Assembly (NCBI GenBank): GCA_963618495.1
Contig: CAVESF010000009.1
Coordinates: forward strand, 179-64,178
Length of the DNA: 64,000 nt
Direction: 5' to 3'
Source: Acutalibacteraceae bacterium
Lineage (GTDB): Bacteria > Bacillota > Clostridia > Oscillospirales > CAG-272
The notes under the pieces were generated by a model, which ran no database searches, was not told the DNA's origin, and saw nothing but the letters and a program-made list of their open reading frames with translations. A program made the translations under genes and the position numbers. This document shows positions 1 through 64,000 of this stretch, piece by piece. How positions within the stretch are numbered: the stretch's first letter is position 1; every line of letters begins with the position of its first letter.

Positions 1-752
1 ACTACGCTCTGCGCCGCCGCATAATCGACATCTCCGCAGATTCCGTCTCCGTCGGCATTGATTCCGACATCTATTATCGTCTGCCCTGCCGACATATATT
101 CATCGCTCACCATTCTCGCCTGTCCCGCGCACGCGACGATTATATCGGCACGGCGGCATTCGCCTGCGGTATCGCCGGTTTTCGTATGGCAGACTGTCAC
201 CGTCGCGTTCATGCCAAGCAGAAGCATGGCAAGCGGCTTGCCGACAACCGTGCTTCTGCCTACGACCGTCACACGCTTGCCCGCGAGATTTCCCATTCCG
301 TAATGGCAGAGCATCTCAACGACAGCCTGCGCGGTGCAGGGAGCAAATGCGTTTTTGTCCCCGCGAAAAACGCCCGCAAGCGAGGCGTCCGTCATGCCGT
401 CGACATCTTTTTCCGCAGGAATGAGCGTTCTTATCCGCTCGATATCGAATTTTTTCGGGAGCGGACTGAAAACAAGCATTCCGTGAATGCCCGCGTCATC
501 CGCCGCGCGTTTCGCCGCCGCTTCAAGTTCCTCCTGCGCGGCACTCTCCGAAAGAGCCGTCACCTCAACCGCCGCGCCCGCCACAGAGAATCGCTTTATT
601 ATCGAGCGCTCGTATGCCATGTCGTCCTCTCGGCTTCCAACGCGGAAAACGGCAAGCTTCGGCGTAATGCCCGCTTCCGCAAGGCGCGATATTTCCACCG
701 CCGTTTTATCCAGAATCGCCCTTGCTACGGGCGTACCTCTCAATTCTTCCAT
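1..752 (-). CDS. folD: Bifunctional methylenetetrahydrofolate dehydrogenase/cyclohydrolase FolD; 3' end runs off the window
   Basis: My reverse-strand translation from the ATG at 752 reads MEELRGTPVARAILDK...GKRVTVVGRSTVVGKPLAMLLL...IDVGIN, typical of FolD. It is absent from the ORF track because it is truncated. Confidence 0.85.
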   Translation of the reverse strand, partial: MEELRGTPVARAILDKTAVEISRLAEAGITPKLAVFRVGSREDDMAYERSIIKRFSVAGAAVEVTALSESAAQEELEAAAKRAADDAGIHGMLVFSPLPKKFDIERIRTLIPAEKDVDGMTDASLAGVFRGDKNAFAPCTAQAVVEMLCHYGMGNLAGKRVTVVGRSTVVGKPLAMLLLGMNATVTVCHTKTGDTAGECRRADIIVACAGQARMVSDEYMSAGQTIIDVGINADGDGICGDVDYAAAQSV

Positions 753-766
753 TTTTTCTTCCTTTA

Positions 767-1375
767 TTATATATTATTCAGATAATTTTCCGCCTCATCG
801 TATGCGCGACGGCAAAGGCAGACCGTTTTCTCCGCCGTTTTCGCCGTCGCCACCGCAGTGGCATCTGCCACCGTGCGGTTTTTCATCAGCTTCGTATTGG
901 CATAAACATTGAGCGCCGCGCTTTTTGCCGCCGCTTCGCATACCGCCGCCGCAACACCAGCATCGCTCACGACAAGCCTGCTTCCCTTTTCGGCAAGTTC
1001 GGCGGCAAGCTCCGCCGCATCGCGGCATTTTTCAAGCACGCGGAAAGGCACCTCCGCCGCGCGTACAAGTGCCGCCTCAATTATCTCATCCCTGCCCCCG
1101 ACATCCTTTGGCAAACCGTATGCGCGGGAAAGCGGGAGAAAAGCCTCTTCGTCCTCGCCCATCAGCGCGGTAAATTCCGCGGCAAGGCTCTTTGCCCGCT
1201 CCGAAATCCGCTCTATATCCGCCTGATACTGCGCATATTTTTTCTTGCCGCTCGTCAGCTCGCACACCATGGACGAAAGTGCCGCCGAGAGCGCTCCGCA
1301 GAGTGCCGCGACACCGCCGCCGCCCGGAGACGGCGCGGATGAAGCAAGCTCCGCAATAAATCTTTCTATTTCCAT
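767..1375 (-). CDS. fchA: Methenyl-THF cyclohydrolase / formimino-THF cyclodeaminase-like protein (FTCD_C domain)
   Basis: 202 aa. The N-terminus FIAELASSAPSPGGGGVAALCGALSAAL is typical of cyclodeaminase-domain proteins. GGAGAAG RBS; sits directly upstream of folD. Confidence 0.8.
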   Translation of the reverse strand: MEIERFIAELASSAPSPGGGGVAALCGALSAALSSMVCELTSGKKKYAQYQADIERISERAKSLAAEFTALMGEDEEAFLPLSRAYGLPKDVGGRDEIIEAALVRAAEVPFRVLEKCRDAAELAAELAEKGSRLVVSDAGVAAAVCEAAAKSAALNVYANTKLMKNRTVADATAVATAKTAEKTVCLCRRAYDEAENYLNNI

Positions 1376-1392
1376 TTTTCTTCTCCGATAAA

Positions 1393-2205
1393 TTATTTTT
1401 CCGCGATCGAATGATAAAAATCCAGCGTTTTGAAGCCGCGCTCCATATGGCAGAGCAGATATTTCTCACAGACAGCCGCAAAATCATCAAGTGCATCCGG
1501 CGTCAGTTCAAAGGCGAAAATCCGCTCGGGCTTTGAATACACGGCATAACGCATGGCGATGAAAACATCGGGTGACACAGGCACTATCAGGTGCGCATCG
1601 CGATATATGCCCTCCGCTTCATTCTCTCGTGCGGCATAGAGTTCCATATTCGCCGCGTTTTTGCGAAAGCATTCCTCACAGCGGAATGTGCCGTCGGGAA
1701 TATCTATATAGTAAACGGAAAAATTGTAGTTCCCGCAACCTGCGCAACCGACAAGGTCAGGCATAAAGCCCGCATATGCGGCGCTCCGCAGTTCAAAAAC
1801 CGCCTTTATCTGCGAAAGCGGCTTCTTTTTCCCGCAGATAGCCCAGAAGCAATTGAGCGTGAGGCGCAGAAGCTCCGCATGCTCGCATTCCTCCGTCGCT
1901 TCATCCGCCGCGACATCGGCGATATAACTTGCCAGCGCAAGCCCCTCCAGCGTATCGCGGACGCCGTAGAAACTTTCTTTCAGCGAACATTCCCTTATGT
2001 AATACTTCTCGCTCGAATGCACAAGCACAAATTCGGTATAGCAAAAAAGCTGTGTGGCGACGAAAAAGTCGCTTTTCAGCCTGCGTGCGCCGCGTGCGAA
2101 AACGGAAATGCGTCCGCGCTCCGCCGTGAGCACGGTCATCATCTTGTCCGATTCGCCGAAAGGCGTCTCGCGTAAAACCAAGCCCGATATTCTCACAGGT
2201 TGCAA
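1393..2205 (-). CDS. recO: DNA repair protein RecO
   Basis: GLVLRETPFGESDKMMTVLT N-terminus and a CxxC...CxxC zinc motif (CAGCGN...FRCEEC). The ORF-track GTG at 2214 overlaps the GGAGG RBS, so the TTG at 2205 is the more likely start; the start remains uncertain. Confidence 0.85.
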   Translation of the reverse strand: MQPVRISGLVLRETPFGESDKMMTVLTAERGRISVFARGARRLKSDFFVATQLFCYTEFVLVHSSEKYYIRECSLKESFYGVRDTLEGLALASYIADVAADEATEECEHAELLRLTLNCFWAICGKKKPLSQIKAVFELRSAAYAGFMPDLVGCAGCGNYNFSVYYIDIPDGTFRCEECFRKNAANMELYAARENEAEGIYRDAHLIVPVSPDVFIAMRYAVYSKPERIFAFELTPDALDDFAAVCEKYLLCHMERGFKTLDFYHSIAEK

Positions 2206-2256
2206 GAAACGCACCTCCTTTTCACCCGAATTACAACTCTTTGCCGCAAGGCATAC

Positions 2257-2670
2257 TTACAGAACCATCAGCAACGTTCCGGTGCCGATGAGTATACATC
2301 CTATCAGAGATTTTGCCGTGAACTGTTCATGCAGAAAAACAAATGCAAGCGCCAAAGTAATAACCACGCTCAGCTTGTCTATCGGAACTACCTTTGATGC
2401 CTCTCCTGTCTGCAACGCGCGATAGTAGCATAACCACGAAGCGCCTGTCGCCAAACCGGAAAGAATCAAAAAAATCCAGCTTTTTCTGCCGATACTGCCA
2501 ATTCCGCTCTGAGCGTTGGTGATAAATACCATCAGCCATGACATGGCAAGAACAACCGCCGTTCTGATAGCTGTCGCGAGATTGGAATTAACTCCGTCGA
2601 TACCAACCTTTGCCAATATCGATGTGAGCGCCGCAAACACGGCGGAAAGCAGCGCAAATACAAGCCACAT
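2257..2670 (-). CDS. Small EamA/DMT-family membrane transporter (single EamA domain)
   Basis: 137 aa with four predicted TM segments and an EamA-like sequence (LAKVGIDGVNSNLATAIRT...IDKLSVVITLALAFVFLHE). Confidence 0.7.
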   Translation of the reverse strand: MWLVFALLSAVFAALTSILAKVGIDGVNSNLATAIRTAVVLAMSWLMVFITNAQSGIGSIGRKSWIFLILSGLATGASWLCYYRALQTGEASKVVPIDKLSVVITLALAFVFLHEQFTAKSLIGCILIGTGTLLMVL

Positions 2671-2711
2671 AAAAACACCTTCTCTAAAATTCCAGTTATA
2701 ATTTTTCGGAA

Positions 2712-3596
2712 TCAGTTTTTATAGCCCATGCTAGAAACGAGTGCCGCCTTATCACGCCAGTTTTCCTTGACCTTGACCCAGAGATTCAGATAGACTTTTT
2801 CGCCGAAAAAGCGCTCGAGGTCGGCGCGTGCGCGCGAACCTATCAGCTTGAGCTTCTCGCCGTTTTTGCCGATGATGATAGGCTTATGCGAAGCGCGCTC
2901 GCAGAATATCTCGGCTCGGATGGAAAGCATGCCGCCCTCCTCGTGAAATTCCTCTATGGCGACAGCCACGCCGTGCGGTATTTCATCGCTCAAAGTGAGC
3001 AGAATCTTCTCTCGGATTATCTCGGAAGCGATGATGCGCTCGGGCTGGTCGGTTATCATATCGTCGGGGAAGAAATGCGGACCCTCCTGCGCAAATTTCG
3101 ATATTTCATCTATGATGATATCCGTATTTTCACCGTTTTTCGCGCTTATCGGCACGACGGCGGCAAAATCATATGCCTCGGAGAAACGCAGTATCGTATC
3201 GCCTATCTCGCGTGCATTGCTCTTGTCCGTTTTGTTGACTATGAGCAGAGCCGGCACGCGCATGACGGTAAATTTCTTCATCAGCTCGCGCTCGGTGGGT
3301 CCTATTTTGTCGCCCGCCTCAACGAGGAAAAGGATGATATCTACCTCGCCTGCGGCTTCGCCCGCCTTTTCCATCATATAGTCGCCGAGCTTTGTTCTCG
3401 GCTTGTGAATGCCGGGCGTATCGATGAAAACATACTGTGTTTCGCCCTTTGTCAGTATGCCCGTGATTTTCGTTCTCGTGGTCTGCGGCTTGCTTGAAAC
3501 TATCGATATCTTCTCGCCGAGAAGCGTATTGAGCAGTGTGCTCTTGCCGACATTCGGGCGACCGATTATCGCCGCAAAAAGGTTTTTCGTCTCCAT
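2712..3596 (-). CDS. era: GTPase Era
   Basis: GRPNVGKSTLLN P-loop, DTPG, NKTD, and a C-terminal KH region. Its start overlaps the ybeY stop (TAATG). Confidence 0.95.
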   Translation of the reverse strand: METKNLFAAIIGRPNVGKSTLLNTLLGEKISIVSSKPQTTRTKITGILTKGETQYVFIDTPGIHKPRTKLGDYMMEKAGEAAGEVDIILFLVEAGDKIGPTERELMKKFTVMRVPALLIVNKTDKSNAREIGDTILRFSEAYDFAAVVPISAKNGENTDIIIDEISKFAQEGPHFFPDDMITDQPERIIASEIIREKILLTLSDEIPHGVAVAIEEFHEEGGMLSIRAEIFCERASHKPIIIGKNGEKLKLIGSRARADLERFFGEKVYLNLWVKVKENWRDKAALVSSMGYKN

Positions 3597-4105
3597 TATT
3601 TTTCTCCCTCCGGTATCGCCGTATTGCGGAAAAGTCCCGCCTCGGCAAGGATTTTCTCGCAGGTATCGTTCATATATTTTTCGTCCTCTTCGCTTATCTC
3701 GTGGTCATAGCCGAGCAGATGCAGCATGGAATGCACCGTGAGAAACGCTATCTCGCGCATGGTGCTGTGTCCGTATTCGCGCGCCTGCCGCTCCGCCGTC
3801 TCGAGCGAAATGACGATATCACCCAGTGCCGCTATGCCCTCGGTTATATCCTCAGGCTCGGGCGTGCCGCTTGTCAGCGGGAAGGAAAGCACATCCGTGG
3901 GCTTGTCCTTGCCGCGATACTCGAGATTCATCGCGTGAATCTCGGAATCGAGCACAAATGTGACGGAGATTTCCGCACCGTATGCGAATTTTTCATTTTC
4001 CAGCGTGCGCTTTATCACATCGCGCACCGTCTTTTTCGTCTCGGTCGGTATCGCGGGAACGCCATCGCCGCGCCCGAAATAAATTTTATTTCTCATTTTT
4101 GTCAT
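3596..4105 (-). CDS. ybeY: rRNA maturation RNase YbeY
   Basis: HSMLHLLGYDH zinc-binding motif; 169 aa; lies between phoH and era as in Bacillus. Confidence 0.9.
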   Translation of the reverse strand: MTKMRNKIYFGRGDGVPAIPTETKKTVRDVIKRTLENEKFAYGAEISVTFVLDSEIHAMNLEYRGKDKPTDVLSFPLTSGTPEPEDITEGIAALGDIVISLETAERQAREYGHSTMREIAFLTVHSMLHLLGYDHEISEEDEKYMNDTCEKILAEAGLFRNTAIPEGEK

Positions 4106-5105
4106 TCCTCTTTATGCGGTATTTGTCGCGCTTTTCGCGCTTGTCCTTGTCGTATTTCTCATATGCGAGAATTATCTTCTGCACGAGCCTGTGGCGCACG
4201 ACATCGCGCTCCGTCAGGCGTTGCACCGCTATATCCTCTATGCCGTCGAGAATCTTCACCGCCTCCGCAAGACCGCTGCGCTTGCCGTCAGGCAGGTCAG
4301 TCTGAGTGAGGTCGCCCGTCACCACCGCCTTGGAATTGAATCCAAGACGCGTGAGAAACATTTTCATCTGCTCGGGCGTGGTATTCTGCGCCTCATCAAG
4401 GATGATGAAACTATCGTCAAGCGTTCTGCCGCGCATATATGCGAGCGGTGCTATCTCTATTGCTCCCCGCTCGATATATTTCTGATAAGCCTCGCCGAAC
4501 ATCTCATAGAGCGCATCGTGAAGCGGGCGCAGATAAGGGTCTATTTTCGTTTGCAGGTCGCCGGGGAGAAATCCGAGCTTCTCGCCCGCTTCGACTGCGG
4601 GGCGCGTGAGAATAATGCGCGAAAATTCCTTGTTTCTCAGTGCCGCGCTCGCCACGGCAACGGCAAGAAAGGTCTTGCCCGTTCCCGCGGGACCGACGCC
4701 CATGACTATCGTATTTTTCCTTATCGCGTCGATATATTTCTTCTGCCCGACGGTTTTCGCCCGTATCGGCTTGCCCTTTGTCGTCACGCAGACGCAGTCG
4801 GAATCGAATTTCTCAGGTTCCTCGCCGCTTTTGAGCAGTCCCGCGATGTATTCCGTATTCTGCTCGCCTATCTCGGTGCCGAGCTTCGCCATGCCGAGCA
4901 GAGTTTCCACGGTTTTCGCGGCGAGACGGACATTCTCCTGCTCTTCGCCGCGGATAATGATGCAGTCGCCCGCCGTTGTTTCGCTTATTCTGTTCCCGAT
5001 GGAAACGGAAAATATCTTTTCGATTATCTCCGCGTTTTTGTCGTAGTTTCCGAAGATTGCCGCAGTTTCTTCGGCGCTCTCCGTTGTAACGGTTTTCTCG
5101 TACAT
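4086..5105 (-). CDS. phoH: PhoH-family ATPase
   Basis: GPAGTGKTFLAVA Walker A and ILDEAQN Walker B; conserved yqfD-phoH-ybeY order. Confidence 0.9.
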   Translation of the reverse strand: MYEKTVTTESAEETAAIFGNYDKNAEIIEKIFSVSIGNRISETTAGDCIIIRGEEQENVRLAAKTVETLLGMAKLGTEIGEQNTEYIAGLLKSGEEPEKFDSDCVCVTTKGKPIRAKTVGQKKYIDAIRKNTIVMGVGPAGTGKTFLAVAVASAALRNKEFSRIILTRPAVEAGEKLGFLPGDLQTKIDPYLRPLHDALYEMFGEAYQKYIERGAIEIAPLAYMRGRTLDDSFIILDEAQNTTPEQMKMFLTRLGFNSKAVVTGDLTQTDLPDGKRSGLAEAVKILDGIEDIAVQRLTERDVVRHRLVQKIILAYEKYDKDKREKRDKYRIKRNDKNEK

Positions 5106-5127
5106 TTTGTCTCCTTGAATATGGCGG

Positions 5128-6279
5128 TCATCCGCCGATTTTTACTTCCTTTGCGATATCGATTATGCAGTCCACCTGCTCGTGGAGCGTCAGATATTCT
5201 TCGCCGAAATCAAGCTTTGTGTGACGCGCCAGAATCTCTGCTCCGTCAAGGTCGGCGGAACTTTTCAGCGTCAGCTCGGCGTAAGCCTCGCGCAGGCATT
5301 CCGTCTGCGTGCGCTGTGCCTCTCTCGTCTCGTAGCAGACGTACTCTTTTTCCGCCGTATAAAGCGGCAGAGGCACGCCGAAAAGCGTCACTCTCGTTTT
5401 TCTTTCTATTATATCATAAAACTCTGCCGAAATTCTATCATTTTTGAAAACTTTTATTGATTTTCCGAAAAAAATTATGCTTTTTTCGCCGAGAACGGTA
5501 TTACTGCGCAGTTTTTGCCTGTATCGGACGGGAATTTTTACATCATATTCGAGCGTAGTCCTGCCGTAGACTCTCCCGCGAGAGCGCACAAGCCTGTATC
5601 CGAGCGCCTGCGAATCGATGACGCCGCTGACAAGAAGCTCGCCGCGCTTCACCGTCTGCCCTGCCTTCACCACAGTCGCGCCGCCGCTCACATCGAGCAG
5701 TTCTATCTGCGCGTCGCACGCGGCGATGAGATTCGATGGCGGTGTGAGCGCTTCGATGCTGTCACGTCCCGTGCGTTCGTGTATGTCTATCGTGGCGACG
5801 GTGCCGCGCATATTTATCTTAAACCACGAGAAGCGTCCGTCGTCTTTCGTTATCTCCATGGCGATGCGTTCCTTATCGAGCGATGGGATATACGCGCCTA
5901 TGCGGAAACCATGCCGCTCAAGTGCCGCGAAAATTTCTTCCTCTTCCGTATTTTCCGCGCCGACGATGCGTATATCCCAGACAAAAAGCGTAGAGACAAA
6001 TATCAGCGCCGCCGCAATGATAAAGCCGAGCGCAAGTCCCGCACGCTTCCTGTAGCGGTACAAATCGGCAAGAAGTGAGCGGCGGTGTATCTCCTCGCAG
6101 AGTGGTTCAGCATCTTCGGGAAAGCGATACGGCGTATAAAAAGATATCATCCCGTCACCAGCCTTTTTAGTCGGCGTAAAGGAGATTTTTCTCTCCATGA
6201 GAAGTGAGAGGAGCACGGCGGAGTTTTTCTCACTCGCTTTTACGCGGCAGTAGCCGCGCATATAACGCAGAAATTTCAT
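5128..6279 (-). CDS. yqfD: Sporulation protein YqfD
   Basis: The MKFLRYMRGYCRVKA start at 6279 overlaps the yqfC stop. One central TM segment followed by the VWDIRIVGAE region is typical of YqfD. The 57 upstream codons in the track ORF are probably not translated. Confidence 0.8.
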   Translation of the reverse strand: MKFLRYMRGYCRVKASEKNSAVLLSLLMERKISFTPTKKAGDGMISFYTPYRFPEDAEPLCEEIHRRSLLADLYRYRKRAGLALGFIIAAALIFVSTLFVWDIRIVGAENTEEEEIFAALERHGFRIGAYIPSLDKERIAMEITKDDGRFSWFKINMRGTVATIDIHERTGRDSIEALTPPSNLIAACDAQIELLDVSGGATVVKAGQTVKRGELLVSGVIDSQALGYRLVRSRGRVYGRTTLEYDVKIPVRYRQKLRSNTVLGEKSIIFFGKSIKVFKNDRISAEFYDIIERKTRVTLFGVPLPLYTAEKEYVCYETREAQRTQTECLREAYAELTLKSSADLDGAEILARHTKLDFGEEYLTLHEQVDCIIDIAKEVKIGG

Positions 6280-6536
6280 CTTTTCGCTCCTTTCTCGAAT
6301 GTGACCGTGCGCAGGTCGCCAGAGATGAGCATTTTGCCCTCGCCTGCCCAGCAGAGAGAAAGTCTGCAGCCCGAGATAACGATGTCGTCCTCCCTCGTGC
6401 AGATGCGCGCGCATTCCCTCGTATAGTTCGCGACACCGACGCATCCGCATATCAGGAGCCGCGAGTTTTCCACCATTTCGATGTTGTATTTTCCCGTCGT
6501 CGGAATATCATGTAAAAAGAATGATATCTTTTTCAT
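6276..6536 (-). CDS. yqfC: Sporulation protein YqfC
   Basis: About 86 aa, directly upstream of and overlapping yqfD. The ATG at 6536 lies 8 nt after GGAGGAG. Confidence 0.8.
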   Translation of the reverse strand: MKKISFFLHDIPTTGKYNIEMVENSRLLICGCVGVANYTRECARICTREDDIVISGCRLSLCWAGEGKMLISGDLRTVTFEKGAKR

Positions 6537-6601
6537 AAAAGGCACTCCTCCGCAATAAATTTATATAGCAGTATATATTTTATTACGGGAGGTGTGCCGT
6601 C

Positions 6602-7528
6602 ATGACGAAAAAACGGATTTTCCTGCGGGGCGCGGCGATTCTTTTCTGTGTTTTTCTGCTTTTCTGCGCCGTGATATTTCCCGCCGAGACGGCGGAAAGC
6701 ATCACAGGCTCGCTTTCGCTTGCCGTGCGGCGCGTCGTTCCGTCGCTTTTCGTTTTTTCGGCGCTCGCCTCTTTCTTTGCGAGAATCGGACTTTTTACCC
6801 GCGCGGGCAGACTTGGAGGGTTCTTCGGGCTTTCGCCCGCGTGTACAGCCGTCGCGCTCTGCGGACTGCTTTGCGGCTTCCCCACAAGCGCCGTATGCGC
6901 CCATGCGCTATGGGAAAGCGGCGAGGCGGATGCCGCGGAAATGCGTTCCGTCCTCCCCTTTTGCAGTAATGCCGGCATGGCTTTTGTCGTCGGTTCCGTT
7001 GGCGAAGGCATGCTCGGCAGCAGGCGTGCGGGATATATGCTCTTTCTCCTGCAGACCGTCCTGTCAATTGTATTTATCCTGCTTTTTTGCAGAAGCAAAA
7101 TTTTCGTCGCCATGCTGCCCGCAAGAGGAAAAAAAGAGAGTCTTTCCCATGCGCTTGTCGCCTCCGTTTCGGCGGCGGGCGGTGCCATGCTCACGGTCTG
7201 CGCATTCATCGCGTTTTTCGGCGCGGCAGCGGATATGATATGTCTTGTTTTTCCCTCCGTTCCGCCTTTTTTGTGTGCCTTAATATGCTCTTTTTTTGAA
7301 ATAAGTCGCGGTTGTGCCGAATTTTCGGATGCGGCGGAGCTTTCGCCGCTTCTGCGATATATCGGCGTGGCATTTGCTCTCGGCTTCTCGGGTGTGTCGG
7401 TCGCCTGCCAGATATCCGAGCGCGCGGGCGAAATTTACCTGCCGATATTGCCATATCTTGTAAAAAAACTCGTTTTCGGACTCGCTGTGGCGGCAATCTG
7501 CGGCATTTTCGCGATTTTTGTGATATGA
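6602..7528 (+). CDS. Polytopic membrane protein, YlbJ/nucleoside-recognition-like (sporulation integral membrane protein family)
   Basis: 308 aa, multi-TM, N-terminal PSLFVFSAL motif as in YlbJ/SpmA-type proteins. GGGAGG RBS. Confidence 0.5.
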   Translation: MTKKRIFLRGAAILFCVFLLFCAVIFPAETAESITGSLSLAVRRVVPSLFVFSALASFFARIGLFTRAGRLGGFFGLSPACTAVALCGLLCGFPTSAVCAHALWESGEADAAEMRSVLPFCSNAGMAFVVGSVGEGMLGSRRAGYMLFLLQTVLSIVFILLFCRSKIFVAMLPARGKKESLSHALVASVSAAGGAMLTVCAFIAFFGAAADMICLVFPSVPPFLCALICSFFEISRGCAEFSDAAELSPLLRYIGVAFALGFSGVSVACQISERAGEIYLPILPYLVKKLVFGLAVAAICGIFAIFVI

Positions 7529-7602
7529 AATTTACATAAAACTATAGAAATATTGTTTTATATGTGTTATACTATAAAAAAATACTCTCCGAGGTGGTTT
7601 TC

Positions 7603-7809
7603 ATGCGCAAAAAGAACGATGATATGCCGCGTTGCTGTGCCTACTGCGAAAAGGCAACGCCGCTCGAAACGGGCGATATGCTCTGCCGCAAAAAGGGCGT
7701 TGTCGCCGATACATACTGCTGCCGCGGTTTTAAATTCGATATACTCAAGCACGAGCCGAAAAGAAAGCGTGAGCTTCCCGAATTTTCGCCCGTGTACATA
7801 GACGACTGA
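7603..7809 (+). CDS. Small Cys-rich hypothetical protein
   Basis: 68 aa from the ATG at 7603, preceded by a GAGGTGG RBS. Cysteine pattern CC-x2-C...C...CC. Sits directly upstream of mutS2. Confidence 0.4.
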   Translation: MRKKNDDMPRCCAYCEKATPLETGDMLCRKKGVVADTYCCRGFKFDILKHEPKRKRELPEFSPVYIDD

Positions 7810-7822
7810 TAAAGGGAAATTT

Positions 7823-10204
7823 ATGAAAAGCTTCGAAAAAGCGATAAAAACGCTTGAATTTGATAAAATACGGGCTATGCTTGCCGAATGTGCGCCGACA
7901 GAGAGCGCACGCGCGGCGGCGCTCGCGCTCATGCCATCGAAAAGCCGCGGTGCCGTTCTCAAGATGCAGGAGGAAACGGAAGCGGCGCACGCGATGCAGG
8001 CCGTGAAAGGTATGCCGCCTTTCTGCTCAGTGACCGATATTTCCGCCGCCATCGACCGCGCGGAAAAGGGCGCAATGCTCACCGTGCGCGAGCTTCTGGA
8101 GGTCTGCCGCGTGCTCACGGCCGCCCGTGCGCTGACGGAATACCGCAACCGCGAGCAGAACGCGCTCGATGATTATTTCGACGCGCTCACGGCAAACAAA
8201 ACTCTCGAAAACAAGATTGCCCGTTCGTTTGACAGCGACGGAAATCTGAACGATACCGCGACGGACAAGCTCTACGATATCCGCCGCAGGATACGCACGG
8301 CACAGAACCGCGTGCGCGACAGCCTGCAGAAGTACATCTCGGGCGAGCACTACTCAAAATATCTTCAGGAGCAGATAATTACCGTGCGAAACGGGCGATT
8401 TGTCATCCCCGTCAAGGCGGAATACAAAAACGAGATAAAAGGTCTCGTGCATGATTCTTCCTCCTCGGGCGCAACGCTCTTCATAGAGCCTGTCGGCGTG
8501 GTGGAGGCAAATAACGAGATACGCATACTCGAACGCGCCGAGGCGGACGAGGTGGAGCGTTATCTCTTCGAACTCTCATCCGACATCGCCGAAAACTCCG
8601 TCATTCTCCGCGGAAATCACCACAGCATAACGACTCTGGCGCTCATTTTTGCCAAGAGCCAGCTTTCTTTCCGCTACTCTGGAATGATGCCGAAAATAAG
8701 CGAAAATAGCATGATTCGCCTGAAAAATGCGCGTCATCCGCTGCTGAATAGCGACGCCTGCGTGCCGATAAGCATTTTCATAGGCGAAGATTTTGATTGC
8801 CTTGTGATAACGGGACCGAATACGGGCGGCAAAACCGTTTCGCTGAAGACAGCGGGACTTTTTGCGCTCATGGCGCAGGCAGGGCTTCAGCTCCCCGTGG
8901 GAAACGACAGCGAAATCGGCATATTTGAGGATATTTTCGCCGATATCGGCGATGAGCAGAGTATAGAGCAGTCGCTCTCGACTTTCTCCTCGCATATGGT
9001 GAATATAGTCTCCATTCTTGAAAGTCTCCGCCCACGCACGCTTGTGCTTTTCGATGAGCTCTGTGCAGGGACAGACCCTGTCGAGGGCGCGGCGCTTGCC
9101 GTTTCAATATTGGAGAGCGTGCGTGCAAAAGGCGCACTCTGCGCCGCAACGACGCACTATGCCGAGCTGAAAATATATGCTCTCGATACCGATGGCGTCT
9201 GCAACGCCTCATGTGAATTTGACATTTCGACCCTGCGCCCGACCTACAAACTCGTGATAGGCGCGCCCGGCAAATCAAATGCCTTTGCCATTTCCGGCAG
9301 GCTCGGACTTCCCGACGATATAATCCGCCGCGCCGAAACTTATGTTTCGGGCGAAAGCAAGCGTTTTGAAAACGCGATAGAGCGACTGGAGCAGAACCGC
9401 GTGGAGATGGAAAAGCGCAATGCCGAAGCGGAAGCGATGCTTGCAGAGGTGAAGCGCAAAAAGGCGGAAGCGGACTCTTTCGTCGAGATGCGCGAAAAGG
9501 AAGCGGAAAAAGAACTGGAAAAAGCCCGCGCCGCGGCTTCGCGCATGATACAGGGCGCAAAAGCCTCGAGCGATTTCATAATGGAGCAGATGGAAAAGGT
9601 GAAAAAGGAGCGCGAAAGCGAAAACCTTGCCCGCAGTATGGAGGAGGCACGCCGCGCCATCCGCCTGAAGCTCCGTGAAAATTCCGATATGGTAGACCCT
9701 GTGGAGGAGCGCATATTTGAGGGATATAAGTTGCCTCGCCCGCTGAAAAAAGGCGATGAGGTTGTGCTCATGAATATCCGCCAGAAAGGCGTACTGCTCG
9801 GCGATCCCGATTCATCGGGAAATGTCATGGTGCAGGCGGGTATCATCAAAACGAAAACAAACATCAGAAATCTCATGCTCATAGACGGCGAAACCGTCAC
9901 ATTCAATGAGAAGCAACAGAAGAAAAAGGCGAGCGGAAGAGATATTTCCACAGTTGCCAATTTCTCCGCCGAGCTTGACCTTCGCGGTCAGTACGGCGAT
10001 GATGCCTGCTTCATGCTCGATAAATATCTCGATGACGCAAAACGCAGCGGCGTGAAAACCGTGCGCATCATTCACGGTAAGGGAACAGGCGCACTCCGCA
10101 AAGCAGTAACGGATTTTCTGCGCAAGGATAAGCGAATCGCAAGCGTCCGCCTCGGAAACTGGGGCGAGGGCGATACGGGCGTTTCCATAGCCGAGCTGAA
10201 ATGA
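7823..10204 (+). CDS. mutS2: Endonuclease MutS2 (MutS domain V ATPase plus C-terminal Smr domain)
   Basis: 793 aa with GPNTGGKTVSLK Walker A, a coiled-coil middle region and a C-terminal Smr (IIHGKGTGALR). Confidence 0.95.
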   Translation: MKSFEKAIKTLEFDKIRAMLAECAPTESARAAALALMPSKSRGAVLKMQEETEAAHAMQAVKGMPPFCSVTDISAAIDRAEKGAMLTVRELLEVCRVLTAARALTEYRNREQNALDDYFDALTANKTLENKIARSFDSDGNLNDTATDKLYDIRRRIRTAQNRVRDSLQKYISGEHYSKYLQEQIITVRNGRFVIPVKAEYKNEIKGLVHDSSSSGATLFIEPVGVVEANNEIRILERAEADEVERYLFELSSDIAENSVILRGNHHSITTLALIFAKSQLSFRYSGMMPKISENSMIRLKNARHPLLNSDACVPISIFIGEDFDCLVITGPNTGGKTVSLKTAGLFALMAQAGLQLPVGNDSEIGIFEDIFADIGDEQSIEQSLSTFSSHMVNIVSILESLRPRTLVLFDELCAGTDPVEGAALAVSILESVRAKGALCAATTHYAELKIYALDTDGVCNASCEFDISTLRPTYKLVIGAPGKSNAFAISGRLGLPDDIIRRAETYVSGESKRFENAIERLEQNRVEMEKRNAEAEAMLAEVKRKKAEADSFVEMREKEAEKELEKARAAASRMIQGAKASSDFIMEQMEKVKKERESENLARSMEEARRAIRLKLRENSDMVDPVEERIFEGYKLPRPLKKGDEVVLMNIRQKGVLLGDPDSSGNVMVQAGIIKTKTNIRNLMLIDGETVTFNEKQQKKKASGRDISTVANFSAELDLRGQYGDDACFMLDKYLDDAKRSGVKTVRIIHGKGTGALRKAVTDFLRKDKRIASVRLGNWGEGDTGVSIAELK

Positions 10205-10257
10205 GCGTGAGTGAACTCCGCTCGCCGCACTCACAGTTTTCTGCACTTTTTATTAAG

Positions 10258-10345
10258 GTTTATTAAAGTTTTCGCCCGCCTTTTTTAAAAGGCGGCGCCA
10301 TCAAAGGCGCGGAGCCTTTGTCGCGCTCCGCAGAGCGCGAAATTA
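10258..10345 (+). repeat. Intergenic repeat locus R1 (triple-hairpin T module only)
   Basis: AAAGTTTTCG, then CGCCCGCCTTTT..AAAAGGCGGCG, AAAGGCGCGGAGCCTTT and CGCGCTCCGCAGAGCGCG. Confidence 0.8.
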
Positions 10346-10457
10346 CTCCGTCTCAGCGGCAACTGCAAGCCGCGCTACACCATAAAATACGGCACGGAAA
10401 CATTCACCGTTTCCGATTAAAAAACGAAAATATTAAATTCTGAAAGGAAATACATAT

Positions 10458-11936
10458 ATGAAAAAACTGAAAACGCTCGCCCTTGACCTCGGCGCATCAA
10501 ACGGCAGAGGAATAATCGGCGGCTTTGACGGCAACAAAATCACGCTCGAGGAGGTTCACCGTTTCCCCAATGAACCCGTGATGACAAACGGTCAGTTCAC
10601 ATGGGATATTCTCCGCATTTTCCATGAAGTAAAATGCGCTCTGCGCAAGTGCGCACTCAGCGAGAATAAGGACATCGCCTCCATTGGTATCGACACATGG
10701 GGCGTCGACTTCGGTCTGCTCGACAAAAACGGTCATCTGCTCGGCAATCCCGTGCATTACCGCGACTCGCGCAACGACGGCATGGTTGAATATGCCCTGC
10801 GCACAATGCCGCGCGAAAAGCTCTACGACATCACGGGAATACAGTTTATCGATTTCAATACGCTTTTCCAGCTTCTCGCCGTGCAGAAAAACGATCCCGA
10901 AATCCTCGCCGCGGCAAAGGATATGCTTTTCATCCCGGATCTTCTCGCATATTTCCTCACAGGCAATAAGCAGACGGAATATACCATCGCCTCCACAGGT
11001 CAGCTTCTTGACGCAAGAACAGGCAAATGGAGCGAAGAGATAATAAAGACATTCGGGCTTCCCCGCGGCATTTTCGGAGATATCGTCGCTCCCGGCACGG
11101 TGTGCGGCACACTCCTGCCTCAGGTAAAGGAAGAAGTCGGCGCACTCTCGGCAAAGGTTATTTCCGTTGCCGCTCACGACACGGGCAGTGCCGTCGTTTC
11201 CGTACCCGCCGCTACGGATAAGTTCATCTTCATCAGTTCCGGCACATGGTCGATAATGGGAACGGAAACAAAATCGCCCGTTGTCACCGAGGCTTCGCAG
11301 AAGCATAATTTCACAAACGAGGGCGGTTACGGAAATACGATACGCTTCTCAAAAAACATCACGGGACTTTGGCTCGAGCAGGAATCGAGACGCCAGTGGG
11401 AGCGCGAGGGCGAAAAATTCACATATCCCCAGCTCACGGCTCTCGCACGCGTGGCGGCGCCACTGCGCAGCTTCATAGATCCCGATGACGCGCGTTTCTC
11501 CACACCCGGCAACCTGCCGAAGAGAATAGCACAGTACTGCGCCGAGACAAATCAGCCCATCCCAGAAACAAAGGGCGAAGTTGTTCGTTGCATACTCGAG
11601 AGCATTGCCATGAAATACCGTCACACCGTTGACGCTATAGACGAAATGTGCGGCGAAAGAATGCCCGCCATCAATATCGTCGGCGGCGGCACGCAGGAAA
11701 AGCTTCTTTCACAGTACGCGGCAAACGCCTGCGGCAGAGATGTTTACGCAGGTCCCGTCGAGGCAACGGCACTCGGCAATATCGCGGCTCAGCTTATCGC
11801 GCTCGGCGAGATAAAAGATCTCTCTGAAGCGCGCAAAGTCATCGCAAATTCATTTGAAATAGAGCATTTCGTTCCGCAGGATACAGCGGCTTGGGATGCG
11901 GCTTACGAAAAATTCGTCACTCTTATAAAAGAATAA
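10458..11936 (+). CDS. rhaB: Rhamnulokinase
   Basis: FGGY-family kinase, 492 aa, with LDLGASNGR and VHYRDSRN motifs; adjacent to rhaA. Confidence 0.85.
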   Translation: MKKLKTLALDLGASNGRGIIGGFDGNKITLEEVHRFPNEPVMTNGQFTWDILRIFHEVKCALRKCALSENKDIASIGIDTWGVDFGLLDKNGHLLGNPVHYRDSRNDGMVEYALRTMPREKLYDITGIQFIDFNTLFQLLAVQKNDPEILAAAKDMLFIPDLLAYFLTGNKQTEYTIASTGQLLDARTGKWSEEIIKTFGLPRGIFGDIVAPGTVCGTLLPQVKEEVGALSAKVISVAAHDTGSAVVSVPAATDKFIFISSGTWSIMGTETKSPVVTEASQKHNFTNEGGYGNTIRFSKNITGLWLEQESRRQWEREGEKFTYPQLTALARVAAPLRSFIDPDDARFSTPGNLPKRIAQYCAETNQPIPETKGEVVRCILESIAMKYRHTVDAIDEMCGERMPAINIVGGGTQEKLLSQYAANACGRDVYAGPVEATALGNIAAQLIALGEIKDLSEARKVIANSFEIEHFVPQDTAAWDAAYEKFVTLIKE

Positions 11937-11966
11937 AAAATCAACGATAAAGGAGATTTTAAAAAT

Positions 11967-13220
11967 ATGAACGCAGTTTTTGAAAACGCAAAAAAAGTAT
12001 ACGGCGAGCTCGGCGTGGATGTCGAAGCCGCTATGAAAAGGCTCGAGAGCGTGCCTGTTTCTCTGCACTGCTGGCAGGGCGACGATGTCACGGGCTTCGA
12101 CCATGACGGACCGCTCACGGGCGGCATTCAGACCACAGGCAACTATCCCGGCAAGGCACGCACTCCCGATGAGCTGCTCGCCGATATGGAAAAGGCTATG
12201 TCTCTCTGTCCCGGTAAGAAGAAGCTGAATGTTCATGCCTGCTATGCCGTCTTTGAAAACGGAGAATTTGCAGACAGAGACAAACTCGAGCCGAAACACT
12301 TCAAAAAATGGGCGGAATTTGCAAAAGCGCACGGCATGGGCATAGATTTCAATCCCACATTCTTCTCTCATCCCATGGCAAAGAACGGACTCACGCTCAC
12401 CAGTCCCGATGAAGAGGTTCGCCGCTTCTGGATAGAACATGGCAAAGCCTGCATCCGCATTTCTCAGTATTTTGCCGAGGAAACAGGCATACCCTGCGTT
12501 ATGAATATCTGGATAGGCGACGGCTTCAAGGATGTTCCCGCCGACAGAATGGGTCCGCGTGAGCGCTACAAGGATTCCATAGAGCAGATTCTCTCCGAGC
12601 CTTTTGACAGAAGCAAGGTAAAACCCTGCGTGGAATCAAAGGTATTCGGCATCGGTGTAGAAGCTTATACGGCAGGCTCCGCCGAGTTTACGCTCATGTT
12701 TGCCGCAACTCATGAGGGTTGTCTGCCGCTCATGGACAACGGTCACTATCATCCCACAGAGGTCGTTTCCGATAAGATTCCCGCGCTCCTCTGCTATTTC
12801 CCAGAGATAGCTCTGCATATCACGCGCGGCATCCGCTGGGATTCCGACCATGTACTTGTTTTCGATGACGAAACAAAGGAAATGGCAAAGGAAATCGTGC
12901 GTTGCAATGCGCTCGATCGCGTATATATGGCACTCGATTATTTTGACGCAAGCATAAACAGAATCGCCGCATGGGCAGTCGGTTTCCGCAGCTGGCAGAA
13001 AGCCCTGCTCAATGCTCTGCTCCTGCCGAATGAAAAACTGAAAGCGCTTCAGGACAGCGGCAATTATACCGAGCTTCTCGTTATGCAGGAAGCTGTAAAG
13101 ACGCTTCCCTTTGAGGCTGTATGGAATGAATATTGCGCTCGCTACGGTCTTGACGGCGGCTGCGGCTGGTTTGACGAAGTAAAGAAATACGAAAAGGCAG
13201 TTCTCTCCAAGAGAGTATAA
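11967..13220 (+). CDS. rhaA: L-rhamnose isomerase
   Basis: 417 aa with LHCWQGDDV and MDNGHYHPTE motifs typical of RhaA. Confidence 0.9.
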   Translation: MNAVFENAKKVYGELGVDVEAAMKRLESVPVSLHCWQGDDVTGFDHDGPLTGGIQTTGNYPGKARTPDELLADMEKAMSLCPGKKKLNVHACYAVFENGEFADRDKLEPKHFKKWAEFAKAHGMGIDFNPTFFSHPMAKNGLTLTSPDEEVRRFWIEHGKACIRISQYFAEETGIPCVMNIWIGDGFKDVPADRMGPRERYKDSIEQILSEPFDRSKVKPCVESKVFGIGVEAYTAGSAEFTLMFAATHEGCLPLMDNGHYHPTEVVSDKIPALLCYFPEIALHITRGIRWDSDHVLVFDDETKEMAKEIVRCNALDRVYMALDYFDASINRIAAWAVGFRSWQKALLNALLLPNEKLKALQDSGNYTELLVMQEAVKTLPFEAVWNEYCARYGLDGGCGWFDEVKKYEKAVLSKRV

Positions 13221-13234
13221 GCCCGCGGAGAAAC

Positions 13235-13266
13235 CCGCGATAGAAATATCGCGGATTTCTTTTTTG
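13235..13266 (+). terminator. Intrinsic terminator after rhaA
   Basis: CCGCGATA GAAA TATCGCGG followed by ATTTCTTTTTT. Confidence 0.75.
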
Positions 13267-13299
13267 CCGCGCTTGAATTTGCCCGCTCGGATTGCTCCC

Positions 13300-13675
13300 C
13301 TCAACGCACTGACCAAAGTTTCGCACACCATAATTAAAGTTTTCGCTCACTTTTATTAAAGTTTCGGTCAAGCCTTTTCAAAGGCTTGACCGAGCCGCCG
13401 GTGTCGGCGGTCGCGCTCCGCAGAGCGCGAAAGCTCTATAACGGCGCTTTTCTTTTTTGTAGCTTTTTCTTTTGCGGCGGCGATGGCAAAAGAAAAAGCG
13501 GATGAAAGATTTGATTTCTTGTTTTGACTGTTGACGGGACTTTGGTTCTCGAGTAGGGCGGCGGCTTGCTGCCGCAGTGTAGAATCATAAAGAAACTTTT
13601 CCTTTTCTCGTACTTTTGTGTGACCAAAAGTACCAAAAGTCATATAAGAGGCGTTCCACCTCTTATATATCTCCC
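13300..13675 (+). repeat. Intergenic repeat locus R2 (iterated TTAAAGTTTCG motif, T module, long H hairpin, X double hairpin)
   Basis: Shares modules with loci R3-R7 on direct comparison. Confidence 0.85.
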
Positions 13676-13677
13676 CC

Positions 13678-13828
13678 CTGTCGCCTCGCGGCGACCAGTG
13701 CGAGCAAAGTGCCCCGACCGTCCCGCCATAGCATAGCCACAGCTACAGGTTCGAAACGCCCCCGCGCCGACTCGGATTCACTGCTGTGCCATGTCAGGCT
13801 ATAGCGAACCTCGCGGTTGATATTTTGG
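13678..13828 (+). repeat. Z module copy 1 (151 nt, candidate structured RNA or hairpin-ended mobile module)
   Basis: Roughly 88-90 percent identical by eye to the reverse complement of 51554-51704. Confidence 0.8.
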
Positions 13829-14034
13829 GTGCTGAAACTGGGAAGTTTGTGCGCTGACGGGACAAAGCATATATTCTGTTTTTCGCAGAAGTTACAGTTT
13901 TAACCCCGCCTCCCTGCAGGGGAATTGACCGTCTCGCGCAAGGAAAAAAGTACTACAAATCATCATTTCCCTATCCACCCTCAAAAACAAAAATATACTT
14001 TCACGATTCCGCAAGGAATCCACAGGTGAATATC

Positions 14035-16992
14035 ATGAAAGAAATTTTCATACCCACAGCAAAAAAATACGATGGTGCGCTCTCCTTTTCACCGCAGACA
14101 AAGAGAGTCTGCGCAGGCACCGATGTATCATACCGATGGCGCGTATTCCGAAGCAACCTGACCGCAGGCGATTTTTCGAGTGCCGTGATGCTTCTGGATG
14201 CAAAATATTACGCCATGGTCTATATAAACGGTCATGTTGCGGCGCAATATATAACCCGCGGATATGATTTCGACAAGCACTATGATGTGCTTGATATCAC
14301 GCCGTTTTTAAGAAGCGGCGTTAATAGCTTTGCCGTCCTCACGCACGGCTTCCGCGGTGAAAGTCCGCATGATTTCGCGCTTGAGGTGCGACTTTTCGAC
14401 AATGACGGCGAACGGGTAGCTCCATTTGACGCATGGAAATTTACCGATTATCCCGCGCTCTCCGACAGGAGCAATTTCTTCATCACGAGCTTCGGCGATG
14501 AGGAAATTTTCGATGCGCGGATAGCCGATGAACACATTTTCGATGAAGATTATGACTTTTCCGCATGGCATGAGGCAACGCTTATCGAGGGCGACTATAC
14601 TCTCGTTCAGAGCGAGCTGAAACCGCAGAGAATCAAGCCCACAGCACCCGAAAAGCTTATCGCGCTCGAAGTTTTCCGCGAGAGAAGCGGATATGATTTT
14701 CATCTCGCGCCCGCAGGCAGATTTGTCATCTCATTCATGACGGAAATGACGGCAAAAAACGATGCCGAGGTCTTTTTCCGCTTCACAACAAATGATCATC
14801 ATCTCTATATCGACGGCAAGCCGATAGACGTGCAGGAAAAAATCAAAATTTCCGCAGGCTCACACAAGCTCGCTTTCTATCTGCTCTCATTCGCGCCGCC
14901 CGAGCCCGAATTTCTCATAGAAACATCGGGTGAGCTTGCATTCTCCTCCGTTTATTTTGAAAATGCGGCATGGTGCCGCCTTGCCACCCCCGCCGCCGCT
15001 GTGGAATATCCATGGAACGAATCGCCGATAAATGTCGCCGTTCCCGAGGAGATAATCGCCGCAGTCGAGGCGCCGACCATGCACGCGATAGCGGCAGAGT
15101 CGATAGCAAAGCTCACACCCGCCGTTGAGAAAAAGGCTTCACATCTCCACATGCTCAAAATCCGCGAGCCGCTTATCGCAAACGGCGGATTCACCGACGG
15201 CAAGATAAATGCCGCCATGCCGAGAAAGACGCTTGCTGTTCCCTCTCCATATTCCGGTGCGGATAGCTTCATCCAGAGCGGCGCGCTCACGATAGTGCCT
15301 CCCGAGAGTACGGACGGCGCATGTTTCATGCTCGATTTCGGCGCGGAACGCACGGGACTTATCAGATTCGAGCTGGATGCGCCTGCGGGCACGAAGCTGG
15401 AATTTCACGGCTTTGAGCTTATCTCCGACGCGGGCATAAACTACATGGGCACACAGAATACGATGACATATATCTGCCGCGAGGGCATGCAGTGCTATAC
15501 GGCGCATGTTCGCCGCGGATTCCGCTATCTCGCCGTATATATTTCGGATTTCAGCCGCCCCGTCACTTTCACGCATTTCGATATCGTCGATATGCGATAT
15601 GATTGCAATGCGGCAACGCCGTTCCGCTCAAACGACAAAGCACTTGACACAGCCTATGATATGTCGCTCGAAACGGCATGGCTCTGCATGCCGGAATGCT
15701 ATGTCGATTGCCCCGGATACGAGCAGTCGATATGGGTCGGCGACGCGCGCATAACGGCGCAGACAAATATGCTAAGCTTCGGCGAATACGGCTTCGACAA
15801 ATATTTCCTGCGGATAGTGGGCGAGAGCCTTGACGAACCTTTTCAGAGCATTCAGTGGCAGAACAAATACTTTGATTCCACAGGCAGATTCTTCACCTTT
15901 GCCGCATTTCCGCGCTTTCCGCGCGGCGGACTGCCCGTATGGTCATTCCAGTGGCTTCTCCAGATTTATGACCACTATATGATGAGCGGCGATATAGAAA
16001 ATCTGCGCTACAATTTCCGCCATGCCTGCATTCAGCTTGAAAATTGCTTCATGCTTACAAACAGCCGCGGACTGCTCGAGGTTCAGGGCGCATGGAATCT
16101 TATCGAATGGGCATATAACGACCTCTCGATGTACGGCGAGGTCATAGGCAATAATGCGATGCTCGTTCTCTGCCTGCGCCGTGCCGCCGAGATGGCAAAA
16201 ATCCTCGGCGATGATGAAAAAGCGAAACTTTTCGCCGAGAAAGCCGAAGCTTACAGCACGGCGATAAACAAATACGGCTACAGCGAAGAAAAACGCGCAT
16301 ATATCGATACGGTGCGCGATGAGTATTCATATGAGCATTATCTTGAATTTTATGAGAAAAAAGGCAGAACGCCGATTCCATATGAAACATATGTGAAGCA
16401 GGTGCGCGTCAGCGTGCAGACAAATACGCTCGCATATCTCGCCGGAATTATCCCGAAAGAAAAGGAAGCCGATGCGATGCGCTTCCTCGTGGATAATCTC
16501 GATAAAGGTTCTTTTGTCGCCGGCACTCCCGCGCGAAAGACGATAGGTTATCCCACCGAAGCGGAAGCGCCGGACGGATATGTACATATAGGCTCGCCTT
16601 TCTTCCTCTTCTTTGCATATGACGCCATCTGCAAATACGGCAGGCATGACCTCATGCTGAAATCTATCCGTCGCGAATGGGAAACAATGATAGCTCATGG
16701 CACCAACACCTGCTGGGAGAGCTTCGGCTCGGGCAAGAGCTGGACGCGCAGTATCGCGCACGGCTGGTCGGCTTCGCCCGCGATATATCTGCAAACGGAA
16801 ATTCTCGGCATAAAGCCGCTTAAAGCGGGCTTTACGAAATTCACCGTCGTGCCGCATAGCGATGCCGCACTCACTCATGCTGAGGGGGCTGTCGCAACGC
16901 CATACGGAAGAATTTCCGTCAAATGGGAAAAGCACGGCAATGATTATGAAATCAAGGTCGATGCGCCTGCGGAATGCGAATATATGCAGTAA
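14035..16992 (+). CDS. Large glycoside hydrolase, alpha-L-rhamnosidase-like (GH78-type six-hairpin)
   Basis: About 985 aa. DCPGYEQSIWVGDA and TCWESFG...SIAHGWSASP resemble GH78 catalytic-domain motifs, and it neighbours rhaBA. The ATG at 14035 follows AGGTGA; the track GTG at 14026 is an alternative start. Confidence 0.6.
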   Translation: MKEIFIPTAKKYDGALSFSPQTKRVCAGTDVSYRWRVFRSNLTAGDFSSAVMLLDAKYYAMVYINGHVAAQYITRGYDFDKHYDVLDITPFLRSGVNSFAVLTHGFRGESPHDFALEVRLFDNDGERVAPFDAWKFTDYPALSDRSNFFITSFGDEEIFDARIADEHIFDEDYDFSAWHEATLIEGDYTLVQSELKPQRIKPTAPEKLIALEVFRERSGYDFHLAPAGRFVISFMTEMTAKNDAEVFFRFTTNDHHLYIDGKPIDVQEKIKISAGSHKLAFYLLSFAPPEPEFLIETSGELAFSSVYFENAAWCRLATPAAAVEYPWNESPINVAVPEEIIAAVEAPTMHAIAAESIAKLTPAVEKKASHLHMLKIREPLIANGGFTDGKINAAMPRKTLAVPSPYSGADSFIQSGALTIVPPESTDGACFMLDFGAERTGLIRFELDAPAGTKLEFHGFELISDAGINYMGTQNTMTYICREGMQCYTAHVRRGFRYLAVYISDFSRPVTFTHFDIVDMRYDCNAATPFRSNDKALDTAYDMSLETAWLCMPECYVDCPGYEQSIWVGDARITAQTNMLSFGEYGFDKYFLRIVGESLDEPFQSIQWQNKYFDSTGRFFTFAAFPRFPRGGLPVWSFQWLLQIYDHYMMSGDIENLRYNFRHACIQLENCFMLTNSRGLLEVQGAWNLIEWAYNDLSMYGEVIGNNAMLVLCLRRAAEMAKILGDDEKAKLFAEKAEAYSTAINKYGYSEEKRAYIDTVRDEYSYEHYLEFYEKKGRTPIPYETYVKQVRVSVQTNTLAYLAGIIPKEKEADAMRFLVDNLDKGSFVAGTPARKTIGYPTEAEAPDGYVHIGSPFFLFFAYDAICKYGRHDLMLKSIRREWETMIAHGTNTCWESFGSGKSWTRSIAHGWSASPAIYLQTEILGIKPLKAGFTKFTVVPHSDAALTHAEGAVATPYGRISVKWEKHGNDYEIKVDAPAECEYMQ

Positions 16993-17477
16993 ATGCAGGA
17001 GCAGGCAGAATGCCGCGTAATCGGTGCATCTGCTGCATTGCAAAATGAAGCTTTCCGGTACTCGCTCATAACGTTCACAATTTATTGACAAATAGCTCGG
17101 CAAATGCCATTGTTATTTTGCACAAAATATGACAGAAGGCAACATTATGCGCGGCTTTTCCTATGTGCGGTCACGTTTACGGCACATGCAGGCGCTATAT
17201 GTCCCCCGGTCTCGGAGAGGACAGATTAAAATCATTCATGTATGCGCATAAGCCGGACTGCGACACGGTCGGTTTATGCGCTTTTTCGGCTCTTTGTCAA
17301 TAGTGTGGTAGAAATGTACAATAAGAATTGAGCATATTTGATACCTCTGATATTGTTAGTATAGTAACTTAATTATATCAGACTTTTTCAGATATGCTCG
17401 TTCTTTTTTTATTTTCTTTAGCTTATCCGGGGTTTTTTCCCCCCCGACTTTTATTATAGAACCAAATCAACCAACGC

Positions 17478-17516
17478 AAAAAACAGAGCGACGATTGCTC
17501 GCCGCTCTGTTTTTTG
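17478..17516. terminator. Bidirectional terminator serving htrA (minus strand)
   Basis: A-run, CAGAGCG...CGCTCTG stem, T-run. Confidence 0.8.
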
Positions 17517-17556
17517 GAAGGAGAAACTTTTATTTTCCGCGTCAAAGAATGATAGC

Positions 17557-18972
17557 TTAATTTTGGGTATTCGGGTTAAATTCCTCGAATGTTACGCTGA
17601 CCTTAACCTCTGTGCAGTCCTTTTGATAAACCGTTGTCGAGGTTATGCCGCCGCTTGAACGAAGCACCGTCAGCTCTACCGTGTCGCCCACCTTGTATTT
17701 CGAGAGGGCAGAAGCAAAGGAAGAAGCGGGCGTAAATTCGCCGTCAAGCATATAAAGTATATCGCCTGCCTGAAGTCCTGCCTTTTCGGCACTGCTTCCG
17801 GCGGAGACAGACTGGATATAATAAACAATACTGTAATTTCTCTTTTCATCTATGAGATAGAGCGAATTTATAGTAACGCCGAGGCGTGCTCTGTCTCTTA
17901 TATAGCCTACCTCAATGAGATCGTTCAGCTCTTTTACCACTGTGTCTATCGGAATGGCAAAGCCGAATCCTTCAACGGTATCGCCGCTTATCTTGGCATT
18001 GACTATGCCGACAAGCTCGCCTGCCGCATTGAAGAGACCGCCGCCGGAATTTCCCTCATTGACAGCCGCATTCGTCTGAATGAGCGTCATGGAAGAACCG
18101 TCGATTGAAACTTTTCTCGAGAGTGCGCTGACCTTACCGTCGGTAAAGGTCAGACCGTAGCCGAGCGGATTACCTATAGCCGCAACATAATTGCCTACTA
18201 CAAGACTTGAGGAATTGCCTATCTTTGCGGGCTTGAGTCCGCTTGCGTTTTCAAGCTTGATGAGTGCCACATCGGCATCTTCGTCGCCGACGATAAACTG
18301 CGCATTGTACGTCGTGCCGTCGTTTGTAGTGACTGTGATACTGCGGCATGTTTCGCTTGCCACGTGATAATTTGTTATGACATAGCCGTCCTCGCTGTAG
18401 ATAACGCCGCTGCCTGCGCCGCGCGTAGCCTGCTCATAGGTTTTGCCCCACATTGTGTATGTCGTCACCGTGACTACTTCGACTACAACGACGCTGTCCA
18501 TGCAGCTTGCCGCTATCTCTTCGGGAGTGAGCATATCGCCCGAGCTTGTCGTCTGCTTTATCAGCGGGATAGGTGATGTTGTGGATGTGCTTTCATAACT
18601 GCTTGTCGTCTCATTCGGTGTCACCGCAGAGGAGGAACCGGATTCTGTCGGCGTTATGATATCGGACGGAGTTTGCTGCCTGCCGATGAAGGTGCCTGTC
18701 ACGATACCGGAAATTATCGATACCACGAGGCAGAGAGCAACTATCGCGGCTATACCTCCGCCGCTCATTCTCATGCCTTTCTTTTTCTTACGTTCTCTTT
18801 CACGGTCGAATTCATTCTTATATAAATTTTCAAAAACATAGGTCGGCTTCTCATCGGTCGTCTCTTTGGCATCTTCAGTGCCGCTGTCCTTTACGGTAAA
18901 GTTCGCTTCCATAGCATTATTGTTCTGTTCACCGTTTTCATTCTGATCGTTTTCATTTTCCCAAAGGCTCAT
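17557..18972 (-). CDS. HtrA/DegP-type serine protease (TM anchor, trypsin-like domain, PDZ)
   Basis: Contains NYHV, GNSGGGLF and a C-terminal PDZ-like region. An N-terminal cytoplasmic tail is followed by one TM segment and a Ser/Thr-rich linker. Confidence 0.85.
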   Translation of the reverse strand: MSLWENENDQNENGEQNNNAMEANFTVKDSGTEDAKETTDEKPTYVFENLYKNEFDRERERKKKKGMRMSGGGIAAIVALCLVVSIISGIVTGTFIGRQQTPSDIITPTESGSSSAVTPNETTSSYESTSTTSPIPLIKQTTSSGDMLTPEEIAASCMDSVVVVEVVTVTTYTMWGKTYEQATRGAGSGVIYSEDGYVITNYHVASETCRSITVTTNDGTTYNAQFIVGDEDADVALIKLENASGLKPAKIGNSSSLVVGNYVAAIGNPLGYGLTFTDGKVSALSRKVSIDGSSMTLIQTNAAVNEGNSGGGLFNAAGELVGIVNAKISGDTVEGFGFAIPIDTVVKELNDLIEVGYIRDRARLGVTINSLYLIDEKRNYSIVYYIQSVSAGSSAEKAGLQAGDILYMLDGEFTPASSFASALSKYKVGDTVELTVLRSSGGITSTTVYQKDCTEVKVSVTFEEFNPNTQN

Positions 18973-19140
18973 AAAACCTGACCTCCAAACTTGCCTGTTT
19001 CTTTTTACACATACATCTTACCACTTGTTTTTTACGATTTAATGAACAACATGCAGGTTCTTTGTAAATAAGATTGGAATTTTCCGCGAACTGCACGATT
19101 TTTTTCGTCGCTTTTTCATCGCAAACAGGAGTAAAAGGTA

Positions 19141-19170
19141 TTGACAAAGAAATATTGCTTATATTATAAT
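19141..19170 (+). promoter_or_regulatory. Promoter of the yicC cluster
   Basis: TTGACA, 18 nt spacer, TATAAT. Confidence 0.65.
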
Positions 19171-19237
19171 ATATATATATTAACCTTAAACTGACTATAA
19201 AAATGTAAAAATGCGCAAAAAATAAAAGAGGTAAAAT

Positions 19238-20119
19238 ATGATCAGAAGTATGACCGCCTACGGGCGGGCAAAAAAGCAGATAGGCGGACGCGATATTCTC
19301 GTTGAAATAAAGAGCGTAAACAGCCGCTATCTCGACTGCACGGTGAAAACCTCGAGGCTTTTCGGCTTTCTCGAGGAAAAGGCAAAGGCTTATATTCTCG
19401 CAAAAGGCATATCGCGCGGCAAGGTAGAGGTCTATATCGGCGTCGATGTGCTGGAAAACGATGGTGTGGAGATAGAAATAGACCGCGCCTATACGGAAAG
19501 CTATATAAACGCGCTGAAAAAGCTCGCATCGGAATTTGAACTCAAAGACGATATATCCACGATGCGCGTGGCGCAGAATCAGAATGTTTTCTCCGTCAAA
19601 AAGGCGGATGAAGATACCGAGGCGGAATGGCAGAAAGTGCTTCCCGTTATGGATGAAGCGCTTGCGGCATTCACGGCGGAGCGCGAACGCGAGGGCGAAA
19701 ATATGCGCGCCGACATCGCCGCAAAGAAAGAGCGCGTCAGGGAGCTTGCCGGGCAGATAGCTCCCATCTCGGAGGAAAACAAGGCGGCGCAGTTCGCTTC
19801 CATATCGGAGCGCATACGCGCACTGGCTGGCGACATCCCGCTCGACGAAAACCGCCTGCTGACGGAATGCGCCATCTATGCGGACAAAATCGCCGTAAAT
19901 GAAGAGACGGTGCGTCTTGCTTCCCACTTTGAAGCGTTCGATTCATTCCTGTGCAGCAGCGAGCCTGTCGGCAGAAAGCTTGACTTCCTGCTTCAGGAGA
20001 TGAACAGGGAAACAAATACGATAGGTTCAAAATCAAACGATTCGCGCATAGCAAAGCTTGTTATAGAAATGAAAAGCGAGCTCGAAAAGATACGCGAGCA
20101 GATTCAGAATATAGAATAA
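19238..20119 (+). CDS. yicC: YicC-family stress-induced protein
   Basis: [12 protein letters not shown]-terminus and a C-terminal REQIQNIE; first gene of the conserved yicC-remA-gmk cluster. Confidence 0.9.
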
Positions 20120-20141
20120 GAGCGGAAAGGAAAGCGACGAT

Positions 20142-20408
20142 ATGAAATTTATAAACATAGGCTTCGGCAATATGGTGGCGGCACACCGCGTGGTGACTTT
20201 CGTTTCCCCCGATTCCGCTCCGATAAAGCGTCTCGTGCAGGACGCACGCGATGCAGGCAGGGTGATAGACGTATCCTGCGGCAGAAGAACGCGTTGCGTC
20301 ATCATCACGGACAGCGACCATGTTATACTCTCGGCTATCCAGCCGGAAACGATATCAAACCGTCTCGGCGGTGTGCTCGAGCAGGAGGATGAGGAGGAGG
20401 ACGAATGA
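20142..20408 (+). CDS. remA: RemA/DUF370 regulatory protein
   Basis: 88 aa with [12 protein letters not shown]...SAIQPETI, typical of RemA; acidic tail. Confidence 0.85.
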
Positions 20409-21031
20409 AAAGAGGACTTCTCTTTGTAGTTTCGGGTCCCTCCGGATGCGGAAAGGGAACTGTCGTTTCGCTCCTGCAAAAGGAACACGATTTTGTCGTT
20501 TCCGTCTCGGCGACGACGCGCGCCCCCAGAGAGGGCGAGGCAGACGGCGTGCATTACCATTTCTGGACGCACGAACGCTTTGAAAAAGCCATTGCCGACG
20601 GAGAAATGCTCGAATATACACTCTACAGCGGGAGCGGGAGATATTACGGAACGCCGAAAGCGCATATAGCCGAGGAGCTGGAGAGCGGCAGAGATGTCAT
20701 CCTCGAGATAGAGGTGGACGGCGCCATGCAGATAAAAAAGCGCATGCCTGAGGCAATACTTGTTTTCATGGTGCCTCCGAGCATGAAAGCACTGCGCGCG
20801 AGACTCATCGGCAGAGGCACAGAGAGCCTTGACGTCATAGAAGCGAGAACAGAACGCGCATATGAGGAACTGAAGTTCGCGCACGACTATGACTATATAA
20901 TAGTGAACGGCGAAAATTCCGTTGAGGAAACGGCGCAGAAACTGCTCGATATCGCCTCGGCGGAGAGATTCCGCACGGCAAGAAATACCGATTTTATCAA
21001 CACGCTTATTTCAGAGCAAGGAAAGGAATAA
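20405..21031 (+). CDS. gmk: Guanylate kinase
   Basis: [11 protein letters not shown]-loop and TTRAPREGE motif. Confidence 0.95.
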
Positions 21032-21037
21032 ATCAAA

Positions 21038-21361
21038 ATGAAAAAACAGCAGATAAATACTCAGACAATGATAACACCCTCGATAGAGGAGCTGACAAAG
21101 GGAAAAATGAACCGTTATGCGCTCGTCATGGCTACGGCAAAGGCGGCAAAGATAGTTACCGATGAGTATATAGCTCAGCGCGAAGCGGCTGAAAAGAAGA
21201 TAGCCAATAAGGAAACGGATAAGCCGCTCTCCGCGCTGATAGACCCCGAGCTCCGCGACAGAAAGGCTGTACGCAACGCCGTAAACAGAATTTATGACGG
21301 CGAGATTGTTGTCAAAGAGCCGGAAGAGCTGACAGAAGCCGACGAAGAGACTCTGGGATGA
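21038..21361 (+). CDS. rpoZ: DNA-directed RNA polymerase subunit omega
   Basis: PSIEELTKGKMNRYALVMATAKAAK core motif; positioned after gmk. Confidence 0.85.
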   Translation: MKKQQINTQTMITPSIEELTKGKMNRYALVMATAKAAKIVTDEYIAQREAAEKKIANKETDKPLSALIDPELRDRKAVRNAVNRIYDGEIVVKEPEELTEADEETLG

Positions 21362-23802
21362 GAGAAAAGCTGCGGACGGCTGGCGTGCATCTGCTCGACC
21401 TGCCGCTTCATCTGGATAGCGAATACACATATTATGTGCCGCAGTCGGCGGAAGAGGTAGGAATAGGCTCGCTCGTATTTGTCCCTTTCGGCAGGGCAAA
21501 TGTCAGGCGTGCGGCTGTGGTCACCTCGCTTGACCCCGAGACGGATATGGAGCATCTCAAGCCGATACTCGGAGTCATGAGCGGCGAACTGCGGCTTTCG
21601 GAGCCGCTTCTTGCGCTCTGCCGTTTCGTCTGCGAGCGCACTGTCTGTCCGATGGGCGACGCCGTGAAAAGAATAATCCCCGCGGAGGCGCTCTCCCGTT
21701 CGGATGAACTTTTTTTCATAAACGAAGCTGCGCCGGAAGCGAAGTTCAATGCGAAATCGCGCCTTGTACTCGATTATGTGGCATCGTGCCGCGATGGCGT
21801 CACGGCGGAGCAGGTGGAAAAGGTTCTCGGAGCCGACAGCACGGTGCTTCTCCGTTCGCTTCTGCGCGAGGGAGCGCTCCGCTCGGAGCTTTTCATCCGC
21901 GATGCGGCAAGCGCGAATATTTCCGTCATATACGCCTGCGAGGATGCCGACACTGGCAAGCTTCTCGCGGCGAGAACACCTGCGGCGCAGAAAGAGATAT
22001 TTTCTCTCGTTTCCGAGAGCGACGGCATGGAGCTTTCGGAGCTGGCGGCGCTCGGCTACACCTCAGCGCAGGTGAAAGCCCTCGTCAAAAAAGGGCTCGT
22101 GCGCGAGGAAAAATGCGAATATTACAGAAACCCATATGAAAATCTCGGCGCCACGCCGCACCGCGAGCCGGTACTCTCGGAGGAGCAGACGCGGGCAAAG
22201 AATCTGCTCTACGCGCTGACTCTGGACGGCAAGCCGCACGCGGCGCTTCTGCACGGAGTTACGGGGAGCGGCAAAACAAGTGTCGTGCTTTCGCTCTGCC
22301 GCAGTCTTATCGACGACGGGAAAACAGCGATAGTCCTTGTCCCCGAGATAGCGCTGACATGGCAGTCGGTTTCGGCATTCGCCGCTGTTTTCGGCGGCAG
22401 ACTTGCCGTCATACATTCGAGACTTTCCGGCGGAGAGCGGCTCGATACTTTCCGCAGGATAAGACGCGGCGAGGTTGATATCGTTCTCGGCACGAGAAGT
22501 GCCGTTTTCGCTCCGCTCGAGCGGCTCGGCGCCGTGATAATAGACGAGGAGCAGGAGCATACATACAAATCGGAGCAGTCGCCGAAATATCATGCGCGCG
22601 ATATCGCGAGATACCGCTGCGCGGAGTCGGGTGCGCTGATGCTGCTTTGCAGTGCCACGCCCTCTGTCGAAAGCTACGAAAAGGCGAAGCGCGGAGTTTA
22701 TACCCTCGTGGAGCTGAAAAACCGCTACGGGACGGCGCGTCTGCCCGAGGTCATCATCTCGGATATGCGAAAGGCGGCTTCTCCCGAGAGCTATATAGGC
22801 GAGGATCTGCGCCGCGAGCTTGAGAGAACGCTCCGCGCGGGCGAACAGGCGGTTCTCTTTCTCAACAGGCGCGGCTACAGCAGTTATATGTCCTGCCGCC
22901 TCTGCGGTGAGGCTGTGCTCTGCCCGCATTGCTCCGTTTCGCTGACATATCATAAGAAGCGCGGCGGGAAAGGTTATCTCTCCTGCCACTACTGCGGATA
23001 CCGCAGAGAGGTGCCGTCCGTCTGTCCCTCGTGCGGGAGCGAGCATCTTTCGCTCGGCGGATTCGGCACGCAGAAAATAGAGGATGAACTCTGCACGCTT
23101 TTTCCCCATGCACGCGTCATGCGTATGGATGCGGATACGACGCGCGGCAGATTTTCACAGGACGAAATATGCGAAAAATTCCGCAACCGCGAGGCGGATA
23201 TCCTCATCGGCACGCAGATGGTGACAAAAGGACATAATTTCCCCTCGGTCACGCTCGTCGGCATAGTGGCGGCGGACAATTCGCTCTTCATGGACGATTT
23301 CCGCGCGGGAGAGCGGACATTTTCGCTGATAACGCAGGCTGTCGGCAGGTCGGGCAGAGGTGCCGCTCCCGGCAAGGCTGTCATCCAGACCTCAAATCCC
23401 GACAATCCGACAATCCTCCTTGCCGCAAAGCAGGATTATATCGCTTTCTATGAAAACGATATCGCCATGCGCCGCGCGATGAGCTTTCCGCCCTATTGCG
23501 ATATGGCGGTGCTCTCCGTTTCGGGCACGGAGGAAACCCGCGTGCGCGAAACGGCGCAGGCTCTCTCGGAGCGCCTGCGTGCACTCTGCTCGGGAGAATT
23601 TCCCGATTGCCGCGGCGTAATATTCGGTCCTTTTGAAGCCGATATATATAAGATAAACGAAAAATACCGCATGAGAATGGTGATAAAATTCCGCGAAAAC
23701 AAGCGTTGGCGTCTGCTTTTCGCCACGCTGATGAAGGAATTCGGCAGGTATACCTCGCAGTCGCTCTCTGTAGGTATAGATATAAATCCAAGTACCGTTT
23801 GA
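21358..23802 (+). CDS. priA: Primosomal protein N' (PriA helicase)
   Basis: 814 aa with GVTGSGKT Walker A, DEEQ box and a Cys-rich zinc-binding insert (CRLCG...CPHC...CHYCG...CPSCG). Confidence 0.95.
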   Translation: MREKLRTAGVHLLDLPLHLDSEYTYYVPQSAEEVGIGSLVFVPFGRANVRRAAVVTSLDPETDMEHLKPILGVMSGELRLSEPLLALCRFVCERTVCPMGDAVKRIIPAEALSRSDELFFINEAAPEAKFNAKSRLVLDYVASCRDGVTAEQVEKVLGADSTVLLRSLLREGALRSELFIRDAASANISVIYACEDADTGKLLAARTPAAQKEIFSLVSESDGMELSELAALGYTSAQVKALVKKGLVREEKCEYYRNPYENLGATPHREPVLSEEQTRAKNLLYALTLDGKPHAALLHGVTGSGKTSVVLSLCRSLIDDGKTAIVLVPEIALTWQSVSAFAAVFGGRLAVIHSRLSGGERLDTFRRIRRGEVDIVLGTRSAVFAPLERLGAVIIDEEQEHTYKSEQSPKYHARDIARYRCAESGALMLLCSATPSVESYEKAKRGVYTLVELKNRYGTARLPEVIISDMRKAASPESYIGEDLRRELERTLRAGEQAVLFLNRRGYSSYMSCRLCGEAVLCPHCSVSLTYHKKRGGKGYLSCHYCGYRREVPSVCPSCGSEHLSLGGFGTQKIEDELCTLFPHARVMRMDADTTRGRFSQDEICEKFRNREADILIGTQMVTKGHNFPSVTLVGIVAADNSLFMDDFRAGERTFSLITQAVGRSGRGAAPGKAVIQTSNPDNPTILLAAKQDYIAFYENDIAMRRAMSFPPYCDMAVLSVSGTEETRVRETAQALSERLRALCSGEFPDCRGVIFGPFEADIYKINEKYRMRMVIKFRENKRWRLLFATLMKEFGRYTSQSLSVGIDINPSTV

Positions 23803-23819
23803 TTTACGGAGGTAGAAAA

Positions 23820-24311
23820 ATGGCACTGCTCAATATACTCAAAGAGGGAGAGGAAACTCTGCGCAAAAAAAGCCGTCCCCTCGACAAAATAACGGAACGC
23901 ACGCGCACTCTCCTCGACGATATGCTCGAGACCATGCGAAATGCCGACGGCGTGGGTCTTGCCGCTCCGCAGGTAGGCGTACTCCGCCGCGTCGTGGTGA
24001 TCGAGGTGGACCACGGCGAGGTCATAGAACTGATAAATCCCGAGATAATATATTCTTCCGGCTCGCAGACGGGACTGGAGGGCTGTCTCTCCATCCCGGG
24101 AAAGAACGGGATATGCACGCGTCCCTCTTACGTTAAGGTTCGTGCGCTGGACAGAGATGGAAAAGAACGCGAATACGAGGGCACGGGACTGCTCGCGCGT
24201 TGCTTCTGCCATGAGATAGACCATCTCGACGGCAGGCTCTATCCCGACATAGCCGACAGGATGATGACTCCCGAAGAGGTAGCCGAATACTACGCGGAGG
24301 ATGACAAGTGA
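23820..24311 (+). CDS. def: Peptide deformylase
   Basis: GVGLAAPQ, EGCLS and HEIDHL motifs. Confidence 0.95.
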   Translation: MALLNILKEGEETLRKKSRPLDKITERTRTLLDDMLETMRNADGVGLAAPQVGVLRRVVVIEVDHGEVIELINPEIIYSSGSQTGLEGCLSIPGKNGICTRPSYVKVRALDRDGKEREYEGTGLLARCFCHEIDHLDGRLYPDIADRMMTPEEVAEYYAEDDK

Positions 24312-25252
24312 GAATAGTTTTCATGGGTACGCCCGAGTTTGCCTCGGCGGCGCTTGGTGCGCTCATAGCTTCGCCCTACGGCGCCGATACAGTCGGAGTT
24401 GTCACGCGGCAGGACAAACCGAAAAACCGCGGTCATGTCATGACGCCGCCGCCCGTGAAGGTGCTGGCGAAAGAGCATGGCATCCCCGTATATCAACCGC
24501 AGAATCTGAAAGCGGAAAATTTCGCCGATACGCTCGCCGCCCTTGCTCCAGATATAATCATCGTCGCGGCATACGGGCGCATACTGCCGAAATATGTGCT
24601 TGACGCACCGCGCTTCGGCTGTATCAATATCCACGGCTCCCTGCTCCCGAAATACCGCGGTGCTGCGCCCATACAGCGCGCCATCATGGCAGGCGAAAAG
24701 GAACTCGGTATCACCCTCATGTATATGGAAGAGGGTCTGGACACGGGCGATATGATAGCGAAAAGCTCATATTTTCCCGATGAAAACGATAATTTCGGCA
24801 AGATACACGATACGCTTGCGAAAATGGGCGCCGACCTGCTGATTAGCACTCTCCCCGATATTTTCGCAGGGAAAGCGACAAGGGAAAAGCAGGACGACGC
24901 GCTCTCAAATTACGCGGCGAAAATAGAAAAAGAGGACGCGAAGACAGATTTCTCCGCCACGGCAAAAGAGGTGCACGATAAGATTCGTGCGCTCTCTCCC
25001 GAGCCTGCGGCATACGCTCTGCTCGGCGACTCCACGCTGAAAATAACCGAGTCGGAGCTCACAGACCTGCCCGCAGAGGGTGAAGCGGGGCTTGTCACTG
25101 CGCTTGACGCAAAAAAGAGCGGCGCGATATATGTAAACTGCGCGGACTTCAGGATAAAGCTTCTGCGGCTCATACCCGAGGGCAAAAAGGAAATGAGCGC
25201 GGGCGATTTTATAAGAGGAAGAAAAATAGAGGCGGGGCAGAAGCTCGGATGA
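24308..25252 (+). CDS. fmt: Methionyl-tRNA formyltransferase
   Basis: MRIVFMGTPEFA N-terminus and HGSLLPKYRGAAPI motif. GTG start overlaps the def stop. Confidence 0.95.
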   Translation: MRIVFMGTPEFASAALGALIASPYGADTVGVVTRQDKPKNRGHVMTPPPVKVLAKEHGIPVYQPQNLKAENFADTLAALAPDIIIVAAYGRILPKYVLDAPRFGCINIHGSLLPKYRGAAPIQRAIMAGEKELGITLMYMEEGLDTGDMIAKSSYFPDENDNFGKIHDTLAKMGADLLISTLPDIFAGKATREKQDDALSNYAAKIEKEDAKTDFSATAKEVHDKIRALSPEPAAYALLGDSTLKITESELTDLPAEGEAGLVTALDAKKSGAIYVNCADFRIKLLRLIPEGKKEMSAGDFIRGRKIEAGQKLG

Positions 25253-25277
25253 GCACCCGCAACGGAAGGAGCGGCAT

Positions 25278-26591
25278 ATGACCGCAAGAGAAGCGGCGTT
25301 TCTCTCGCTGCAAAAGTACCGCGGAAGCGGCAAATATTCAAATATAGAACTCTCGGGCAGCATAGAGCGGCTCGGGCTGGAGGGCGCGGAAAAGGCGCTC
25401 TATACCGCACTTTTTTACGGCGTTATCGAAAGGGAAATCACGCTCGATTATTTCATCTCGTGCCTCTCGGAGCGCAGGACAGAAGATATCGACCGCGATG
25501 TGCGCACGATTCTGGAGCTTGGCATATATCAGCTTGAATATATGGACAAAATCCCCGAATCCGCCGCCGTGAACGAGAGCGTGAAGCTCGCCCGCCGTTT
25601 CTACGCGAGAAAAAACAGCGAGGCTTTCATCAATGCGCTCCTGCGGAATTTCATCCGCGAGAGAAAGAATATCTCCCTCCCGAAAAAGGAGGACAATTAC
25701 ATAAAATATCTTTCCGTGCGCTATTCGCTTCCCGAGTGGATTTGCTCCCTCTGGTGCGACGCCTACGGAAAGGCGCGCGCGGAAAAGGCGGCGGCAGGCA
25801 CACTCTGCCATCCGACGATGACCCTGCGTGCAAATACGCTGAGAATAAGCCGCGATGAGCTTATGCAGAGGCTCACTGCTGCAGGCATTCCGTGCGTTCC
25901 CTGCAAGGGAGCGGCGTGCGGCATACGCCTTTCCAACCATGTGCCGCTTGATAAGCTTGCAGAATTTGACGGGCTTTACTTCGTGCAGGACGAGGCTTCG
26001 CAGATAGCCGTTTCGGCGCTCGGCGCGAAAAAGGGCGAAACTGTGCTCGATATGTGCGCCTGCCCCGGCGGCAAAAGCTTCGGCATAGCCATGGGTATGG
26101 AAAACGAGGGGAGTGTCCTTGCTTTCGACCTGCACAAAAACAAGCTTTCGCTCATAGAGAGAGCGGCGGAAAAACTCGGCATAGGTATAATCGAAACAGG
26201 CGAAAACAACGCTTCGTTCTACCGCGAGGATTTGCCCGCGGCAGACCGCATACTCTGCGATGTCCCCTGCTCGGGACTCGGCGTCATCGCCAAAAAACCC
26301 GATATCAAATACAAAAAACGCGAGGATACAGAGCGCCTGCCGGCACTTCAGAAGAAGATTCTCGAAACGAGCGCACGCTACCTTAAATCAGGCGGCACTC
26401 TCGTTTATTCGACCTGCTCGCTGAATCCCGCGGAGAATAAAAATATAGTCTCGGCTTTCATCTCGGAAAATGCGGATTTTGAGCTTTGCGCTTTCCGCGC
26501 GGGCGGCGCGGAGTGCGCCGGCATGCTCGAACTTATCCCGTGCGAGACAACGGACGGCTTCTTCATAGCCAAAATGAAAAAGGTGAAATAA
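25278..26591 (+). CDS. rsmB: 16S rRNA (cytosine967-C5)-methyltransferase RsmB
   Basis: NusB-like N-terminal domain plus a SAM methyltransferase (DMCACPGGK, DVPCSGLG, YSTCS). Confidence 0.9.
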   Translation: MTAREAAFLSLQKYRGSGKYSNIELSGSIERLGLEGAEKALYTALFYGVIEREITLDYFISCLSERRTEDIDRDVRTILELGIYQLEYMDKIPESAAVNESVKLARRFYARKNSEAFINALLRNFIRERKNISLPKKEDNYIKYLSVRYSLPEWICSLWCDAYGKARAEKAAAGTLCHPTMTLRANTLRISRDELMQRLTAAGIPCVPCKGAACGIRLSNHVPLDKLAEFDGLYFVQDEASQIAVSALGAKKGETVLDMCACPGGKSFGIAMGMENEGSVLAFDLHKNKLSLIERAAEKLGIGIIETGENNASFYREDLPAADRILCDVPCSGLGVIAKKPDIKYKKREDTERLPALQKKILETSARYLKSGGTLVYSTCSLNPAENKNIVSAFISENADFELCAFRAGGAECAGMLELIPCETTDGFFIAKMKKVK

Positions 26592-27644
26592 ATGGCACAG
26601 GCAGAAAGAAAATACGACCTTGCGAGTATGACGCTTACCGGGCTTTCGGAATATATCGTCGCGCTCGGCGAGCCGAAATACCGCGCCAAGCAGATTTTCG
26701 ACTGGATAAACAAGGGCGAAAATTTCTCCGGAATGAAAAATGTCCCCGCGACACTCAAGGATAAGCTTATCGCCGACGGCGCTTTCATCGCGGGAATGAA
26801 GCCGGAACGCAAGCAGGTCTCGGCGGACGGGACGGTGAAGTATCTTTTCTCGGCGGACGACGGCGAGAAGATAGAATCCGTTCTCATGTCTTATAAGCAC
26901 GGGCATACAATCTGCATATCATCCGAGGCGGGCTGCGCCATGGGATGCAAATTCTGCGCCTCCACGCTCGGCGGACTCTCGCGCAGGCTTCTCCCATCGG
27001 AGATGCTCATGCAGGTCATAATGGCGCAAAGAGACGCGGGTGAGCGCATCTCGAATATCGTGCTCATGGGTATCGGCGAGCCGCTCGATAATTATGATAA
27101 TGTGCTGAAATTTCTGCGGCTTGTCGGCAGTCCCGATTCGCTGAATATCGGCTATCGCCATATTTCGCTCTCGACCTGCGGACTTGTGGATAAGATAGAA
27201 AGGCTCGCGGACGAGGGTCTTCCGATCACGCTCTCCGTTTCGCTCCATGCTTATGACGACGAAACGAGAAGCGCGCTCATGCCCATAAACAAGAAATGGT
27301 GCATTTCCGAGCTGCTCTCCGCCTGCGGCAGGTATTTTGCGAAAACAGGGCGGCGCATCTCCTTTGAATATACTCTCATCGCAGGCAAAAACGACAGCGA
27401 GGGCGGCGCAAAAAAGCTTGCCCGCGTGCTGAAAACCTACTGCGGCGATATGCCGCTACATGTAAATCTCATACCCGTAAACAATGTCACGGAACGCGGA
27501 CTTCTTCCCAGCAGCAGAGAGGGGGCGGATCGTTTCGCGGCGATACTGGAGGGCGAGCATATAACGGCGACGATACGCCGCAAGCTCGGCTCGGATATAG
27601 ATGCCTCCTGCGGGCAGCTCCGCGCAAAGGCGGCAAAGAAATGA
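26592..27644 (+). CDS. rlmN: 23S rRNA/tRNA (adenine-C2)-methyltransferase RlmN (radical SAM)
   Basis: CAMGCKFCAS radical-SAM cluster motif, GIGEPL, C-terminal DIDASCGQL. Confidence 0.95.
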   Translation: MAQAERKYDLASMTLTGLSEYIVALGEPKYRAKQIFDWINKGENFSGMKNVPATLKDKLIADGAFIAGMKPERKQVSADGTVKYLFSADDGEKIESVLMSYKHGHTICISSEAGCAMGCKFCASTLGGLSRRLLPSEMLMQVIMAQRDAGERISNIVLMGIGEPLDNYDNVLKFLRLVGSPDSLNIGYRHISLSTCGLVDKIERLADEGLPITLSVSLHAYDDETRSALMPINKKWCISELLSACGRYFAKTGRRISFEYTLIAGKNDSEGGAKKLARVLKTYCGDMPLHVNLIPVNNVTERGLLPSSREGADRFAAILEGEHITATIRRKLGSDIDASCGQLRAKAAKK

Positions 27645-27674
27645 TTCCCTATATCTTGAAAGGAAAGGCTTTTT

Positions 27675-28454
27675 ATGGTATTTTTTGGTAGAAGCGATGT
27701 GGGCCTGCGCAGACAGATAAATCAGGACTGCTTCTCATGCATGCGCATATGGGGCGGCGAAGCCGTTCTTCTTGCCGTCTGCGACGGAATGGGCGGTCAT
27801 AAGGCGGGAGAAATAGCCAGCCAGAAAGCGATGGCTGTCTTTTGCGATAAAATAGTCGGCAGTCCCTGCATAGAGGAACAGCCCGAAAAGGCGCGTGCCG
27901 CCATCCGCAAAACGATGACTCTTGCCGCTTCTGCCGCAAACAGAACCGTGTATGAAATGTCAAGCCGTTTCGATGAGCTTGCCGGCATGGGTACCACCCT
28001 TGTCGCGGCGATAGTATACGGAGGCGTGCTCTACGCGATAAATATAGGCGACAGCAGAGCCTATATCGTCACGCGAAGAGAGGCTTTTCAAATTACGCGC
28101 GACCACTCATTCGTGCAGTATCTGATAAAGGAAAAGAAACTCACGGAGGAAGAGGCGAAATATTATCCTCACAAAAATGTGATAACAAGGGCAATCGGCA
28201 TAAACGATTCCATAGAGATAGACTTTTTCCATGCAAATCTACGCTCATGGGGCACGGGATACCTGCTCCTTTGCAGCGACGGACTGACAAATTATGCGGA
28301 AAACAGCGACCTTGTGAATATAATCTGCACTCAGACAAAGGCGGACAGAGTTTCGCCCGAGGGCGAGCTTGCGAGAAAGACAGAGCAGCTCATAGCCTTT
28401 GCAAACAAAAAGGGCGGCGGCGACAATATAACAGCCGTTCTTGCCAAATTCTGA
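27675..28454 (+). CDS. PP2C-family Ser/Thr phosphatase (Stp/PrpC-like)
   Basis: SDVGLRRQINQD, CDGMGGH and GGGDNIT motifs; directly upstream of the kinase. Confidence 0.9.
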   Translation: MVFFGRSDVGLRRQINQDCFSCMRIWGGEAVLLAVCDGMGGHKAGEIASQKAMAVFCDKIVGSPCIEEQPEKARAAIRKTMTLAASAANRTVYEMSSRFDELAGMGTTLVAAIVYGGVLYAINIGDSRAYIVTRREAFQITRDHSFVQYLIKEKKLTEEEAKYYPHKNVITRAIGINDSIEIDFFHANLRSWGTGYLLLCSDGLTNYAENSDLVNIICTQTKADRVSPEGELARKTEQLIAFANKKGGGDNITAVLAKF

Positions 28455-28475
28455 TGAGATTACAGGGGTTGAAAA

Positions 28476-29756
28476 ATGAAAGCAGACGCATACAATAAAT
28501 ACATAGGTCAGGTTTTTGACCGCAGATATAAAATAGTAAAAACCATCGGAATCGGCGGCATGGCGGTTGTTTTCGAGGCATACGATATAACGACGGGCAA
28601 GCGTGTCGCGATAAAAATGCTCAAGGACACGATAGAAAACGATACGCAGGCGATACGCCGCTTTATCAATGAATCCCGCGCTATCTCGATGATGGACAGC
28701 GACAATATAGTGAAGATTTATTATGTCTCCGTTTCGGGTCCGCATAAATTCATCGCCATGGAATATATCGACGGTATCACCCTGCGCGAATATATGAACC
28801 ATAAGGGCATGGTTTCATGGAGCGAAACGGTGGAATTTGCCATTCAGATACTTACCGCGCTCGGTCATGCGCATAGCAAGGGCATCATCCATCGCGATAT
28901 CAAGCCGCAGAATATCATGCTCACGGAGGGCGGCTATGTCAAGGTTACGGACTTCGGCATAGCGAAGATTCCGAAAGCGGAAACGCTCACTATGATAGAC
29001 AAGGCGATAGGCACCGTTTATTATATCAGTCCCGAGCAGGCGCGCGGACTCAGAATAGACGCGAGAAGCGACCTTTATTCGCTGGGCATAATGATGTATG
29101 AAATGGTGACAGGAAGACTTCCTTTCGTGGGCGAGGCGGCAATCTCCGTGCTTGTTTCGCATATGAACGAGATACCCAAGCCACCGACGATGTATAATCC
29201 GAATATACCAAAGGGACTGGAGCAGATTATCCTCTGCATGCTGGAAAAAGATCCCGAAAACAGATATCAGAGCGCATCGCAGGTGATAAGACAGCTGAAT
29301 CAGCTCAAGAAGAATCCGACGGTGATATTTCCCCAGCGCCGCCCGACAATGAAAACGCCGACCTCGGAAACCGTAATAGACAAGACAAAGGAACGCGAGA
29401 GGCTTCTCTACGGAGGGACAACGGGCGAGGTGCGCAAGGCGCCGACTTCAGACAGCATGCGCATAGGCAATATTCCCGCCTCCCCGCGCACCAACGCGAA
29501 TACGCAGGAGGCGACAACGCCGAATATTCCTTTCCCGGGCGTCAAACCGAGAAGAGGAAAAAGCTCTTCATTTGCTCTCGTCGTTGTCGTGTGCGTCATT
29601 TTCGTGGCGCTGGCTCTCGTAGGTCTCGGCATGATTTTCGGCATGCTCATCTCGGGCAGAATGCCCGAGGCGGCGGTATCGGTAATGATGCCGGAGAAAA
29701 TAAATATATTCACCGCGTTTATGCAGGCGGTAAAAAACACGGCGGGTATATTATAA
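28476..29756 (+). CDS. Hanks-type Ser/Thr protein kinase with a single C-terminal TM segment and no PASTA domains
   Basis: GIGGMAVVF...AIK, HRDIKPQN, DFGIA and SPEQ motifs. One TM helix near residue 370-395 is followed by only about 30 residues. Confidence 0.9.
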   Translation: MKADAYNKYIGQVFDRRYKIVKTIGIGGMAVVFEAYDITTGKRVAIKMLKDTIENDTQAIRRFINESRAISMMDSDNIVKIYYVSVSGPHKFIAMEYIDGITLREYMNHKGMVSWSETVEFAIQILTALGHAHSKGIIHRDIKPQNIMLTEGGYVKVTDFGIAKIPKAETLTMIDKAIGTVYYISPEQARGLRIDARSDLYSLGIMMYEMVTGRLPFVGEAAISVLVSHMNEIPKPPTMYNPNIPKGLEQIILCMLEKDPENRYQSASQVIRQLNQLKKNPTVIFPQRRPTMKTPTSETVIDKTKERERLLYGGTTGEVRKAPTSDSMRIGNIPASPRTNANTQEATTPNIPFPGVKPRRGKSSSFALVVVVCVIFVALALVGLGMIFGMLISGRMPEAAVSVMMPEKINIFTAFMQAVKNTAGIL

Positions 29757-29757
29757 A

Positions 29758-30702
29758 ATGAAGAACGAAATAAGCGGAATAATAATCCGAGGGCTTGGCG
29801 GACTCTATGATGTACTCTGCGGAGAGGAGATAATCTCATGCCGCGCACGCGGAGTTTTCCGCCATGAGAAAACCTCGGCGCAGGCGGGCGACAGAGTCGC
29901 CATCGCATATGACGGCGAAAATAAAAATGCGGGTTATGTTATAGATAAGATATTGCCGCGCAAAAATCTGCTTATACGCCCCGCGCTTGCAAATACGGAT
30001 GTACTTTTTATCGCGTTTGCACCGTCGCATCCCGAGCCGGATTTGCTCGGCATAGATAAACTGACGGCTATCGCCGTGCATAACGGGATAACGCCTGTCA
30101 TCGTGATAACAAAAGCCGATATAGACAGGGAAAAAGCAGAGGAATACCGCAGAACATATGAGAAATGCGGTTTTACCGTTCTGCTCACATCGTCTGTCGA
30201 GGGCGAGGGAATGGGCGCTGTGCGCGATTATATCTGCACAAGAGGCGAGGATGAGATATTTGCTTTTGCAGGCGCTTCGGGTGTCGGCAAATCGACGCTT
30301 ATCAGCAGTATCTTTTCCGAGCTGAAGCTTGAAACGGGCAGAATAAGCGAAAAAACGGCGCGTGGCAGACATACTACCCGCGCGGTGACGCTGTTTTTAT
30401 GTGATTGCGGCGGCAAACGGATGTTTATTGCCGATACTCCGGGATTTTCCATGCTGGATTTTATAAATTTCAACTTTTTCGGGCTGGAAGAGCTTGTTTA
30501 TACTTTCCCCGAATTTGAAAAATATCTCGGAAATTGCCGATATCGCGGCTGTACCCATACAAAAGAAGAGGGCTGTGCCGTGCTTGCGGCAGTGGCGGAG
30601 GGCGCCGTGCCTGAAAGCCGCCATGACAGCTACCTTACTATATATGAGGAACTGAAAAAGGTTCCGGAATGGAAGAGAAAAGCAATGGAGAGCGGGAGAT
30701 AA
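29758..30702 (+). CDS. rsgA: Ribosome small-subunit-dependent GTPase A
   Basis: Circularly permuted GTPase with ITKADI, GASGVGKSTL and a C-terminal zinc motif CRYRGCTHTKEEGC. Confidence 0.9.
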   Translation: MKNEISGIIIRGLGGLYDVLCGEEIISCRARGVFRHEKTSAQAGDRVAIAYDGENKNAGYVIDKILPRKNLLIRPALANTDVLFIAFAPSHPEPDLLGIDKLTAIAVHNGITPVIVITKADIDREKAEEYRRTYEKCGFTVLLTSSVEGEGMGAVRDYICTRGEDEIFAFAGASGVGKSTLISSIFSELKLETGRISEKTARGRHTTRAVTLFLCDCGGKRMFIADTPGFSMLDFINFNFFGLEELVYTFPEFEKYLGNCRYRGCTHTKEEGCAVLAAVAEGAVPESRHDSYLTIYEELKKVPEWKRKAMESGR

Positions 30703-30855
30703 AAATCCTGCTCCCTTCCTTTTTATTTTCTTCTCTGATTTTTGCTGCTCACAAAAATTCCCCGCTGTCACCTGACAGCGGAAAATTTTATGCCATAGGA
30801 AAATTTTATGCCATAATAGACAAAATATCAGCCGAAAAATCTGCTAATAGTAATA

Positions 30856-30884
30856 TTGACATCGTAAAATAATAATGATAAAAT
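30856..30884 (+). promoter_or_regulatory. Promoter of the lipoprotein-MBOAT operon
   Basis: TTGACA, 17 nt spacer, TGA-TAAAAT. Confidence 0.6.
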
Positions 30885-30932
30885 TATATCATGAAAAAGT
30901 CTGCTGTGAGCAGATATATTTCGGAGGGAAAT

Positions 30933-32885
30933 ATGAAGAAAACAATACGAATATTTGCCTTTATACTGGCGGTTTCCATGTGCATGGGAATAGTCGCCTG
31001 CGGAAATAAGCCGGATGAGACGACAGGCTCTTCTTCCGCCACGGCTTCAACCTCGGAAAGCAGGGAAACCACAGGCGCAGCAAGCGGCACCGACAGCGCG
31101 GCAACAGCTGCAACAGCCACGACCGACGCAACAAGCACCGGAGGCACTGTGGAGCCTCCCGCACCCACACCGGTATATAACAAGCTCCTCGCCGAAAAGC
31201 ACGGCGAATATCTGACAGTCAAATACAATCCCGCATACTGCGATCTTTCCGTTTCCACAAAAGAGGGAATAGGCGACTCGTACAAAGCGACAGTCACCGT
31301 CAAAATGAAAGACGGATACAAATTCAAAGGCTTCTCCTTTGACAGCGGCATTGCCAACGGCAAAGAAATCGCTTCCATGAAAACCGAATACACATTTGAT
31401 GTCGAAGATGAATGCACTCTTTTCGTCAACTGCGCGATGACATATGTCTATCATCTGAACGGCGGCACTCATGTCAGCGGCAGGGACGCCGTTGAATACG
31501 ATGCCGATGTAACCTACTATAAGAACCCAAATTCACTCCCTGAGCGCGGATATTTCAGGCGCGACGGATATGTTCTCGTCGAATACAACACCAAAGCGGA
31601 CGGCACGGGCGATGGCACAAGCCTCGGTTCAAGACCGTATGTCGGCGACAGAGCGAAAATCGACCTCTACTGCATCTGGGCAAAGGAAGCTCCCGCCTCC
31701 GATTTCGAATACGAGAAATCCGGCAGCGAAATCAAAATAACAGGCTATAAGGGAAGCGAAGAGGATACCCTTGCCGTTCCCGCAAAAATAGACGGACTCG
31801 CCGTCACATCCATTGGCAAGCGTGCGCTCGCCGGCACAAAGGCAGAGACAATCGTTCTCCCCGCAAGCGTAACGGAGCTCTGCGAAAAGGCTTTTGCCGA
31901 TTCCGAAATGTCCGCCCTCGTGATAACCGACGCGATAATAAAATTCACGGGTGAAGCATCGGGCTGGGGAATGAGCGCCGCAAATACGGTGATTGACGGT
32001 TGCGGAAATCTCGCAAATCTGCGTATCAATGCCGTTCTCTACCCGCTCTATGTGACATATATCGAATCCAATATGAAATATGACTATATGCTTTGGGCAA
32101 AGGACCGCAAAAAAATAGTCTATGTGGCAGGCTCGAGCGGTCAGTTCGGCTTTGTCGCGGAGGATATGGAAAAGGCGCTCGACGATGAATATGTAGTAGT
32201 CAACTACGGCACAAACGCCAATATCAGCGGTGCTTTCTGGATGGAGTATCTTTCCAAACTTATGGGAGAGGACGATATCCTCCTCTGGGCGCCCGAGGAC
32301 GGGCAGTATCTCTTCGGTAACAACCGCCTCAATAACAGACTCTGGCGTTCCGTCGAATGCAACTATGATATTTTCAGATATGTGGATATCAGAAATTACA
32401 CAAATGTTTTCGGCTCTTTTGAATCCCAGCAAAGCGAAAAAGCAAAGAACAGCACCGTTCGCGAATACGACCGCTTCAACGATGCTATAAACAATAACGG
32501 CGACCTTTTCAATAACAGAAGCGCAGGCGCGGTAAAGGGCGGCTTTACTTTCAATCAGTTCCCGAGCAAGGAATGCATCGCATTTATGAATACGCAGTTT
32601 GACAAAATGGCTGAAAACGGCGTGAAGGTTTATATCTCGTTTGCTCCCATGTCAAAGAGCGTGCTCTACGATATAGCCAAAAAGACGCAGGCAGACCTTG
32701 ACGAATACTCCGGCAATGTCGCAAAGAACTATCACGGTACAGTCATTTCCAATATAGCCGACCATGCCATAGACAGCAGATATTTTGCCGATTCCGAATG
32801 GCACATGACGGATGCCGGCGCACACCTGAGAACGGAAATACTCATCCGCGAGCTGAAGGCTCAGCTTGAAAAAGAGGCAAAATAA
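30933..32885 (+). CDS. Surface lipoprotein: Ser/Thr-rich linker, Listeria-Bacteroides-type repeat, BspA-like LRR, C-terminal SGNH/DltD-like domain
   Basis: Lipobox IVACG. YNTKADGTGDG repeat signature. LRR_5-like segment (AVTSIGKRALAGT...LPASVTEL). C-terminal VAGSSGQFG and DSEWHMTDAG resemble SGNH/DltD blocks I and V. The ATG at 30933 follows GGAGGG. Confidence 0.6.
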   Translation: MKKTIRIFAFILAVSMCMGIVACGNKPDETTGSSSATASTSESRETTGAASGTDSAATAATATTDATSTGGTVEPPAPTPVYNKLLAEKHGEYLTVKYNPAYCDLSVSTKEGIGDSYKATVTVKMKDGYKFKGFSFDSGIANGKEIASMKTEYTFDVEDECTLFVNCAMTYVYHLNGGTHVSGRDAVEYDADVTYYKNPNSLPERGYFRRDGYVLVEYNTKADGTGDGTSLGSRPYVGDRAKIDLYCIWAKEAPASDFEYEKSGSEIKITGYKGSEEDTLAVPAKIDGLAVTSIGKRALAGTKAETIVLPASVTELCEKAFADSEMSALVITDAIIKFTGEASGWGMSAANTVIDGCGNLANLRINAVLYPLYVTYIESNMKYDYMLWAKDRKKIVYVAGSSGQFGFVAEDMEKALDDEYVVVNYGTNANISGAFWMEYLSKLMGEDDILLWAPEDGQYLFGNNRLNNRLWRSVECNYDIFRYVDIRNYTNVFGSFESQQSEKAKNSTVREYDRFNDAINNNGDLFNNRSAGAVKGGFTFNQFPSKECIAFMNTQFDKMAENGVKVYISFAPMSKSVLYDIAKKTQADLDEYSGNVAKNYHGTVISNIADHAIDSRYFADSEWHMTDAGAHLRTEILIRELKAQLEKEAK

Positions 32886-32897
32886 GAGGTAAAATAT

Positions 32898-33152
32898 ATG
32901 TTTCCCGATAAACTCACTCTTTTTTCTCATCCGGCGATACTTATTATGCTCGCCGCAATGACAGCGATGTTTATACTCGAGTTTGTTTTCAGGAAAAAGT
33001 TTTTCATTATAGTAAACGCCGCTTTTGCGGCGTTTGCCGTAATACTGGGACTTTATCTTGAAATCTCTCTTTCCGAGGTGCTGATACTCGTGCTTATCGC
33101 GCTTATCATGCGCCTTATTCTGACACTGCGGAGGGAAAAGCATGACATTTAA
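32898..33152 (+). CDS. 84-aa hydrophobic mini membrane protein, translationally coupled to the MBOAT gene
   Basis: GAGG RBS. Three hydrophobic stretches. Its stop overlaps the MBOAT start by 11 nt. Confidence 0.5.
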   Translation: MFPDKLTLFSHPAILIMLAAMTAMFILEFVFRKKFFIIVNAAFAAFAVILGLYLEISLSEVLILVLIALIMRLILTLRREKHDI

Positions 33153-34596
33153 TTCGTTTGAATTTCTTATATTTTTCCCGATATTCCTGCTCTGCTATTT
33201 TCTGCTCCCGAAAAAGCTGAAAATGCCCGCTATGCTCGCCCTGAGCTATTGGTTCTATGCCGCATGGAATTTCCGCCTGCTCGCGCTGATAATTTTTACT
33301 ACGGCGGTATCGTATTTCTGCGCGCTGGCGATAGAAAAGACAGAGAAAAAAGGGCTTAAAAAGCTCTGCATAACGCTGACGCTCATCGTCTGCCTCGGCA
33401 CGCTTTTCTTCTTTAAATATTATAATTTCATGGCAGGCACCGTTTCGGGCGTTATGAGCGCGATAAACGGCAAGGCATACGATTTCTCGCTGAATCTGAT
33501 ACTCCCCGTGGGAATCTCGTTCTATACATTCCAGACGCTCTCGTATGCGATAGATGTTTATCGCGGCGATATAAAGGCGGAGCGGAATTTCTTCTGGTAT
33601 GCGCTTTTCGTCAGCTTCTTTCCGCAACTTGTGGCAGGTCCTATCGAGCGACCCGACAATCTGCTGCCTCAGCTCAAGGAATTTCATCGCCTGACTGCGG
33701 AAAATGCCTTTCTCGGCATGCAGAAAATGGCTGTCGGCTTCTTCAAGAAGATAGCCGTCGCCGATATTCTCGCGGGATATGTCAACTCGGTTTATAACGA
33801 TATCGGAAACGCCACGGCAACAGGCATAATCATAGCGACGGTGCTTTTTGCCGTTCAGATATACTGCGATTTCTCGGGATATACCGATATCGCCATAGGA
33901 TGCTCGCGGATAATGGGCATACGCCTCATGCAGAATTTCGACCGTCCGTATTCGGCGCGCTCGATAAAGGAATTCTGGGACAGATGGCATATCAGCCTTT
34001 CAACATGGTTCCGAGATTATCTCTACATACCGCTCGGAGGCAACAGATGCTCCCGCGCAAGGTATTATCTGAATCTTTTCGTCGTATTTCTCGTGAGCGG
34101 CTTGTGGCACGGCGCAAACTGGACTTTTGTAATCTGGGGTGCTCTCCACGGATTTTTCCGCATATTCGGCTCGGCTACGAAAAAATACCGCATGGCGCTC
34201 TATACGAAAATAGGCATAAAGACAGATTCGCGCGTTTTTGCCGCCATGCAGAGATTTACCACATTCTTTTTCGTCTGTCTTGCGTGGATTTTCTTCCGCG
34301 CAAACAGCATTTCCGATGTCGGTGCGGCATTCGGCAAGCTCTTCTCTTCCCCGGCATATTCCTTTGCCGATACGGTTTCGGGCATGGGACTGACCGCGGC
34401 AGGCGCGCTCTATTGCGCTCTTGCAATAACGGCGCTCATTCTCATGGACAGAGTAATGAGCATACCGAAGCTTGAGAGCGACGGCTGTACGGCAAAAAAA
34501 ACGACGGTGCTTTATACCGTCTGGGCGGTTATCGCCGCATGGGTGCTGATACTTTCCGTCGGCGGCGCGAGCACATTCATTTATTTCCAGTTCTGA
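33142..34596 (+). CDS. MBOAT-family membrane O-acyltransferase (AlgI/DltB/PatA-like)
   Basis: 484 aa, polytopic, with FWDRWHISLSTWFRDYLYIPLGGNR and SGLWHGANW...GALHG signature histidines. Confidence 0.9.
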   Translation: MTFNSFEFLIFFPIFLLCYFLLPKKLKMPAMLALSYWFYAAWNFRLLALIIFTTAVSYFCALAIEKTEKKGLKKLCITLTLIVCLGTLFFFKYYNFMAGTVSGVMSAINGKAYDFSLNLILPVGISFYTFQTLSYAIDVYRGDIKAERNFFWYALFVSFFPQLVAGPIERPDNLLPQLKEFHRLTAENAFLGMQKMAVGFFKKIAVADILAGYVNSVYNDIGNATATGIIIATVLFAVQIYCDFSGYTDIAIGCSRIMGIRLMQNFDRPYSARSIKEFWDRWHISLSTWFRDYLYIPLGGNRCSRARYYLNLFVVFLVSGLWHGANWTFVIWGALHGFFRIFGSATKKYRMALYTKIGIKTDSRVFAAMQRFTTFFFVCLAWIFFRANSISDVGAAFGKLFSSPAYSFADTVSGMGLTAAGALYCALAITALILMDRVMSIPKLESDGCTAKKTTVLYTVWAVIAAWVLILSVGGASTFIYFQF

Positions 34597-34609
34597 GGAG
34601 GTGCGATAT

Positions 34610-36040
34610 ATGAAAAAATCAGTTGTAAGATTCATCTGCATATTGCTGCTTCTTCTGCTTCCGCTCTCGTGCGCCGCTTCCGTCGGCTTTCTCATAAAAC
34701 CGCAGTTTACAAAGCTTTTCACAGCGGAGTTATATGACAAGGTAGCGCGGCTGGACAGCATAAAGGAGCCGAAAATTGTCATCGTCAGCGGCAGCAGCGC
34801 CGCTTTCGGGCTTGACAGCAAGCTGCTTGAAGATACGCTCGGCATGCCCGTAGTCAATTTCGGACTCTATGCCTCCATCGGCACGAAAGCAATGATGGAC
34901 CTCTCGCGCAAATCAATAAGAGAGGGCGATATCATAGTTCTCGCGCCTGAGATGGACCGTCAGCTCCTCTCGCTTTATTTCGGCGCGGATTCGCTCTGGC
35001 AGGCGTGCGACGGGCATTTCGGTCTGCTCACGCGGCTCTCGCGTGACGACGCTCCCGCCATGCTCGGCGCATACTGGAAATTTGCCGCGTCGAAATTCCG
35101 CTACAGCAGAGGCACGCCGCTCGAACCTGCCGGAGTCTATTCAAAAAGCGCTTTCAACGAATACGGCGATATCGATTATCACGACAGAAAATACAACATC
35201 ATGGCGCAGGGCTATGACCCCGCGCACATCATAGATTTCTCGCCGGATATCGTTTCGCAGGATTTCATCGATTATGTAAACGAATATGTAGAATATGCAA
35301 AAAATCGCGGCGCGACGGTGTATTTCGGCTTTGCTCCGATGAATATGAGCGCGCTCCGCGAGGGTACGGAGATAGAGGATATCGAGGCTTTCGAAGCTTT
35401 TCTCGAGTCAAATCTCAAAGCTCCTCTGCTCGGCAGTGCCAACGGATATATCTATCGCGCGGGCTACTTCTACGACAGCAATTTCCACATGAACGAAACG
35501 GGCGTTATCCTGCATACGCGCAGGCTTGCGCTCGACCTTGCCGAGGTGCTCGGCGGCATCGAGGTCAATATAGAACGCCCGAAAGAGCCTGTGAAACCTG
35601 ATGAACCCGACGAACCCGCAGAATATGACGAGAACGAAAAGTATTTCGTTTTTGAAGAAAAAGCAGGCAGTATCTATATCGCAGGTGTAAGCGATGAAGG
35701 CAAGAAGCTCACCGCCCTGCGCACACCGACCGCCTATAACGGCAAGCGCGGTATCATCATCGGTACCGGTGCTTTTGCGGGATGCGGAAAGCTCACCGAG
35801 CTTTTTGTCACGGACAATATCTCGTATATCTCGGACGGTGCCTTTGTCGGCGCGGGAAAACTCATGAAGATTCATATTCTTGCCGAAAATCCCGATTCCA
35901 CAACGGTAAACGGCATGGGAAGCAGTCTCACAGAGGGTCTCCCCTCGGGCGCACAGTTCTATGTGCCGAGCGCATCGCTCGGAAGCTATGTCGGAAACTA
36001 TTTCTGGAGTACCTTTGCAGACAGAATAGTAGGAGAATAA
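34610..36040 (+). CDS. Membrane-anchored SGNH/DltD-like protein with C-terminal BspA-like LRR; paralog of 30933-32885 with swapped domain order
   Basis: N-terminal signal/anchor, IVSGSSAAFG and DSNFHMNETG motifs, a PKEPVKPDEPDEP linker and a C-terminal LRR_5-like segment. The ATG at 34610 lies 9 nt after GGAGG. Confidence 0.6.
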   Translation: MKKSVVRFICILLLLLLPLSCAASVGFLIKPQFTKLFTAELYDKVARLDSIKEPKIVIVSGSSAAFGLDSKLLEDTLGMPVVNFGLYASIGTKAMMDLSRKSIREGDIIVLAPEMDRQLLSLYFGADSLWQACDGHFGLLTRLSRDDAPAMLGAYWKFAASKFRYSRGTPLEPAGVYSKSAFNEYGDIDYHDRKYNIMAQGYDPAHIIDFSPDIVSQDFIDYVNEYVEYAKNRGATVYFGFAPMNMSALREGTEIEDIEAFEAFLESNLKAPLLGSANGYIYRAGYFYDSNFHMNETGVILHTRRLALDLAEVLGGIEVNIERPKEPVKPDEPDEPAEYDENEKYFVFEEKAGSIYIAGVSDEGKKLTALRTPTAYNGKRGIIIGTGAFAGCGKLTELFVTDNISYISDGAFVGAGKLMKIHILAENPDSTTVNGMGSSLTEGLPSGAQFYVPSASLGSYVGNYFWSTFADRIVGE

Positions 36041-36237
36041 AATAGGCGTTATAGTGCGAGTCGGCAACCGATGGCTGCCGGCTCGCTTCGGTCTGTCGAA
36101 AAACCCTAAATTCAGAAATTAGTTTTGGCGGATGCGTAGAATCGGCAACAAAAGAAAGCCTTCCCTCAAAGGCGCGCAAAAACCTTAATTCAGTATTGAA
36201 AATTTCATCATATGTGCCCAAAACCGACATAAAAAAA

Positions 36238-36273
36238 GCGAAAGCCACGGTCTCCCGTGCCTTTCGCTTTTTT
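36238..36273 (+). terminator. Intrinsic terminator after the second SGNH/LRR gene
   Basis: GCGAAAGCCACGG TCTC CCGTGCCTTTCGC plus TTTTTT. Confidence 0.8.
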
Positions 36274-36390
36274 GGGGGGATATATTAAGCCGAAGCAACG
36301 CCCGGCAAAATATCGGATTTCTTGTCATATATCATACTTTTTTGTCGTTTTGTCTTGTGACAGGACAGAAAAGTTACAGTATTAGTATAT

Positions 36391-36425
36391 CATATAATTT
36401 GTCTTATGTCAAGACAAATTATATG
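36391..36425. promoter_or_regulatory. Perfect 15 bp-arm palindrome (operator candidate) upstream of the XRE gene
   Basis: CATATAATTTGTCTT ATGTC AAGACAAATTATATG, ending 16 nt before the XRE start codon. Confidence 0.6.
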
Positions 36426-36441
36426 ATTTTCGGAGAAAACC

Positions 36442-36681
36442 ATGGCAAGAATTATCGACGGAAACAAAATGAATCTTATCGGCAAAAATGTAAAAAAGCT
36501 TAGAAAACAGAGGAAAATGAGTCAGCGCGAGCTCTCGGAAAAGCTCGAACTTCTCGGCGTTTATGTCTGTCGCGGCTCGGTCTCCCGCATAGAAGAAAGA
36601 GTGCGCACAGTCACCGATATCGAGCTTTATGCCATAAGCTGTGTATTCGGCGTGCCGGTTTCTGCCCTTTTTGAAGAATAA
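36442..36681 (+). CDS. XRE-family helix-turn-helix transcriptional regulator
   Basis: 79 aa with IGKNVKKLRKQRKMSQRELSEKL, a typical HTH_3. A perfect palindrome lies immediately upstream. Confidence 0.85.
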   Translation: MARIIDGNKMNLIGKNVKKLRKQRKMSQRELSEKLELLGVYVCRGSVSRIEERVRTVTDIELYAISCVFGVPVSALFEE

Positions 36682-36715
36682 AACAAGATTCCTCGGCATA
36701 AATTCAAATAAATTC

Positions 36716-36744
36716 TTGACAAATATCCCGTTTATTTGTATAAT
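36716..36744 (+). promoter_or_regulatory. Consensus promoter of the ligase/carrier-protein operon
   Basis: TTGACA, 17 nt spacer, TATAAT. Confidence 0.7.
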
Positions 36745-36792
36745 AGATATTTGTAAAGTAGGAAAAATCTTTTCTGAAAGGATGTATGTGTT

Positions 36793-38496
36793 TTGAAAAA
36801 AAGAGGCGCGGATCATATTGTATACAGCTTTGACAATCTATATGACGGCGTTAGGAAACAGGCAGAAAGATACGGCGAAAAAGCAAGATACGTTTATAAG
36901 GTAAATAAAGAAGAAAAAACTTTCACTTTCAATGACATGAAGCGTCATGTCGACTATATAGCCGCCGCTCTTGAAAAGCTCGGTCTTGCGGGTAAATTTG
37001 CGGGCGTCACAGGCGATACTCATCCCGACTATATAGCCTCATATATTGCCGTGGCAAGCTGCGGCGGCGTTATCGTTCCGCTTGATAAAGACATCCTGAA
37101 CGAGCAGTTTGTCGGATTCTGCGATATGTGCGATATAGAGATAATTTTCTATACTCACTCGCTCCATTCCAAAATGCTTGCCGTAAAGGATATGCTCCCG
37201 AAAGCAAAATATTTCGTAGCATTCGACTGCACGGAAGAGGAACTTCCCGAGCGCTTCATGCGTTTTGAGGATTTCTATGAAACAGGCAGGGCCGCATATG
37301 AAGAGGAAAATATCCGTCCTGCGGAAAATTACGAGCCGGATATGGACAAAATGTGTGCCATACTTTTCACCTCCGGCACTACGGGAACAAGCAAGGGCGT
37401 TATGCTCAGCCAGCGCAACCTCGTGACAAGCGCGCTTGATTCCTGCCGCGTAATGGCGACAAACGATGAAGATTTCTTCGTTTCCGTTCTTCCCATTCAT
37501 CATGCGTATGAGTTTACCTGCGAGCAGCTTGCACTGCCGAACTGCGGCGCATCCACCTACATAAACGATTCCATCAAAAATACCATGCGCAACTTTGCGA
37601 AAGTAAAGCCGCGTTCGCTCGTGCTTGTTCCGCTCTATATAGAGACGATTCACAAGCGCATCTGGGCAGAGATAGAAAAGAAAGGCAAGACCAAGCAGGT
37701 CAAAGCCGCGATGAAGATAAGCAATGCGCTCCGCCACGTCGGCATAGACATCCGCCGCAAGCTTTTTGCCGAGATTCTGAATGCTCTCGGCGGCGAGGTG
37801 AACTACATTGTCTGCGGCGGCGCTCCGCTCCGTCCCGAACTTATAGATGAATTTGATGCTTTCGGCATAATGATTTGCGAGGGCTACGGCATAACGGAAT
37901 GCTCCCCGCTTGTCGCCGCAAATCCGATGCACAAGCGCAAGCATCATTCCGCGGGCGTCACGGTAGAGCATATGGAAGCGCGTATAGCCAAGGCTGACCT
38001 CAATGATGAGACGGGCGAGATAGAAGTCAAGGGTCCTGCGGTGATGCTTGGCTACTACAAGAATCCCGAGGCTACAGCAGCTGTATTTACCGATGACGGC
38101 TGGTTCAGAACAGGAGATATCGGTTATATAGACGATGAAAATTATATTTTCATCACAGGCAGAAAGAAAAATATCATTCTTCTCTCAAACGGCAAGAATG
38201 TATTCCCCGAGGAACTTGAAGAATATCTCGGCGAATGCGAGCTTGTTGCGGAAAATGTCGTAATCGGCAGAAAGAATGAAGAAACAGGCGAGGTTGTTAT
38301 CACAGCGCTCGTATATCCCGATGCCGAAAAGATAAAAGGCATGAGTGCCGATGAAATTTATGCCAAGATAAAGGAAGAAATAAACGAAATAAACAAGAAA
38401 CTTCCCGCATTCAAGCATATCAGCGGTCTTGAAATAAGAGACACGGAATTTGAAAAAACCACATCAAGAAAAATCATGCGTTATAAGCTGAAGTAA
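36793..38496 (+). CDS. AMP-dependent synthetase/ligase (FadD-like adenylate-forming enzyme)
   Basis: 567 aa with FTSGTTGTSKGV, GYGITE and TGDIGYIDDENYIFITGRKKNIILLSNGKNVFPEELE motifs. TTG start per the ORF track. Confidence 0.85.
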   Translation: MKKRGADHIVYSFDNLYDGVRKQAERYGEKARYVYKVNKEEKTFTFNDMKRHVDYIAAALEKLGLAGKFAGVTGDTHPDYIASYIAVASCGGVIVPLDKDILNEQFVGFCDMCDIEIIFYTHSLHSKMLAVKDMLPKAKYFVAFDCTEEELPERFMRFEDFYETGRAAYEEENIRPAENYEPDMDKMCAILFTSGTTGTSKGVMLSQRNLVTSALDSCRVMATNDEDFFVSVLPIHHAYEFTCEQLALPNCGASTYINDSIKNTMRNFAKVKPRSLVLVPLYIETIHKRIWAEIEKKGKTKQVKAAMKISNALRHVGIDIRRKLFAEILNALGGEVNYIVCGGAPLRPELIDEFDAFGIMICEGYGITECSPLVAANPMHKRKHHSAGVTVEHMEARIAKADLNDETGEIEVKGPAVMLGYYKNPEATAAVFTDDGWFRTGDIGYIDDENYIFITGRKKNIILLSNGKNVFPEELEEYLGECELVAENVVIGRKNEETGEVVITALVYPDAEKIKGMSADEIYAKIKEEINEINKKLPAFKHISGLEIRDTEFEKTTSRKIMRYKLK

Positions 38497-38565
38497 TCCT
38501 GCTTATATTATATCAAAGGCTATTTTAAAAGATACAAGTGCTTTATTTGAAAAAGGAGACATATT

Positions 38566-38790
38566 ATGTTTGAAGAAATCAAGACACTGCTCGTAGATGA
38601 ACTCAGCATACCGGCAGAAGAAATCAAGCCGGAATCCGAGCTTATCGGCGATCTCGGCATCAACTCTCTCGAGCTTGCTGACCTCGTCATGCTCTGCGAA
38701 GACAAGTTTGATGTTGAAATAGACGAAGAGGAGCTTCGCAAGTTTATTACGGTAGGCGATGTTGCCGATTATTTTGCAAATCTGAAATAA
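38566..38790 (+). CDS. Acyl/peptidyl carrier protein (PP-binding)
   Basis: 74 aa, acidic. DLGINSLELADLV contains the phosphopantetheine-attachment serine context. AAGGAG RBS. Confidence 0.85.
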   Translation: MFEEIKTLLVDELSIPAEEIKPESELIGDLGINSLELADLVMLCEDKFDVEIDEEELRKFITVGDVADYFANLK

Positions 38791-38898
38791 ACGAGATGCT
38801 AAAAAAGTGCAGACCGAAAAAGTGAAAGGGTGTGTAACTTTTTTGGTAAAAGAGGTTTGTTAAAGCTAAAACTGTTCAGTAATATCGATTTTAAGGAA

Positions 38899-38934
38899 GG
38901 CAGGAAATCCGAGAGAGGTTTTCCTGCCTTTTAT
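38899..38934 (+). terminator. Intrinsic terminator inside repeat copy 1
   Basis: GGCAGGAAA / TTTCCTGCC 9 bp stem followed by TTTTATC. Confidence 0.75.
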
Positions 38935-39143
38935 CATATTCACTTTTTCTCTCGCCGAAATCCTTTTCTGCCGTACAGATGTACGGCGACGAAGCGGATA
39001 TTCAACGATTCTGCGCATTTTTATCTATCTCGTTACACGAGATGCTAAAAAAGTGCAGACCGAAAAAGTGAAAGGTGTGTAACTTTTTTGGTAAAAGAGG
39101 TTTGTTAAAGCTAAAACTGTTCAGTAATATCGATTTTAAGGAA

Positions 39144-39179
39144 GGCAGGAAATCCGAGAGAGGTTTTCCTGCCTTTTAT
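39144..39179 (+). terminator. Identical intrinsic terminator inside repeat copy 2; a mutated version lies in copy 3 at 39389-39424
   Basis: Same hairpin as copy 1. Copy 3 carries C-to-A in the 3' arm. Confidence 0.7.
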
Positions 39180-39544
39180 CATATTCACTTTTTCTCTCGC
39201 CGAAATCCTTTTCTGCCGTACAGATGTACGGCGACGAAGCGGATATTCAACGATTCTGCGCATTTTTATCTATCTCGTTACACGAGATGCTAAAAAAGTG
39301 CAGACCGAAAAAGTGAAAGGTGTGTAACTTTTTTGGTAAAAGAGGTTTGTTAAAGCTAAAACTGTTCAGTAATATCGATTTTAAGGAAGGCAGGAAATCC
39401 GAGAGGGGTTTTCCTGCATTTTATCATATTCACTTTTTCTCTCGTCGAAATCCTTTTCTGCCGTACATTCGCTGTTCCTTTTTCTTGCCGCATCTCATCA
39501 AGCCAAGAGTGCTTTTTTCTTTTCCACAAATATTCAAAAAACCG

Positions 39545-39573
39545 TTGACAAACGCACATTCTTTTGATATAAT
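39545..39573 (+). promoter_or_regulatory. Consensus sigma-A promoter for tRNA-Thr
   Basis: TTGACA, 17 nt spacer, TATAAT; the -10 ends 12 nt before the tRNA 5' end. Confidence 0.8.
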
Positions 39574-39585
39574 AATAAAGCATTC

Positions 39586-39661
39586 GCTGATATGGCTCAG
39601 CAGGTAGAGCACATCCTTGGTAAGGATGAGGTCACCGGTTCGAATCCGGTTATCAGCTCCA
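39586..39661 (+). tRNA. tRNA-Thr (anticodon GGT), CCA encoded
   Basis: Hand-folded cloverleaf: acceptor GCTGATA/TATCAGC, D stem GCTC/GAGC, anticodon stem CATCC/GGATG with loop TTGGTAA, T stem ACCGG/CCGGT with loop TTCGAAT. Confidence 0.9.
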
Positions 39662-39668
39662 GCAAAAA

Positions 39669-39695
39669 ACACCTACGAAAGCAGGTGTTTTTTTG
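39669..39695 (+). terminator. Intrinsic terminator after tRNA-Thr
   Basis: ACACCTAC GAAA GCAGGTGT hairpin followed by a T-run. Confidence 0.75.
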
Positions 39696-39702
39696 TTGCC
39701 TT

Positions 39703-41079
39703 TTATTTCAGATAGTCTAAGGGATTTACGCGCGTATATTTGCCGGTTTTGCTGTCATATACGCGTATCTCAAAATGCAGATGTGTGCCCGCATACGGAT
39801 TTGAAGTTGTGGGCGTGGGGCTGACCCTGCCCGTGTTTCCCGATTCTCCTATCACCTCTCCCGCCTGAACATAATCACCGACAGAAACGAATTTTTTACT
39901 CATGTGCGCATAATATGTGCGCATTCCGTTTTCATGCTCTATCACAACAAATGTGCCGTATGTCCAGAGCATACTTTTGTCCGTGATGGGATTGAAAGCG
40001 CCGTTGTTGTATGCCATCACAACTCTGCCGCTCATCGAGGCGACAACGGCTTCTCCATACCATACGCCGATATCAAGTCCGCCATGACCTCCGCTTCCGT
40101 AATTTTGCGTGATGCTGTAATTTCTGCCTATATATTTGCCGCTTGCTTCTCCTGCGACAAGATACGGCAGGCGGAATTTCTCGGGTGTCGGCTTCGGTGT
40201 AGATTCAGGCTCGGGTGTCGGCTCCGGTGTAGGTTCGGGCTCGGGTGTTGGCTCTGGTTCCGGCTCCGGAGCGACATATGTGCCGACGGCGATAACTTCG
40301 TTTACAGGCTCTTCGCGATCCTGCAAAATGAGAGTTTCGCCTGTCTTTTCGCCGCGGTAATATGATATCTCATATGTTTCCTTGAGAATGCCGTTTTTAC
40401 CTGCGGTGACAAGCGTTTCCTCGCCGAGAGGCAGACAGTCGTCGGAAATCCGTTCCGTTCCATAAGGGATATCGCTTGTCCGCACCTCAACTTCCGATGT
40501 ATGCGAAACCTTTGTCCCCATGAGGAGTATTTCGTTTTGCGGATATGCTTGTATGCGCTCGTCTATGTAGTTGCCTATCGTACGTCCCGCACGATAAAGC
40601 AGTGTCGTGGTATAAACCTTTTTTCCGACTATGCCCTCGCGGATAACCTGCGTATCGTCATCATAATGCTCATCGGAATACCGTATTTCCGTTTCATAGG
40701 GGATATCTTCTGTTCTGGTGAAAACATATGATGTCGGCGGTGCTTCGGCTACTGTGGTTGCGGTAGCCGGAGTGGTCGCGGCGGATGTTGTTGTGGCGGA
40801 TGCTGTTGTAGTCGGAGCGGCTACCGTGGCTGTTTCGGTGACTGTCGTTTCGGACGGCATGGCAGTGCTTGTTACAGTCGTTTGTGCGGTTTTTTCTGTC
40901 GTCGCAAGTAAAGACGGTATTGTCGTTTCCGTCGAGGGCGGCGCGGCAGATGGCAGAGAGGAGACTTTGCCGTCGGGCGTCTTATCAGAGGAGCAGACAC
41001 AAATAAGTATCAGCGCGCAAAGCACGGCAAGAATGAAAAGCACGGCGGAAAGCCGCCTTTTGGATAGAGATGATTTCAT
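39703..41079 (-). CDS. Secreted/anchored M23 metallopeptidase with G5 domains and a Pro/Thr/Glu-rich linker
   Basis: C-terminal GGHGGLDI...HLHFEIRV M23 motifs, two G5-like segments (VIREGIVGKKVYT...), a PEPEPEPTPEPEPTPEP linker and an N-terminal TM anchor. The ATG at 41079 is preferred over the track start at 41127. Confidence 0.85.
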   Translation of the reverse strand: MKSSLSKRRLSAVLFILAVLCALILICVCSSDKTPDGKVSSLPSAAPPSTETTIPSLLATTEKTAQTTVTSTAMPSETTVTETATVAAPTTTASATTTSAATTPATATTVAEAPPTSYVFTRTEDIPYETEIRYSDEHYDDDTQVIREGIVGKKVYTTTLLYRAGRTIGNYIDERIQAYPQNEILLMGTKVSHTSEVEVRTSDIPYGTERISDDCLPLGEETLVTAGKNGILKETYEISYYRGEKTGETLILQDREEPVNEVIAVGTYVAPEPEPEPTPEPEPTPEPTPEPESTPKPTPEKFRLPYLVAGEASGKYIGRNYSITQNYGSGGHGGLDIGVWYGEAVVASMSGRVVMAYNNGAFNPITDKSMLWTYGTFVVIEHENGMRTYYAHMSKKFVSVGDYVQAGEVIGESGNTGRVSPTPTTSNPYAGTHLHFEIRVYDSKTGKYTRVNPLDYLK

Positions 41080-41262
41080 GAGAGTATTCCTTTTTACCGT
41101 ATCCCGTGCGGGATGTGATTCTGTCATAATAATACAATAAAAGGCATAGTGAAATCAATGGAAAATATTTTATAATATACATATATAAGGGAAAAGGGCA
41201 TCATTTTTTGCATGAAATGAAGCGCTGTATCCTATATCGGAATAAATTGCCATACGGTGGTT

Positions 41263-41291
41263 TTGTCGAAATTTGCCTGCCGTCATATAAT
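41263..41291 (+). promoter_or_regulatory. Putative promoter of the DUF11-like gene
   Basis: TTGTCG, 17 nt spacer, TATAAT. Confidence 0.5.
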
Positions 41292-41349
41292 GAAGCAGGG
41301 CATAAAAGCCCTGCCCGACAATCAAATTTCGGAGGATAAAATATAATTT

Positions 41350-42207
41350 ATGGCAACTATTACAAATCAGGCAAGAATAACTTATTCTTACGGCATGGTC
41401 AATGCCGCTGCCGCATCCAATATAGCAACAACTATTCTGACAGAACCGCTGACGGGAAGTAAAACCTCGCTCGGCTCGACTTATACGGCAGGCGATGAGA
41501 TAACATATATTCTCTCGCTGACAAACGGCAGTGCAAACGCCGCGACAGATATCACTGTAACCGACAATCTCGGAAGAGCGACCGTCGGCGAAGTTACCTA
41601 TACGCCGCTTTCCTATGTCGGACCTGCATATCTTTATATAAACGGTGTTTATACTTCGGAGCTGACTCCCGCTACAGAAGCCGGGCAGATAAAATTTACT
41701 CTGCCGTCTATACCTGCGGGTGCAAATGCCGTTATTATCTATAAGACGGCACTGACAGGCGAAGCGCCGCTCACCTCGGGTTCTACCGTAACAAATACGG
41801 CAACTTTCACTTCGCCAACACTCGGCACAGCCGAAGAATCAAATACGATAACTGTAGAGGATTATGCAAGGCTGAATATAGTCAAGGCTATGTCGCCGAA
41901 CCCCGTCACAGGCGGCGGACAGCTGACTTATGCCTTTACTGTTTATAATTACGGCAACGACGCGGCAACGGACGTTGTACTGACGGATGTATTTTCTCCC
42001 GCACCGACTGGTATAACCGTCACTGTTAACGGCGCCGCCGTTTCCGCGGAGAATTACAGCTATACAGGCGGCACGCTGACTCTGCCTGCAGCAGGCTCAT
42101 CTTATGAGATAACAGTGCCTGCGGCAACATTTACGACAGATACGGCAACAGGCGCCGTCACCGCCTCTCCCGGCGTTACAATCGTCGAGGTCACGGGAAC
42201 AATTTAA
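41350..42207 (+). CDS. DUF11-type (conserved repeat domain) protein with two tandem beta-rich domains and no signal peptide
   Basis: Two segments of the form G..ITYILSLTNGSANAATDITVTDNL and GGQLTYAFTVYNYGNDAATDVVLTDVF. Thr/Ala-rich with no N-terminal hydrophobic segment. Confidence 0.6.
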   Translation: MATITNQARITYSYGMVNAAAASNIATTILTEPLTGSKTSLGSTYTAGDEITYILSLTNGSANAATDITVTDNLGRATVGEVTYTPLSYVGPAYLYINGVYTSELTPATEAGQIKFTLPSIPAGANAVIIYKTALTGEAPLTSGSTVTNTATFTSPTLGTAEESNTITVEDYARLNIVKAMSPNPVTGGGQLTYAFTVYNYGNDAATDVVLTDVFSPAPTGITVTVNGAAVSAENYSYTGGTLTLPAAGSSYEITVPAATFTTDTATGAVTASPGVTIVEVTGTI

Positions 42208-42230
42208 AATAAAAGCACGGGAAAATGCAA

Positions 42231-42260
42231 ATACGGGCGATTTCTGTCGCCCGTATTTGT
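42231..42260 (+). terminator. Intrinsic terminator after the DUF11-like gene
   Basis: ATACGGGCGA / TCGCCCGTAT 10 bp stem followed by TTGTGTG. Confidence 0.7.
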
Positions 42261-42261
42261 G

Positions 42262-42470
42262 TGTATGGAAACGCTTCGCATATGTGTTAATCCCCGCTTT
42301 TTCTTTTGCTATCGCCGCCGCAAAAGAAGAAGCTAACAAAAAGAAAACCCCGATATAGAGATTTCGCGCTCTGCGGAGTGCTTACCCTGTCTCGGCGACG
42401 GCTCGCGTCGCCTTTTTAGAAAAATGCGGGCGAAAACTTTATTGGTATTGCGAAAACTTTGATTGGTAGT
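42262..42470 (-). repeat. Intergenic repeat locus R3 (H and T modules, reverse orientation)
   Basis: GCATATGTGTTAAT, then CCGCTTTTTCTTTTGC...GCAAAAGAAGAAGC, TTTCGCGCTCTGCGGAG and GCGAAAACTTT repeated twice. Confidence 0.8.
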
Positions 42471-42512
42471 ATTTGAGCACAAAAATGTGAGATTTTCACA
42501 ATCGCACATTTT

Positions 42513-43442
42513 TTATTTTGTGAATCTTACCGAGATTTCGCCACCCGAGAGAGTGACCTCACCATCCGCCGTCTCGACGATAAGTTCGCCGCTTTCGCCG
42601 AGAGCGACAGCCTTGCCTGTACCCTCTTTTCCTCCGAAAAAGCGGATTTCTCTTCCGAGCACACAGCTTTTTTCGCTCGCGAGCCGCACGATATCCGCAG
42701 GCTCCGCCTTGATAAAATCAAGCAGATTATCCGCAGTGGTGGAACAAAGCCTGTTTTTGCGCACGTGCGCAGGGTCAAGCGAGCAGGCAATATCCGCCAC
42801 CTCCGGCGGGAAGTTATCGCCGCCCGCATTTATTCCGATGCCGACGATATAATGCGAAAAAGTGCCTGTTTCGAGGTCGCTCTGCGCCTCTGTGAGTATC
42901 CCGCAAATCTTCCTTTCGCCGAGATAAATATCGTTTATCCATTTGATTTTCGGCTTGGCATCATATTCCGCTTCTATCGCGCGGAGCGTGGCGCAAGCCG
43001 CCGCTGTTGTCAGCAACATCGGCGGGATTTTCACTGCCGAGGCATCGAGAATCATGCTGAAATATATTCCGCCCTCGGAAAAGAAGCTCTTTCCCAGCCG
43101 TCCTCTGCCGCCGCTTTGTGCCGCCGCCGCCACCATATGCGGAAGCGCCACGGAAGAAGCAAGCTTTGCCGCCTCGCGGTTTGTGGAGCCTGTTTCTGCG
43201 AAAAATGTTATTCCGAAATCGTTTTTTGCATAATATTTTATCAGCTCGCGGCAGAGTTTATCTCCTGCCATACGGTAGCCGCCGTCACCCGTTTCTATAT
43301 CAAAGCCCGTTTCGCGCAGGGCGGCGGCATTTTTCCATACGGCATTTCGCGAAACGCCCGCACTGCGTGCGATGTCCGAGCCGCTGATAAATTTTCCGCC
43401 TGCCGCTTCAAGCAGTCGGAGCATGGTTTCTTTTGTACTCAT
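42513..43442 (-). CDS. birA: Bifunctional biotin-[acetyl-CoA-carboxylase] ligase / repressor BirA
   Basis: N-terminal wHTH (ISGSDIARSAGVSRNAVWKN), the GRGRLGKSF biotin-ligase motif and a C-terminal SH3-like tail. Confidence 0.9.
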   Translation of the reverse strand: MSTKETMLRLLEAAGGKFISGSDIARSAGVSRNAVWKNAAALRETGFDIETGDGGYRMAGDKLCRELIKYYAKNDFGITFFAETGSTNREAAKLASSVALPHMVAAAAQSGGRGRLGKSFFSEGGIYFSMILDASAVKIPPMLLTTAAACATLRAIEAEYDAKPKIKWINDIYLGERKICGILTEAQSDLETGTFSHYIVGIGINAGGDNFPPEVADIACSLDPAHVRKNRLCSTTADNLLDFIKAEPADIVRLASEKSCVLGREIRFFGGKEGTGKAVALGESGELIVETADGEVTLSGGEISVRFTK

Positions 43443-43443
43443 A

Positions 43444-44826
43444 TCATTTACCTACACAGAAATTATGGAATATTCTGTTTACAATATCTTCGCCTACAGC
43501 CCTGCCGTCTATCTCGCCGATAGCGCCCATCGCCTGCTCAAGTTCGCTTCCCGCGATATCCTCGCCGAATGTATCAAGCGCCATAAGAGCACTCCTTGTC
43601 AGTTCAAGCGCGCGGCATACGGCGGCATACTGCCTTTCCCCTGTCAGAACTGCATTTTCGGCATATTCGCCATCGGTGTAGAGCGATTCTATCTCTGCCG
43701 TGACGGTTGATTTTGCCGCTTCATCCTTTGCGGAAACACGTACAAAATGCGGGAAGCTGATGTCTTTTTCAGAGAGTATTTCGCCCTTGTCGCTCTTATT
43801 GAGTATGGCAATGATATCGCAACCCGAGGTTGCTTTTTCTTTTATAAGCGAAATGATTCGTCTGTCCTCGTCGTCGAGCGGCTTGCTCCCGTCAAAAACG
43901 GCAAGAATCAGCTCGGCATTTTCCATTGCGGAGAGCGAGCGGTCGACGCCTATTTTCTCTATCGCGTCTCCCGTTTCGCGAATGCCCGCGGTGTCGCAAA
44001 GGCGGAGCAGAATGTCGCCCGCGGCGACGGTTTCGGTTATCACATCGCGCGTTGTGCCGGCAACATCGGTGACTATCGCGCGTTCGCTTCCACAGAGCAG
44101 ATTGAGCAACGTGGATTTGCCCGTGTTCGGCTTGCCGCAGATGACGGTGTTCACTCCCTCGCAAACGGCGTGTCCTGTCCGATATGTCGCGGAAAGTGCT
44201 TCAAGACGCCCTGCGATTTTTTCCGTGCGCGTGCGCATTTCATCGCGTGAAAGCGGCGCAAGATCTTCCTCGGGAAAATCAATCGCGGCATATGCGCTCG
44301 AAATAATCTCGCCCAGCTCATCATAAATCGCGTCGGTTTCGCGTTTTATCTTGCCCTGCGCCGCATTGTCCCAGAGGCGGAGACTGCTGTCTGTTTTTGC
44401 GTCGATTTTACCGATGACCGCCTCTGCCTGCGAAAGGCTTATCTTTCCCGAGGAGAAAGCACGGCGTGTAAATTCGCCTGCCGCCGCCTGCACCGCTCCG
44501 TATTCGAATGCGCGTGAAAGCACGCGACTTGAGAGAAGTATGCCGCCATGGCATGAGATTTCCACGGTGTCTTCGCCCGTGAAGGAATGCGGAGCGCGGA
44601 AAACGGTGACCACGGCTTCATCAAGCGTGGTGCCGTCCGCATTTTTCACATCGCAGAGTGCCGCATAATTTGGTTTCACGGATGAAAGAGGTTTGCCGCT
44701 TTTCGGGAAGATGAATTTTTCACCGATGGCAATGCTTCCGTCGCCCGACATGCGTATGACGGCGATTCCGCCCTTTCCGCGCGGTGTAGATATGGCGGCT
44801 ATAACCGAGCCGAATATGCTGTACAT
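43444..44826 (-). CDS. mnmE: tRNA modification GTPase MnmE
   Basis: AAISTPRGKGGIAVIRMSG N-terminus, GKPNTGKSTLLN, C-terminal FCVGK. The ATG at 44826 follows AAAGGAG; the track start at 44880 is unlikely. Confidence 0.95.
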   Translation of the reverse strand: MYSIFGSVIAAISTPRGKGGIAVIRMSGDGSIAIGEKFIFPKSGKPLSSVKPNYAALCDVKNADGTTLDEAVVTVFRAPHSFTGEDTVEISCHGGILLSSRVLSRAFEYGAVQAAAGEFTRRAFSSGKISLSQAEAVIGKIDAKTDSSLRLWDNAAQGKIKRETDAIYDELGEIISSAYAAIDFPEEDLAPLSRDEMRTRTEKIAGRLEALSATYRTGHAVCEGVNTVICGKPNTGKSTLLNLLCGSERAIVTDVAGTTRDVITETVAAGDILLRLCDTAGIRETGDAIEKIGVDRSLSAMENAELILAVFDGSKPLDDEDRRIISLIKEKATSGCDIIAILNKSDKGEILSEKDISFPHFVRVSAKDEAAKSTVTAEIESLYTDGEYAENAVLTGERQYAAVCRALELTRSALMALDTFGEDIAGSELEQAMGAIGEIDGRAVGEDIVNRIFHNFCVGK

Positions 44827-44910
44827 ATGTTTCTCCTTTGATTTTTGCGATAATGTGTTGATTTTGAGCCGGATTAACAAACAGAAAAAGCAAAAAGTAC
44901 ATGCTTTATT

Positions 44911-45470
44911 CCGTCAGCGCACATATCACATTCACGCCCGCCATGCATTTTCAGCGGGCGTGCAGACAATGCGTGCACGAATCTGCTCGGCTATCTCGTG
45001 TGTTATGTTCGCACGCGTGGTATGGCTGAAGCTGCGGAGAATGGCAAAACCGCCGATTTTTGCTTTGTCTGTTTGTCGCACGCACTCGCCACGCATGGCT
45101 TGCGTGACTAACTCGTGCACGCGGGAAGAGTTTGCAAAGAGAGGGGAAAGCTCTCTTTGATGACTTTTGGTACTTTTCGTCACGGAAAAGTACGAGAGAA
45201 GAAAAGTTACTTTATGTTTCTGCGCGGGAGACCACTGGTCTTCCCTGCCATGCAAAATCCAAGTATAGTCAACAGCAAAAATAAAAGACTGAATCCCTCT
45301 CCGCTTTTTCTTTTGACATCGCTGCCGCAAAAGAAAAAGCTATCAAAAAGAAAACGCCGAAATCAGAATTTTGCGCTCTGCGGAGCGCGACAAAGGCTCC
45401 GCGCCTTTGATGACGCCGCCTTTTTCAAAAGGCGTGCGAAAACTTTAATTGCGGGCGTGCGAAAGCAAAA
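44911..45470 (-). repeat. Intergenic repeat locus R4 (Y, X, H and T modules)
   Basis: 44911-45215 matches the reverse complement of 51196-51506. 45290-45465 matches the H+T units of R2, R3 and R7. Confidence 0.85.
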
Positions 45471-45534
45471 TGTTTTCATGAAAAATGCCCGTGTCACCGA
45501 CGGGCATTTTGGTTTCAAGCCTGACGGCTCTTAT

Positions 45535-46407
45535 TTACTGGATAGTGCTTCCGAATTCACGCAGTTTTGCAAAATAGCTGTCGAGATCCTTTGCCTTTTC
45601 TATCTTCCTCGGCTGAGGACGGGGCGTATCGGGGCGCTTATAAACAGGTCTTTCGGCAGAATCCGAAAGCTTCTCTCTCGGAGAGTTGTTTCTTCTGTCG
45701 CCCTTTTTGCCGCCGCGACGACGGTCATTGCTTCTTGCGCCTGCACGGGGTGCCTTTGTCTCTGCGGGCTTTGCCGCTCCCTCAATATAAATGATGACGC
45801 GACGATTACCCTCCTGACCGACGGAATTTGTTGTCACGCCCTCGATGAGCTGAACCTCGGAATGGATGATTCTGCGTTCATATGCGTTCATCGGCTCGAG
45901 GCTTACACTTCTGCCGGTCTTTTTGACCTTTTCAGCCATACGGTTTGCGAGTGCGCGGAGAGTCTTTTCTCTCTTTTCGCGGTAATTCTCTATATCGACC
46001 GTAAAGCGTGTATATTTTCTCTCGTCATTCTCTTTCTTATTTGCCGCGAGATTCACAAGATACTGGAAAGCATCGAGTGTATCTCCGTGATGACCGATAA
46101 GAGCGCTCGCATCATCACCCGAAACGGTAACGGTAGCTTCGCCGTTTCCTGTTTCCACTATGGTAGCTGTCGCATTCAGCTCAAGATTTTCAATAAGAGT
46201 ATTGACAAACTTGGCGGCGGCAACAATCGGCTTGAAAACATATGTTACCTTAACGGTGGCGGGAGAACCTCCGATTCCGAGAAAGCCCTTTTTCGGCTCC
46301 TCAAGAACCTCATACTCAATTTCGCTTACCTCAACGCCGAGTTCAGCCGCGCCCTTGGCAACGGCGTCATCGACTGTAGAGGCGCGAACAGTAACTTCAC
46401 TCTTCAT
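45535..46407 (-). CDS. jag: Jag/KhpB RNA-binding protein (Jag_N, KH, R3H)
   Basis: KVTVRASTVDDAV N-terminus and the R3H motif LEPMNAYERRIIHSEV; downstream of yidC. Confidence 0.9.
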   Translation of the reverse strand: MKSEVTVRASTVDDAVAKGAAELGVEVSEIEYEVLEEPKKGFLGIGGSPATVKVTYVFKPIVAAAKFVNTLIENLELNATATIVETGNGEATVTVSGDDASALIGHHGDTLDAFQYLVNLAANKKENDERKYTRFTVDIENYREKREKTLRALANRMAEKVKKTGRSVSLEPMNAYERRIIHSEVQLIEGVTTNSVGQEGNRRVIIYIEGAAKPAETKAPRAGARSNDRRRGGKKGDRRNNSPREKLSDSAERPVYKRPDTPRPQPRKIEKAKDLDSYFAKLREFGSTIQ

Positions 46408-46442
46408 TACTTTAATTTACCTCTAAAATTATAAATTACTGA

Positions 46443-47441
46443 TCAATCTCTGTCATAACGGGTAGGACCGCCGTCATCAAAGCTTGCGTCCTCCTCGTCG
46501 GAATCGTAATCGTCGGAAAGACGCTGTTTCTTCTTTGCTTCGGCGAGCTTCTTCTTGGCATTCTTGGCGCTGTATTCGTTTTCAGCCGCCTTGATATCCT
46601 CTTCCGTTATCTTGGGCAGAGGCATAGCCTTTGCGAGGATTACGGTCTGGAGTACGCCGAGCATATTATTGAAGAACCAGTAGATGCCGACTGCGGCGGG
46701 AACGGTAAACGCGATGACTGTTGTCATGGCAGGCAGGAAAAGGTCCATCATAACATTCATGGACTTTGTCTGCGCACCGCCCTGCATGGGCTGTGGCATG
46801 AATTTTCTCTGGAGTTTGGATGCGAAGAACTGACCGACAAAAGTGATTATCGGGATAGTAACAAGCCACGATTTGAAGGTCGGCTTTGCGGCAAGAGCAT
46901 TTGCCATGCCGAAAAGGCTGAAGTTCGGGAGCGATTCCATAGTCAGGTTTTCAAGTCCCTTGCCGAGCGCCTGTATCGCGGGAATCTTATCGGCTGTTAT
47001 CAGCGAGAGAAGCTCTATATCGCCTCTCTTTGTCGCCGCAACTCCGAGAAATTCACGCAGAGCGCTGATAGCCTCCGTGGAATATCCGCAGACATACTGG
47101 AGCGGATTCATCATGACGCTGTAGATAATCATGACGATGGCAAACTGAATAATCATAGGCAGGCAGCCGCCGAGAGGGTTGTAGCCACCTTCACGGTACA
47201 TTTCCTGTATCTCTGTATTCATTTTTGTCATCGTGGGCTGGTCTGTTCTGCCGCTGTACTTCTTGCGGATAGCCATCTCCTTGGGACGGAGCTTCGTCTG
47301 CTTCTGCGCGGTTTTCTGCTGCTTTATGCCGAAAGGCAGAAGAATCAGCTTCACAAGAAGCGCAACAAGCAGAAGGGCTATGAGATAATGCCCCGTTATG
47401 TCATTGAAAAAATTCAATATGCTTGCAAAAATCTTATTCAT
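46443..47441 (-). CDS. yidC: YidC/Oxa1-family membrane protein insertase
   Basis: MNKIFASILNFF start at 47441 (no overlap with yidD). Conserved GGCLPMIIQFAI motif and a basic/acidic C-terminal tail. Confidence 0.9.
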   Translation of the reverse strand: MNKIFASILNFFNDITGHYLIALLLVALLVKLILLPFGIKQQKTAQKQTKLRPKEMAIRKKYSGRTDQPTMTKMNTEIQEMYREGGYNPLGGCLPMIIQFAIVMIIYSVMMNPLQYVCGYSTEAISALREFLGVAATKRGDIELLSLITADKIPAIQALGKGLENLTMESLPNFSLFGMANALAAKPTFKSWLVTIPIITFVGQFFASKLQRKFMPQPMQGGAQTKSMNVMMDLFLPAMTTVIAFTVPAAVGIYWFFNNMLGVLQTVILAKAMPLPKITEEDIKAAENEYSAKNAKKKLAEAKKKQRLSDDYDSDEEDASFDDGGPTRYDRD

Positions 47442-47478
47442 TTTTTTCTCCTTGATAGGAAATAAACAGCGGAAAAAA

Positions 47479-47700
47479 TCATCTTTTTCTTTTGGGAACA
47501 GGGTCGCTGCCACCCCTGCAAAAAGGATTGCATCTGAGTATTCTCCATATTGTCAGCCCGAGCCCGCGGATAAATCCCCATTCGGAGAAAGCTTCTATCG
47601 CATACTGCGAGCAGGTCGGCGTGAAGCGGCAACAGGGTCGCTTCAGCGGCGAGATGAGCTTTCGGTAGAGCTTCACCAGCGCTATGGCTATATATTTCAT
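47479..47700 (-). CDS. yidD: Membrane protein insertion efficiency factor YidD
   Basis: [26 protein letters not shown] signature. Confidence 0.9.
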
Positions 47701-48107
47701 AGCGCACCGCTCTCCGCTTTTTTTTTCGGCGCGGGCAGGATAAGCCCGAGCTTGCCCGCCGCATAGAGCAGGTCGCCGTAGATATCGCCGCTTTTGGCTT
47801 CCACGGCGGCAGGTCTTGCCGCTATGACTATGAGCATTCCTTTTTTAATATTGTTTTCCCTCTCGAGAGAGGAATATGCGGCGCGAAGAATACGACGTAC
47901 TCTCGTGCGCACAACCGCTTTACCGATCTTCTTTGTAACCGTAAGTCCCAGTCGGTTAACCTTCGTTTTCAGCGGATTCTCGCGGGCGAGCCGCGATGCG
48001 TGGTAATCGGTCAGAACATATACCACGATATGCCGGCAGTAAACTTTCTGCCCTTTGTCATACACCTTTTTATAAAGGTGGTTCTCGGAAATTGCCATGT
48101 TTTTCAC
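47697..48107 (-). CDS. rnpA: Ribonuclease P protein component
   Basis: 136 aa, basic, with [21 protein letters not shown] (RNR-like motif). GTG start 7 nt after GGAGG. Confidence 0.9.
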
Positions 48108-48156
48108 ACAGATTCCTCCGAAAAATCAGTTTTTGGAGCCATGCTGTTTTGTCCCT

Positions 48157-48194
48157 ATAAAAAATGAAAGCCCATGAATACAGACACAGGCTTT
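48157..48194 (-). terminator. Hairpin plus T-run between rpmH and rnpA (possible partial terminator/attenuator)
   Basis: On the minus strand: AAAGCC...GGCTTT stem followed by CATTTTTTAT. Confidence 0.45.
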
Positions 48195-48226
48195 AACTAT
48201 TTCCGGAAACAAAGCCCGGCTGAAAA

Positions 48227-48361
48227 TCAGTAGCTAAGACGAACTCTGCCTTTAGCGCGTCTTCTCTTCAGAACCTTGCGGCCGTTTGCCGTACTCATTC
48301 TCTTGCGGAAGCCATGCTCCTTCTGTCTCTGAATCTTTTTAGGTTGATAAGTTCTCAGCAT
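48227..48361 (-). CDS. rpmH: 50S ribosomal protein L34
   Basis: My translation is [44 protein letters not shown] (44 aa). It falls below the ORF-track length cutoff. GGAGG RBS. Confidence 0.9.
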
Positions 48362-48610
48362 TATTCAACACCTCCTTACATTGTCGCGTCGGAGAAAAAC
48401 TCCCGACGGCGTATAACGCTACAACTACATCGTACATTATACACGCAAATATGCTCTCTTGTCAAGTGGAAAATAAATTTTTCATGTGATTTTTCGAATA
48501 AAAACACGATTTTTTATTATTTTCACGGAAAATCACTCTCTTCTCTTGACAAGGCGGCGGCTGTGATGTATAATTGTATCACGAAAGCAGAACAAGATGA
48601 GGAGCAAGTT

Positions 48611-48997
48611 ATGGCTTGGAATTTTTTCGGCGGAATACCGATATATATTCAGATAGCGGCAAGAATCAGGCTGAAAATCTTCTCGGGCGAATATCCCGAG
48701 GGTTCCAGAATACCCAGCGTGCGCGACATCGCAAGCGAAGCCTCGGCAAATCCGAATACCGTGGTCAAGGCGCTTTCGATGCTCTGCGATGAGGGCATCA
48801 TCTATCCGAAAAGCACGGCGGGCAACTTCGTCACGGAGGATAAAAGCATCCTCGACGCGGCAAGAGAAGCGGAAGCCGTTCGGATAACGGAGGGATATGC
48901 CAACGCTATAGCCCAGCTCGGCTTCAGCCGCGAAAAGACGGAAGCTCTGCTGGAAAAATATCTCAGAAAGGATGAGGCAAATGGAAATAATATTTGA
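48611..48997 (+). CDS. GntR-family (YhcF-like) transcriptional regulator
   Basis: About 128 aa from the ATG at 48611, with IYIQIAARIRLKIFSGEYPEGSRIPSVRDIASEASANPNTVVKAL wHTH. Confidence 0.85.
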   Translation: MAWNFFGGIPIYIQIAARIRLKIFSGEYPEGSRIPSVRDIASEASANPNTVVKALSMLCDEGIIYPKSTAGNFVTEDKSILDAAREAEAVRITEGYANAIAQLGFSREKTEALLEKYLRKDEANGNNI

Positions 48998-49679
48998 ATG
49001 CAAAAACCTCTTTAAATCATACGGCGGCGTTCCCGCCCTTGCGGATTTCAATCTCACTCTGTACTCAGGCAAGATAATCGGGCTTCTCGGTCCCAACGGC
49101 AGCGGCAAGACTACGCTCATCAAGCTGGCGGCAGGTCTGCTCACGCCCACATCGGGCGAGCTGACCGTCGGAGGACTCCGTCCCGGCGTTATCACAAAGG
49201 GCGCCGTTTCTTATCTTCCCGAGCGCACATATCTCAATCCCTCGCTCACCGTGGACGATACGATAGCGCTTTTCTGCGATTTCTACAAGGATTTCGACCG
49301 CGCACGCGCATACGACCTTTTCACCAAACTCGGCATAGTCACAAGCAGAAAGATAAAGACGCTCTCCAAAGGTACGCGTGAAAAAGTTCAGCTTGTGCTC
49401 GTTATGAGCCGTCGCGCAAAGCTTTATCTTCTTGATGAACCGATAGCGGGCGTTGATCCCGCGGCGCGCGAGTTCATCCTCAATACGATAATCACAAATT
49501 ATGACCCGAGCGCAACGATAATCATATCCACGCATCTCATCACCGATGTCGAGCAGGTGCTCGACGAATTCGTATTCATCAAGAGCGGTCAGGTCGTCAT
49601 GCACGATACCGTGGACGGCGCAAGAGAAAAGTACGGCGAAACGGTAGACGCGCTTTTCAGGGAGGTGTTCAAATGTTAG
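48981..49679 (+). CDS. ABC transporter ATP-binding protein
   Basis: GPNGSGKTTL Walker A, LSKGTREK signature, LLDEP Walker B. The start could instead be 48972. Confidence 0.9.
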   Translation: MEIIFECKNLFKSYGGVPALADFNLTLYSGKIIGLLGPNGSGKTTLIKLAAGLLTPTSGELTVGGLRPGVITKGAVSYLPERTYLNPSLTVDDTIALFCDFYKDFDRARAYDLFTKLGIVTSRKIKTLSKGTREKVQLVLVMSRRAKLYLLDEPIAGVDPAAREFILNTIITNYDPSATIIISTHLITDVEQVLDEFVFIKSGQVVMHDTVDGAREKYGETVDALFREVFKC

Positions 49680-50557
49680 GCAAGCTTTTAAAGCACGAAT
49701 TCAGAGCGACGAGACGCTCCGTCGGCATGGTAATCCTCGGTTCGCTTCTCGCTTCGGCAGTCGGCTTCGGTCTGCTGATTATCTGCTGGCATCCGAGCTT
49801 CCTGCCCGCGCTCCACGGATATGCGATAGAAACCATCCGCACCATCCTCTATATCCCCCTCTCGATAATCACTTTCTGTGTATATGCGCTCGGTTTTGCG
49901 AGCACGATAATCACCACCATCTTCATATTGATGAGATATTATAAGAATTTCTTCACCGATGAGGGATATCTTACATTCACTCTGCCTGTCACGCCGCATG
50001 AGCTTCTCTGGACAAAGCTTATTTCCGGCATGGTATGGATTGCGCTCTCGCTCGTCACCACTTTTGCGGCAATGGCATCGCTTTGCGGCGCGATTTATAT
50101 CAACGGCACAGCTTCGGGCGGAGCGGAAGCTGCCATGATGTTTTCCGAGACATTCAAGTTTATCGGGGAATATTTCGGCGCATTCATGAAAGCTTATGCC
50201 GGCTCTCCCAATGCATGGTTTGTGATACTGCGCTCTGCGGTTGAAGCCATCGTCACGGGAATGGCACAGCTTCTTATTTATTATTTTGCCGTAACGCTCG
50301 GCTGCATGGTCAGCAAGAAGCATAAGGTATGGGCTTCCGTCGGCATGTATTTTGCCGTCAATGCGGGAATAGGCATCGTCAATTCCTTGGTAAGCTACAT
50401 CGTAATGCTTATTTCAGCTATAATAAATGACGGCGCTTCATCCGGTATAATAGTATCCATAGTCGCTTATTCGCGCAATGTGGTGACATTTATAGTCGGT
50501 GTGGTGATGTATTTCCTCACGATAAACATTTTCAAAAAGAGACTGAATCTCGAATAA
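49673..50557 (+). CDS. Polytopic membrane protein, probable permease partner of the ABC ATPase
   Basis: 294 aa with six or more hydrophobic segments. Its start overlaps the ATPase stop. Confidence 0.6.
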   Translation: MLGKLLKHEFRATRRSVGMVILGSLLASAVGFGLLIICWHPSFLPALHGYAIETIRTILYIPLSIITFCVYALGFASTIITTIFILMRYYKNFFTDEGYLTFTLPVTPHELLWTKLISGMVWIALSLVTTFAAMASLCGAIYINGTASGGAEAAMMFSETFKFIGEYFGAFMKAYAGSPNAWFVILRSAVEAIVTGMAQLLIYYFAVTLGCMVSKKHKVWASVGMYFAVNAGIGIVNSLVSYIVMLISAIINDGASSGIIVSIVAYSRNVVTFIVGVVMYFLTINIFKKRLNLE

Positions 50558-50620
50558 TCCATATCAAAAAATATCTCCGTGAATATACTGAAAAAAAGTA
50601 TGTTCACGGAGGTTTTTTAT

Positions 50621-51184
50621 ATGGCGATAAAAATATTCGTAGACCAGGGACACAATCCCGAAAATCCGAATGCGGGCGCAGAGGGCAACGGCTACAGAGA
50701 GCAGGATCTTGTTTATTATATAGGAGAAGAATTGAATACGCTTTTAAATGAGAATCCGGATTTCGAAGCGATACTCTCACGCAATACGCCCGATGAGATA
50801 CTCGGCATGAGCGTCGCTTCATCGCTTCGCGAGAGGGTAAAAGCCGCAAACGAATGGGGCGCGGATTATTTTATCAGTCTGCATGCGAACGCTTCGGATA
50901 TCCCGACGGCATCGGGCAGTGAGGCTTTTGTTTACAGCAGCGGTTCGGCGGCGCTTCCGCTTGCGGAAAATATTCTCATCGGTCTGCATGACGCAACGGG
51001 ACTGGAAAACCGCGGCGTTTCCGCACGCCCGACGCTGTATGTCCTCCGTGCAACGGATATGCCGGCTACGCTCATAGAGCTTGGTTTTATCACAAATGCC
51101 GGGGATGCCGCACTCATGGCAAATAATCCGCGCCTTTTTGCGCAGGGAGTATATAATGGGATTCTGATGTTTTTCGGGGTGTGA
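50621..51184 (+). CDS. N-acetylmuramoyl-L-alanine amidase (Amidase_3 family)
   Basis: IFVDQGHNPENPNAGAEG...ISLHANA...ELGFITN motifs. The ATG at 50621 follows GGAGG. No signal peptide seen. Confidence 0.85.
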   Translation: MAIKIFVDQGHNPENPNAGAEGNGYREQDLVYYIGEELNTLLNENPDFEAILSRNTPDEILGMSVASSLRERVKAANEWGADYFISLHANASDIPTASGSEAFVYSSGSAALPLAENILIGLHDATGLENRGVSARPTLYVLRATDMPATLIELGFITNAGDAALMANNPRLFAQGVYNGILMFFGV

Positions 51185-51195
51185 GTTTTCTGCGG

Positions 51196-51553
51196 AGAAT
51201 CATAAAGAAACTCTTCTTTTATTGTACTTTTGTATGACCAAAAGTACCAAAAGTCATATAAGAGAGCGTTCCTCTCTCTTATATATCTCTTCCCGCGTGC
51301 ACGAGTTAGTCGCACGAGCCGTGCGTGGCGAGTGCGTGCGACAAGGGGCAAAGCAAAAGTAGGCAGTTTAGCTACTCTCCACAGCTTCAGCCATACCACG
51401 CGTGCGAACATAGCACACGAGGAAGCCGAGCAGATTCGTGCACGCATTGCCTGCACGCCCGCATAATAGGGTTGGCGGGCGTGAATCCACCACCTACGCT
51501 GACGGGACTATCAAAATAAACCCTATCTCGCTATGTTCGCACACAGACACGCA
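51196..51553 (+). repeat. Intergenic repeat locus R5, left part (X double hairpin plus about 245 nt Y module)
   Basis: X matches 13590-13675 in the same orientation. Y matches 44911-45170 in inverted orientation. Confidence 0.85.
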
Positions 51554-51704
51554 CCAAAATCTCAACCGCGAGGTTCGCCATAGCCCGACATGGCACAGCA
51601 GTGAATCCGAGTCGGCGCTTAAGCGTTTCGAACCTGTAGCCGCGGTTATGCCGTAGTTGGACGGTCGGGGCACTTTGTTCGCACTGGTCGCCGCGAGGCG
51701 ACAG
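51554..51704 (-). repeat. Z module copy 2 (inverted relative to copy 1)
   Basis: See 13678-13828. Confidence 0.8.
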
Positions 51705-51860
51705 AAAGAGTTTAAAAGAGGGATTGACACATATGCGGAGCATGTGTGTCGGCGTCGCCGAGACGGGAGTTAATACTTTCCTCTTTTTGTCCTTTTCGTT
51801 CTTTTCGGACAAGCGAAAAGAACATCAAAAGAAAAGTTTCTTTTATGTATTTATGAAAGA
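51705..51860 (+). repeat. Intergenic repeat locus R5, right part (W module)
   Basis: ACACATATGC...GTCGGCGTCGCCGAGAC...GGGAGTTAA is shared with 57630-57680 and 61185-61250. Confidence 0.7.
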
Positions 51861-51976
51861 CCATTGGCTGACGATGTTTCCCGCCCACCCTGCCTAATTT
51901 GACGCCCACAACCGCGCGCCGTGGTAATTGATTTCGGCAAAAATCACAAATAATGGAAAAATATATCACTATGTTC

Positions 51977-52005
51977 TTGACAAAATATAAAAAATATGGT
52001 ATAAT
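51977..52005 (+). promoter_or_regulatory. Consensus extended -10 promoter upstream of the AT-rich islet
   Basis: TTGACA, 17 nt spacer, TGG-TATAAT. Confidence 0.7.
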
Positions 52006-52129
52006 ACAAACGAAAAGAGAATTTTAAAAGGTCCGGAGGTGATACCATTGAACTAAATGACTTCAAATAACCATACGAAACGAGACAAAACAATTTCACG
52101 AAACAAAAATATTGAAAGGGGATTAAACT

Positions 52130-52795
52130 ATGAAAAAATTTTATTCGATTATCATTACTATCGCATTTCTGATCACGTCTGTTTTCTTCACTAATGCATA
52201 CGCTACAGATATTGAAACACTGAGCTTAGATACATCTTTTGTAGTCGGAGTGTATAATTATTCACAGGTTCCCTCTACATCGGGTGAAACATATTTTATT
52301 GGTTCGCGTAAAGTAGGAAGATTCACTTATGAGGTCAACCGCTATTATGGAGATTGGTATGCCCTTCTTAACTTGGATCTTTCGACACCTTGCTTTAAGG
52401 GATCTTCCGCCATGGAATTAACTCAAACGATAGGTCGGACATATTCGGCTCAATTGGCATATGAGTTTTCACATGCTGTAGGCGGCACGGTAAATGCGGA
52501 AATTTTTGAAATAACTTCTTCCATTACAAATAGCGTAGCTGTTACATTTCAAGTATCATTTGAAATGGCAAATAGCGTCTCATATCAGCTGGACGATACA
52601 AAACCTGTTGGATATTATAAAATTGGTGTTTGTCATGATTTATATCGTCATAGTGTTCGCCAATATATTGAATCGGCAGAATATGCTTCTTTAACAGATA
52701 CAGGCGTTTATTATGAGATGCCTACTCCAGAGGGCATTGCTTATTATGCACTTTTGTACAGCACTTCAAGCGGTTCTGGATATAAAAAATATTAA
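52130..52795 (+). CDS. Secreted hypothetical protein (signal peptide, beta-rich, Ser/Thr/Tyr-rich)
   Basis: 221 aa with signal peptide ...FFTNAYA-TD and a GGGG RBS-like stretch upstream. I recognise no family. Confidence 0.6.
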   Translation: MKKFYSIIITIAFLITSVFFTNAYATDIETLSLDTSFVVGVYNYSQVPSTSGETYFIGSRKVGRFTYEVNRYYGDWYALLNLDLSTPCFKGSSAMELTQTIGRTYSAQLAYEFSHAVGGTVNAEIFEITSSITNSVAVTFQVSFEMANSVSYQLDDTKPVGYYKIGVCHDLYRHSVRQYIESAEYASLTDTGVYYEMPTPEGIAYYALLYSTSSGSGYKKY

Positions 52796-52811
52796 TTGAT
52801 GCGCAAGTCAT

Positions 52812-53858
52812 ATGGTGAGTAATATGGTAAAATATAAGATAAAAAAACAATCTCTCGCAGGCAGGCTGTTTTCCTTTGCTATGGCTGCTATGCTGCTGCT
52901 TGCGATGATGTTGCTTCTTTCATCGTGCGGGGAGAGGGAACAGCCTTATGTCCCGGGCTCTCACGAGATCGGAACAACGGGAATATCGGTTTATCCCGAA
53001 CTGGTAAAAGTCGATCTGGAATACGGGTCAAAGGATTTGGGCTTTCCGCTTAATTTTGTTTCAAAAAAGTCTCTTCCTGAAGATAAAATAAAAATCGTTC
53101 GGCTGGAAGGCAAAAATGCCGATTATTTTGAGACGCCGATCATGACAAGACGGCAATTGGAAGATGTCACGGACGTTGAAATAAACGGCAAATATCTGTA
53201 TAGCTATCAGATCGACCTGGATATTGATGTAGATCACTTTACTCCTTATATCACCCCTGGTCAGGATTTGCCGCCTGAAATGCCGGAAAGACCGGACATA
53301 TGGGATATATGCATAGATACTATTGTTGTCGAAATTGATGGCGAGGAATATCCCATCAAGCTTGTAAATCCCGTGAAGTATCAATATCACTGTAAATTCG
53401 GAGGCTATAATGATATTTCAGGCAATAGTATGTTTGGACCTATCATGGTATTTACATTCGCTCTGACCAACAGATATTCCGCAAGCATCCAAAATAGCGC
53501 AAGCGATATCCTTGTAAAGGATTTTTACTTCTCTGATTTCCTTGATATCACAAGCAAGTCACTGCATTACAAGGGAGAATATATCGGAGAGCTGACCGGC
53601 GATAAGCTCTATCCGATAGCCAAGCGCACGAGCGATGAAGTTTCGGGAGGCGATGGAGGCGTGGTTTATTTCAATGCGGCTTTTTCGGAAAACTACAAAA
53701 GCACCGAGTTTGATTATATACTCTGCACATCTGTGATCGAATACCAGGTAGAGGGCGACGATACGGTATATAAAATGAAATTCCCGTTCAATTCACAGGG
53801 TTTTGCCAACAGAGATAATGTCGAAAAGTTTCTCGCTTATGTCGATACCCTTGATTGA
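52812..53858 (+). CDS. Hypothetical lipoprotein
   Basis: 348 aa with lipobox LLSSCG after a hydrophobic segment; acidic. I recognise no family. Confidence 0.6.
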   Translation: MVSNMVKYKIKKQSLAGRLFSFAMAAMLLLAMMLLLSSCGEREQPYVPGSHEIGTTGISVYPELVKVDLEYGSKDLGFPLNFVSKKSLPEDKIKIVRLEGKNADYFETPIMTRRQLEDVTDVEINGKYLYSYQIDLDIDVDHFTPYITPGQDLPPEMPERPDIWDICIDTIVVEIDGEEYPIKLVNPVKYQYHCKFGGYNDISGNSMFGPIMVFTFALTNRYSASIQNSASDILVKDFYFSDFLDITSKSLHYKGEYIGELTGDKLYPIAKRTSDEVSGGDGGVVYFNAAFSENYKSTEFDYILCTSVIEYQVEGDDTVYKMKFPFNSQGFANRDNVEKFLAYVDTLD

Positions 53859-53966
53859 TACAGAATAAAAAGGCGTCAGGCGCTCAATGCCCGACCGCCT
53901 TTTTCGGTTTTGCGGCGAAAAATCCGACTTTTCTGCGGAAAATCGGGGAAAATTTCAAAAAAGTTA

Positions 53967-53995
53967 TTGACAAAACCGTATAGTGTGTGTATAAT
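53967..53995 (+). promoter_or_regulatory. Consensus sigma-A promoter of the rplJ-rplL operon
   Basis: TTGACA, 17 nt spacer, TATAAT. Confidence 0.8.
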
Positions 53996-53996
53996 A

Positions 53997-54151
53997 TATA
54001 GGCAATCCGAAGACAGCAGGTTTTTGTAAAAGCTGAGCTATCCTGCCGAGGAGAGATTTATAAAGCGATTTATTGTCTTTCCGTATGCTTCATTGCGGAA
54101 AGATTTTTTATTTTCAAGCTTGGCTTTATTATTACGAAAGGTGGTGTAATT
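53997..54151 (+). promoter_or_regulatory. Ribosomal protein L10 leader (autoregulatory attenuator)
   Basis: About 155 nt of 5' UTR between the promoter and rplJ, containing a terminator hairpin (54076-54114: TCTTTCCG/CGGAAAGA plus T-run). Position and layout match the Firmicute L10 leader. Confidence 0.55.
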
Positions 54152-54664
54152 ATGCCAAGTGTACAGGTTCTTGAGCAGAAGAAACAGATTGTTGCCGACC
54201 TTACCGAAAGACTGAAAAAGTCTATCGCAGGTGTTATCGTCAATTATTCCGGTATCACCGTTGAGGACGACACGGCTATGCGTGCCGAACTGAGAAAGAG
54301 CGGCGTTGAATACACTGTCATCAAAAACACTCTCACAAAGAGAGCTTGCGAAGATGTCGGTTATTCGGCTCTGACTACATCTCTCGAGGGTATGACTGCC
54401 GTTGCTACGAGTGAAAACGATCCCGTAGCCGCTGCAAAGATACTCAAAAAGTATGCTGACAAGATTGAAAGCTTCGAAATCAAGGCAGGCTTCGTAGACG
54501 GTTCCGTTCTCGATGCCGCAGGCGTAAACGAGCTTGCTGAGCTCCCCTCCAAGGAAGCCCTCATTGCAAAGGTTCTCGGAAGTCTCCAGTCTTCTCTCTA
54601 TGGTCTGGCTTATGTTCTCCAGGCTTATGTGGACAAGCAGAACGGCGAAGATACCGCTGCTTAA
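54152..54664 (+). CDS. rplJ: 50S ribosomal protein L10
   Basis: 170 aa; recognised as L10 by eye from the translation (e.g. VVNYSGITVEDDTAMRAELRK) and by its position directly upstream of rplL. Confidence 0.95.
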   Translation: MPSVQVLEQKKQIVADLTERLKKSIAGVIVNYSGITVEDDTAMRAELRKSGVEYTVIKNTLTKRACEDVGYSALTTSLEGMTAVATSENDPVAAAKILKKYADKIESFEIKAGFVDGSVLDAAGVNELAELPSKEALIAKVLGSLQSSLYGLAYVLQAYVDKQNGEDTAA

Positions 54665-54732
54665 CCTATCACAGCGCCTGACGGCGCACAAAATTCTAAA
54701 AAAATTCATTTAAATTACGGAGGAAAATTATC

Positions 54733-55107
54733 ATGGCATCTGAAAAGATTACAGCAATTATTGATGAAATCAAGACACTTACTATCCTCGAAGTAGCTGA
54801 CCTTGTAAAGGCTCTCGAAGAGGAATTCGGCGTATCCGCAGCTCCTGTTGCAGCAGTAGCAGTTGGCGGCGCAGCAGCTCCCGCGGCTGAAGAAAAGACA
54901 GAATTCGATGTAGTTCTTAAGGACTTCGGCGCTAAGAAGCTCGATGTTATCAAGGCAGTCCGTGAGGCTACAGGTCTCGGTCTTAAGGAAGCTAAGGAAC
55001 TCGTTGAGAGCGCTCCCAAGGCTATCAAGACAGGCGCTACAAAGGAAGAATCCGAAGCTCTCAAGACGGCTCTTGAGGCTGCAGGCGCAACTGTTGAAAT
55101 TCAGTAA
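54733..55107 (+). CDS. rplL: 50S ribosomal protein L7/L12
   Basis: 124 aa with an Ala-rich hinge and a C-terminal [15 protein letters not shown]... Confidence 0.95.
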
Positions 55108-55126
55108 TTTCAATAGAATCAGTCAT

Positions 55127-55157
55127 AAAACCGCTTCCCGTCGGGAGGCGGTTTTTG
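55127..55157 (+). terminator. Intrinsic terminator after rplL
   Basis: AAAACCGCTTCCC GTC GGGAGGCGGTTTT followed by TGTC. Confidence 0.8.
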
Positions 55158-55284
55158 TCTCTCGGTGACGTCGCGCCGAAGGCGGCTTTGCCGTCCGGAG
55201 CCCTCCTTCCCTCCTCTGAAAAGCACTGCGAAGGAAAAATTACCCGAAAGCTATTTTCACCAAAAAAAATATTTGCTTTTTACC

Positions 55285-55313
55285 TTGAAAAAAACGCACA
55301 TTTATGATATAAT
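55285..55313 (+). promoter_or_regulatory. Orphan near-consensus promoter (TTGAAA-17-TATAAT) with no gene before the next terminators
   Basis: Read directly from the sequence; followed by hairpin/T-run structures at 55337-55359 and 55376-55408. Confidence 0.5.
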
Positions 55314-55494
55314 AATATTATATCTGTATGACTTTTTGCGCGGAGAAGCGCATTTTTTATGCGTTGGGCGAAAAAAGAGCGCCGAGAAAGGCGCTTTTCT
55401 CCTTTTTTCGCAAAAAGTATTGTGCAAAATATATAATATCCGATGGCTCAAATTGTATGAATCAATGAAATCGCATTGTTTATAAAAATAAGAT

Positions 55495-55523
55495 TTGATT
55501 GTTTGCCTTTTGAGTGGTATAAT
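55495..55523 (+). promoter_or_regulatory. Promoter of the substrate-binding-protein gene
   Basis: TTGATT, 17 nt spacer, TGG-TATAAT (extended -10). Confidence 0.65.
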
Positions 55524-55578
55524 TATTGTAATTATACGGATAAGTATTTTTTTCAGATAAAATTCCGGAGGAAACAGT

Positions 55579-57438
55579 ATGAAAAGATTTTTGGCATTAT
55601 TGCTCGCTTTGACATTTTCGCTTTTTTGCTTTGCGGGCTGTACGAAAATAGGTGAGGACGGAAACGGTGCGGAGATAGACATTTATCTCGGCACAAAACC
55701 GCTCAATCTTGACCCCGCTATCGCATATACGGATGAAAATGCGGTTCAGATACTGAATCTTATTTTCGAGGGACTTTTCAGACTTAATGCAAACGGTAAG
55801 CTTGAAAAGGCACTTTGCAAGAAGTATGAAGTATATGAAAATGCCCGCACAGGCATCAAGGAAATGAAGATAACCATCAATACCACACACTGGAGTGACG
55901 GTAGTGAGGTTCAGGCAAACGATATCGTTTATGCATGGCGCAGAATCCTTGACCCTGATTTCAATTCTCCCGCGGCTTCCATGCTTTATGCTATCCGCGG
56001 CGCAAAATCGGCAAAACTCGGTGAAATTTCCATTTATGATATCGGTGTTTATCCCTCTTCAAAGAATACTGTAGTCGTTGAATTTGAAGACGGTGCCGAT
56101 GTGGATGAATTTCTCTATAATCTCGCCAGCCCTGCGCTTGTTCCTCTCCGTGAGAACAAGATTTCCACATATAAGGACACATGGTCACGCAGCAGCACCG
56201 ACCTTTCCGCAAACGGTCCTTTCAGAGTAAGAAAGTTCTCGAGCGACCCCACGGAAATCCTTGTGCTTCAGCGCTCCAAGTATTACAAGCTCAATATCGT
56301 TACAAATACAGAGGCTGCCGATAAATTCGTTACGCCTTACCGTATAAATATTCATTTTGACCTGCCCGCCGATCTTACGGTGGTTTACCTCAAGGATGCG
56401 CAGGAGAGCGTTATGACAAAATATGCGGCAAAAGAGCTTTTCTACCTCTCGGGTATAACAAAAGCCGTTGCCGATGCAAATTCGCTCAAGTTCAAGACTG
56501 TAGATGCTTCTTCCACTTTCTCTTATATCTTCAACTGCAACAAGTCTTATTTTGCCGACGCAAAGGTAAGATATGCGCTTTCCATCGCACTTGACAGAGA
56601 ATATATGGCAGAGCTTGTCGGCATGGGTACAGAGGCGGCAACCTCGCTCCTCCCCTCTATGGTATTCAATACCAAGAAAGGTACTTCTTTCCAGAAAGAA
56701 AGCGGCGATGTTCTGCCCTCAACTTCTCAGCTTGATGAAGCAAAGCAGCTCATTTCCGAATCGGGTCTCAATCCGCAGTCACTCGGTCAGATAGAGGTTT
56801 ATTATCGCCTTGACCCCGTAAACGACAGTGCCGGTTCCGACCGTCTCGGCAACCAGAGCAAGGAAAGAGCTATCGCGCAGTATACAAAGACTGTCTGGGA
56901 AGAGCTCGGCTTCAATGTTGTTGTCCGTGGCGTCGGCGACGCCGAAATGGAGACAAGATACAATAACGGAAGCTATGATGTTATGGCGATAGATTTCAGC
57001 ATCGTTTCTCCTTATGCTTTCTATAATCTCGCGCAGTTTGCTCGCGAATACAGCGGTTCTTCCAAGCTTGTAATGGAAGGCGATGCGGACTTTGACAAGA
57101 GCCTCGGCAAGGAAAGATATTATATTTCTCTGCCTCATGCATGCGGTTATACAAGCGATGCTTTTGATGATCTTATCGAAAATGCTCACAAGGAAACCAA
57201 TGCAAAGGCAAGAGCACAGATTCTTCATGATGCGGAAAAGACGCTTCTTGAGGAAGGCGGTATTTGTCCTCTCGTATTCAATAAGACAAACTATATGTCG
57301 CAGGAAATAAGCGGTCTCAAGACAACTTTCTGGGGTACGGTTGATTTCAGAAAAGCCGACCTCAAGGATTACGAGAAGTACAATTTCGCAGAGACAACCT
57401 CTGAAAGCCAAGAAACAACGCAGACAGAAGAAAACTGA
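55579..57438 (+). CDS. ABC transporter substrate-binding lipoprotein, family 5 (peptide/nickel, OppA-like); no permease genes adjacent
   Basis: Lipobox FCFAGC, plus HWSDGSEVQANDIVYAWRRILDP, typical of SBP_bac_5. Confidence 0.85.
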   Translation: MKRFLALLLALTFSLFCFAGCTKIGEDGNGAEIDIYLGTKPLNLDPAIAYTDENAVQILNLIFEGLFRLNANGKLEKALCKKYEVYENARTGIKEMKITINTTHWSDGSEVQANDIVYAWRRILDPDFNSPAASMLYAIRGAKSAKLGEISIYDIGVYPSSKNTVVVEFEDGADVDEFLYNLASPALVPLRENKISTYKDTWSRSSTDLSANGPFRVRKFSSDPTEILVLQRSKYYKLNIVTNTEAADKFVTPYRINIHFDLPADLTVVYLKDAQESVMTKYAAKELFYLSGITKAVADANSLKFKTVDASSTFSYIFNCNKSYFADAKVRYALSIALDREYMAELVGMGTEAATSLLPSMVFNTKKGTSFQKESGDVLPSTSQLDEAKQLISESGLNPQSLGQIEVYYRLDPVNDSAGSDRLGNQSKERAIAQYTKTVWEELGFNVVVRGVGDAEMETRYNNGSYDVMAIDFSIVSPYAFYNLAQFAREYSGSSKLVMEGDADFDKSLGKERYYISLPHACGYTSDAFDDLIENAHKETNAKARAQILHDAEKTLLEEGGICPLVFNKTNYMSQEISGLKTTFWGTVDFRKADLKDYEKYNFAETTSESQETTQTEEN

Positions 57439-57589
57439 TTTCAAGTGAAAATAAAAACGGCGCTGGCTATCGCCTGCGCCGCAGCATGTCGAAACATAGG
57501 GGAAGCGTCACGAAACGTAGTGGAGTGGCGCTTCCCCTATGTTTCGGCGTCGCTTTTGCCTTTAAGCTCATCAATTCCGAGTACCTCCG

Positions 57590-57740
57590 GCAGTCGCATC
57601 TGTTTGCTGTATTGGATGTTTCGGAAGAAGCGGGAGTTAACACATATGCGAAGCGAACGCTGTCGGCGTCGCCGAGACAGTGTAGGGCTTGCTGCCGCCG
57701 GATAGAAGCATAAAGAATCTTTTCTCCTTTGGCGTGCTTT
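57590..57740 (+). repeat. Intergenic repeat locus R6 (W-type module plus the CATAAAGAA junction)
   Basis: GCGGGAGTTAACACATATGCG...GTCGGCGTCGCCGAGACAG...GCTTGCTGCCGCC...CATAAAGAA. Confidence 0.7.
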
Positions 57741-57760
57741 TCATTGACAAAAAACGCGCA

Positions 57761-57790
57761 CAAAAAAGAACCCTTGCGGGTTCTTTTTTG
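57761..57790. terminator. Bidirectional terminator hairpin AAGAACCC-TTGC-GGGTTCTT
   Basis: A-run and T-run flank an 8 bp stem. Lies between convergent genes. Confidence 0.8.
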
Positions 57791-57795
57791 TGCTT

Positions 57796-58023
57796 TCAGA
57801 GCCTGAAAATATCATCGTATGATACTCGCAGAATATTTTTTATCAGAATTATCTCATCGGGGTAGAGATGCCGCTGTCCCACTTCGATTTTTGCCACGGC
57901 ACTTCGGGTGATGTCACAGCCGCGGAGCTGCAGCTGTGCGGCGAGAATCTCTTGCGTCATACCTATGTTTTCACGCAATGAGCGAATGTTATTTCCGATC
58001 TTTTTTTCTATATTCCGATCCAT
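57796..58023 (-). CDS. XRE-family HTH transcriptional regulator
   Basis: 75 aa from the ATG at 58023, with IGNNIRSLRENIGMTQEILAAQL HTH_3. Confidence 0.8.
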   Translation of the reverse strand: MDRNIEKKIGNNIRSLRENIGMTQEILAAQLQLRGCDITRSAVAKIEVGQRHLYPDEIILIKNILRVSYDDIFRL

Positions 58024-58060
58024 CTTATCACCGTTCCGTTTTATTTTTTTAAAAAAGGTA

Positions 58061-58089
58061 TTGACAATAGTATACTTGTGTGATATACT
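58061..58089 (+). promoter_or_regulatory. Promoter of the small lipoprotein gene, with a palindromic operator candidate at 58095-58112
   Basis: TTGACA, 17 nt spacer, TGA-TATACT. Followed by TGCACTTATATAGGTGCA, an imperfect palindrome at about +1. Confidence 0.6.
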
Positions 58090-58149
58090 GTTTTTGCACT
58101 TATATAGGTGCAAATCAAACATATTAAAATTACAAAAGGAGAAACAGTT

Positions 58150-58485
58150 ATGAAAAAAATCGCACTTATCCTCGCAATCATCACAATTATTTCCTGCGTT
58201 TCGATACTGCTGACCGGTTGCGGCGGCGGTAGCAGCAAGCTTATCGGCACATGGGAGCTCGAAAACGGTAGTGAATTCTTGTTCAGCTCAAAAATCACAT
58301 TCAAAAGCGGCGGCAAATATGTTGAGGTAAACGATGCCGGTTTTGACAAAGAAGGAAAGTACAGCGTAAAGAGCGATACCGAGGTCGAAATAAACTATCT
58401 TACATACAATTATAAGATTGAGGGTGACACACTCACACTTTATAGTAGCATTGGCGGCGCATCCGCAACATATAAGAAAAAATAA
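58150..58485 (+). CDS. Small lipoprotein (lipocalin-like, GTWE motif)
   Basis: Lipobox LLTGCGG. The ATG at 58150 follows AAAGGAG. 111 aa. Confidence 0.7.
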   Translation: MKKIALILAIITIISCVSILLTGCGGGSSKLIGTWELENGSEFLFSSKITFKSGGKYVEVNDAGFDKEGKYSVKSDTEVEINYLTYNYKIEGDTLTLYSSIGGASATYKKK

Positions 58486-58518
58486 TTGACAATTTACCCC
58501 CCCAAGTGTTGACAAAAG

Positions 58519-58561
58519 GGTCGGCAGACGATACTTTCATGTATTGTCTGCCGACCTTTTT
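58519..58561 (+). terminator. Intrinsic terminator after the lipoprotein gene
   Basis: GGTCGGCAGAC / GTCTGCCGACC 11 bp stem plus TTTTT. Confidence 0.8.
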
Positions 58562-58572
58562 CCTGTACTATG

Positions 58573-58600
58573 CAAAAAAGAACCCGTGCGGGTTCTTTTC
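58573..58600. terminator. Second copy of the AAGAACCC-GTGC-GGGTTCTT hairpin
   Basis: Nearly identical to 57761-57790, with a single loop-base difference within the hairpin. Confidence 0.75.
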
Positions 58601-58608
58601 GTTTTAGA

Positions 58609-59193
58609 TCATTTTATGTTTTCTTTTATCCCGTCGGAAGAAAACATCTTTCCGACGGTCGCGAAGAGGATTTTCATATCTCCCGCGAAAGTGATGTTGT
58701 CCGTATATTTCGCGTCACACTCCGCTTTTTCCTCAAGAGTGGTTATCTTGTCGCAGCTTATCTGCGAAAGTCCTGTCAGCCCGGGCGCGGCTTTATATAC
58801 GCCGAGCTTCGTGCGCAGAGCATGTATTTCCTTTTCGTCCACTATGAGCGGACGCGCACCGACGATGCTCATATCGCCTTTGATTATATTGATAAGCTGA
58901 GGCAGTTCATCTATTCCCGTGCGGCGCAGGAACTTGCCGAAGCGGGAAACATATTCGTCATCGGGCAGGTCACGCGAGGGAAGCTCCGGCGCATGACTTT
59001 TCATAGTGCGGAATTTATATATCATAAAAGGCTTGCCGCCTTTTCCGATTCTTTTCTGCGTGAAGATAACGGGCGCACCCGATGTAAAAACGAGTATCAG
59101 CGTTACGATAAGCAGTAGCGGAAAGAGAATCACGGTAAGCAAAAGCGAAAATACAAAATCAAGTATTCGCTTTATATGCGGATAATATTTCAT
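58609..59193 (-). CDS. Small phosphoglycosyl (sugar) transferase, EpsL/PglC-like
   Basis: RILDFVFSLLL...PVIFTQKRIGKGGKPFMIYKFRTM...DELPQLINIIKGDMSIVGARP motifs. Confidence 0.9.
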   Translation of the reverse strand: MKYYPHIKRILDFVFSLLLTVILFPLLLIVTLILVFTSGAPVIFTQKRIGKGGKPFMIYKFRTMKSHAPELPSRDLPDDEYVSRFGKFLRRTGIDELPQLINIIKGDMSIVGARPLIVDEKEIHALRTKLGVYKAAPGLTGLSQISCDKITTLEEKAECDAKYTDNITFAGDMKILFATVGKMFSSDGIKENIK

Positions 59194-59217
59194 TATAATG
59201 TATCCTTCAAAAAAGGT

Positions 59218-60273
59218 TTATTTTCCGAGGCAAAGCGCGGCAAGCTCATCCGCGTCGGCTGTGGCAAGGCATTCCACCGTATCGGAGGCGCCGTAATAAA
59301 TTTTAACCTCGCCTGTCTCTTCAAGTATCATGCCGCCGGGGAATATTACATGCGTGCGGAAGCCGTCGTCTGTTTCCCAAGGCAGGTCGGGAGTGATTAT
59401 CGGCTTGTCATAAATGCCGAGCACCCTCTGCGGATTTTCAGCGTCAAGCAGAGCGATGCCCGCATGATAACGCTTCGTCCATTTCGTTTCCCAACCGTTT
59501 TTGCCGCGCGAGTCGTCGCGGTCTACGGCATGAATCGTCGTCAGCCAGCCGTATTTTGTCCTGACGGGCGGCGCACCGGGACCTATCTTGTCATTGGCAA
59601 ATGGTACATTTTCAACGCCCATGACAAATTTTGTCTCTCCCCAGTATTTCATATCGGGCGAGAATGACATATACATATCAAATCTGTCCTTGCCGCGGGA
59701 ATAAACAGGCATAGGACGCTCGAGGCGGACATATCTGCCGCCTGCTTTCTCGGGGAAAAGAACCATATTTCTGTTATCGGGCGCGGAGATGCTGAGCGCC
59801 TTGAAATGCGCGAAATCTTCCGTTACGGCTATTCCGCCGCAGACGCCGTGCGCCGTATCTACGGCGAAGCACATATATACGCGCCCGTCGATAACGGTAA
59901 GGCGCGGGTCATAAATGCGACGGATATTATCACCTATGTCTATTCCGTCCGGCAGATTGTCGGAGCCGAGTATCGGCTTGTCCGCAACAGTCCATTTTAT
60001 GCCGTCATCGCTTGTGGCAAAACCGAGATTTGTACCTTCAAAGCGGGTATTGCCCCACTCGCCGTAATCATTGCGGAAAACCATGACATATTTCCCCTGA
60101 TATTTTGTTACACCAGCATTGAAAACAAGTGTGGCATGATAGGGAACATCATCTTTTGTCAGTATCGGCTTGTCGTGCTTTTTGACAATTTCATTTACCT
60201 GCTTCATAAGGCTTGTCCTTTCGGAGAACGCATATTTCCCTCTTATTATATTATTTTTACCGCTTTCTGTCAA
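59218..60273 (-). CDS. GH130-family glycoside phosphorylase/hydrolase-like protein
   Basis: 351 aa five-bladed beta-propeller type, with VFNAGVTKYQGKYVMVFRND and DPRLTVIDGRVYM. Confidence 0.7.
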   Translation of the reverse strand: MTESGKNNIIRGKYAFSERTSLMKQVNEIVKKHDKPILTKDDVPYHATLVFNAGVTKYQGKYVMVFRNDYGEWGNTRFEGTNLGFATSDDGIKWTVADKPILGSDNLPDGIDIGDNIRRIYDPRLTVIDGRVYMCFAVDTAHGVCGGIAVTEDFAHFKALSISAPDNRNMVLFPEKAGGRYVRLERPMPVYSRGKDRFDMYMSFSPDMKYWGETKFVMGVENVPFANDKIGPGAPPVRTKYGWLTTIHAVDRDDSRGKNGWETKWTKRYHAGIALLDAENPQRVLGIYDKPIITPDLPWETDDGFRTHVIFPGGMILEETGEVKIYYGASDTVECLATADADELAALCLGK

Positions 60274-60401
60274 TGCGAAACCGGAGTGATTTTTATAATT
60301 TACATTACTTTTACATTTTTTCTGTTCACAAAAGGCAGTATATATGATAAAATTATCTCAATAACGAACCTGCGGGAGCAGGTTTTTTTCAGGGGAATAA
60401 A

Positions 60402-61073
60402 ATGCGAAATAAAAAAATCATTCTTTTTATAGCGATATTGCCGCTGGGCGCGACAAGCTTTTTTACGCTCATCGCCTGTCTGCTCCGTATGTTTTATTTT
60501 GATTTGCCGACATTTATGGCGGAATCATGGGGATTTTTTTACAGTGCCTCGTTCTTTGTCATGGATTTTGCCTTTTATTTTGCTATGGGCATTTTTGCGA
60601 TGCTTCTCATGTTCGGCGGCAAGAAACAAATCATTCTTTCATCCGTGCTCATGGCGGCTATCTATCCGATGAATCCGTTTCTGCAATATCTGATTCGTCA
60701 TCTCACGATTTCACATAAGCTTGATTCGGATGAGATGCAGGATTATTTTATGACTGATGTGACCTCATTTACGGTGAATCTGCTTTGCATAGGTCTGCTT
60801 GCCATCATCGCGCTTGTGATAAAGATAATCTTCCTGCGCGATAAGTGCGAAATCAAGGCTCATGTCCTGCCGAAAACGCCTGCTCTCTGCATATATACGG
60901 CGTATTTTGCCGTGATGATTGTCTCGGTTTTTGCAAACTTCATTATCGATGGAGCGTATATTCAGGAGCTGGGCAAAACCTGCCTCAATTCGCTTATATA
61001 TGTGGCGGGATATTTCGTCGCTTTCGGCGGTGCCGCGCTCGCCGCGCACGATTTGCGGCATCAGGCGGAGTGA
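60402..61073 (+). CDS. Hypothetical polytopic membrane protein
   Basis: 223 aa with about six hydrophobic segments. No family recognised. Confidence 0.5.
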   Translation: MRNKKIILFIAILPLGATSFFTLIACLLRMFYFDLPTFMAESWGFFYSASFFVMDFAFYFAMGIFAMLLMFGGKKQIILSSVLMAAIYPMNPFLQYLIRHLTISHKLDSDEMQDYFMTDVTSFTVNLLCIGLLAIIALVIKIIFLRDKCEIKAHVLPKTPALCIYTAYFAVMIVSVFANFIIDGAYIQELGKTCLNSLIYVAGYFVAFGGAALAAHDLRHQAE

Positions 61074-61094
61074 TATGTGAAAAGTGAATATTTG

Positions 61095-61129
61095 AAAAAA
61101 AACAAGCGGCGCCACCGCTTGTTTTTTTG
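61095..61129. terminator. Bidirectional intrinsic terminator
   Basis: A-run, ACAAGCGG / CCGCTTGT stem, T-run. Confidence 0.75.
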
Positions 61130-61169
61130 TGCTGAGAATTTCCCGGTGAAGGGTCGTCGATTGAAATTA

Positions 61170-61385
61170 ACCCATGATCCGCATATGTGTTAATTCCCCT
61201 GTCTCGGCGACGCCAACACACATGCTTTGCATATGTGTTAATTCCCGCTTTTTCTTTTGCTGATGCCGCCGCAAAAAGAAAAGCCGATTGGGAGATTTCG
61301 CCCTCTGCGGAGCGCCACAAAGGCTCAGCGCCTTTGAATGCGGCACCTTTTGAAAAAGGTGCACGAAAACTTTAATGCGTCGGGA
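61170..61385 (-). repeat. Intergenic repeat locus R7 (W, H and T modules)
   Basis: GCATATGTGTTAATTCCC occurs twice, followed by the H hairpin and the triple-hairpin T module ending in CGAAAACTTTAAT. Confidence 0.8.
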
Positions 61386-61404
61386 AAACATTGCTTATAG
61401 TGCG

Positions 61405-61435
61405 CAAAAACGGCATCGCTCAGATGCCGTTTTTG
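61405..61435. terminator. Terminator for the cysteine desulfurase gene (minus strand; also hairpin-competent on the plus strand)
   Basis: ACGGCATC GCTCA GATGCCGT flanked by A and T runs. Confidence 0.75.
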
Positions 61436-62578
61436 TTATTTTTCCGGTGCCGCTTTTTCAACCGCAAGGAGAAATCTATCCGCCTCATCGAGCGTATTGA
61501 AAACAGAAAAGCTTGCACGCACGGCGTCGCCGCCCGTGCCGAGCGTTTTATGAGCAAAAGGCGAGCAGTGCATCCCCGCACGCGTGCAGATTCCGCGTTC
61601 GGCAAGCTCCGCCGCGATGGCGGAAGCACGTCGCCTTTCCGAAGTGAAAAGCACAGTGCTTCCATCTTCGGCAGACGAAAGAAACACCCTGATATCGGGA
61701 ATGGCAAGCAGTCCGTCGCGCACCCTGCGATAAATTGCATTTTCATGTTCGCGGATGGTGGCGGTTGTTTTTGCTTTAACAAATTTCAGACCCTCACCCA
61801 GTCCCACAATACATTGCGTGGCGGGCGTTCCCGCTTCATATGATTCTGGCGCGTCATGCCCCATATCCATTTCCGCGGAATTCATCCCGTTTCCGCCAAA
61901 AACAGTCGGCGCAAGGAGCGAAAAATCAAAATCATCGGCAAAAATCGCCGCGCCGCTTCCCTGAGGACCATACAGTCCCTTATGACCGGGTACGCAAAGA
62001 ACGGAAATGTTGTCTTTTTTTATATCTATATCGTAAATTCCCGCGCTCTGCGCCGCGTCGACGATATAAATTATCCCGTGCTTTTTGCAGAGCGCACCGA
62101 TTTTTGCTATCGGTAAAATGTGCGGACAGATGTTTGATACGTGCAGAGTCACGATAACGCGTGTATACGGCGTTATTTTCTCCTCTATATTGCGTATTGT
62201 TTCATCGTCACTGCAAAGCGCATTGAATATCCCGTATGTGATAATGCCTTTTTCGGCAAGCGCACTGACGGGACGCGCAACGCTGTTATGCTCCAGATTT
62301 GAAATCAGAACATGATCGCGTTTTTGCAGAATACCGCCGAGCGCGAGATTTATCGCATGAGAGGTATTCATTGTGAAAATAACGTTTTCGGGCTTTGATA
62401 TGCCGAAAAATTCCGCCATATTCATGCGGCAATCATATATTGCCTCTGCGGCACGCATAGATATTCTGTGTCCGCTTCTGCCCGGATTTCCGCAATATTC
62501 CCGCATACAGCGCATCATTTCGCGCATAACTGAAGGCGGCTTCTGAAAGGTTGTGGCGGCATTGTCAAAATATATCAT
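61436..62578 (-). CDS. Class V aminotransferase / cysteine desulfurase family protein
   Basis: MIYFDNAATTFQKP N-terminus and the PGHKGLYGPQGSG PLP-lysine region. Confidence 0.85.
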   Translation of the reverse strand: MIYFDNAATTFQKPPSVMREMMRCMREYCGNPGRSGHRISMRAAEAIYDCRMNMAEFFGISKPENVIFTMNTSHAINLALGGILQKRDHVLISNLEHNSVARPVSALAEKGIITYGIFNALCSDDETIRNIEEKITPYTRVIVTLHVSNICPHILPIAKIGALCKKHGIIYIVDAAQSAGIYDIDIKKDNISVLCVPGHKGLYGPQGSGAAIFADDFDFSLLAPTVFGGNGMNSAEMDMGHDAPESYEAGTPATQCIVGLGEGLKFVKAKTTATIREHENAIYRRVRDGLLAIPDIRVFLSSAEDGSTVLFTSERRRASAIAAELAERGICTRAGMHCSPFAHKTLGTGGDAVRASFSVFNTLDEADRFLLAVEKAAPEK

Positions 62579-62634
62579 AAAATTCCTCTGAAAATCAAAA
62601 AATAATATCGGATGAGCTCAAAGCCCGAAAAATA

Positions 62635-62856
62635 TCACAGAATAACGATTCCGCCGTATGATATTCCCGCCTCGGCAAGAATATCAAGCGCGGCATTCAC
62701 CTTGAAAAATTCGATTTCCACTCCCGCACTGCACCCTCTCGGACTTTGCCCCGGGAGCAATTTTACCGTTTTTGCTTTTATACCTTTCCTGTTTAATAAT
62801 CGTGCCGCTTTTATTGCCATGGTGGGTGAACTTATTGTTATAACACGACGATTCAT
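62635..62856 (-). CDS. DUF3343-like small protein (putative S/Se carrier-like), upstream of the desulfurase
   Basis: About 73 aa from MNRRVITISSPTMAIKAARLL...RGCSAGVEI. A commonly seen gene pairing. Confidence 0.55.
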   Translation of the reverse strand: MNRRVITISSPTMAIKAARLLNRKGIKAKTVKLLPGQSPRGCSAGVEIEFFKVNAALDILAEAGISYGGIVIL

Positions 62857-63233
62857 TTTGTCTCCGTATATGCTCAGATAAAGCATATTCTTCATTTTTT
62901 CTTGCGGAAAAGTCTTCTTCCGCTACTCTATTATATGCTGTGGCGTTTGCTTTTGCCCAAAGAAAAAATTGCTTTATTTTCCCACTTATAAAAAATACAA
63001 AGCATCAGATAATAAGACCAGAACAAACGACACAAGTCATTTGTTCGGTAGTGTTCTCCCGAACAATGGCAATGCGGCAAAAAGAAACAGCGCCATCCCG
63101 AGCCTGTAAAGCAAAGGATGGAAAAGCTTCGGAAATATCCGATGAAAGCTGTTTTGACAGGCGTGGCGCCGTTACTCTCGGGGAATGCAAAAAAAGTTTA
63201 TGTTGATTTTCAAAATCTGAGGAGAAAATAAAA

Positions 63234-63488
63234 ATGGCAAGCAAGAAGAATATTGTCCCCGAGGCAAAGGAAGCTCTCAATAGGTTTAAGATGGAAGCTG
63301 CAAACGAAGTCGGCGTTAACCTCAAGCAGGGTTATAATGGCGATCTCACATCCAAGCAGGCTGGTTCCGTAGGCGGTCAGATGGTTAACAATATGAACCC
63401 CATACGAACTATGAAATTCGACCGTCACAACAGAATATCACAGGGACACAAAATAACCGTCAGGTACTCGTTTTCCCTTACCGTATAA
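63234..63488 (+). CDS. Alpha/beta-type small acid-soluble spore protein with an atypical C-terminal tail
   Basis: VPEAKEALNRFKMEAANEVGV...YNGDLTSKQAGSVGGQMV matches the SASP core. GGAG RBS. Confidence 0.8.
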   Translation: MASKKNIVPEAKEALNRFKMEAANEVGVNLKQGYNGDLTSKQAGSVGGQMVNNMNPIRTMKFDRHNRISQGHKITVRYSFSLTV

Positions 63489-63613
63489 GACATTTGGAAT
63501 ATCAGTACATAATTTTTAATTATTGCCTGAGTATAAAATCCCTTGTTTGCGCATATACTGATTATGGGAGAAAATCCCGCCGGGGAAATGAAATGTTTTT
63601 TCGATAAAGGGTA

Positions 63614-63642
63614 TTGCATTTTCTTCGGAAGTATGGTATAAT
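63614..63642 (+). promoter_or_regulatory. Promoter upstream of the DUF3800 gene
   Basis: TTGCAT, 17 nt spacer, TGG-TATAAT. It shares a 20-mer with the promoter at 51977-52005. Confidence 0.65.
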
Positions 63643-63687
63643 ACAAACGAATAAGATGGGCTGGTCTCCGGACCCGGGTCCACCTGC

Positions 63688-63716
63688 GGCGGGGATGTTC
63701 CCCGCCATTTTTATTT
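63688..63716 (+). terminator. Terminator-like hairpin inside the DUF3800 5' leader
   Basis: GGCGGGG ATGTT CCCCGCC followed by ATTTTTATTT, ending a few nt before the AAAGGAG RBS. Confidence 0.6.
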
Positions 63717-63729
63717 GAAAGGAGTGTAA

Positions 63730-64000
63730 ATGATGAGCGAACTCAGCATATTCGTTGACGAATCGGGCGATTTCGGCACATACGAGCCTCATGCGCCGTT
63801 CTATTTGTTTACACTCGTATTTCATGACCAGCGCAGCTCAATTGAAGCTCAGATAAAACACTTGGAATATGGACTTGCAGACATCGGTTTTGATGTGAAG
63901 CATTGCTTTCATGCCGGTCCCATCATACGCCGCGAGGAAGATTATCAAAATCTTTCAATCACAGAGCGCAGAAAATGCCTTAACCGTATTCTGACATTCG
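63730..64000 (+). CDS. DUF3800-like protein; 3' end runs off the window
   Basis: MMSELSIFVDESGDFG N-terminus, typical of DUF3800. AAAGGAG RBS. Confidence 0.6.
   Translation, partial: MMSELSIFVDESGDFGTYEPHAPFYLFTLVFHDQRSSIEAQIKHLEYGLADIGFDVKHCFHAGPIIRREEDYQNLSITERRKCLNRILTF

Follow-up and report, generated by a model that had tools for sequence, protein, structure and literature searches.

The occurrence of the same 151-nt module, Z, twice and in opposite orientations within a single contig raises the question of whether it is a mobile unit in its own right, a structured RNA or a piece of a larger element. The stretch of DNA analysed here (the window, 64,000 nt) corresponds to positions 179-64178 of contig C9 in G000, a 1.9-Mb assembly of 52 contigs that is 96% complete. 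The initial annotation of this window had proposed a candidate structured RNA or a hairpin-ended, non-autonomous element of the IS200/IS605 type. The analyses reported below led to a different reading, according to which Z is probably the left third of a 417-nt core in a genus-specific, hairpin-armed mosaic repeat of ~0.6 kb, mobile or recombining and gathered in intergenic clusters. The descriptive account of this repeat, that is, of its architecture and turnover, is held firmly.

The inverted Z pair and its sequence features

The first Z copy was placed at 13678-13828 on the plus strand and the second at 51554-51704 on the minus strand. Alignment of the former with the reverse complement of the latter produced 151 columns without gaps and with 135 identities, which bore out the gap-free inverted pair with about 16 substitutions that had been counted by hand. 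These substitutions fell at Z positions 27, 47, 48, 50, 52, 53, 59, 62, 64, 83-86, 119, 126 and 144; as previously remarked, half of them (8 of 16) lay in one block, at Z 47-64, and the CCCC/TTAA block was located at Z 83-86. A repeat search returned this pair as the longest inverted repeat of the window, 89% complementary, and in a whole-genome search the second copy matched the Z query with E = 8.9e-53, far above chance.

The two similar hairpins with a common 8-mer, CCTCGCGG, were both found in Z. The 5′ hairpin, GTCGCC-TCGC-GGCGAC, occupied Z 3-18 (13680-13695 in the first copy), and the 3′ hairpin, AACC-TCGC-GGTT, occupied Z 130-141 (13807-13818), each of them holding CCTCGCGG and presenting the loop TCGC on the plus strand, in a direct arrangement. 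The nested helices ATAGCC/GGCTAT and ACAGC/GCTGT could also be drawn, and the change from CACAGC to CGCGGC in the second copy was confirmed in the alignment. Z was considered non-coding because its copies varied by 1- and 2-nt indels, which ruled out any coding potential. Moreover, the comparison of 20 copies gathered without pattern bias separated 84 invariant from 67 variable columns, and the variable sites were strongly clustered (1 in 5000 shuffles was as extreme), forming hypervariable blocks at Z 19-20, 30-39, 47-65 and 83-86. This clustered variation points to a sequence constraint beyond what plain selfish DNA explains.

Z as a segment of a modular repeat

The module map of G000 revealed a recurrent unit of ~610 nt with the order X(+)-Z-Y1-Y2-Y3-X(-), in which Z-Y1-Y2-Y3 made up a non-coding core of 417 nt. 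The full unit was present at four loci of this genome (C5:64552-65166, C7:22719-23209, C9:51378-51965 and C19:12219-12801), the third of which corresponds to positions 51200-51787 of the window, and half elements (Y2-Y3-X') as well as X-Z-P forms were likewise found. A set of distinct full-length Z copies with enough flank was drawn from gut metagenomes, from G000 and from three sister species; in 103 of 103, the sequence directly before Z was that of an X arm, namely its hairpin 2 and pyrimidine tail. The right neighbour, scored in 115 copies, was Y1 in 84; in the others this place was taken by P (16 copies), a W-type insert (11) or another sequence (4). Flank alignment also showed that the homology among Z copies ran past both ends of Z. 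The earlier view of Z as an independent unit is not compatible with the constant X arm on its left and the prevailing Y1 on its right, and Z turned out to be a fragment of a longer element, representing the left third of its core.

That view had been drawn from the layout of X and Z at the two loci. X indeed stood directly before Z at the first locus, and the description of the second one was incomplete, since its Z-side X arm (51705-51847, minus strand) had been overlooked because it is a diverged, GTTC-type variant split by the 49-nt W module (51723-51771), which is lodged in the hairpin-2 loop of this arm. Uninterrupted copies of this arm type exist elsewhere. The X sequence recognised earlier at 51200-51287, on the plus strand, was instead the opposite arm of the same element, of GTAC type and inverted relative to the Z-side arm.

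Between these two arms, Z was followed on the minus strand by Y1 (51506-51553), Y2 (51349-51505) and Y3 (51288-51348). Y1 holds a second GTGCGAACATAGCGAG, paralogue of Z 21-36, and Y2 begins with CCGTCAGCG, a recurrent inter-module junction, and includes GCTATGTTCGCAC, which is predicted to pair with the GTGCGAACA stretches of Z and of Y1; Y3 presents the hairpin GTCGCACG..CGTGCGAC followed by TAACTCG. At the first locus, the alternative right neighbour of Z was observed, the P end (13829-13863, plus strand; GTGCTGAAACTGGGAAGTTTGTGCGCTGACGGGAC), which finishes in GCGCTGACGG, the reverse complement of the Y2 start. The cluster at this locus also comprised, outside the X arm and on the plus strand, the modules U (13330-13404) and T (13405-13520), found in 12 and 25 copies, respectively, in the module map of G000, where the order U-T-X recurs. 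A half element devoid of Z, composed of Y2 (positions 20-157), Y3 and an inverted X arm, was identified at 44930-45216 on the plus strand. The mosaic modules in the map measured 50-160 nt. In a sister subfamily, of the G001 type, the segment from about position 55 to position 151 of Z was replaced by unrelated sequence.

The X arms

The general order within X comprised an outer arm (CATAAAGAAAC...), the core GTACTTTTG-nnTGAC-CAAAAGTAC, the 9-mer CAAAAGTCA, the hairpin AAGAGG..CCTCTT and a short pyrimidine tail. The palindromic core has the structure 9 + 6 + 9 nt, and CAAAAGTCA is a third copy of the 9-mer. The arm of the first locus (13585-13677, plus strand) displayed the outer arm at 13585-13609, the palindromic core GTACTTTTG-TGTGAC-CAAAAGTAC at 13610-13633, the third repeat CAAAAGTCAT at 13634-13643, hairpin 2 (ATAAGAGG..CCTCTTAT) at 13644-13666 and the pyrimidine tail at 13667-13677, and the Z-side arm of the second locus presented GTTCTTTTC-GCTTGTCC-GAAAAGAAC, GAAAAGGACA and hairpin 2. 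About 37 X copies were counted in G000. Solo X palindromes, in which two outer arms surround one core, were also recorded.

The stem of the X core was perfectly complementary in ~307 of ~320 copies, which were distributed among six stem types (GTAC, GTTC or GCGC, closed by G-C, C-G or T-A) besides a handful of chimeras. Since complementarity was kept across the six types, the palindrome is actively maintained. In a set of 41 full elements, the arm spacers were inverted in all of the 37 that could be scored, and the stem types of the two arms differed within the element in 39 of the 41, the Z-side arm being mostly GTTC and the Y3-side arm GTAC or GCGC. The arms are not a duplicated palindromic target, because their cores are inverted, not direct, and of different stem type. 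Based on this same difference between the arms of one element, the unit may consist of two half elements joined tail to tail at the CCGTCAGCG junction, and not of one TIR-bounded transposon.

Three other readings of the arms were discarded by eye. The frames downstream of an outward-facing ATG in the arm (GGAAAAGTTTCTTTATG), considered as a possible small ORF, were unconserved and crossed a hairpin that varies by compensation. The –10 element of a possible X-arm promoter reading into Z varied among copies. Lastly, a gene flanked by arms (G000:C4:2575-3576), considered as the parent of the repeat, corresponded to a small protein and an XRE-type membrane protein, with nothing transposase-like.

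Copy number and distribution

Further homologs of Z, the absence of which would have spoken against the original proposal, proved to be abundant. There were nine matches in G000, seven of them near full length, and at least 20 in each of the sister genomes G001, G002 and G003, and a metagenome scan added more than 120 further Z stretches, the labelled records being human-gut assemblies. Beyond these, the distribution was narrow. BLAST searches of 36 other genera gave no Z match, and of 185,579 species representatives only three, all of them members of the genus Candidatus Apopatosoma, contained a 25-mer taken from the 5′ end of Z; the three records are gut MAGs named Candidatus Apopatosoma or 'uncultured Ruminococcus/Eubacteriales'. 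When a Z covariance model was run over 150 genomes of the family (97 genera), the matches were confined to its own genus, with none in the 149 other genomes or the 96 other genera. The X arm showed the same narrow range, save for one weak match of 42 nt elsewhere. No Z-like sequence was detected by blastn in phage and plasmid collections, and an origin from a phage or plasmid was therefore discarded. In the collections searched, the Z repeat is thus specific to Candidatus Apopatosoma, a genus of human-gut Clostridia, and two members of this genus, G004 and G005, do not carry Z, the former being free of the element altogether, unlike the element-rich G000-G003.

The mean identity among Z copies was 87.3% within the genome and 86.7% between genomes. 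Because the two values are equal in practice, no recent burst of Z copies is indicated.

A possible IS200/IS605 origin or structured RNA

The possibility that Z is a hairpin-ended, non-autonomous element of the IS200/IS605 type (PATE), which a Y1 transposase would mobilise in single-stranded form, drew on its two subterminal hairpins, whose TCGC loops lie on the same strand in direct and not inverted arrangement, and on the 3′ hairpin, which ends ~10 nt before a real breakpoint at 151-155. The search for TnpA and TnpB that had been suggested alongside this proposal argued against it: neither the Y1 transposase domain (PF01797) nor the TnpB zinc ribbon (PF07282) had any match in G000, which is 96% complete. 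Throughout the genus, intact Y1 genes were found only in the Z-free G004 and G005; two fragments were present in G003 and none in G000, G001 or G002, and no X, Z or Y module was adjacent to any Y1 gene of the genus. Rfam returned no HEARO or IS605-orfB RNA match to Z. In addition, Z never occurred apart from the X arm, therefore revealing no independent insertion, and the bases preceding it varied (CCCC, TTTC, CTTC, ACCC, CCTT), with no fixed target tetranucleotide, while the complete unit is bounded by inverted arms of ~95 nt. The same-strand TCGC loops are the only feature of Z that fits IS200/IS605, and an element of this kind is almost certainly not what Z represents.

A second possibility is that the whole core, including Z, constitutes a structured non-coding RNA that would be read from one strand and would terminate at the hairpin-2 stem-loops in the arms, with functional invariant blocks and with variable blocks corresponding to tolerated or specificity-determining segments. 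The block-wise conservation (84 invariant columns and clustered variable sites) is consistent with it, and hairpin 2 plus its T-rich run, read outward, scored as terminator-like. Changes in the inner helix (Z 61-66/106-111) were mostly transitions after which pairing persists, as G-U, on the plus strand alone; of the six polymorphic sites, five behaved in this way, which was not significant. The two subfamilies both retained a long-range helix between Z 21-29 and Y2, and their comparison showed a single compensatory pair (CG in 11, UA in 6), located in a helix of Y.

The remaining observations weighed against an RNA. Over the whole window, Rfam 15 at gathering scores yielded only tRNA, the L10 leader and DUF3800-XI, and nothing overlapped Z at either locus when E values up to 10 were admitted; an identity as group I/II intron, ribozyme, HEARO/omega-RNA or tRNA-like molecule was discarded in the absence of any Rfam match or tRNA call. 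RNAalifold on 19 Z copies rendered 0 of 35 predicted pairs compensatory, with a covariation term of -0.45 kcal/mol. The nested helices and three small hairpins could pair in 94% of the cells of these 19 copies, but 237-285 of 500 shuffles reached every observed measure, and the outer helix was interrupted at two positions, in 8 and in 12 of the 19 copies, respectively. No compensatory signal emerged when 103 copies were considered; pair 119/125, which alone showed an appreciable mixture of types, varied independently on its two sides, and the top Z pairs by mutual information were linked block variants, not base pairs. Covariation above background, by which the structured-RNA idea was to be judged, was thus not seen. 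The fold z-scores were also unremarkable (-0.62, -1.17, -0.58 and -1.07 for Z; -1.38 and -1.56 for the 417-nt core), the fold energies were about equal on both strands, and the two copies of the window adopted different minimum-energy folds. No sigma-70-like promoter was found inside the core, the orientation of Z relative to neighbouring genes was random (20/17/14/18 over four classes), and Z ~55-151 is exchanged for unrelated sequence in the sister subfamily. Taken with the features in its favour, an RNA encoded by the core seems unlikely.

Turnover between strains and species

The reading of Z as part of a mobile or recombining mosaic repeat found its main support in the comparison of orthologous sites. 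The spacer at the first locus, 815 nt in G000, was reduced to ~30 nt in G001, which represents an empty site, and in G002 the same site contained a full element whose Z was oppositely oriented. Considering the 15 loci that were covered by at least two independent contigs and matched in both flanks, Z was found in both orientations at 5. At the C5 locus, positions 83-623 matched positions 731-212 of L173 in reverse, with both flanks direct and with the end points of the inversion inside the arms. Even so, the flipped alleles do not correspond to one sequence in reversed position, because they diverged by 10-19% while their flanks differed by 1-12%, and because their arm types differed and additional modules were present. 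In the contig pair L132/L139, flank identity was 98.5-99.3% and the repeat cluster was completely rearranged; at the C19a locus, Z was absent from L154. Judging by these alignments, the allelic differences suggest a hot spot that has undergone replacement or re-insertion, and not simple switching.

Similar evidence was obtained between species. Comparison of the C5 site with its orthologue in G003 gave an identity of only 78% for the element and of 95% for the flank, so the element is not a vertically inherited copy, and the synteny between G000 and G001 breaks at the C5 element. The modules themselves were also targets of insertion: W had entered a hairpin-2 loop, a W-type module was inserted directly after CCTCGCGG in the 3′ hairpin of Z, and a further module was found inside an arm core. 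All copies come from short-read metagenome assemblies, and part of the swapped or flipped alleles could be assembly chimeras; plain orientation ambiguity of the assembler is unlikely, since the exact inter-arm matches look short by eye. On the whole, the earlier claim of a non-autonomous element held insofar as Z belongs to protein-free, multi-copy, strain-variable repeat DNA, and it failed as regards a unit of its own, a derivation from IS200/IS605 and an RNA encoded by Z.

Possible mechanisms of module movement

For the mosaic repeat described here, it can be envisaged that a putative trans-acting enzyme, acting on hairpin or palindromic DNA, moves the modules, and that these are then shuffled by recombination, for which the CCGTCAGCG junction and the palindromic cores of the arms (9 + 6 + 9 nt) would serve as sites. 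The CCTCGCGG hairpins and the invariant blocks of Z would be recognition or structural sites, not the ends of an element of its own. This mechanism is proposed loosely. The searches for a mover gave the following picture. G000 contained no dispersed repeat longer than 1 kb and no parent IS with matching ends, which is weak evidence since MAGs often lose insertion sequences. The ~530-nt repeats near W modules (C13, C36 and C5), examined as possible insertion sequences, were paralogous lipoprotein genes. The outer ends of the four full copies were ragged and had no direct repeat that could represent a target-site duplication. Tyrosine and serine recombinases were present, but none tracked the repeat: G001, the genome richest in elements, had no tyrosine recombinase match, and a 196-aa resolvase was found in G000 only. 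No IS110-type (DEDD) transposase was detected anywhere in the genus, and an IS110-type bridge-RNA element was discarded on this basis. It is conceivable, and very improbable, that the core acts as a guide- or bridge-like RNA or as a single-stranded DNA scaffold, whose invariant blocks would bind a hairpin-targeting recombinase and whose hypervariable blocks would set specificity; if true, this would explain both the insertion into hairpins and the swapping of copies at fixed intergenic sites.

Two other explanations of the allelic differences were weighed against re-insertion of modules. The repeat might be an invertible DNA switch, operated by a site-specific recombinase acting on the arm cores, as the segment is bounded by inverted repeats, Z occurs in both orientations at a third of the shared loci (5 of 15), the end points of the C5 inversion fall inside the arms and a chimeric arm core, GTAC...GCGC, was seen. 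The core of the arm, with inverted arms of 9 bp, an asymmetric 6-nt spacer and an extra direct repeat, has a geometry that resembles recombinase core sites. A switch of this type is nevertheless very unlikely, given that the flipped alleles differ more than their flanks and come with other arm types and extra modules, that the core has no promoter, that no recombinase tracks the repeat, as seen in G001 and in the resolvase restricted to G000, and that many copies are truncated or one-armed. Alternatively, the copies might be decaying, immobile relics, and ordinary processes affecting old repeats, namely homologous recombination and deletion, would account for all the differences between strains. 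The similar identities within and between genomes, and therefore the lack of a recent burst, agree with this, as do the many truncated copies and the synteny break between G000 and G001 at an element. Relics would not, however, readily account for a cluster rearranged between contigs with 99% identical flanks or for small modules inserted precisely into hairpins, and the invariant blocks and maintained arm palindromes argue against neutral decay, making this explanation quite unlikely as well.

Comparison with known repeat systems

In its architecture, the X-core-X' repeat can be likened to BOX of Streptococcus pneumoniae, a modular element of 100-300 nt with three module types in the arrangement boxA-boxB(n)-boxC. 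Both are non-coding, intergenic, multi-copy and hairpin-forming, with ordered modules in varying combinations, both are restricted to a narrow Firmicutes taxon, and neither has a known mobilising enzyme. Unlike BOX, the repeat described here reaches ~610 nt, with two-hairpin arms of ~95 nt, a 417-nt core and smaller modules nested in it. Bacterial MITEs with long inverted ends, such as Correia/NEMIS of Neisseria and RUP of S. pneumoniae, offer another parallel, since they share with it a length below 1 kb, the lack of coding capacity, inverted ends, presence/absence polymorphism and the possibility of forming long hairpins. They differ from it in that no clear target-site duplication was seen and no parent IS was found for X-core-X', whose arm subtypes moreover differ within the element in 39 of 41 cases.

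Z itself resembles PATEs in its two hairpins, whose loops are identical on one strand, and departs from PATEs and omega-RNAs in that the transposase and nuclease are absent, that Z is never positionally autonomous and that the unit has inverted arms. The W module, and not Z, recalls the small dispersed repeats (SDR) of Nostoc, reportedly described by Elhai et al. in 2008, as it measures tens of bases and is inserted into hairpins and other repeats, although its taxon and sequence are different.

The REP/BIME/REPIN sequences of Proteobacteria (PMC2817692) are intergenic palindromic modules of alternating orientation and fast turnover. REPs measure 20-40 nt and are tied to RAYT (Y1) transposases. 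X-core-X' is likewise an intergenic mosaic of palindromic modules with alternating orientation and fast turnover; its modules are far longer than REPs, and Y1 is missing from G000, G001 and G002 and represented by two fragments in G003. Among mosaic or MITE-like repeats, the one that Z is part of constitutes a large and new variant.

Significance

Taken alone, Z matters little, as it is a fragment for which neither the IS200/IS605 nor the RNA reading holds. The complete repeat appears to be undescribed, given that a literature search found no published description of X-Z-Y1-Y2-Y3-X', and it occurs in one genus, within human gut metagenomes. Its effect on intergenic DNA outpaces that of point mutation, it breaks synteny, and its modules are nested in one another in a hairpin-targeted manner without a known enzyme. 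Identification of the mover of X-core-X' could reveal a new hairpin-directed system of DNA mobility in Clostridia. The repeat also breaks short-read assemblies, with many of its copies at contig ends. The gaps in the apparently 'split' Z copies of G002, which had been considered as traces of a longer parent element, consisted of runs of N and not of inserts.

A possible rearrangement at the element, and its modules

The flanks of the element copy on contig C5 of the source genome (L003, G000:C5:63424-66572) were located on two separate contigs, C1 and C8, of the sister species G001. Because both flanks correspond there to non-terminal contig regions, each adjoining an element copy, the comparison suggests a rearrangement between the two genomes with its breakpoint at the repeat.

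A Z subfamily, found at G000:C4:70916-71046 and L071:6215-6667, lacks the 5′ CCTCGCGG hairpin and starts with CAAACAAYCATCGCCCTCCGGTGCGAACATAGCGAG instead. The W module (window 51723-51771; also G000 C7:140-221) is about 49 nt long and comprises two hairpins, with the sequence TAACTCCCGTCTCGGCGACGCCGAC...GTCAAT; the source genome has around 25 matches, and W is found inserted in the hairpin loops of other modules, and about six units form a head-to-tail array with a period of 49 nt in the metagenome contig L146 (847-1119). Outside the window, inverted arms of U-T-X-Y3-Y2 modules (G000:C4:1947-2516 and 3740-4305; ~570 nt each, 84% identical) bracket a two-gene cassette (C4:2575-3576); one of its products is 122 aa long, and the other is an XRE-type HTH membrane protein of 206 aa.

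Just outside the repeat at locus 2, a perfect σ70 consensus promoter (51977-52005; TTGACA, 17 nt, TG-TATAAT) lies upstream of a gene starting at 52130, for which no orthologue was found in the other five genomes of the genus.

Recombinases in the genus

The source genome encodes a small resolvase/invertase of 196 aa (G000:C26:29097-29501). The other genomes of the genus yielded no resolvase as small as this: their Resolvase-domain proteins have at least 233 aa and mostly more than 500 aa. Tyrosine recombinases (PF00589), with 2-10 matches in every other member of the genus, gave no match at E ≤ 1e-5 in the whole genome of G001, a MAG with 90% completeness; the absence may reflect an assembly gap.

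Other RNA motifs and repeats in the window

Rfam models identified a DUF3800-XI RNA motif at 63657-63703 (53.8 bits, gathering score 37.8) and an ordinary ribosomal protein L10 leader at 53989-54118 (65 bits). Directly upstream of a tRNA-Thr(GGT) gene (39586-39661) is a tandem repeat with a 245-nt period (38826-39560), in which a pair of identical units is accompanied by a third at 70%, and a related repeat is carried at G000:C13:8629-9412.

Follow-up and report, generated by a model that had tools for sequence, protein, structure and literature searches.

A four-gene MBOAT cassette that probably acetylates a surface polymer in gut Clostridia, adjoined by an independent ligase and acyl carrier protein

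Does the 8-kb region at positions 30856-38790 of the window (the whole 64,000-nucleotide stretch of DNA that was analysed) encode one acylation pathway or two unrelated functions? All six roles of a Dlt-like system lie adjacent and on one strand here, and an earlier note had read them as a single pathway in which a ligase loads an acyl group other than D-alanine onto an acyl carrier protein (ACP), an MBOAT takes it from the ACP, an 84-aa protein acts like DltX and two SGNH-like proteins complete the transfer. The features that it listed were all found where it had placed them, with small corrections. By contrast, we consider it likely that the region consists of two functionally independent units, the first of which would, by analogy with known MBOAT systems, O-acylate, most likely O-acetylate, a polymer on the outer face. 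Unit 1 (30856-36273) is probably a single operon for a lipoprotein, an 84-aa membrane microprotein, the MBOAT and a membrane-anchored paralog of the lipoprotein, while unit 2 (36389-38790) comprises an XRE regulator, a FadD-like ligase and a fatty-acid-synthesis-type ACP. The features are as follows.

30856-30884, + strand: sigma-70-type promoter of the cassette (TTGACA-17-TAAAAT with a TG extension, 11/12 matches)
30933-32885, + strand: gene 1, lipoprotein carrying a Ser/Thr linker, a beta-repeat/BspA-type LRR region and an SGNH/DltD-like domain (GSS...DSEWH) at its C-terminus
32898-33152, + strand: gene 2, 84-aa hydrophobic membrane microprotein (AAGAGG ribosome-binding site)
33142-34596, + strand: gene 3, PatA/AlgI-type MBOAT (PF03062) with fused C-terminal acyl-shuttle motif FIYFQF (Tyr481)
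34610-36040, + strand: gene 4, N-terminal membrane helix, SGNH/DltD-like domain (GSS...DSNFH) and C-terminal BspA-type LRR
36232-36273, no strand: hairpin terminator ending the cassette transcript (19-nt arms, 95% complementary, flanked by A and T runs)
36389-36427, no strand: 17+5+17 inverted repeat just upstream of the XRE gene, overlapping promoter-like sites
36442-36681, + strand: XRE-family HTH regulator (HTH_3 at 6.3e-9)
36793-38496, + strand: FadD/long-chain-type adenylate-forming ligase (AMP-binding at 4.5e-60)
38566-38790, + strand: 74-aa fatty-acid-synthesis-type ACP (PP-binding at E = 5e-13)

The assignment of gene 3 to the MBOAT family was borne out (E = 3.8e-25). Over residues 118-386 the protein aligns to DltB structures (1.5e-27), and a C-terminal extension of ~98 aa beyond this core carries FIYFQF, a match to the FxYxxF acyl-shuttle motif. 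This motif is fused onto PatA/AlgI-type MBOATs, whereas it resides separately on DltX in the Dlt system (PMC12148441). The fused form marks the acyl-CoA-fed PatA/AlgI type, in which the tyrosine is auto-acetylated from acetyl-CoA without the need for a carrier protein or a microprotein (PMC12148441). Among 76 unique MBOAT orthologs, 52-94% identical, H283, H323, H336 and F479-F484 are invariant. The sole NCBIfam match of the MBOAT is the DltB equivalog model, at 161 bits versus a cut-off of 375.

Gene 2 shares the expected 11-nt overlap with the MBOAT start at 33142 and is translationally coupled to it; an equivalent ORF, mostly 70-95 aa long, is found right at the MBOAT start in 79 of 84 loci. 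Several charged columns are kept among 72 unique orthologs (in window residues, Glu28 is acidic in 68%, Lys33 basic in 88%, Glu60 acidic in 85% and Arg72 Arg in 57%), and searches of Pfam and NCBIfam with the microprotein gave no match. FxYxxF occurs in none of the 72 orthologs and the protein is therefore not a DltX analog, contrary to what had been suggested, the invariant motif being carried by the MBOAT itself. It is a conserved extra membrane subunit that perhaps acts in complex assembly or stabilisation.

The gene 1 ORF spans 30891-32885 (664 aa), and its true start is probably ATG 30933, which is favoured because a GGAGGG ribosome-binding site precedes it. From this start the protein begins with MKKTIRIF and reaches a lipobox, recognised by eye, at GIVAC-G before the Ser/Thr-rich linker. 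In the 664-aa ORF the C-terminal motifs GSSGQFG and DSEWH occupy residues 413-419 and 634-638, respectively. The gene 4 ORF (34601-36040) opens at GTG 34601, with ATG 34610 behind a GGAGG site as the likely start, and its product is indeed a domain-swapped paralog of the gene 1 C-terminal domain (BLASTP E = 3e-16, 24% identity over 264 aa). A tblastn match to gene 1 lies upstream of the MBOAT gene in most of the 80 genome loci, with two copies at some. The BspA-like repeats stood in part: the gene 4 family profile matches BspA-type LRR structures (E = 1e-19), but Pfam LRR_5 matches are weak and under cut-off in both gene 1 (E = 1.9e-3) and gene 4 (E = 2.9e-4). The Listeria-Bacteroides repeat (Flg_new) proposed for gene 1 gave no match even at E <= 10; it is seen only weakly, in longer relatives.

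Regarding the domain shared by genes 1 and 4, no sequence match was found in Pfam or PDB, and its description as SGNH/DltD-like holds for the predicted fold but not for any sequence family model. AlphaFold2 predicted gene 4 with a pLDDT of 90.8 and the domain alone with 89.5, and Foldseek against PDB placed DltD (6o93) first for the gene 4 domain (probability 0.97, E = 1.2e-3, TM 0.40), followed by SGNH esterases and Campylobacter jejuni PatB. With TM 0.3-0.45 and E ~1e-3, the gene 1/gene 4 domain resembles DltD and the SGNH enzymes only remotely. Across 38 homologs, gene 4 residues G64-S65-S66, N86, G88, D292 and H296 are invariant; GSS, N/G and D...H sit where SGNH blocks I, II/III and V are expected, in the canonical S...H order, with a DxxxH spacing versus the usual DxxH.

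The cassette promoter has the position upstream of the four genes that had been claimed for it and lies inside a block conserved with relatives (window 30798-36088), and gene order and gene sizes are kept across ~80 species-level genomes of uncultured Clostridia. An extracytoplasmic acyl-transfer module of an MBOAT and SGNH/DltD-like proteins, with two paralogous transferases bearing LRR domains, is supported for genes 1-4, and the module appears not to have been described. The cassette is surrounded by housekeeping genes (rplI-dnaB) and is not part of an exopolysaccharide locus; in the cassette neighbourhoods of relatives, no conserved polysaccharide or teichoic-acid genes were found beside it.

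This genomic setting would also suit a peptidoglycan O-acetylation system, equivalent to PatA/PatB in these Clostridia, with LRRs that bind the wall. The PatA-like MBOAT with its fused shuttle, the presence of C. jejuni PatB among the fold matches and the S...H order shared with PatB point the same way. However, PatB comes after DltD among the fold matches, with a weak probability of 0.75, and two paralogous transferases with a microprotein are unlike PatAB. BspA-type LRRs are not known to bind peptidoglycan, and we regard a peptidoglycan target as unlikely, though the best placed of the alternatives.

Less probable by a clear step is that genes 1 and 4 encode surface adhesins of LRR type, in which the common domain either lacks catalytic activity or acts as a hydrolytic esterase, and that their linkage to the MBOAT reflects another role, for instance in acylating lipids or proteins. 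Such a role would agree with the remote fold similarity, with the failure of the domain to match an acyltransferase or esterase sequence family and with database annotations of its homologs, which read only hypothetical or LRR protein. Against it stand the invariant residues at the SGNH block positions, the strict gene order with a shuttle-motif MBOAT in nearly all loci and the existence of the domain without an LRR in relatives of ~320 aa.

We then consider whether unit 2 supplies the acyl group. A strong terminator after gene 4 was confirmed, its hairpin being backed by a T run. The 'perfect 35-nt palindrome' noted before the XRE gene is perfect in its 17-nt arms, but it is actually a 17+5+17 repeat with a non-palindromic 5-nt spacer; promoter-like hexamers lie on both strands at it, and it is a probable operator. 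The XRE regulator was correctly recognised; it sits beside the ligase only in near-identical relatives (L011, L012, L019, L096 and L097), and more distant orthologs of the ligase lack it as a neighbour. Before the ligase, the consensus promoter was recovered at 36716-36744 with 12/12 matches. The adenylate-forming enzyme and the PP-binding carrier protein likewise proved to be what they had been called, although not of Dlt type. The best NCBIfam model for the ligase is long-chain fatty-acid-CoA ligase PRK06187 (273 bits, under its cut-off), and no DltA is among its 47 PDB matches at E <= 1e-20, the enzyme resembling fatty-acid and other CoA ligases. The ACP passes NCBIfam NF002148 'acyl carrier protein' (72.1 versus a cut-off of 71), its top PDB matches are fatty-acid-synthesis ACPs and it is not DltC.

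Of 80 cassette loci taken from other genomes, 79 had neither ligase nor ACP within the available flanks, which reached 5 kb or more on the downstream side for 46 loci and on the upstream side for 49, and no cassette lay near the pair in 22 of 23 ligase-ACP loci. The single exception in each set comes from near-identical relatives (~90% identical). L019 and L097, the closest relatives, do have the units side by side, but the block corresponding to window 36176-38825 is inverted and upstream of the cassette, with interspersed repeats at the junction. Homology with L019 breaks between 36088 and 36176, and the hairpin there moves with the XRE-ligase-ACP block. The adjacency of the two units is probably no more than the product of a local rearrangement within this lineage. 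The ACP lies directly downstream of the ligase in all orthologous loci, an order seen in 23 of 80 ligase loci; the pair is conserved alone at unrelated loci, and on one contig it lies ~20 kb away from the cassette. That the same genomes can carry both units counts to some extent against their independence. No conserved third gene indicating a pathway was found beside it.

Because the pair lies elsewhere in almost all relatives, a carrier-protein-fed Dlt-like system is unsupported; with the DltB model as sole family match and DltD as best fold match in its favour, and the fused shuttle, the microprotein without FxYxxF, the sub-cut-off DltB score, the non-Dlt ligase and ACP and the intervening terminator, regulator and perfect promoter against it, we judge it very unlikely, the least probable reading, and by synteny close to refuted. 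The survey of relatives for co-occurrence of the pair with the MBOAT, which the earlier note had itself named as decisive, essentially went against it. The inverted repeat, XRE, ligase and ACP are all outside the acylation cassette. By family resemblance, the pair most likely has an acyl-ACP-synthetase-like activity and would load fatty acids onto the dedicated ACP for lipid metabolism.

Returning to the two-unit reading, a path for unit 1 can be drawn by analogy with PatA/PatB and DltB/X/D. Cytoplasmic acyl-CoA, probably acetyl-CoA, would give its acyl group to the MBOAT, where invariant His323 would catalyse transfer to Tyr481 of its own FIYFQF motif, outside. From the acyl-Tyr the group would next move to the DltD-like SGNH domain of the gene 4 protein and the gene 1 lipoprotein, onto its invariant Ser. 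These two proteins would hand it to a cell-surface polymer, kept in place on the wall or substrate by their LRR/beta-repeat modules. The cassette is a variant, without prior characterisation, of acyl-CoA-fed MBOAT-SGNH polymer O-acylation systems, and probably serves surface-polymer acetylation in gut Clostridia.

Among known systems, PatA/PatB of Neisseria and Campylobacter resembles the cassette in having an MBOAT with an invariant His whose extra C-terminal helices carry a fused FxYxxF, and in needing no carrier protein (PMC12148441). It also has a separate extracytoplasmic SGNH-type partner with the canonical Ser...Asp/His order. By contrast, the cassette, whose host is Gram-positive, encodes two paralogous partners instead of one and a conserved 84-aa membrane protein besides. 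The partners carry fused LRR modules, and sequence models for PatB or GDSL proteins fail to match their domain. Fused-motif MBOAT systems known so far have been reported without such a microprotein.

Teichoic-acid D-alanylation by DltABCD/DltX shares the DltB-like MBOAT core, the DltD-like transferase fold and a gene for a small membrane protein immediately ahead of the MBOAT gene. Gene 4 also resembles DltD in its N-terminal membrane helix. However, the shuttle motif is on the MBOAT instead of the small protein, the MBOAT scores far below the DltB model cut-off and the cassette lacks DltA and DltC, the nearby ligase and ACP being of fatty-acid type and unlinked in relatives.

The AlgI/AlgJ/AlgX/AlgF system, with WssH/WssI (cellulose) and PatA1/PatB1 (secondary cell wall polysaccharide) as further comparisons, likewise combines an MBOAT with a pair of related SGNH-like proteins, of which one is anchored in the membrane and the other has a binding module, and with a further small accessory protein (PMC9487903). 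The two non-redundant paralogs encoded by genes 1 and 4 recall AlgJ and AlgX. By contrast, AlgJ, AlgX and DHHW proteins are circularly permuted (H-S-G-N order), while the cassette domain has Ser first and Asp/His last and no ALGX or DHHW Pfam match; its binding module is an LRR instead of a carbohydrate-binding module, and it lies outside any polymer-synthesis operon.

Unit 2 finds its counterparts in AasS-type acyl-ACP synthetases with a dedicated ACP and in sphingolipid ACS/ACP pairs, for which PMC12086093 and PMC9386255 give the literature context. What they share is a conserved gene pair, with a FadD-like adenylate-forming enzyme directly upstream of a small fatty-acid-synthesis-type ACP. 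Unit 2 differs in its XRE regulator, added only in this lineage, and in having no conserved third gene that points to a pathway; its ligase would be a putative counterpart as to activity on ACP versus CoA.

The conserved unit of this region is a four-gene cassette (30856-36273) comprising a lipoprotein gene (gene 1), a gene for an 84-aa microprotein (gene 2), an MBOAT gene (gene 3) and a gene for a paralog of the gene-1 catalytic domain (gene 4), next to which an XRE regulator, a FadD-like ligase and an acyl carrier protein (ACP) are encoded (36389-38790). All seven ORFs and the regulatory signals that the earlier note had read from the DNA were found in place, and Pfam backed four of the assignments as listed below.

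Pfam matches of genes in the cassette and the neighbouring unit
MBOAT (gene 3): PF03062, E = 3.8e-25
XRE regulator: HTH_3, E = 6.3e-9
Ligase: AMP-binding, E = 4.5e-60, together with C-terminal domains
Carrier protein: PP-binding, E = 5.2e-13

The likely starts of genes 1 and 4 are 30933 and 34610, each with a GGAGG-type ribosome-binding site ahead of it, and the 84-aa ORF possesses its own ribosome-binding site, with its stop overlapping the MBOAT start by 11 nt. Both products bear export signals, that of gene 1 being of lipoprotein type and that of gene 4 an N-terminal membrane helix. The proposed paralogy of the two with swapped domain order was confirmed (E = 3e-16, 24% identity over 264 residues). 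Their proposed LRRs stayed under the Pfam cut-off as LRR_5 matches in both genes, but were recovered for gene 4, whose family profile matched BspA-type LRR structures (E = 1e-19) with Foldseek concurring; a Listeria-Bacteroides repeat ascribed to gene 1 was not detected by Pfam search at E <= 10. Between the cassette and the ligase/ACP genes of the window lie a hairpin terminator, the XRE gene with an operator-like repeat and a perfect consensus promoter. The supposedly perfect 35 nt palindrome is indeed an inverted repeat, though of 17+5+17 form rather than a perfect palindrome.

A word-indexed search returned about 900 homologs of gene 4, all from uncultured Clostridia and named 'hypothetical' or 'LRR protein', the closest named genome being Candidatus Apopatosoma intestinale (91% identity). 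Every inspected neighbourhood showed the same order of a large LRR protein, an 84-86-aa ORF, a 484-485-aa MBOAT and a protein of about 480 aa, and this arrangement is kept in nearly all of 80 species-representative genome loci, with an ORF of mostly 70-95 aa adjoining the MBOAT start in 79 of 84 loci. The surroundings vary, often with rplI-dnaB-tilS-hpt on the opposite strand. When recurrent neighbours were searched for a clue to the target polymer, these housekeeping genes were the only ones to recur, and no polysaccharide or teichoic-acid genes recurred beside the cassette. Literature searches found no description of the four-gene cassette. The number of partner proteins differs among loci: two tandem gene-1-type LRR/SGNH-like copies precede the MBOAT in L039, L043, L052, L053, L057, L058 and L093 (L-numbers denote loci from relatives' genomes), and a gene-1 homolog was not seen at some others, for example L029, L064, L067, L071, L075 and L084. 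Two genes downstream of the cassette in L008, where gene 4 is 82% identical, the opposite strand encodes a 519-aa protein of the DUF4886 family (6179-7738), a family counted among those of SGNH hydrolases (PMC9487903).

FxYxxF has been described as an acyl-shuttle motif (Anderson et al. 2025, PMC12148441). In the Dlt system it is carried by the microprotein DltX, the donor being the carrier protein DltC; PatA, AlgI and the other bacterial MBOATs carry it as a fusion on two extra helices, PatA auto-acetylates the motif Tyr using acetyl-CoA, and such fused-motif systems operate with neither carrier protein nor microprotein (PMC12148441). The window MBOAT aligns to DltB structures over its core (residues 118-386, 1.5e-27), including the RWH and WHG motifs, and extends about 98 residues beyond this DltB-like core to end in FIYFQF. 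The MBOAT closes with these six residues in 83 of 83 loci. All six are invariant across 76 unique cassette MBOATs (52-94% identical), as are His283, His323 and His336, of which His283 and His323 align with the DltB WH motifs. Given that the C-terminal FIYFQF fits the fused-motif class of PMC12148441, the window MBOAT would by its sequence be of the fused-motif, acyl-CoA-fed type. A DltB-type enzyme, as the Dlt-like scheme of the earlier note would have it, is not supported, with the DltB equivalog model TIGR04091 scoring 161 bits against a cut-off of 375 and the shuttle motif residing on the extension.

The 84-aa protein had been put forward as a possible DltX analog. This candidate is ruled out because FxYxxF occurred within the last 12 residues of none of 72 unique orthologs, and the microprotein is thus not a DltX-type shuttle. 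A sliding-window hydropathy scan marked roughly residues 13-25 and 41-72 as hydrophobic. Its sequence diverges fast, yet several columns are conserved among the same orthologs (an acidic residue in the column of window Glu28 in 68% and in that of Glu60 in 85%, a basic one in that of Lys33 in 88%, and Arg in that of Arg72 in 57%). The microprotein is an additional conserved subunit that has no counterpart in the described fused-motif systems.

The catalytic domain common to genes 1 and 4 belongs to a large unannotated family outside current domain databases. Pfam at E <= 10 gave no meaningful match for either isolated domain (none for gene 1; for gene 4 a single chance-level match to an unrelated family at E = 0.062), nor did NCBIfam at E <= 0.01 for the full-length proteins, and a family profile run against all PDB sequences retrieved no related chain, only chance PurE matches. 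An exhaustive profile search for the domain (window 34610-35575) collected 5304 cluster representatives at E <= 1e-3 (related proteins such as P0244, P0249, P0262, P0280 and P0313), in which the domain also stands alone (about 320 aa), occurs doubled (about 1000 aa) or is fused to an N-terminal DUF4234 membrane domain.

AlphaFold2 modelled gene 4 confidently, both complete (pLDDT 90.8) and as the isolated domain (89.5); the latter was modelled separately because LRR matches dominated the Foldseek result of the full-length model and left SGNH/DltD matches weak. The domain-only model ranked E. faecalis DltD first (6o93, probability 0.97, E = 1.2e-3), with a TM score that was still low at 0.40, followed by the SGNH esterases 1deo, 2hsj and 2o14 and then C. 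jejuni PatB. The match set of DltD, rhamnogalacturonan acetylesterase, 2hsj, YxiM and PatB spans probabilities of 0.75-0.99, and all natural-protein matches of high probability (about 0.75 or above) are SGNH-fold enzymes, of remote similarity. G64-S65-S66, invariant in 38 homologs, sits in the model where the first strand gives way to a helix, and N86, G88, D292 and H296 are likewise invariant, with the Asp and His just ahead of the last helix. Invariant Ser, Asp and His on a predicted SGNH/DltD-like fold are common to the two paralogs. The order of catalytic residues, Ser first and Asp/His last, is that of DltD and PatB, while AlgJ, AlgX and PatB1 have a permuted order (PMC9487903). The catalytic residues of L. 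plantarum DltD are Ser74, Asp373 and His376 (PMC13653941), and the DxxxH spacing of Asp and His here is one residue longer.

According to the earlier note, the ligase/ACP pair would belong with the MBOAT and transferases in one Dlt-like pathway. A survey of relatives instead placed the pair at unrelated loci, essentially the finding by which the note had said its scheme would fall, and a second MBOAT pathway dependent on a carrier protein is very unlikely. Among 80 cassette loci (46 with at least 5 kb of downstream and 49 with at least 5 kb of upstream flank), 79 had neither ligase nor ACP in the available flanks, the sole exception being L019 from Ca. Apopatosoma intestinale (91% identical), where the XRE-ligase-ACP block lies upstream on the opposite strand. 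From the ligase side, 80 loci were retrieved; in 23 of them, with ligase identity as low as about 40%, the ACP comes directly after the ligase, and only one of these 23, L097 (97% identical), has a cassette nearby, in divergent orientation; in L096 (98% identical) no cassette was seen in the 2.1 kb upstream of the XRE gene. A single conserved operon is therefore contradicted by co-occurrence at 1/80 and 1/23 loci, both in near-identical relatives and in differing orientation. On contig ERZ27247139:k141_905109 the cassette and the pair are about 20 kb apart amid unrelated genes, and in GCA_965356275 peptidase genes flank the pair. No third gene is conserved beside the ligase-ACP pair apart from sporulation-like genes in one subclade (L110, L121, L122, L126 and L127), where three minus-strand genes lie directly upstream of it, which by eye resemble spoVAC, spoVAD and spoVAE. 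On the evidence of these loci the cassette is independent of the ligase/ACP pair, and finding such a pair beside an MBOAT in one genome does not show that the MBOAT depends on a carrier protein.

Nor is the pair Dlt-like in kind. The best NCBIfam models for the ligase are fatty-acid, malonyl and o-succinylbenzoate CoA ligases, and DltA was absent among the 25 NCBIfam families shown for it and its 47 PDB matches at E <= 1e-20. The ACP passes NF002148, the model for ACPs of fatty-acid synthesis, which are also its best PDB matches, and no DltC model was among its 16 NCBIfam matches. Judged by family resemblance, the most likely role of the pair would be fatty-acid activation onto a dedicated ACP, regulated in this lineage by XRE. 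That ligase and ACP nonetheless feed the MBOAT a longer or unusual acyl group in this lineage is, in our estimate, very improbable; if true, this would be the first MBOAT system besides Dlt to depend on a carrier protein, its MBOAT carrying a shuttle motif of its own, and literature searches found no carrier-dependent MBOAT beyond Dlt.

DNA comparison resolved the cassette block (30798-36088) and the XRE-ligase-ACP block (36176-38825, from the terminator to the ACP) as separate homology units. In the window the latter lies downstream and co-oriented; L019 and L097 have it upstream in divergent orientation. In L019 the two blocks are inverted relative to each other, with interspersed repeat copies at the junctions. 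In L011 this block is followed by SHMT-holA-like genes, which directly follow the cassette in the more distant L004. The break at 36088-36176 is a strain-level rearrangement. Given that repeat copies sit at junctions of the XRE-ligase-ACP block in close relatives, the data suggest that interspersed repeats mediate local rearrangements. Copies of the family, 85-91% identical, are present at window 13581-13828, 44930-45225 and 51192-51704, and also at L019:2645-3735 and L011:134-492.

Another repeat, shared with L011, occupies window 38826-39560 between the ACP stop and a tRNA-Thr(GGT) gene (39586-39661), where a 245-bp unit occurs three times in tandem. Two of the units match completely; the third does so over about its first 150 nt and is unrelated thereafter (70% overall). 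Every copy contains a terminator-like hairpin (e.g. 38897-38930), and shortly before the tRNA a perfect consensus promoter (39545-39573) falls within the third copy's divergent end. Rfam at a permissive threshold found only the tRNA in this region. Elsewhere in the window, a DUF3800-XI RNA (53.8 bits, 63657-63703) and a ribosomal protein L10 leader (65 bits, 53989-54118) exceeded the gathering score, both unrelated to the cassette.

By analogy with PatAB and Dlt, the acyl donor would be an acyl-CoA, probably acetyl-CoA, and Tyr481 would receive the acyl group first, the Ser of the domain in gene 4 and/or gene 1 next and a surface polymer last, with a putative targeting role for the LRR modules. 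As with AlgJ and AlgX, the two paralogs may work one after the other. We lean towards regarding the cassette as a previously unrecognised MBOAT-SGNH branch, widespread in gut Clostridia, that would bring together paralogs occurring in pairs and fused to LRRs, a novel obligatory membrane microprotein and a novel family of DltD-like transferases with about 5300 cluster representatives. Lysozyme resistance, S-layer anchoring and biofilm matrix chemistry are among the surface properties set by MBOAT-SGNH systems, of which to our knowledge only a few have been characterised (Dlt, PatAB, AlgIJFX, WssFGHI and PatA1B1). Because its transferase domain escapes domain databases, because its conserved microprotein is an addition to a class of systems reported without one and because it is common in abundant uncultured Clostridia of gut and rumen, the cassette points to a surface-modification system that has gone unannotated. 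It could likewise serve to examine how widely the acyl-Tyr shuttle applies, and is of relevance to cell-envelope specialists and to gut-microbiome annotation.

Set against known systems, the ligase/ACP pair resembles acyl-ACP synthetase/dedicated ACP pairs, its ANL-superfamily ligase gene lying right next to that of a small ACP in different species. As a candidate DltD-type transferase, the partner domain has DltD as its best fold match and invariant Ser65/66, Asp292 and His296, together with a low TM score, DxxxH spacing and no Pfam match (the DltD family included); none of the GDSL, ALGX, DHHW and DltD sequence families takes it in, as judged by Pfam at E <= 10 and the PDB profile. With PatAB, AlgIJX, WssHI and PatA1B1 the cassette shares an MBOAT domain with invariant catalytic His, the MBOAT-fused C-terminal FxYxxF and, at the fold level predicted by the model, an adjoining extracytoplasmic SGNH-family partner. 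The cassette is an undescribed yet recognisable variant of this kind of system, distinguished by three new features: a transferase domain family new to the databases, duplicated LRR-fused partners and a conserved microprotein.

Follow-up and report, generated by a model that had tools for sequence, protein, structure and literature searches.

A tandem array behind a carrier-protein gene of an Acutalibacteraceae bacterium is probably composed of a MITE-like, terminator-carrying repeat element

SPRITE, a non-coding interspersed repeat of S. pneumoniae, consists of a long stem followed by a U-rich tract (2011, PMC3049150). It is enriched near the 3′ ends of coding sequences and was proposed to have been co-opted as a terminator, and neither target-site duplication nor empty sites could be established for it (PMC3049150). 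REP sequences located less than 15 nt from a stop codon stall ribosomes and lower translation, as described in the passage of PMC12306157 that cites Liang et al. 2015. Here we analyzed a window of 64,000 nucleotides (the whole stretch of DNA under study) from an Acutalibacteraceae bacterium (GCA_963618495.1, CAVESF010000009.1:179-64178), which contains a long repeat between a carrier-protein gene and a tRNA gene. With a probability of roughly 0.75, we consider this repeat to be a short tandem array of a non-coding, structured, non-autonomous, MITE-like element that carries a terminator.

By analogy of architecture only, SPRITE is the closest known kind. Like the family to which the array belongs, it is a small Firmicute repeat with a terminator-like core, lies near gene 3′ ends and shows no target-site duplication. 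However, SPRITE has AAAA/TTTT termini and a single 18-bp duplex only, whereas the present family has inverted ends of ∼30 nt, three further helices, an invariant 29-nt box and arrays of whole units, and is positioned more tightly (0 to 8 nt from the stop codon, which it sometimes supplies). BOX of S. pneumoniae (boxA-boxB(n)-boxC) is likewise modular, with partly complementary ends that close the folded RNA and an internal module that can be repeated in tandem, and it clusters with other repeats. In BOX, however, only boxB multiplies, while the present family repeats the entire unit head to tail, and BOX has insertion-sequence-like TIRs and target-site duplications, neither of which was found here. 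REP, BIME and REPIN sequences are also extragenic palindromes that are often clustered and co-transcribed with the upstream gene, and the inverted-doublet design of the present family resembles REPINs. In contrast, REPs comprise 20 to 40 nt without T-tails, ∼11% (or 260 of 496) of those in E. coli are stop proximal compared to ∼61% in the present family, and the main carrier genomes of the latter have no Y1/RAYT gene. Correia (CREE/NEMIS) and ERIC elements are similar in that they span 100 to 250 bp, have inverted ends, fold in mRNA and alter processing and expression; they differ by TA or other target-site duplications and a frequent location upstream of genes or presence of promoters, and have neither a dedicated terminator nor a stop-codon positional rule. 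What sets the present family apart from all these elements is its four-helix design, the invariant box, the arrays of entire units and how tightly it keeps to the stop codon.

In agreement with an earlier note on this DNA, Tandem Repeats Finder and the ORF list placed a single array (period of 245 bp, 2.8 copies, 99% matches) at 38791-39467; its first base directly follows the TAA of the carrier-protein gene, which ends at 38790. An AMP-binding ligase gene precedes the carrier-protein gene. The locus is organized as follows.

38566..38790, + strand: carrier-protein gene, 74 aa, PP-binding (ORF list; Pfam PF00550, E = 5e-13)
38791..39036, + strand: unit 1, 246 bp, full length (Tandem Repeats Finder; nhmmer profile positions 5-250)
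39037..39281, + strand: unit 2, 245 bp, full length, equal to unit 1 minus one G
39282..39467, + strand: unit 3, with 3 substitutions, cut in the loop of the 3′-module hairpin directly after CCGTACA
39468..39544, + strand: unique spacer from unit 3 to the tRNA promoter, in which homology with sibling genomes restarts
39545..39693, + strand: gene for tRNA-Thr(GGT), equipped with a consensus promoter and a terminator of its own, a neighbor outside the element

The differences between units that had been listed in the note could be read directly from the sequence. The single extra G distinguishes GAAAGGGTG in unit 1 from GAAAGGTG in unit 2, and unit 3 carries an A>G exchange in a loop, a C>A exchange of the last stem base and CGTCG instead of CGCCG, before its homology stops past CCGTACA. 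The stem substitution corresponds to loss of the outermost G-C pair of the terminator. The tRNA-Thr(GGT) itself occupies 39586-39661 and is preceded by a perfect TTGACA-17-TATAAT promoter (12/12 consensus, with TG extension). Elsewhere in the window, a 30-bp tandem repeat (40180-40258; 2.6 copies, 89% matches) within a minus-strand gene with G5 and M23-peptidase domains is probably a repetitive linker.

The source genome, G000, is a MAG of 52 contigs, and a stretch of 325 nt is identical across the unit 1/2 and unit 2/3 junctions. Since this identity could let short-read assembly collapse further identical middle copies, the 2.8 copies are a lower bound. More generally, all genomes compared are short-read MAGs in which repeats often end contigs, so that copy numbers are to be read as lower bounds, and in other strains all other assemblies break inside the array behind the carrier-protein gene. 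The fragmented assembly, the frequent position of family members at contig ends and the identical stretch across the junctions would all be compatible with an array that was mis-joined from short-read repeats and is absent from the cell. However, the three units bear distinguishing variants in a consistent order, and independent assemblies from other species and metagenomes show head-to-tail arrays of the same kind at other loci, including heterogeneous ones that a collapse cannot generate. We therefore regard an assembly artefact as very unlikely.

Each full unit consists, from 5′ to 3′, of a 29-nt 5′ box, a variable hairpin (H1), an intrinsic terminator and a 3′ module.

38798..38826, + strand: 5′ box of unit 1, GCTAAAAAAGTGCAGACCGAAAAAGTGAA, the most conserved part of the family (invariant alignment columns)
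39044-39072 and 39289-39317, + strand: 5′ boxes of units 2 and 3, same sequence as in unit 1
38837..38859, + strand: hairpin H1 of unit 1, AACTTTTTT-GGTA-AAAAGAGGTT (whole-unit fold)
38899..38937, + strand: intrinsic terminator of unit 1, GGCAGGAAA…TTTCCTGCC followed by TTTTATCAT (fold, RNAalifold)
39144-39182 and 39389-39427, + strand: terminator copies of unit 2 and, weakened, of unit 3
38939..39036, + strand: 3′ module of unit 1, an inverted 5′ box (TTCACTTTTTC … TCTGCGCATTTTTATC) split by hairpin H3
38952-39008, + strand: hairpin H3 of unit 1, ∼57 nt, with the tip GCCGTAC-AGAT-GTACGGC

Alignments of copies revealed that the 5′ box is near-invariant throughout the family (GCTRAAAAAGYGCAGACCGAAAAAGTGAA) and preceded by a short variable outer arm, and that a conserved linker connects H1 with the terminator hairpin. 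The sequence of H1 differs among copies while its pairing is kept (79% of the helix paired, with 5 pairs changed on both sides). In line with the earlier claim that every unit contains an intrinsic terminator, this element was supported at the level of structure by folds, RNAalifold, which recovered it as the consensus structure, and covariation. Its stem, previously given as 9 bp, comprises 13+2 bp in the fold and reaches −23.1 kcal/mol in units 1 and 2 (z = −4.9) and −16.6 kcal/mol in unit 3. As expected of a Rho-independent terminator, the GC-rich hairpin runs directly into a T-run on the transcribed strand and lies behind a gene of the same orientation; this T-run is present only in the forward orientation of the element. 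In a pair-count test, 97.7% of terminator cells were paired, with double changes in 4 of 11 pairs. For H1 and the terminator together, 87.8% were paired, compared to 44 to 51% when the alignment was slid, and covariation exceeded that of every slid control and of all 500 shuffles.

The GCCGTAC-AGAT-GTACGGC hairpin noted earlier is indeed present, but forms only the tip of the much longer H3. Among 84 distinct copies, H3 was 91.7% paired (32 to 56% when slid), and 6 of its 10 pairs covary. The 3′ module ends with ATCTCGT, which pairs with ACGAGAT at the start of the unit, and the junction between the 3′ end of one unit and the 5′ end of the next is a palindrome. The left outer arm was more complementary to the right arm of its own unit than to those of other units (4.10 versus 3.60 ± 0.16), a value reached in 7 of 2000 permutations. 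For the complete unit, the predicted fold is a single closed structure with multiple branches (−85.6 kcal/mol, z = −6.1). Two alternative pairings are predicted for 38797-38848: a transcript that stops at the terminator would pair its A-rich 5′ box with the U-run of H1, whereas in the fold of the complete unit H1 is formed and the box is paired to the 3′ module. Judged from these models, the alternative pairing might possibly act as a structural switch.

The units do not appear to code for proteins. The 72-aa plus-strand ORFs had been suspected to be spurious, and this was corroborated: the frame is open only in copies of the window locus, is closed by a stop after 1 to 16 codons in other family members, and has no Pfam match. 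On the minus strand (38941-39018), GGGGA-N9-ATG is conserved through its overlap with the 3′ box, likewise in most family members, and this ATG opens an Arg-rich ORF of 25 to 80 aa, whose first ∼27 codons are kept in the close subfamily. We rejected it as a gene given that frame and length are not kept and no Pfam match was found; it is probably a by-product of the hairpin. A mini-ORF starting from a GTG in the 5′ box behind the GGAGG-like outer arm was likewise dismissed (GCG or GCA in many copies). No promoter was found within the units, and a type I toxin-antitoxin system or a small-RNA gene with its own promoter was rejected, as both a promoter and a conserved hydrophobic peptide are lacking. 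In an Rfam scan of 37500-40500, the tRNA alone reached the gathering score; the sole match on the units, to an archaeal/eukaryotic snoRNA model (38752-38823, across the junction with the stop codon), was at chance level with 17.9 bits versus a gathering score of 50.

The earlier note had stated that its reading would be refuted if the repeat belonged to an annotated gene or element in related genomes, and membership in an element is in substance what these genomes showed. The unit is a member of a dispersed family of ∼215 to 250 bp, of which a profile search detected ∼16 units at 12 loci in G000; searching this genome with one unit revealed further copies of 74 to 86% identity. Among them are another array of three copies (C13:8665-9413), single full copies on C4 and, between dnaK and dnaJ, on C1, and cut-down copies in which the 5′ part and the terminator are retained (on C31, C17, C2 and C12, and twice on C8). 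The family is many-copy in the congeners G002 and G003, more diverged in G004 and represented by dozens of copies in sibling species. The 29-nt box was also found in Candidatus Apopatosoma intestinale UBA11495, uncultured Ruminococcus sp. ERR1190865-bin.22 and UMGS824, as well as on at least 120 human-gut metagenome contigs. A scan of 301 genomes of the taxonomic family with the 21-nt core of the box, allowing one mismatch, yielded hits in 13 genomes and 8 of 97 genera (0 for the reversed-pattern control). The distribution was patchy: G234 contained 52 boxes, three congeners had none, and others had 7, 8 or 3. No family match was obtained among viral contigs, phage records and plasmid records, and on these collections a phage or plasmid vector was discarded.

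Cut-down copies often have modules of another, unrelated family of intergenic repeats (e.g., TAAAGTTTTCGCCCGCC) directly next to them, for instance at G000:C31:60-250, G000:C12:50570-50700, locus L021 and 45430-45470 of the window. This second family also occurs at 44911-45470 of the window and upstream of tRNA-Thr in G002 and G003, and gene ends were generally seen to gather different repeat families.

The family also follows a rule in its position relative to genes. In G000, the box starts 0 to 15 nt past a co-oriented stop codon at 9 of 11 loci. The upstream genes include those for the carrier protein (ACP), DnaK, ribosomal protein L17, an AspRS-like protein and several lipoproteins; the copy behind GroEL has lost its box, and one gene carries its own terminator ahead of the element. 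The same positional rule was seen in sibling genomes. Among the 83 distinct gene contexts counted for first copies in all fetched sequence, 51 (∼61%) have no more than 18 nt between the box and a co-oriented stop codon. Some of the contexts are orthologues with slightly different tails, and the number of independent contexts is accordingly somewhat smaller. From the intergenic geometry of G000, ∼7% would be expected (p = 4e-37), and a conservative null restricted to the first 200 nt past the stop codon still gave p = 2e-29. In 7 of the 51 cases, the stop codon is a TRA inside the box, so that the last one to three codons are encoded by the element, and in several of the more distant cases a variant solo box lies upstream and itself touches the stop codon. 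All first copies were co-oriented with the upstream gene. To our knowledge, no transposition chemistry accounts for such a tight stop-codon spacing. A minimal form was observed at locus L215 (G004:C225, 1276-1350), where a stop codon is followed by a 5′ box-like sequence and a short ordinary terminator (CCACCCGC…GCGGGTGG TTTTT), convergent to a Y1 transposase gene.

Comparison of filled and empty sites showed that elements take the place of native terminators. The dnaK-dnaJ spacer is empty in G001, G002 and G004, where it comprises ∼71 nt with a native hairpin (GGGCGGGC…GTCCGCCC). In G000 and G003, a forward element replaces this hairpin, which is thus substituted rather than split, and the 18 nt between stop codon and hairpin are also missing, with the right flank being common to all compared genomes. 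Since G002 is as near to G000 as G003 is (95 to 96% flank identity), the dnaK fillings are separate events at one hairpin. In G005 (L060), a relative of ∼150 nt is present in reverse orientation at the site of the native hairpin. It has the same ends without H1 or the terminator module, and the family may have a terminator-less core form able to land in either orientation. (A run of masked bases in the dnaK frame at G000:C1, ∼30.3 to 30.4 kb, which is translated as X, makes this gene look split.) Empty carrier-protein, SBP, 350-aa and 812-aa gene sites have an ordinary short terminator 10 to 45 nt past the stop codon, and at filled sites of G000 the hairpin of the element is the first, and usually sole, terminator. 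No target-site duplication was detected at 52 distinct end pairs or in the filled/empty comparison at dnaK. That the outer inverted arms are halves of a native terminator stem was considered and rejected (loose fit at dnaK, no fit at SBP).

These comparisons also bear on the original interpretation of the array as a one-off, recent amplification of the gene's own 3′ UTR and terminator, possibly stacked as insulators for the tRNA-Thr promoter. The near-identity of units 1 and 2, a terminator in each unit and a strong-promoter tRNA gene downstream of the array would fit such a scenario. However, the unit occurs at 11 other loci of G000 and dozens of times elsewhere behind unrelated genes, and the ACP orthologues of G001 and G005 are followed by an ordinary terminator without any unit sequence. 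Neither is the tRNA adjacency conserved in siblings: the right edge of the array is a lineage-specific rearrangement junction absent from sibling genomes, the array behind the carrier-protein gene of G002 stops at another point and adjoins a convergent gene, and unrelated repeats lie upstream of the tRNA-Thr promoter in G002 and G003. Hence, an insulator function gained no support, and we give almost no credence to this scenario as a whole. What holds of it is a recent duplication, as units 1 and 2 differ by one indel, but the duplicated segment is a copy of a dispersed family and not the gene's own 3′ UTR.

Arrays are by no means confined to the window. Long tandem repeats in non-coding bacterial DNA had been thought unusual, yet head-to-tail arrays of 2 to 3 units are common in the family, seen in metagenomes as well as at numerous loci of four species, and behind a full unit there is nearly always a further one, or at least its beginning. 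The presumed copy-number variability was observed among strains and species at such loci, with 0.6, 1.65 or 3 units behind the L17 gene, 1 versus 1.65 behind the 812-aa gene and 0.75 versus 1.7 behind the 350-aa gene at orthologous positions. Identities between 32 pairs of adjacent units ranged from 100% down to 51% (random family pairs had a median of 57%), and only about five of these pairs were ≥94% identical (the window locus, two C13 units, L077 and L102). Most arrays are therefore built from differing family members, suggesting that new copies were repeatedly acquired next to a resident one. At the carrier-protein locus we see an ordinary recent duplication within an array of the type usual for the family; judged by unit identity, it is a very recent local event and the youngest extreme among the arrays of the family.

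To assess sequence constraint, divergence was determined per module in 10 independent orthologous pairs. Orthologous elements are 74 to 87% identical, and third codon positions of the adjoining genes 74 to 89%. Differing positions amounted to 6.9% in the 5′ box, 16.4% in the middle of the element, 15.2% in the terminator and tail (with pairing kept) and 31.5% after the terminator, compared to 17.7% at third codon positions of the adjoining gene. Relative to third codon positions, the odds ratio for the box was 0.34 (p = 1.9e-6), and divergence outside the box was close to neutral. This pattern suggests that the box is either constrained in place or preferentially homogenized by gene conversion.

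Constraint on the box raises the question of whether the family is primarily a host-selected RNA module, such as a cis-regulator in the 3′ UTR or a small RNA derived from it, with its repeat character being secondary. The box would then have to adjoin the stop codon, e.g., for ribosome-dependent unfolding, RNase processing or as a protein binding site. Consistent with this, the resident box evolves ∼2.5 times more slowly than synonymous sites while the remainder drifts, its spacing to the stop codon is conserved over subfamilies and genera, cut-down copies retain box and terminator, the minimal form of stop codon, box and ordinary terminator exists, and the box is predicted to pair with the H1 U-run in terminated RNA. 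On the other hand, the inverted terminal design is conserved as well, including the structured module past the terminator; orthologous sites are polymorphic for presence and absence; copy number is high in scattered lineages with a patchy distribution; the units contain no promoter and match no Rfam family; and gene conversion could equally account for the conservation of the box. On balance, we consider a primarily host-selected module unlikely.

A mobile origin of the MITE-like element is instead favored by the polymorphism of filled and empty sites and by copy numbers that are high in scattered lineages. Since many insertions are common to G000, G002 and G003 at orthologous sites, much of the family is old, and the mobility suggested by comparative patterns may no longer be active. 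With MITEs, the family shares a size of <300 bp, a non-coding, multi-copy and dispersed nature and inverted ends, but neither a target-site duplication nor a related autonomous insertion sequence was found. Autonomous insertion sequences with the same ends were absent from G000 and from the ISL3, DDE_1 and Y1 loci, a search made in incomplete MAGs.

Several candidates for a mover or vector were tried and rejected. Y1/RAYT genes (PF01797) were found in none of the carriers G000, G002, G234 and G254 but in the non-carriers G005 and G285; this co-occurrence test spoke against a REPIN/RAYT link, and the only nearby Y1 gene is a convergent neighbor. A parent of the ISL3 or IS4/IS5 type could be dismissed, as ISL3 is absent, DDE_1 loci are without box and no matching ends were found. 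An autonomous element between inverted boxes at L127 was refuted by the content of the interval, which consists of tRNA genes without a transposase. At this locus (10570-12122), the tRNA cluster is enclosed by two convergent genes, both of which have an element at their end, and elements border tRNA genes as in the window. Integron attC sites or gene cassettes were discounted, as the upstream genes are dispersed housekeeping genes (groEL, dnaK, rplQ, ACP) that are not arrayed. One locus has a right arm (ATCTTATTAC) that exactly matches, in reverse complement, the left arm together with the TAA stop codon and the final coding base ahead of it. This exact match points to copying of one arm from the other at the DNA level, from which we infer a process such as palindrome correction by template switching.

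Taken as a whole, the comparisons are consistent with the following course of events. The element would have spread as mobile DNA, driven either by an enzyme or by template switching at hairpins. By sequence and structure, it would now constitute the predicted terminator and 3′ UTR of the upstream gene, with selection holding the 5′ box in place. The one copy resident behind the carrier-protein gene would have been duplicated very recently by unequal recombination or replication slippage, and the truncation of the third copy and its junction with the tRNA-Thr promoter region would stem from a later rearrangement. A more far-reaching proposal, which we put forward tentatively and regard as possible but doubtful, is that of a terminator cassette homing to stop codons. 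Such a mobile cassette would be sent to, or be kept only at, sites just past stop codons, where it would displace the native terminator; its 29-nt box would work at the boundary between translation and 3′ UTR, and it would spread without a conventional transposase, for instance by template switching at terminator hairpins or in the form of a folded single strand.

In practical terms, the family breaks short-read assemblies of its carrier genomes, and its copy-number-variable arrays could serve as strain markers. It also provides a testable case of a conserved stop-proximal RNA/DNA motif, comparable to the stop-proximal REPs of E. coli. The positional rule comprises the ∼61% of contexts within 18 nt of a stop codon, the donated stop codons and the loss of native terminators. 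If this rule reflects the mechanism, the family would represent a mobile element that recognizes the ends of coding regions and swaps gene terminators, which, if true, would be a simple route to rewire 3′ UTRs and operon boundaries in uncultured gut Clostridia.

Follow-up and report, generated by a model that had tools for sequence, protein, structure and literature searches.

The REP/BIME elements of Enterobacteria and Pseudomonas are extragenic, GC-rich hairpins that are present in many copies per genome. Together with other short motifs they form mosaics whose make-up changes from one locus to the next. They often lie at gene 3' ends or between convergent genes, and they carry no gene of their own. 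The same description applies to a set of small non-coding chromosomal modules (T, H, X-Y/Z, and W) in a 64-kb stretch of DNA from an Acutalibacteraceae bacterium, the whole of which is referred to here as the window. Together, these modules form one mosaic family. T is, however, unrelated in sequence to REP/BIME. It is an 84-nt unit with three different hairpins, whereas a REP is a palindrome of 20-40 nt. T units are not arranged as inverted pairs, which are rare (L075 and L082), and they have no conserved GTAG-type tetranucleotide at the 5' end. T is conserved across families, whereas a REP is found within one species or genus. In addition, no RAYT (TnpA-REP) gene was seen in 8-kb blocks around T matches.

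Other small, modular, structured, and intergenic repeats include BOX of Streptococcus pneumoniae (boxA-boxB-boxC), bcr1 of Bacillus cereus, ERIC, and Correia. Like the window family, they are non-coding, vary in the number of modules, and have been proposed to be co-transcribed with neighboring genes, and some of them also reside in Firmicutes. The window family differs from them in host group and in sequence. Furthermore, bcr1 and Correia elements have inverted ends and target duplications, and the window copies have no inverted ends and no clear target duplication. We know of no report of a mirror-repeat unit able to form a triplex in any of these four families. A third group consists of non-autonomous IS200/IS605 derivatives (palindrome-associated transposable elements), which share with the window family an abundance of hairpins, a lack of inverted ends and of clear target duplications, and function on one strand. 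Unlike them, the window family has no nearby TnpA/TnpB, no identified target tetranucleotide, no apparent link to GC skew, and no defined ends. The window family very probably belongs to the REP/BIME- or BOX-like class of mosaic repeats, with no sequence relation to those elements. It is apparently undescribed, and nothing on a T/H/X-Y/W repeat family turned up when the literature was searched for its sequence strings and its topic.

All seven repeat loci in Table 1 were recovered by self-comparison of the window. A preliminary description had reported recurring modules at these loci, and both the self-comparison and an exact T pattern bear this out; the hairpin sequences that it quoted are present in the window as written. 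It had also placed every copy between genes, in agreement with the ORF map and with Pfam scans of 40 window proteins. No transposase, integrase, or reverse transcriptase is present among these 40 proteins, in line with the earlier statement that the window has no transposase. The RhaA protein of the window has no identical sequence on record. In gut Clostridia, module strings gather in gene-free spacers, mostly just beyond the 3' ends of genes.

A search with Rfam 15 at gathering scores detected only tRNA-Thr, the L10 leader, and DUF3800-XI in the window, none of them inside a repeat locus. At E values up to 5, the single match within a module was a chance hit of a microRNA model at 13451-13511. 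Several known types of structured element were also considered. Group II introns, hammerhead or twister ribozymes, tRNA-like RNAs, and HEARO-like RNAs were rejected on the basis that there was no Rfam or ARAGORN match. Paralogous 5' leaders of related genes were ruled out because the downstream genes are unrelated. Integron attC sites were rejected as well: no RYYYAAC...GTTRRRY (R''/R') cores are visible in T, there is no integrase, and the neighbors are housekeeping genes.

Table 1. Repeat loci and individual modules in the 64-kb window (A, B: pyrimidine tract and pyrimidine arm of H)
Feature	Position	Strand	Evidence
Repeat locus 1	10262-10344		self-comparison
Repeat locus 2	13333-13873		self-comparison
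Repeat locus 3	42267-42460		self-comparison
Repeat locus 4	44898-45449		self-comparison
Repeat locus 5	51178-51767		self-comparison
Repeat locus 6	57624-57724		self-comparison
Repeat locus 7	61170-61376		self-comparison
Terminator-like hairpin GTGAGTG...CACTCAC with T-rich tail after mutS2, then degenerate head ATTAAGGTTT	10203..10261	+	read from sequence
T copy 1 (AAAGTTTTCG head, three hairpins, GCGAAA)	10262..10345	+	covariance model, 99.5 bits; exact pattern
W-like fragment, then 3'-end remnant of 305-aa gene	10346..10421	+	90% identity to L144:1052-1122
Truncated 5' ends of T as iterated heads: AAAGTTTCGCACACC, followed by ATTAAAGTTTTCGCTCAC	13316..13354	+	self-comparison family D14, sequence
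T copy 2, first and second hairpins of different sequence	13355..13435	+	covariance model, 67.9 bits
H	13446..13499	+	A, turn, B, loop, purine arm by sequence
X: leader GAATCATAAAGAAACTTTTC and two hairpins	13563..13675	+	self-comparison families D7, D8
Z body (13676-13830) and shared end motif (13848-13873)	13676..13880	+	89% complementary to 51554-51704; self-comparison pairs I1, I24
Decayed T relic	36121..36189	-	covariance model, E = 0.02; head and first hairpin by eye
W fragment, GCATATGTGTTAA motif	42267..42303	-	self-comparison families D3, D12; pair I16
H (A, turn, B, loop, purine arm)	42296..42348	-	sequence
T copy 3 (42359-42443) and further head (42444-42462)	42359..42462	-	covariance model, 49.2 bits
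X-Y unit: X ~45140-45239, Y 44930-45139, end motif 44898-44923	44898..45239	-	83-84% identity to 51185-51505
H, A = TTTTCTTTTT, B = TTTTTCTTTT, purine arm = AAAAGAAAAA	45303..45355	-	sequence
T copy 4, 86 nt past jag stop codon, same direction as jag	45366..45449	-	covariance model, 90.4 bits
X-Y unit	51178..51510	+	self-comparison
Z body, inverted relative to 13678-13828 copy	51554..51704	-	self-comparison pair I1
W	51714..51767	+	self-comparison pairs I9, I21
W (57624-57680) and X leader fragment (57686-57724)	57624..57724	+	family D7; pairs I16, I18
Two W copies	61170..61254	-	family D12; pairs I9, I18, I21
H variant without arm B; tract A pairs with purine arm, one base out of register	61247..61284	-	sequence
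T copy 5, after terminator of cysteine-desulfurase-like gene	61293..61376	-	covariance model, 82.1 bits

A T unit begins with the head AAAGTTTTCG, continues with three hairpins, and ends in GCGAAA. The window contains five copies and one relic. The pattern AAAGTTTTCG-N40-70-CTCCGCAGAGNGCNAAA had five matches in the window and none in 100 shuffles, and a covariance model built from related copies found the same five copies with scores of 49-99 bits. A degenerate relative had been noticed earlier at about 36045-36215. It corresponds to the weak covariance-model match listed as the relic in Table 1, in which a decayed head and first hairpin can be discerned. The density of core copies is thus five in 64 kb, or about one per 13 kb. 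T units are single and without exception lie on the 5' side of H, and they nearly always have further modules after them. The copies group into subfamilies, and their upstream flanks are unrelated from locus to locus. The heads at the site of T copy 3 are present in all strains compared there. The segment at 10352-10420 that adjoins T copy 1 is a gene remnant and no module; the 305-aa gene from which it derives is intact in other strains, and L144:1052-1122 is the end of that gene.

Among species-representative genomes of Clostridia, ~70 contain the exact T pattern, in at least 117 stretches. The family is not confined to the window, and its carriers span several families of Eubacteriales; one cultured carrier is Negativibacillus massiliensis Marseille-P3213. 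The unpaired motifs of T, namely AAAGTTTTCG, the loop CGCA, and GCGAAA, are invariant across the ~70 species. The exact T pattern had no match in 2.9 million viral contigs, and a BLAST search of plasmid and phage records with the 581-nt composite of locus 4 (T, H, X, and Y) gave no match. An 18-mer from Y had three matches in viral contigs, which were taken as chance.

How is the T structure maintained? Evidence for selection on pairing comes from 139 T copies, in which 98.5% of stem cells are paired, compared with 79.6% after shuffling and 19-57% after displacement of the partner column. Compensatory changes are present in 18 of the 20 stem pairs. Pairing in T is kept by compensatory change in ~70 species. 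The preliminary description had read such changes from two or three copies and had proposed selection on structure in an unnamed, REP/BIME-like mosaic family. This proposal holds: with 139 copies the covariation is strong, and the family has no Rfam match. This is the level of covariation usually demanded for a new class of structured RNA, yet Rfam holds no entry for T.

The wobble pairs indicate which strand folds. On the T-sense strand, 35 G·T but only 4 A·C pairs were counted. Because G·T exceeds A·C, one strand folds, unlike in a symmetric cruciform; selection for pairing acts on one strand only. It had earlier been suggested that the structure forms either in RNA or in a cruciform or single-stranded DNA. 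Selection on structure stands, and the cruciform is disfavored by this count. The G·T share is ~1.4% of stem pairs (35 in ~2,560). This is low for a structured RNA of the typical kind and suits single-stranded DNA no less well.

The same counts bear on the possibility that the repeats are decaying debris of recombination or of extinct elements without present function, and that the covariation descends from a few old masters with perfect stems. Orthologous sites are indeed highly plastic, with junctions at microhomologies; relics exist (36121-36189), and T copies form subfamilies. However, neutral decay predicts equal numbers of G·T and A·C, the stems have stayed almost fully paired despite many differences at stem positions, and even the unpaired motifs are invariant in species from several families. 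An origin as debris is improbable in the light of these findings.

The H module consists of a pyrimidine tract (A), a short turn, a pyrimidine arm (B), a loop, and a purine arm. In the preliminary description, H was a hairpin with a 14-bp stem. The hairpin is present, but the additional pyrimidine tract upstream of it had been missed, and the copy at 61247-61284 lacks one arm. Tract A is an exact mirror of arm B in seven asymmetric sequence variants, and most of the remaining variants differ from a mirror by one additional base. No H variant has a tract A that is a direct copy. Tract A as a direct repeat, serving as an alternative Watson-Crick partner of the purine arm, was thus ruled out: it is a mirror copy and never direct. 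Tract A, arm B, and the purine arm covary, all three together. By sequence, tract A has the properties of the third strand of a pyrimidine-motif triplex, being complementary in parallel orientation to the purine arm of the Watson-Crick hairpin. Judged by this arrangement, H looks built as an intramolecular triple helix, and its three-way covariation makes it a concrete bacterial candidate for a long triple helix of nucleic acid. At 11 of the 42 distinct junctions between T and H, tract A is directly adjoined by a weak linker hairpin (CGAAA ... UUUCG). The complementary strand of H could form a purine-type DNA triplex.

The MALAT1/PAN ENE, an RNA stability element, resembles H in having two U-rich strands and one A-rich strand, with one U strand antiparallel to the A strand and the other parallel to it. 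The MALAT1 triple helix contains about 9 U·A-U and 1-2 C+·G-C triples (PMC7583470), and a triplex in H would be of similar make-up. Bacterial triple helices known so far are short and occur in riboswitch pseudoknots and group II introns (PMC7583470). The ENE differs from H in being eukaryotic or viral, whereas the host of H is bacterial and its triplex is predicted from sequence. H is also a simple fold-back, whereas the ENE is a U-rich internal loop that clamps a 3' tail.

The mirror pyrimidine tracts A and B are at the same time the classic motif of H-DNA. Together with an enrichment of copies between convergent genes and a short perfect palindrome in W, they would suit a role in double-stranded DNA, in which the repeats serve as protein-binding palindromes, cruciforms, or H-DNA mirror repeats for chromosome organization or supercoil buffering. 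Three observations leave this role little chance of being the correct one. H-DNA needs no purine copy on the same strand, yet the purine arm covaries with both tracts. A cruciform or a dimeric site treats both strands alike, in contrast to the observed excess of G·T over A·C. Moreover, protein sites should conserve sequence, yet T stems covary.

Further evidence on the strand of T comes from its neighbors. T has the same direction as the upstream gene in 45 of 61 cases with a gene within 150 nt (73%), and it tends to sit ~90 nt past a co-oriented gene. In the window, 5 of 5 copies are co-oriented with the upstream gene. The T-sense strand is indicated because two independent signals, wobble asymmetry and gene co-orientation, agree. 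A sense terminator-like site was present within 110 nt upstream in just 17 of 124 T copies, and therefore most copies would be co-transcribed with the upstream gene. In the window, a terminator-like hairpin of the upstream gene precedes each T and as a result read-through would be limited at these copies. The layout of an intrinsic terminator is absent from T itself, as no T run follows any of its three hairpins. The modules may also act as terminators or insulators, as the preliminary description had suggested.

T, or T together with H, may instead be an independent small RNA gene that has its own promoter and acts as a trans regulator or a protein sponge. A strongly conserved structure, invariant loops, and a strand-specific fold would be expected of such an RNA, and some small RNA families are multicopy. 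However, no promoter-like site was found in the scanned spacer of locus 4, the upstream flanks of T are unrelated between loci, no terminator lies at a fixed distance, and further modules nearly always come after T. The copy density of T also exceeds by far that of known small RNA families, which to our knowledge have far fewer copies than one per 13 kb. Taken together, these points make independent small RNA genes highly improbable.

Related strains differ in the module strings that they have at corresponding sites, and the junctions of these differences lie in short shared T-rich tracts. The genes mutS2 and rhaB, for example, are 36 nt apart in ten strains, without the window segment 10203..10261. 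This difference is a rearrangement junction and not a clean empty site, because the window sequence between these two genes includes a remnant of another gene. The jag-mnmE and rhaA-rhamnosidase sites differ between strains by deletions at short T-rich repeats, and in L018 synteny is lost exactly at the element. No clean pair of filled and empty sites was found among the polymorphic sites examined; the two polymorphisms studied proved to be junctions left by rearrangement or deletion.

The two ends of each window unit are dissimilar, and there are no terminal inverted repeats. There is no target duplication at locus 1, where a 218-nt segment has a hairpin near each end and its right part is the gene remnant. 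At locus 2, TTTCTTTTTTG is present on both sides, but H and the rhaA terminator also include this tract. The suggestion that the family consists of MITEs is not upheld for the window copies, which have neither inverted ends nor a clear target duplication. A related ~250-nt unit, from one metagenome-assembled genome, does have inverted ends, which are 11 nt long (TGTAGACAAAA), and some relatives may be MITEs. In another genome, duplicated terminator hairpins of 30-37 nt lie on either side of two copies.

A search for a mobilizing gene among 1,454 ORFs near 117 T copies yielded, after clustering, only spurious repeat ORFs and housekeeping genes, and no recurrent transposase was present within 2.5 kb of T at the 117 loci. 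The genes around these copies encode two-component systems, dnaX, ABC transporters, mfd, and aminotransferases. Around these copies and in the window, nothing implicates an enzyme encoded by the elements, a phage, or a plasmid. With no plasmid, phage, or viral match and no recurrent transposase nearby, the modules cannot be explained as flanking sequence of a known IS or prophage.

One possibility is that the repeats are non-autonomous mobile elements that act as single-stranded DNA, and that an enzyme encoded once elsewhere in the genome, for instance one of HUH type (RAYT or IS200/IS605 TnpA), moves the units by recognizing the T hairpins and the conserved head. The stems would then reflect the needs of copying and not a host function. 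Strand-specific pairing with few wobbles suits DNA hairpins, the invariant head, CGCA loop, and GCGAAA resemble a recognition or cleavage site, and the window copies resemble IS200/IS605-type elements in having no inverted ends and no clear target duplication. The copy number is high, and hairpin tips of the GCGAAGC type, which are very stable in DNA, recur. Such mobility is nevertheless rather unlikely. No gene for such an enzyme lies near the 117 T copies or in the window, and none of the sites examined held a clean insertion whose ends could be delimited. IS200/IS605 insertions follow the replication strand, whereas T orientation shows no link to GC skew (50 vs 51) and does track the upstream gene. 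REP-type elements, in addition, are usually species-specific, unlike T.

The best overall reading, although a tentative one, is that of a mosaic repeat family that acts as structured 3' untranslated RNA. Transcription of the module strings would run in the T-sense direction, and the strings would form the 3' untranslated tail that trails the upstream gene. H would fold into a hairpin with a third strand in its groove, held by 9-11 U·A-U / C+·G-C triples, and the stacked T hairpins together with H would block 3'-to-5' exonucleases. The strings would also buffer neighboring transcription units from each other, and selection on such RNA would keep the stems intact. Spread and shuffling may occur by recombination at short shared motifs, such as the iterated head AAAGTTTTCG and T-rich tracts, or alternatively by an enzyme encoded elsewhere in the genome. 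This RNA mechanism of the T/H strings is possible rather than probable. A more specific and distinctly unlikely version is that T-H is a bacterial RNA cassette ending in a MALAT1/ENE-like triple helix of 9-11 triples (U·A-U and C+·G-C) and that, at the 3' ends of many unrelated mRNAs in gut Clostridia, it would shield these from decay. If true, bacteria would have in T-H their first long RNA triple helix of the stability type, carried on a repeat family that spreads through genomes.

Gut Oscillospiraceae, Acutalibacteraceae, and their relatives are abundant, but most of what is known about them comes from metagenome assemblies, and hardly any of their non-coding DNA is annotated. At the density seen in the window, the repeat family may fill a noticeable share of intergenic DNA. 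It breaks assemblies, with several contigs ending within repeats, and at the sites that it marks, close strains can be hundreds of bases apart. Units that work as RNA would represent a general device for stabilizing 3' ends; if they work as single-stranded DNA, they would point to a mobilizing enzyme yet to be found.

The preliminary description treated X, Y, Z, and W as separate modules. All of them are present, but Y and Z are distant homologues that serve as alternative bodies of one ~330-nt unit beginning with X. The X-Y unit, for which 12 copies were available, folds similarly on either strand (-74.9 and -79.3 kcal/mol). The end motif that follows the Z body at 13848-13873 matches the one of the X-Y unit at 44898-44923.

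The intergenic repeats of the window are assembled from a few modules, with T as the core (five copies and one relic). T is 84 nt long and consists of a head, AAAGTTTTCG, followed by three consecutive hairpins and the tail GCGAAA. Of the five T copies in the window, four are followed by H. X, a leader with two hairpins, continues into either Y or Z. These two are distant homologues, so X-Y and X-Z represent variants of one ~330-nt unit. W is short and contains two palindromic parts. Self-comparison of the window recovered all of the previously described loci, and the hairpins quoted for them are present in the sequence. The description of the repeats as strictly intergenic also holds, because every locus lies between genes; long mechanical ORFs that cross the loci are inconsistent from copy to copy.

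Repeat loci and other features of the window (module strings read on the T-sense strand; heads are truncated T 5' ends, iterated)
Feature	Position	Content
Locus 1	10262-10344	T
Gene remnant beside locus 1	10352-10420	last ~70 nt of a 305-aa hypothetical gene
Locus 2	13333-13873	heads-T-H-X-Z-end
ACP-like ORF	38566-38790	74 aa, acyl-carrier-protein-like
Tandem 245-nt unit	38791-39467	2.8 repeats, 99% identity
tRNA-Thr promoter	39586	
G5/M23 peptidase gene	39703-41127	minus strand
30-nt tandem repeats	40180-40269	three repeats
Locus 3	42267-42460	heads-T-H-W
Locus 4	44898-45449	T-H-X-Y-end
T-H linker	45356-45372	minus strand
Locus 5	51178-51767	X-Y-(Z inverted)-W
Ribosomal protein L10 leader	53989-54118	Rfam, 65 bits
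Locus 6	57624-57724	W plus X leader
27-nt hairpin, first copy	57761-57787	
Small HTH gene	57796-58122	
27-nt hairpin, second copy	58573-58599	
Locus 7	61170-61376	T-H(variant)-W-W
DUF3800-XI RNA motif	63657-63703	Rfam, 53.8 bits

The modules form a large chromosomal family without an enzyme of its own. The window is ordinary Clostridia chromosome. A Candidatus Apopatosoma intestinale UBA11495 contig matches it across 6.3 kb at 91.7% identity, and the genes scanned are housekeeping genes (recO, era, phoH, mutS2, rhamnose genes, priA, fmt, yidC-jag-mnmE, and birA). No transposase, integrase, or reverse transcriptase was present among 40 scanned window proteins. An exact T-spanning pattern matched five times in the window and never in shuffles, and it matched at least 117 stretches in a one-genome-per-species collection. 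The stretches among the matches listed came from ~70 assemblies, as counted by accession prefix, and many genomes contributed several contigs each. The carriers span several Eubacteriales families and include Negativibacillus massiliensis, Angelakisella, Butyricicoccus, Acutalibacteraceae, Candidatus Scatomorpha, Candidatus Merdivicinus, Clostridium sp. CAG:169, and Eubacterium sp. CAG:180. The pattern had no match among 2.9 million viral contigs, BLAST with the 581-nt locus-4 composite (T, H, X, and Y) returned no plasmid or phage record, and no Rfam family matched the modules. The T/H/X-Y/W modules are a new family among REP/BIME- and BOX-like repeats, which are the same kind of thing. Two of its properties are unusual: an 84-nt three-hairpin core conserved across families, and a module, H, seemingly designed to form a triplex.

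The T core is kept in many species by selection on single-strand pairing. In a MAFFT alignment of 115 distinct copies, the unpaired motifs were invariant, and the stems were variable yet always complementary. Pairing statistics came from 139 copies aligned with a covariance model. Standard pairs filled 98.5% of stem cells, a value somewhat inflated because the alignment is fitted to the model structure, compared with 79.6% when partners were shuffled and 19-57% when the partner column was slid. Both sides had changed in 18 of 20 stem pairs, and all four Watson-Crick types occurred within single columns (e.g., GC 62, CG 38, AU 17, UA 12). The independent MAFFT alignment agrees with this picture.

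Which strand folds? The stems of the T-sense strand contain 35 G·T but only 4 A·C mismatches (binomial p = 3e-7). Neutral decay or a symmetric cruciform would yield equal numbers, and therefore the T-sense strand folds singly. The folded molecule is either RNA or single-stranded DNA. Gene orientation gives a second, independent signal for the same strand. The median distance from the nearest upstream gene to the start of T is 90 nt. Where this distance does not exceed 150 nt, the gene is co-directional with T in 45 of 61 cases (p = 0.0003), and it is so at all five window copies. Divergent-gene spacers are under-represented among T sites (8/77).

We infer that the modules work as RNA because the folded strand and upstream-gene direction agree, few terminators intervene, and the replication strand is irrelevant. 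A sense terminator-like site lies within 110 nt upstream of 17 of 124 T copies, compared with 8% of random windows, so most copies should be co-transcribed with the upstream gene. T orientation bears no relation to local GC skew (50 vs 51). As RNA, the modules would form a nuclease-resistant, insulating 3' tail. Three observations speak against an action as RNA: T stems contain few wobble pairs (1.4%), the window copies are exceptions in that each is preceded by a terminator-like hairpin, and the scanned locus-4 spacer contains no promoter-like site. In the main rival model, the modules are single-stranded-DNA elements mobilised by an enzyme whose gene lies elsewhere. This model accounts for the invariance of the unpaired motifs and for the low number of wobble pairs, but no such enzyme gene was found in the window or near 117 T copies, and the expected replication-strand bias is lacking.

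The conserved CGAAA at the T 3' end can pair with UUUCG of the 5' head, closing T as a three-way junction. Alternatively, it can pair with a UUUCG located 5-9 nt downstream, and the resulting small hairpin lies directly against the U-rich first tract of H (11 of 42 junctions). Examples of this T-H linker are that of the window and those in stretches L007, L014, L023, L053, L108, and L127 of other genomes or strains. Going by the sequence, these may be a pair of alternative structures. Small extra hairpins, often GCGAAGC-tipped, are inserted within existing stems of T (first hairpin; L033, L116) or H (arm B; L063, L093, L016, L091, L051), which suggests another tiny module that targets these elements.

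The preliminary description of H as a 14-bp hairpin captured a pyrimidine arm (B), a loop, and a purine arm, but missed a second pyrimidine tract (A), located directly 5' of arm B across a 3-5-nt turn. In 17 distinct combinations of the three parts, the purine arm has arm B as its reverse complement and tract A, the mirror image of arm B, as its parallel complement. The mirror is exact in seven asymmetric variants (5T-C-4T, 5T-C-3T, 4T-C-T-C-3T, 6T-C-3T, 4T-C-3T, 5T-C-2T, and 4T-C-T-C-2T); the others are mostly a mirror with one extra base. Tract A as an alternative Watson-Crick partner of the purine arm would predict a direct copy of arm B, which none of the variants compared contains. Hoogsteen pairing (T·A-T, C+·G-C), by contrast, calls for a mirror copy, and with the parts in the order A, turn, B, loop, purine arm, tract A comes to lie parallel to the purine strand. 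Judged by sequence symmetry, H thus appears to be built like an intramolecular triple helix, and its three-way covariation fits a putative triplex. Its composition resembles that of the MALAT1 stability triplex, with ~9 U·A-U and 1-2 C+·G-C triples. So far, the RNA triple helices catalogued in bacteria are short ones from riboswitches and group II introns (PMC7583470). Since a purine-type DNA triplex could arise from the complementary strand, H does not discriminate between RNA and DNA.

The X-Y unit was compared in 17 copies from the window and relatives. They share two hairpins with compensatory changes (e.g., G-C to C-G atop the first), an invariant 13-bp long-range helix of GCGTGCACGAGTT with GATTCGTGCACGC around ~130 variable nucleotides, and an invariant 9-bp hairpin. 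Folding was about as good on one strand as on the other, in a sample too small to favour either. X-Y forms tandem arrays in relatives L108 and L122.

Module turnover is rapid and proceeds by rearrangement at short shared motifs. Metagenome contigs whose MnmE is 93-95% identical to that of the window cover the birA and jag-mnmE spacers. Downstream of birA, the flanks are fixed, and the content is W-H-T (186 nt) in the window, one X-Y unit (~316 nt) in three strains, three X-Y-type units plus a Z body in one, and T-H with one or two X-Y units after it in two. The birA side retains two or three tandem heads (~21-nt period) in all strains. X-Y units begin directly after a head, making the head a junction motif common to different modules. 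T and tract A are missing from the jag-mnmE spacer of some strains, where a hybrid arm B is retained, and X-Y is inverted in one strain.

Conspecific strains (rhamnulokinase 95% identical) allowed the rhaA/rhaB sites to be compared. Their rhaA-rhamnosidase spacer is 374 to 1,223 nt long and holds differing module strings, with T present in the window strain alone. In the remaining strains, H adjoins the U tract of the rhaA terminator, whose sequence equals tract A. The mutS2-rhaB spacer is 36 nt in ten strains compared with 253 nt in the window, where the segment ends with the remnant of a hypothetical gene that is intact upstream of rhaB in L144, L146, and L150. This remnant beside T indicates a deletion or rearrangement junction, not a clean insertion. 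The compared spacers of this species yielded no unambiguous filled-versus-empty pair, inverted ends, or fixed duplication.

In one metagenome-assembled genome, SRP225648_co1_490, T-H lies within a ~250-nt unit with 11-nt TGTAGACAAAA inverted ends (L021, L025, L047, L056, L067, L079, L111). The same 30-37-nt terminator hairpin stands on both sides of this unit in L067 and L111, which would be an unusually long duplication. Metagenome contigs of the window species repeatedly end inside X-Y or H (L118, L119, L121, L123, L140); the family thus fragments short-read assemblies.

Besides tRNA-Thr, the only Rfam features of the window are the DUF3800-XI motif and the L10 leader. The tandem 245-nt unit, placed between the acyl-carrier-protein-like ORF and the tRNA-Thr promoter, matches no Rfam family and contains no convincing ORF. 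Two near-identical copies of a 27-nt hairpin bordered on both sides by A and T runs (CAAAAAAGAACCCTTGCGGGTTCTTTT) flank the small HTH gene and look like a duplicated two-way terminator. The 30-nt repeats within the G5/M23 peptidase gene probably encode a repetitive linker.
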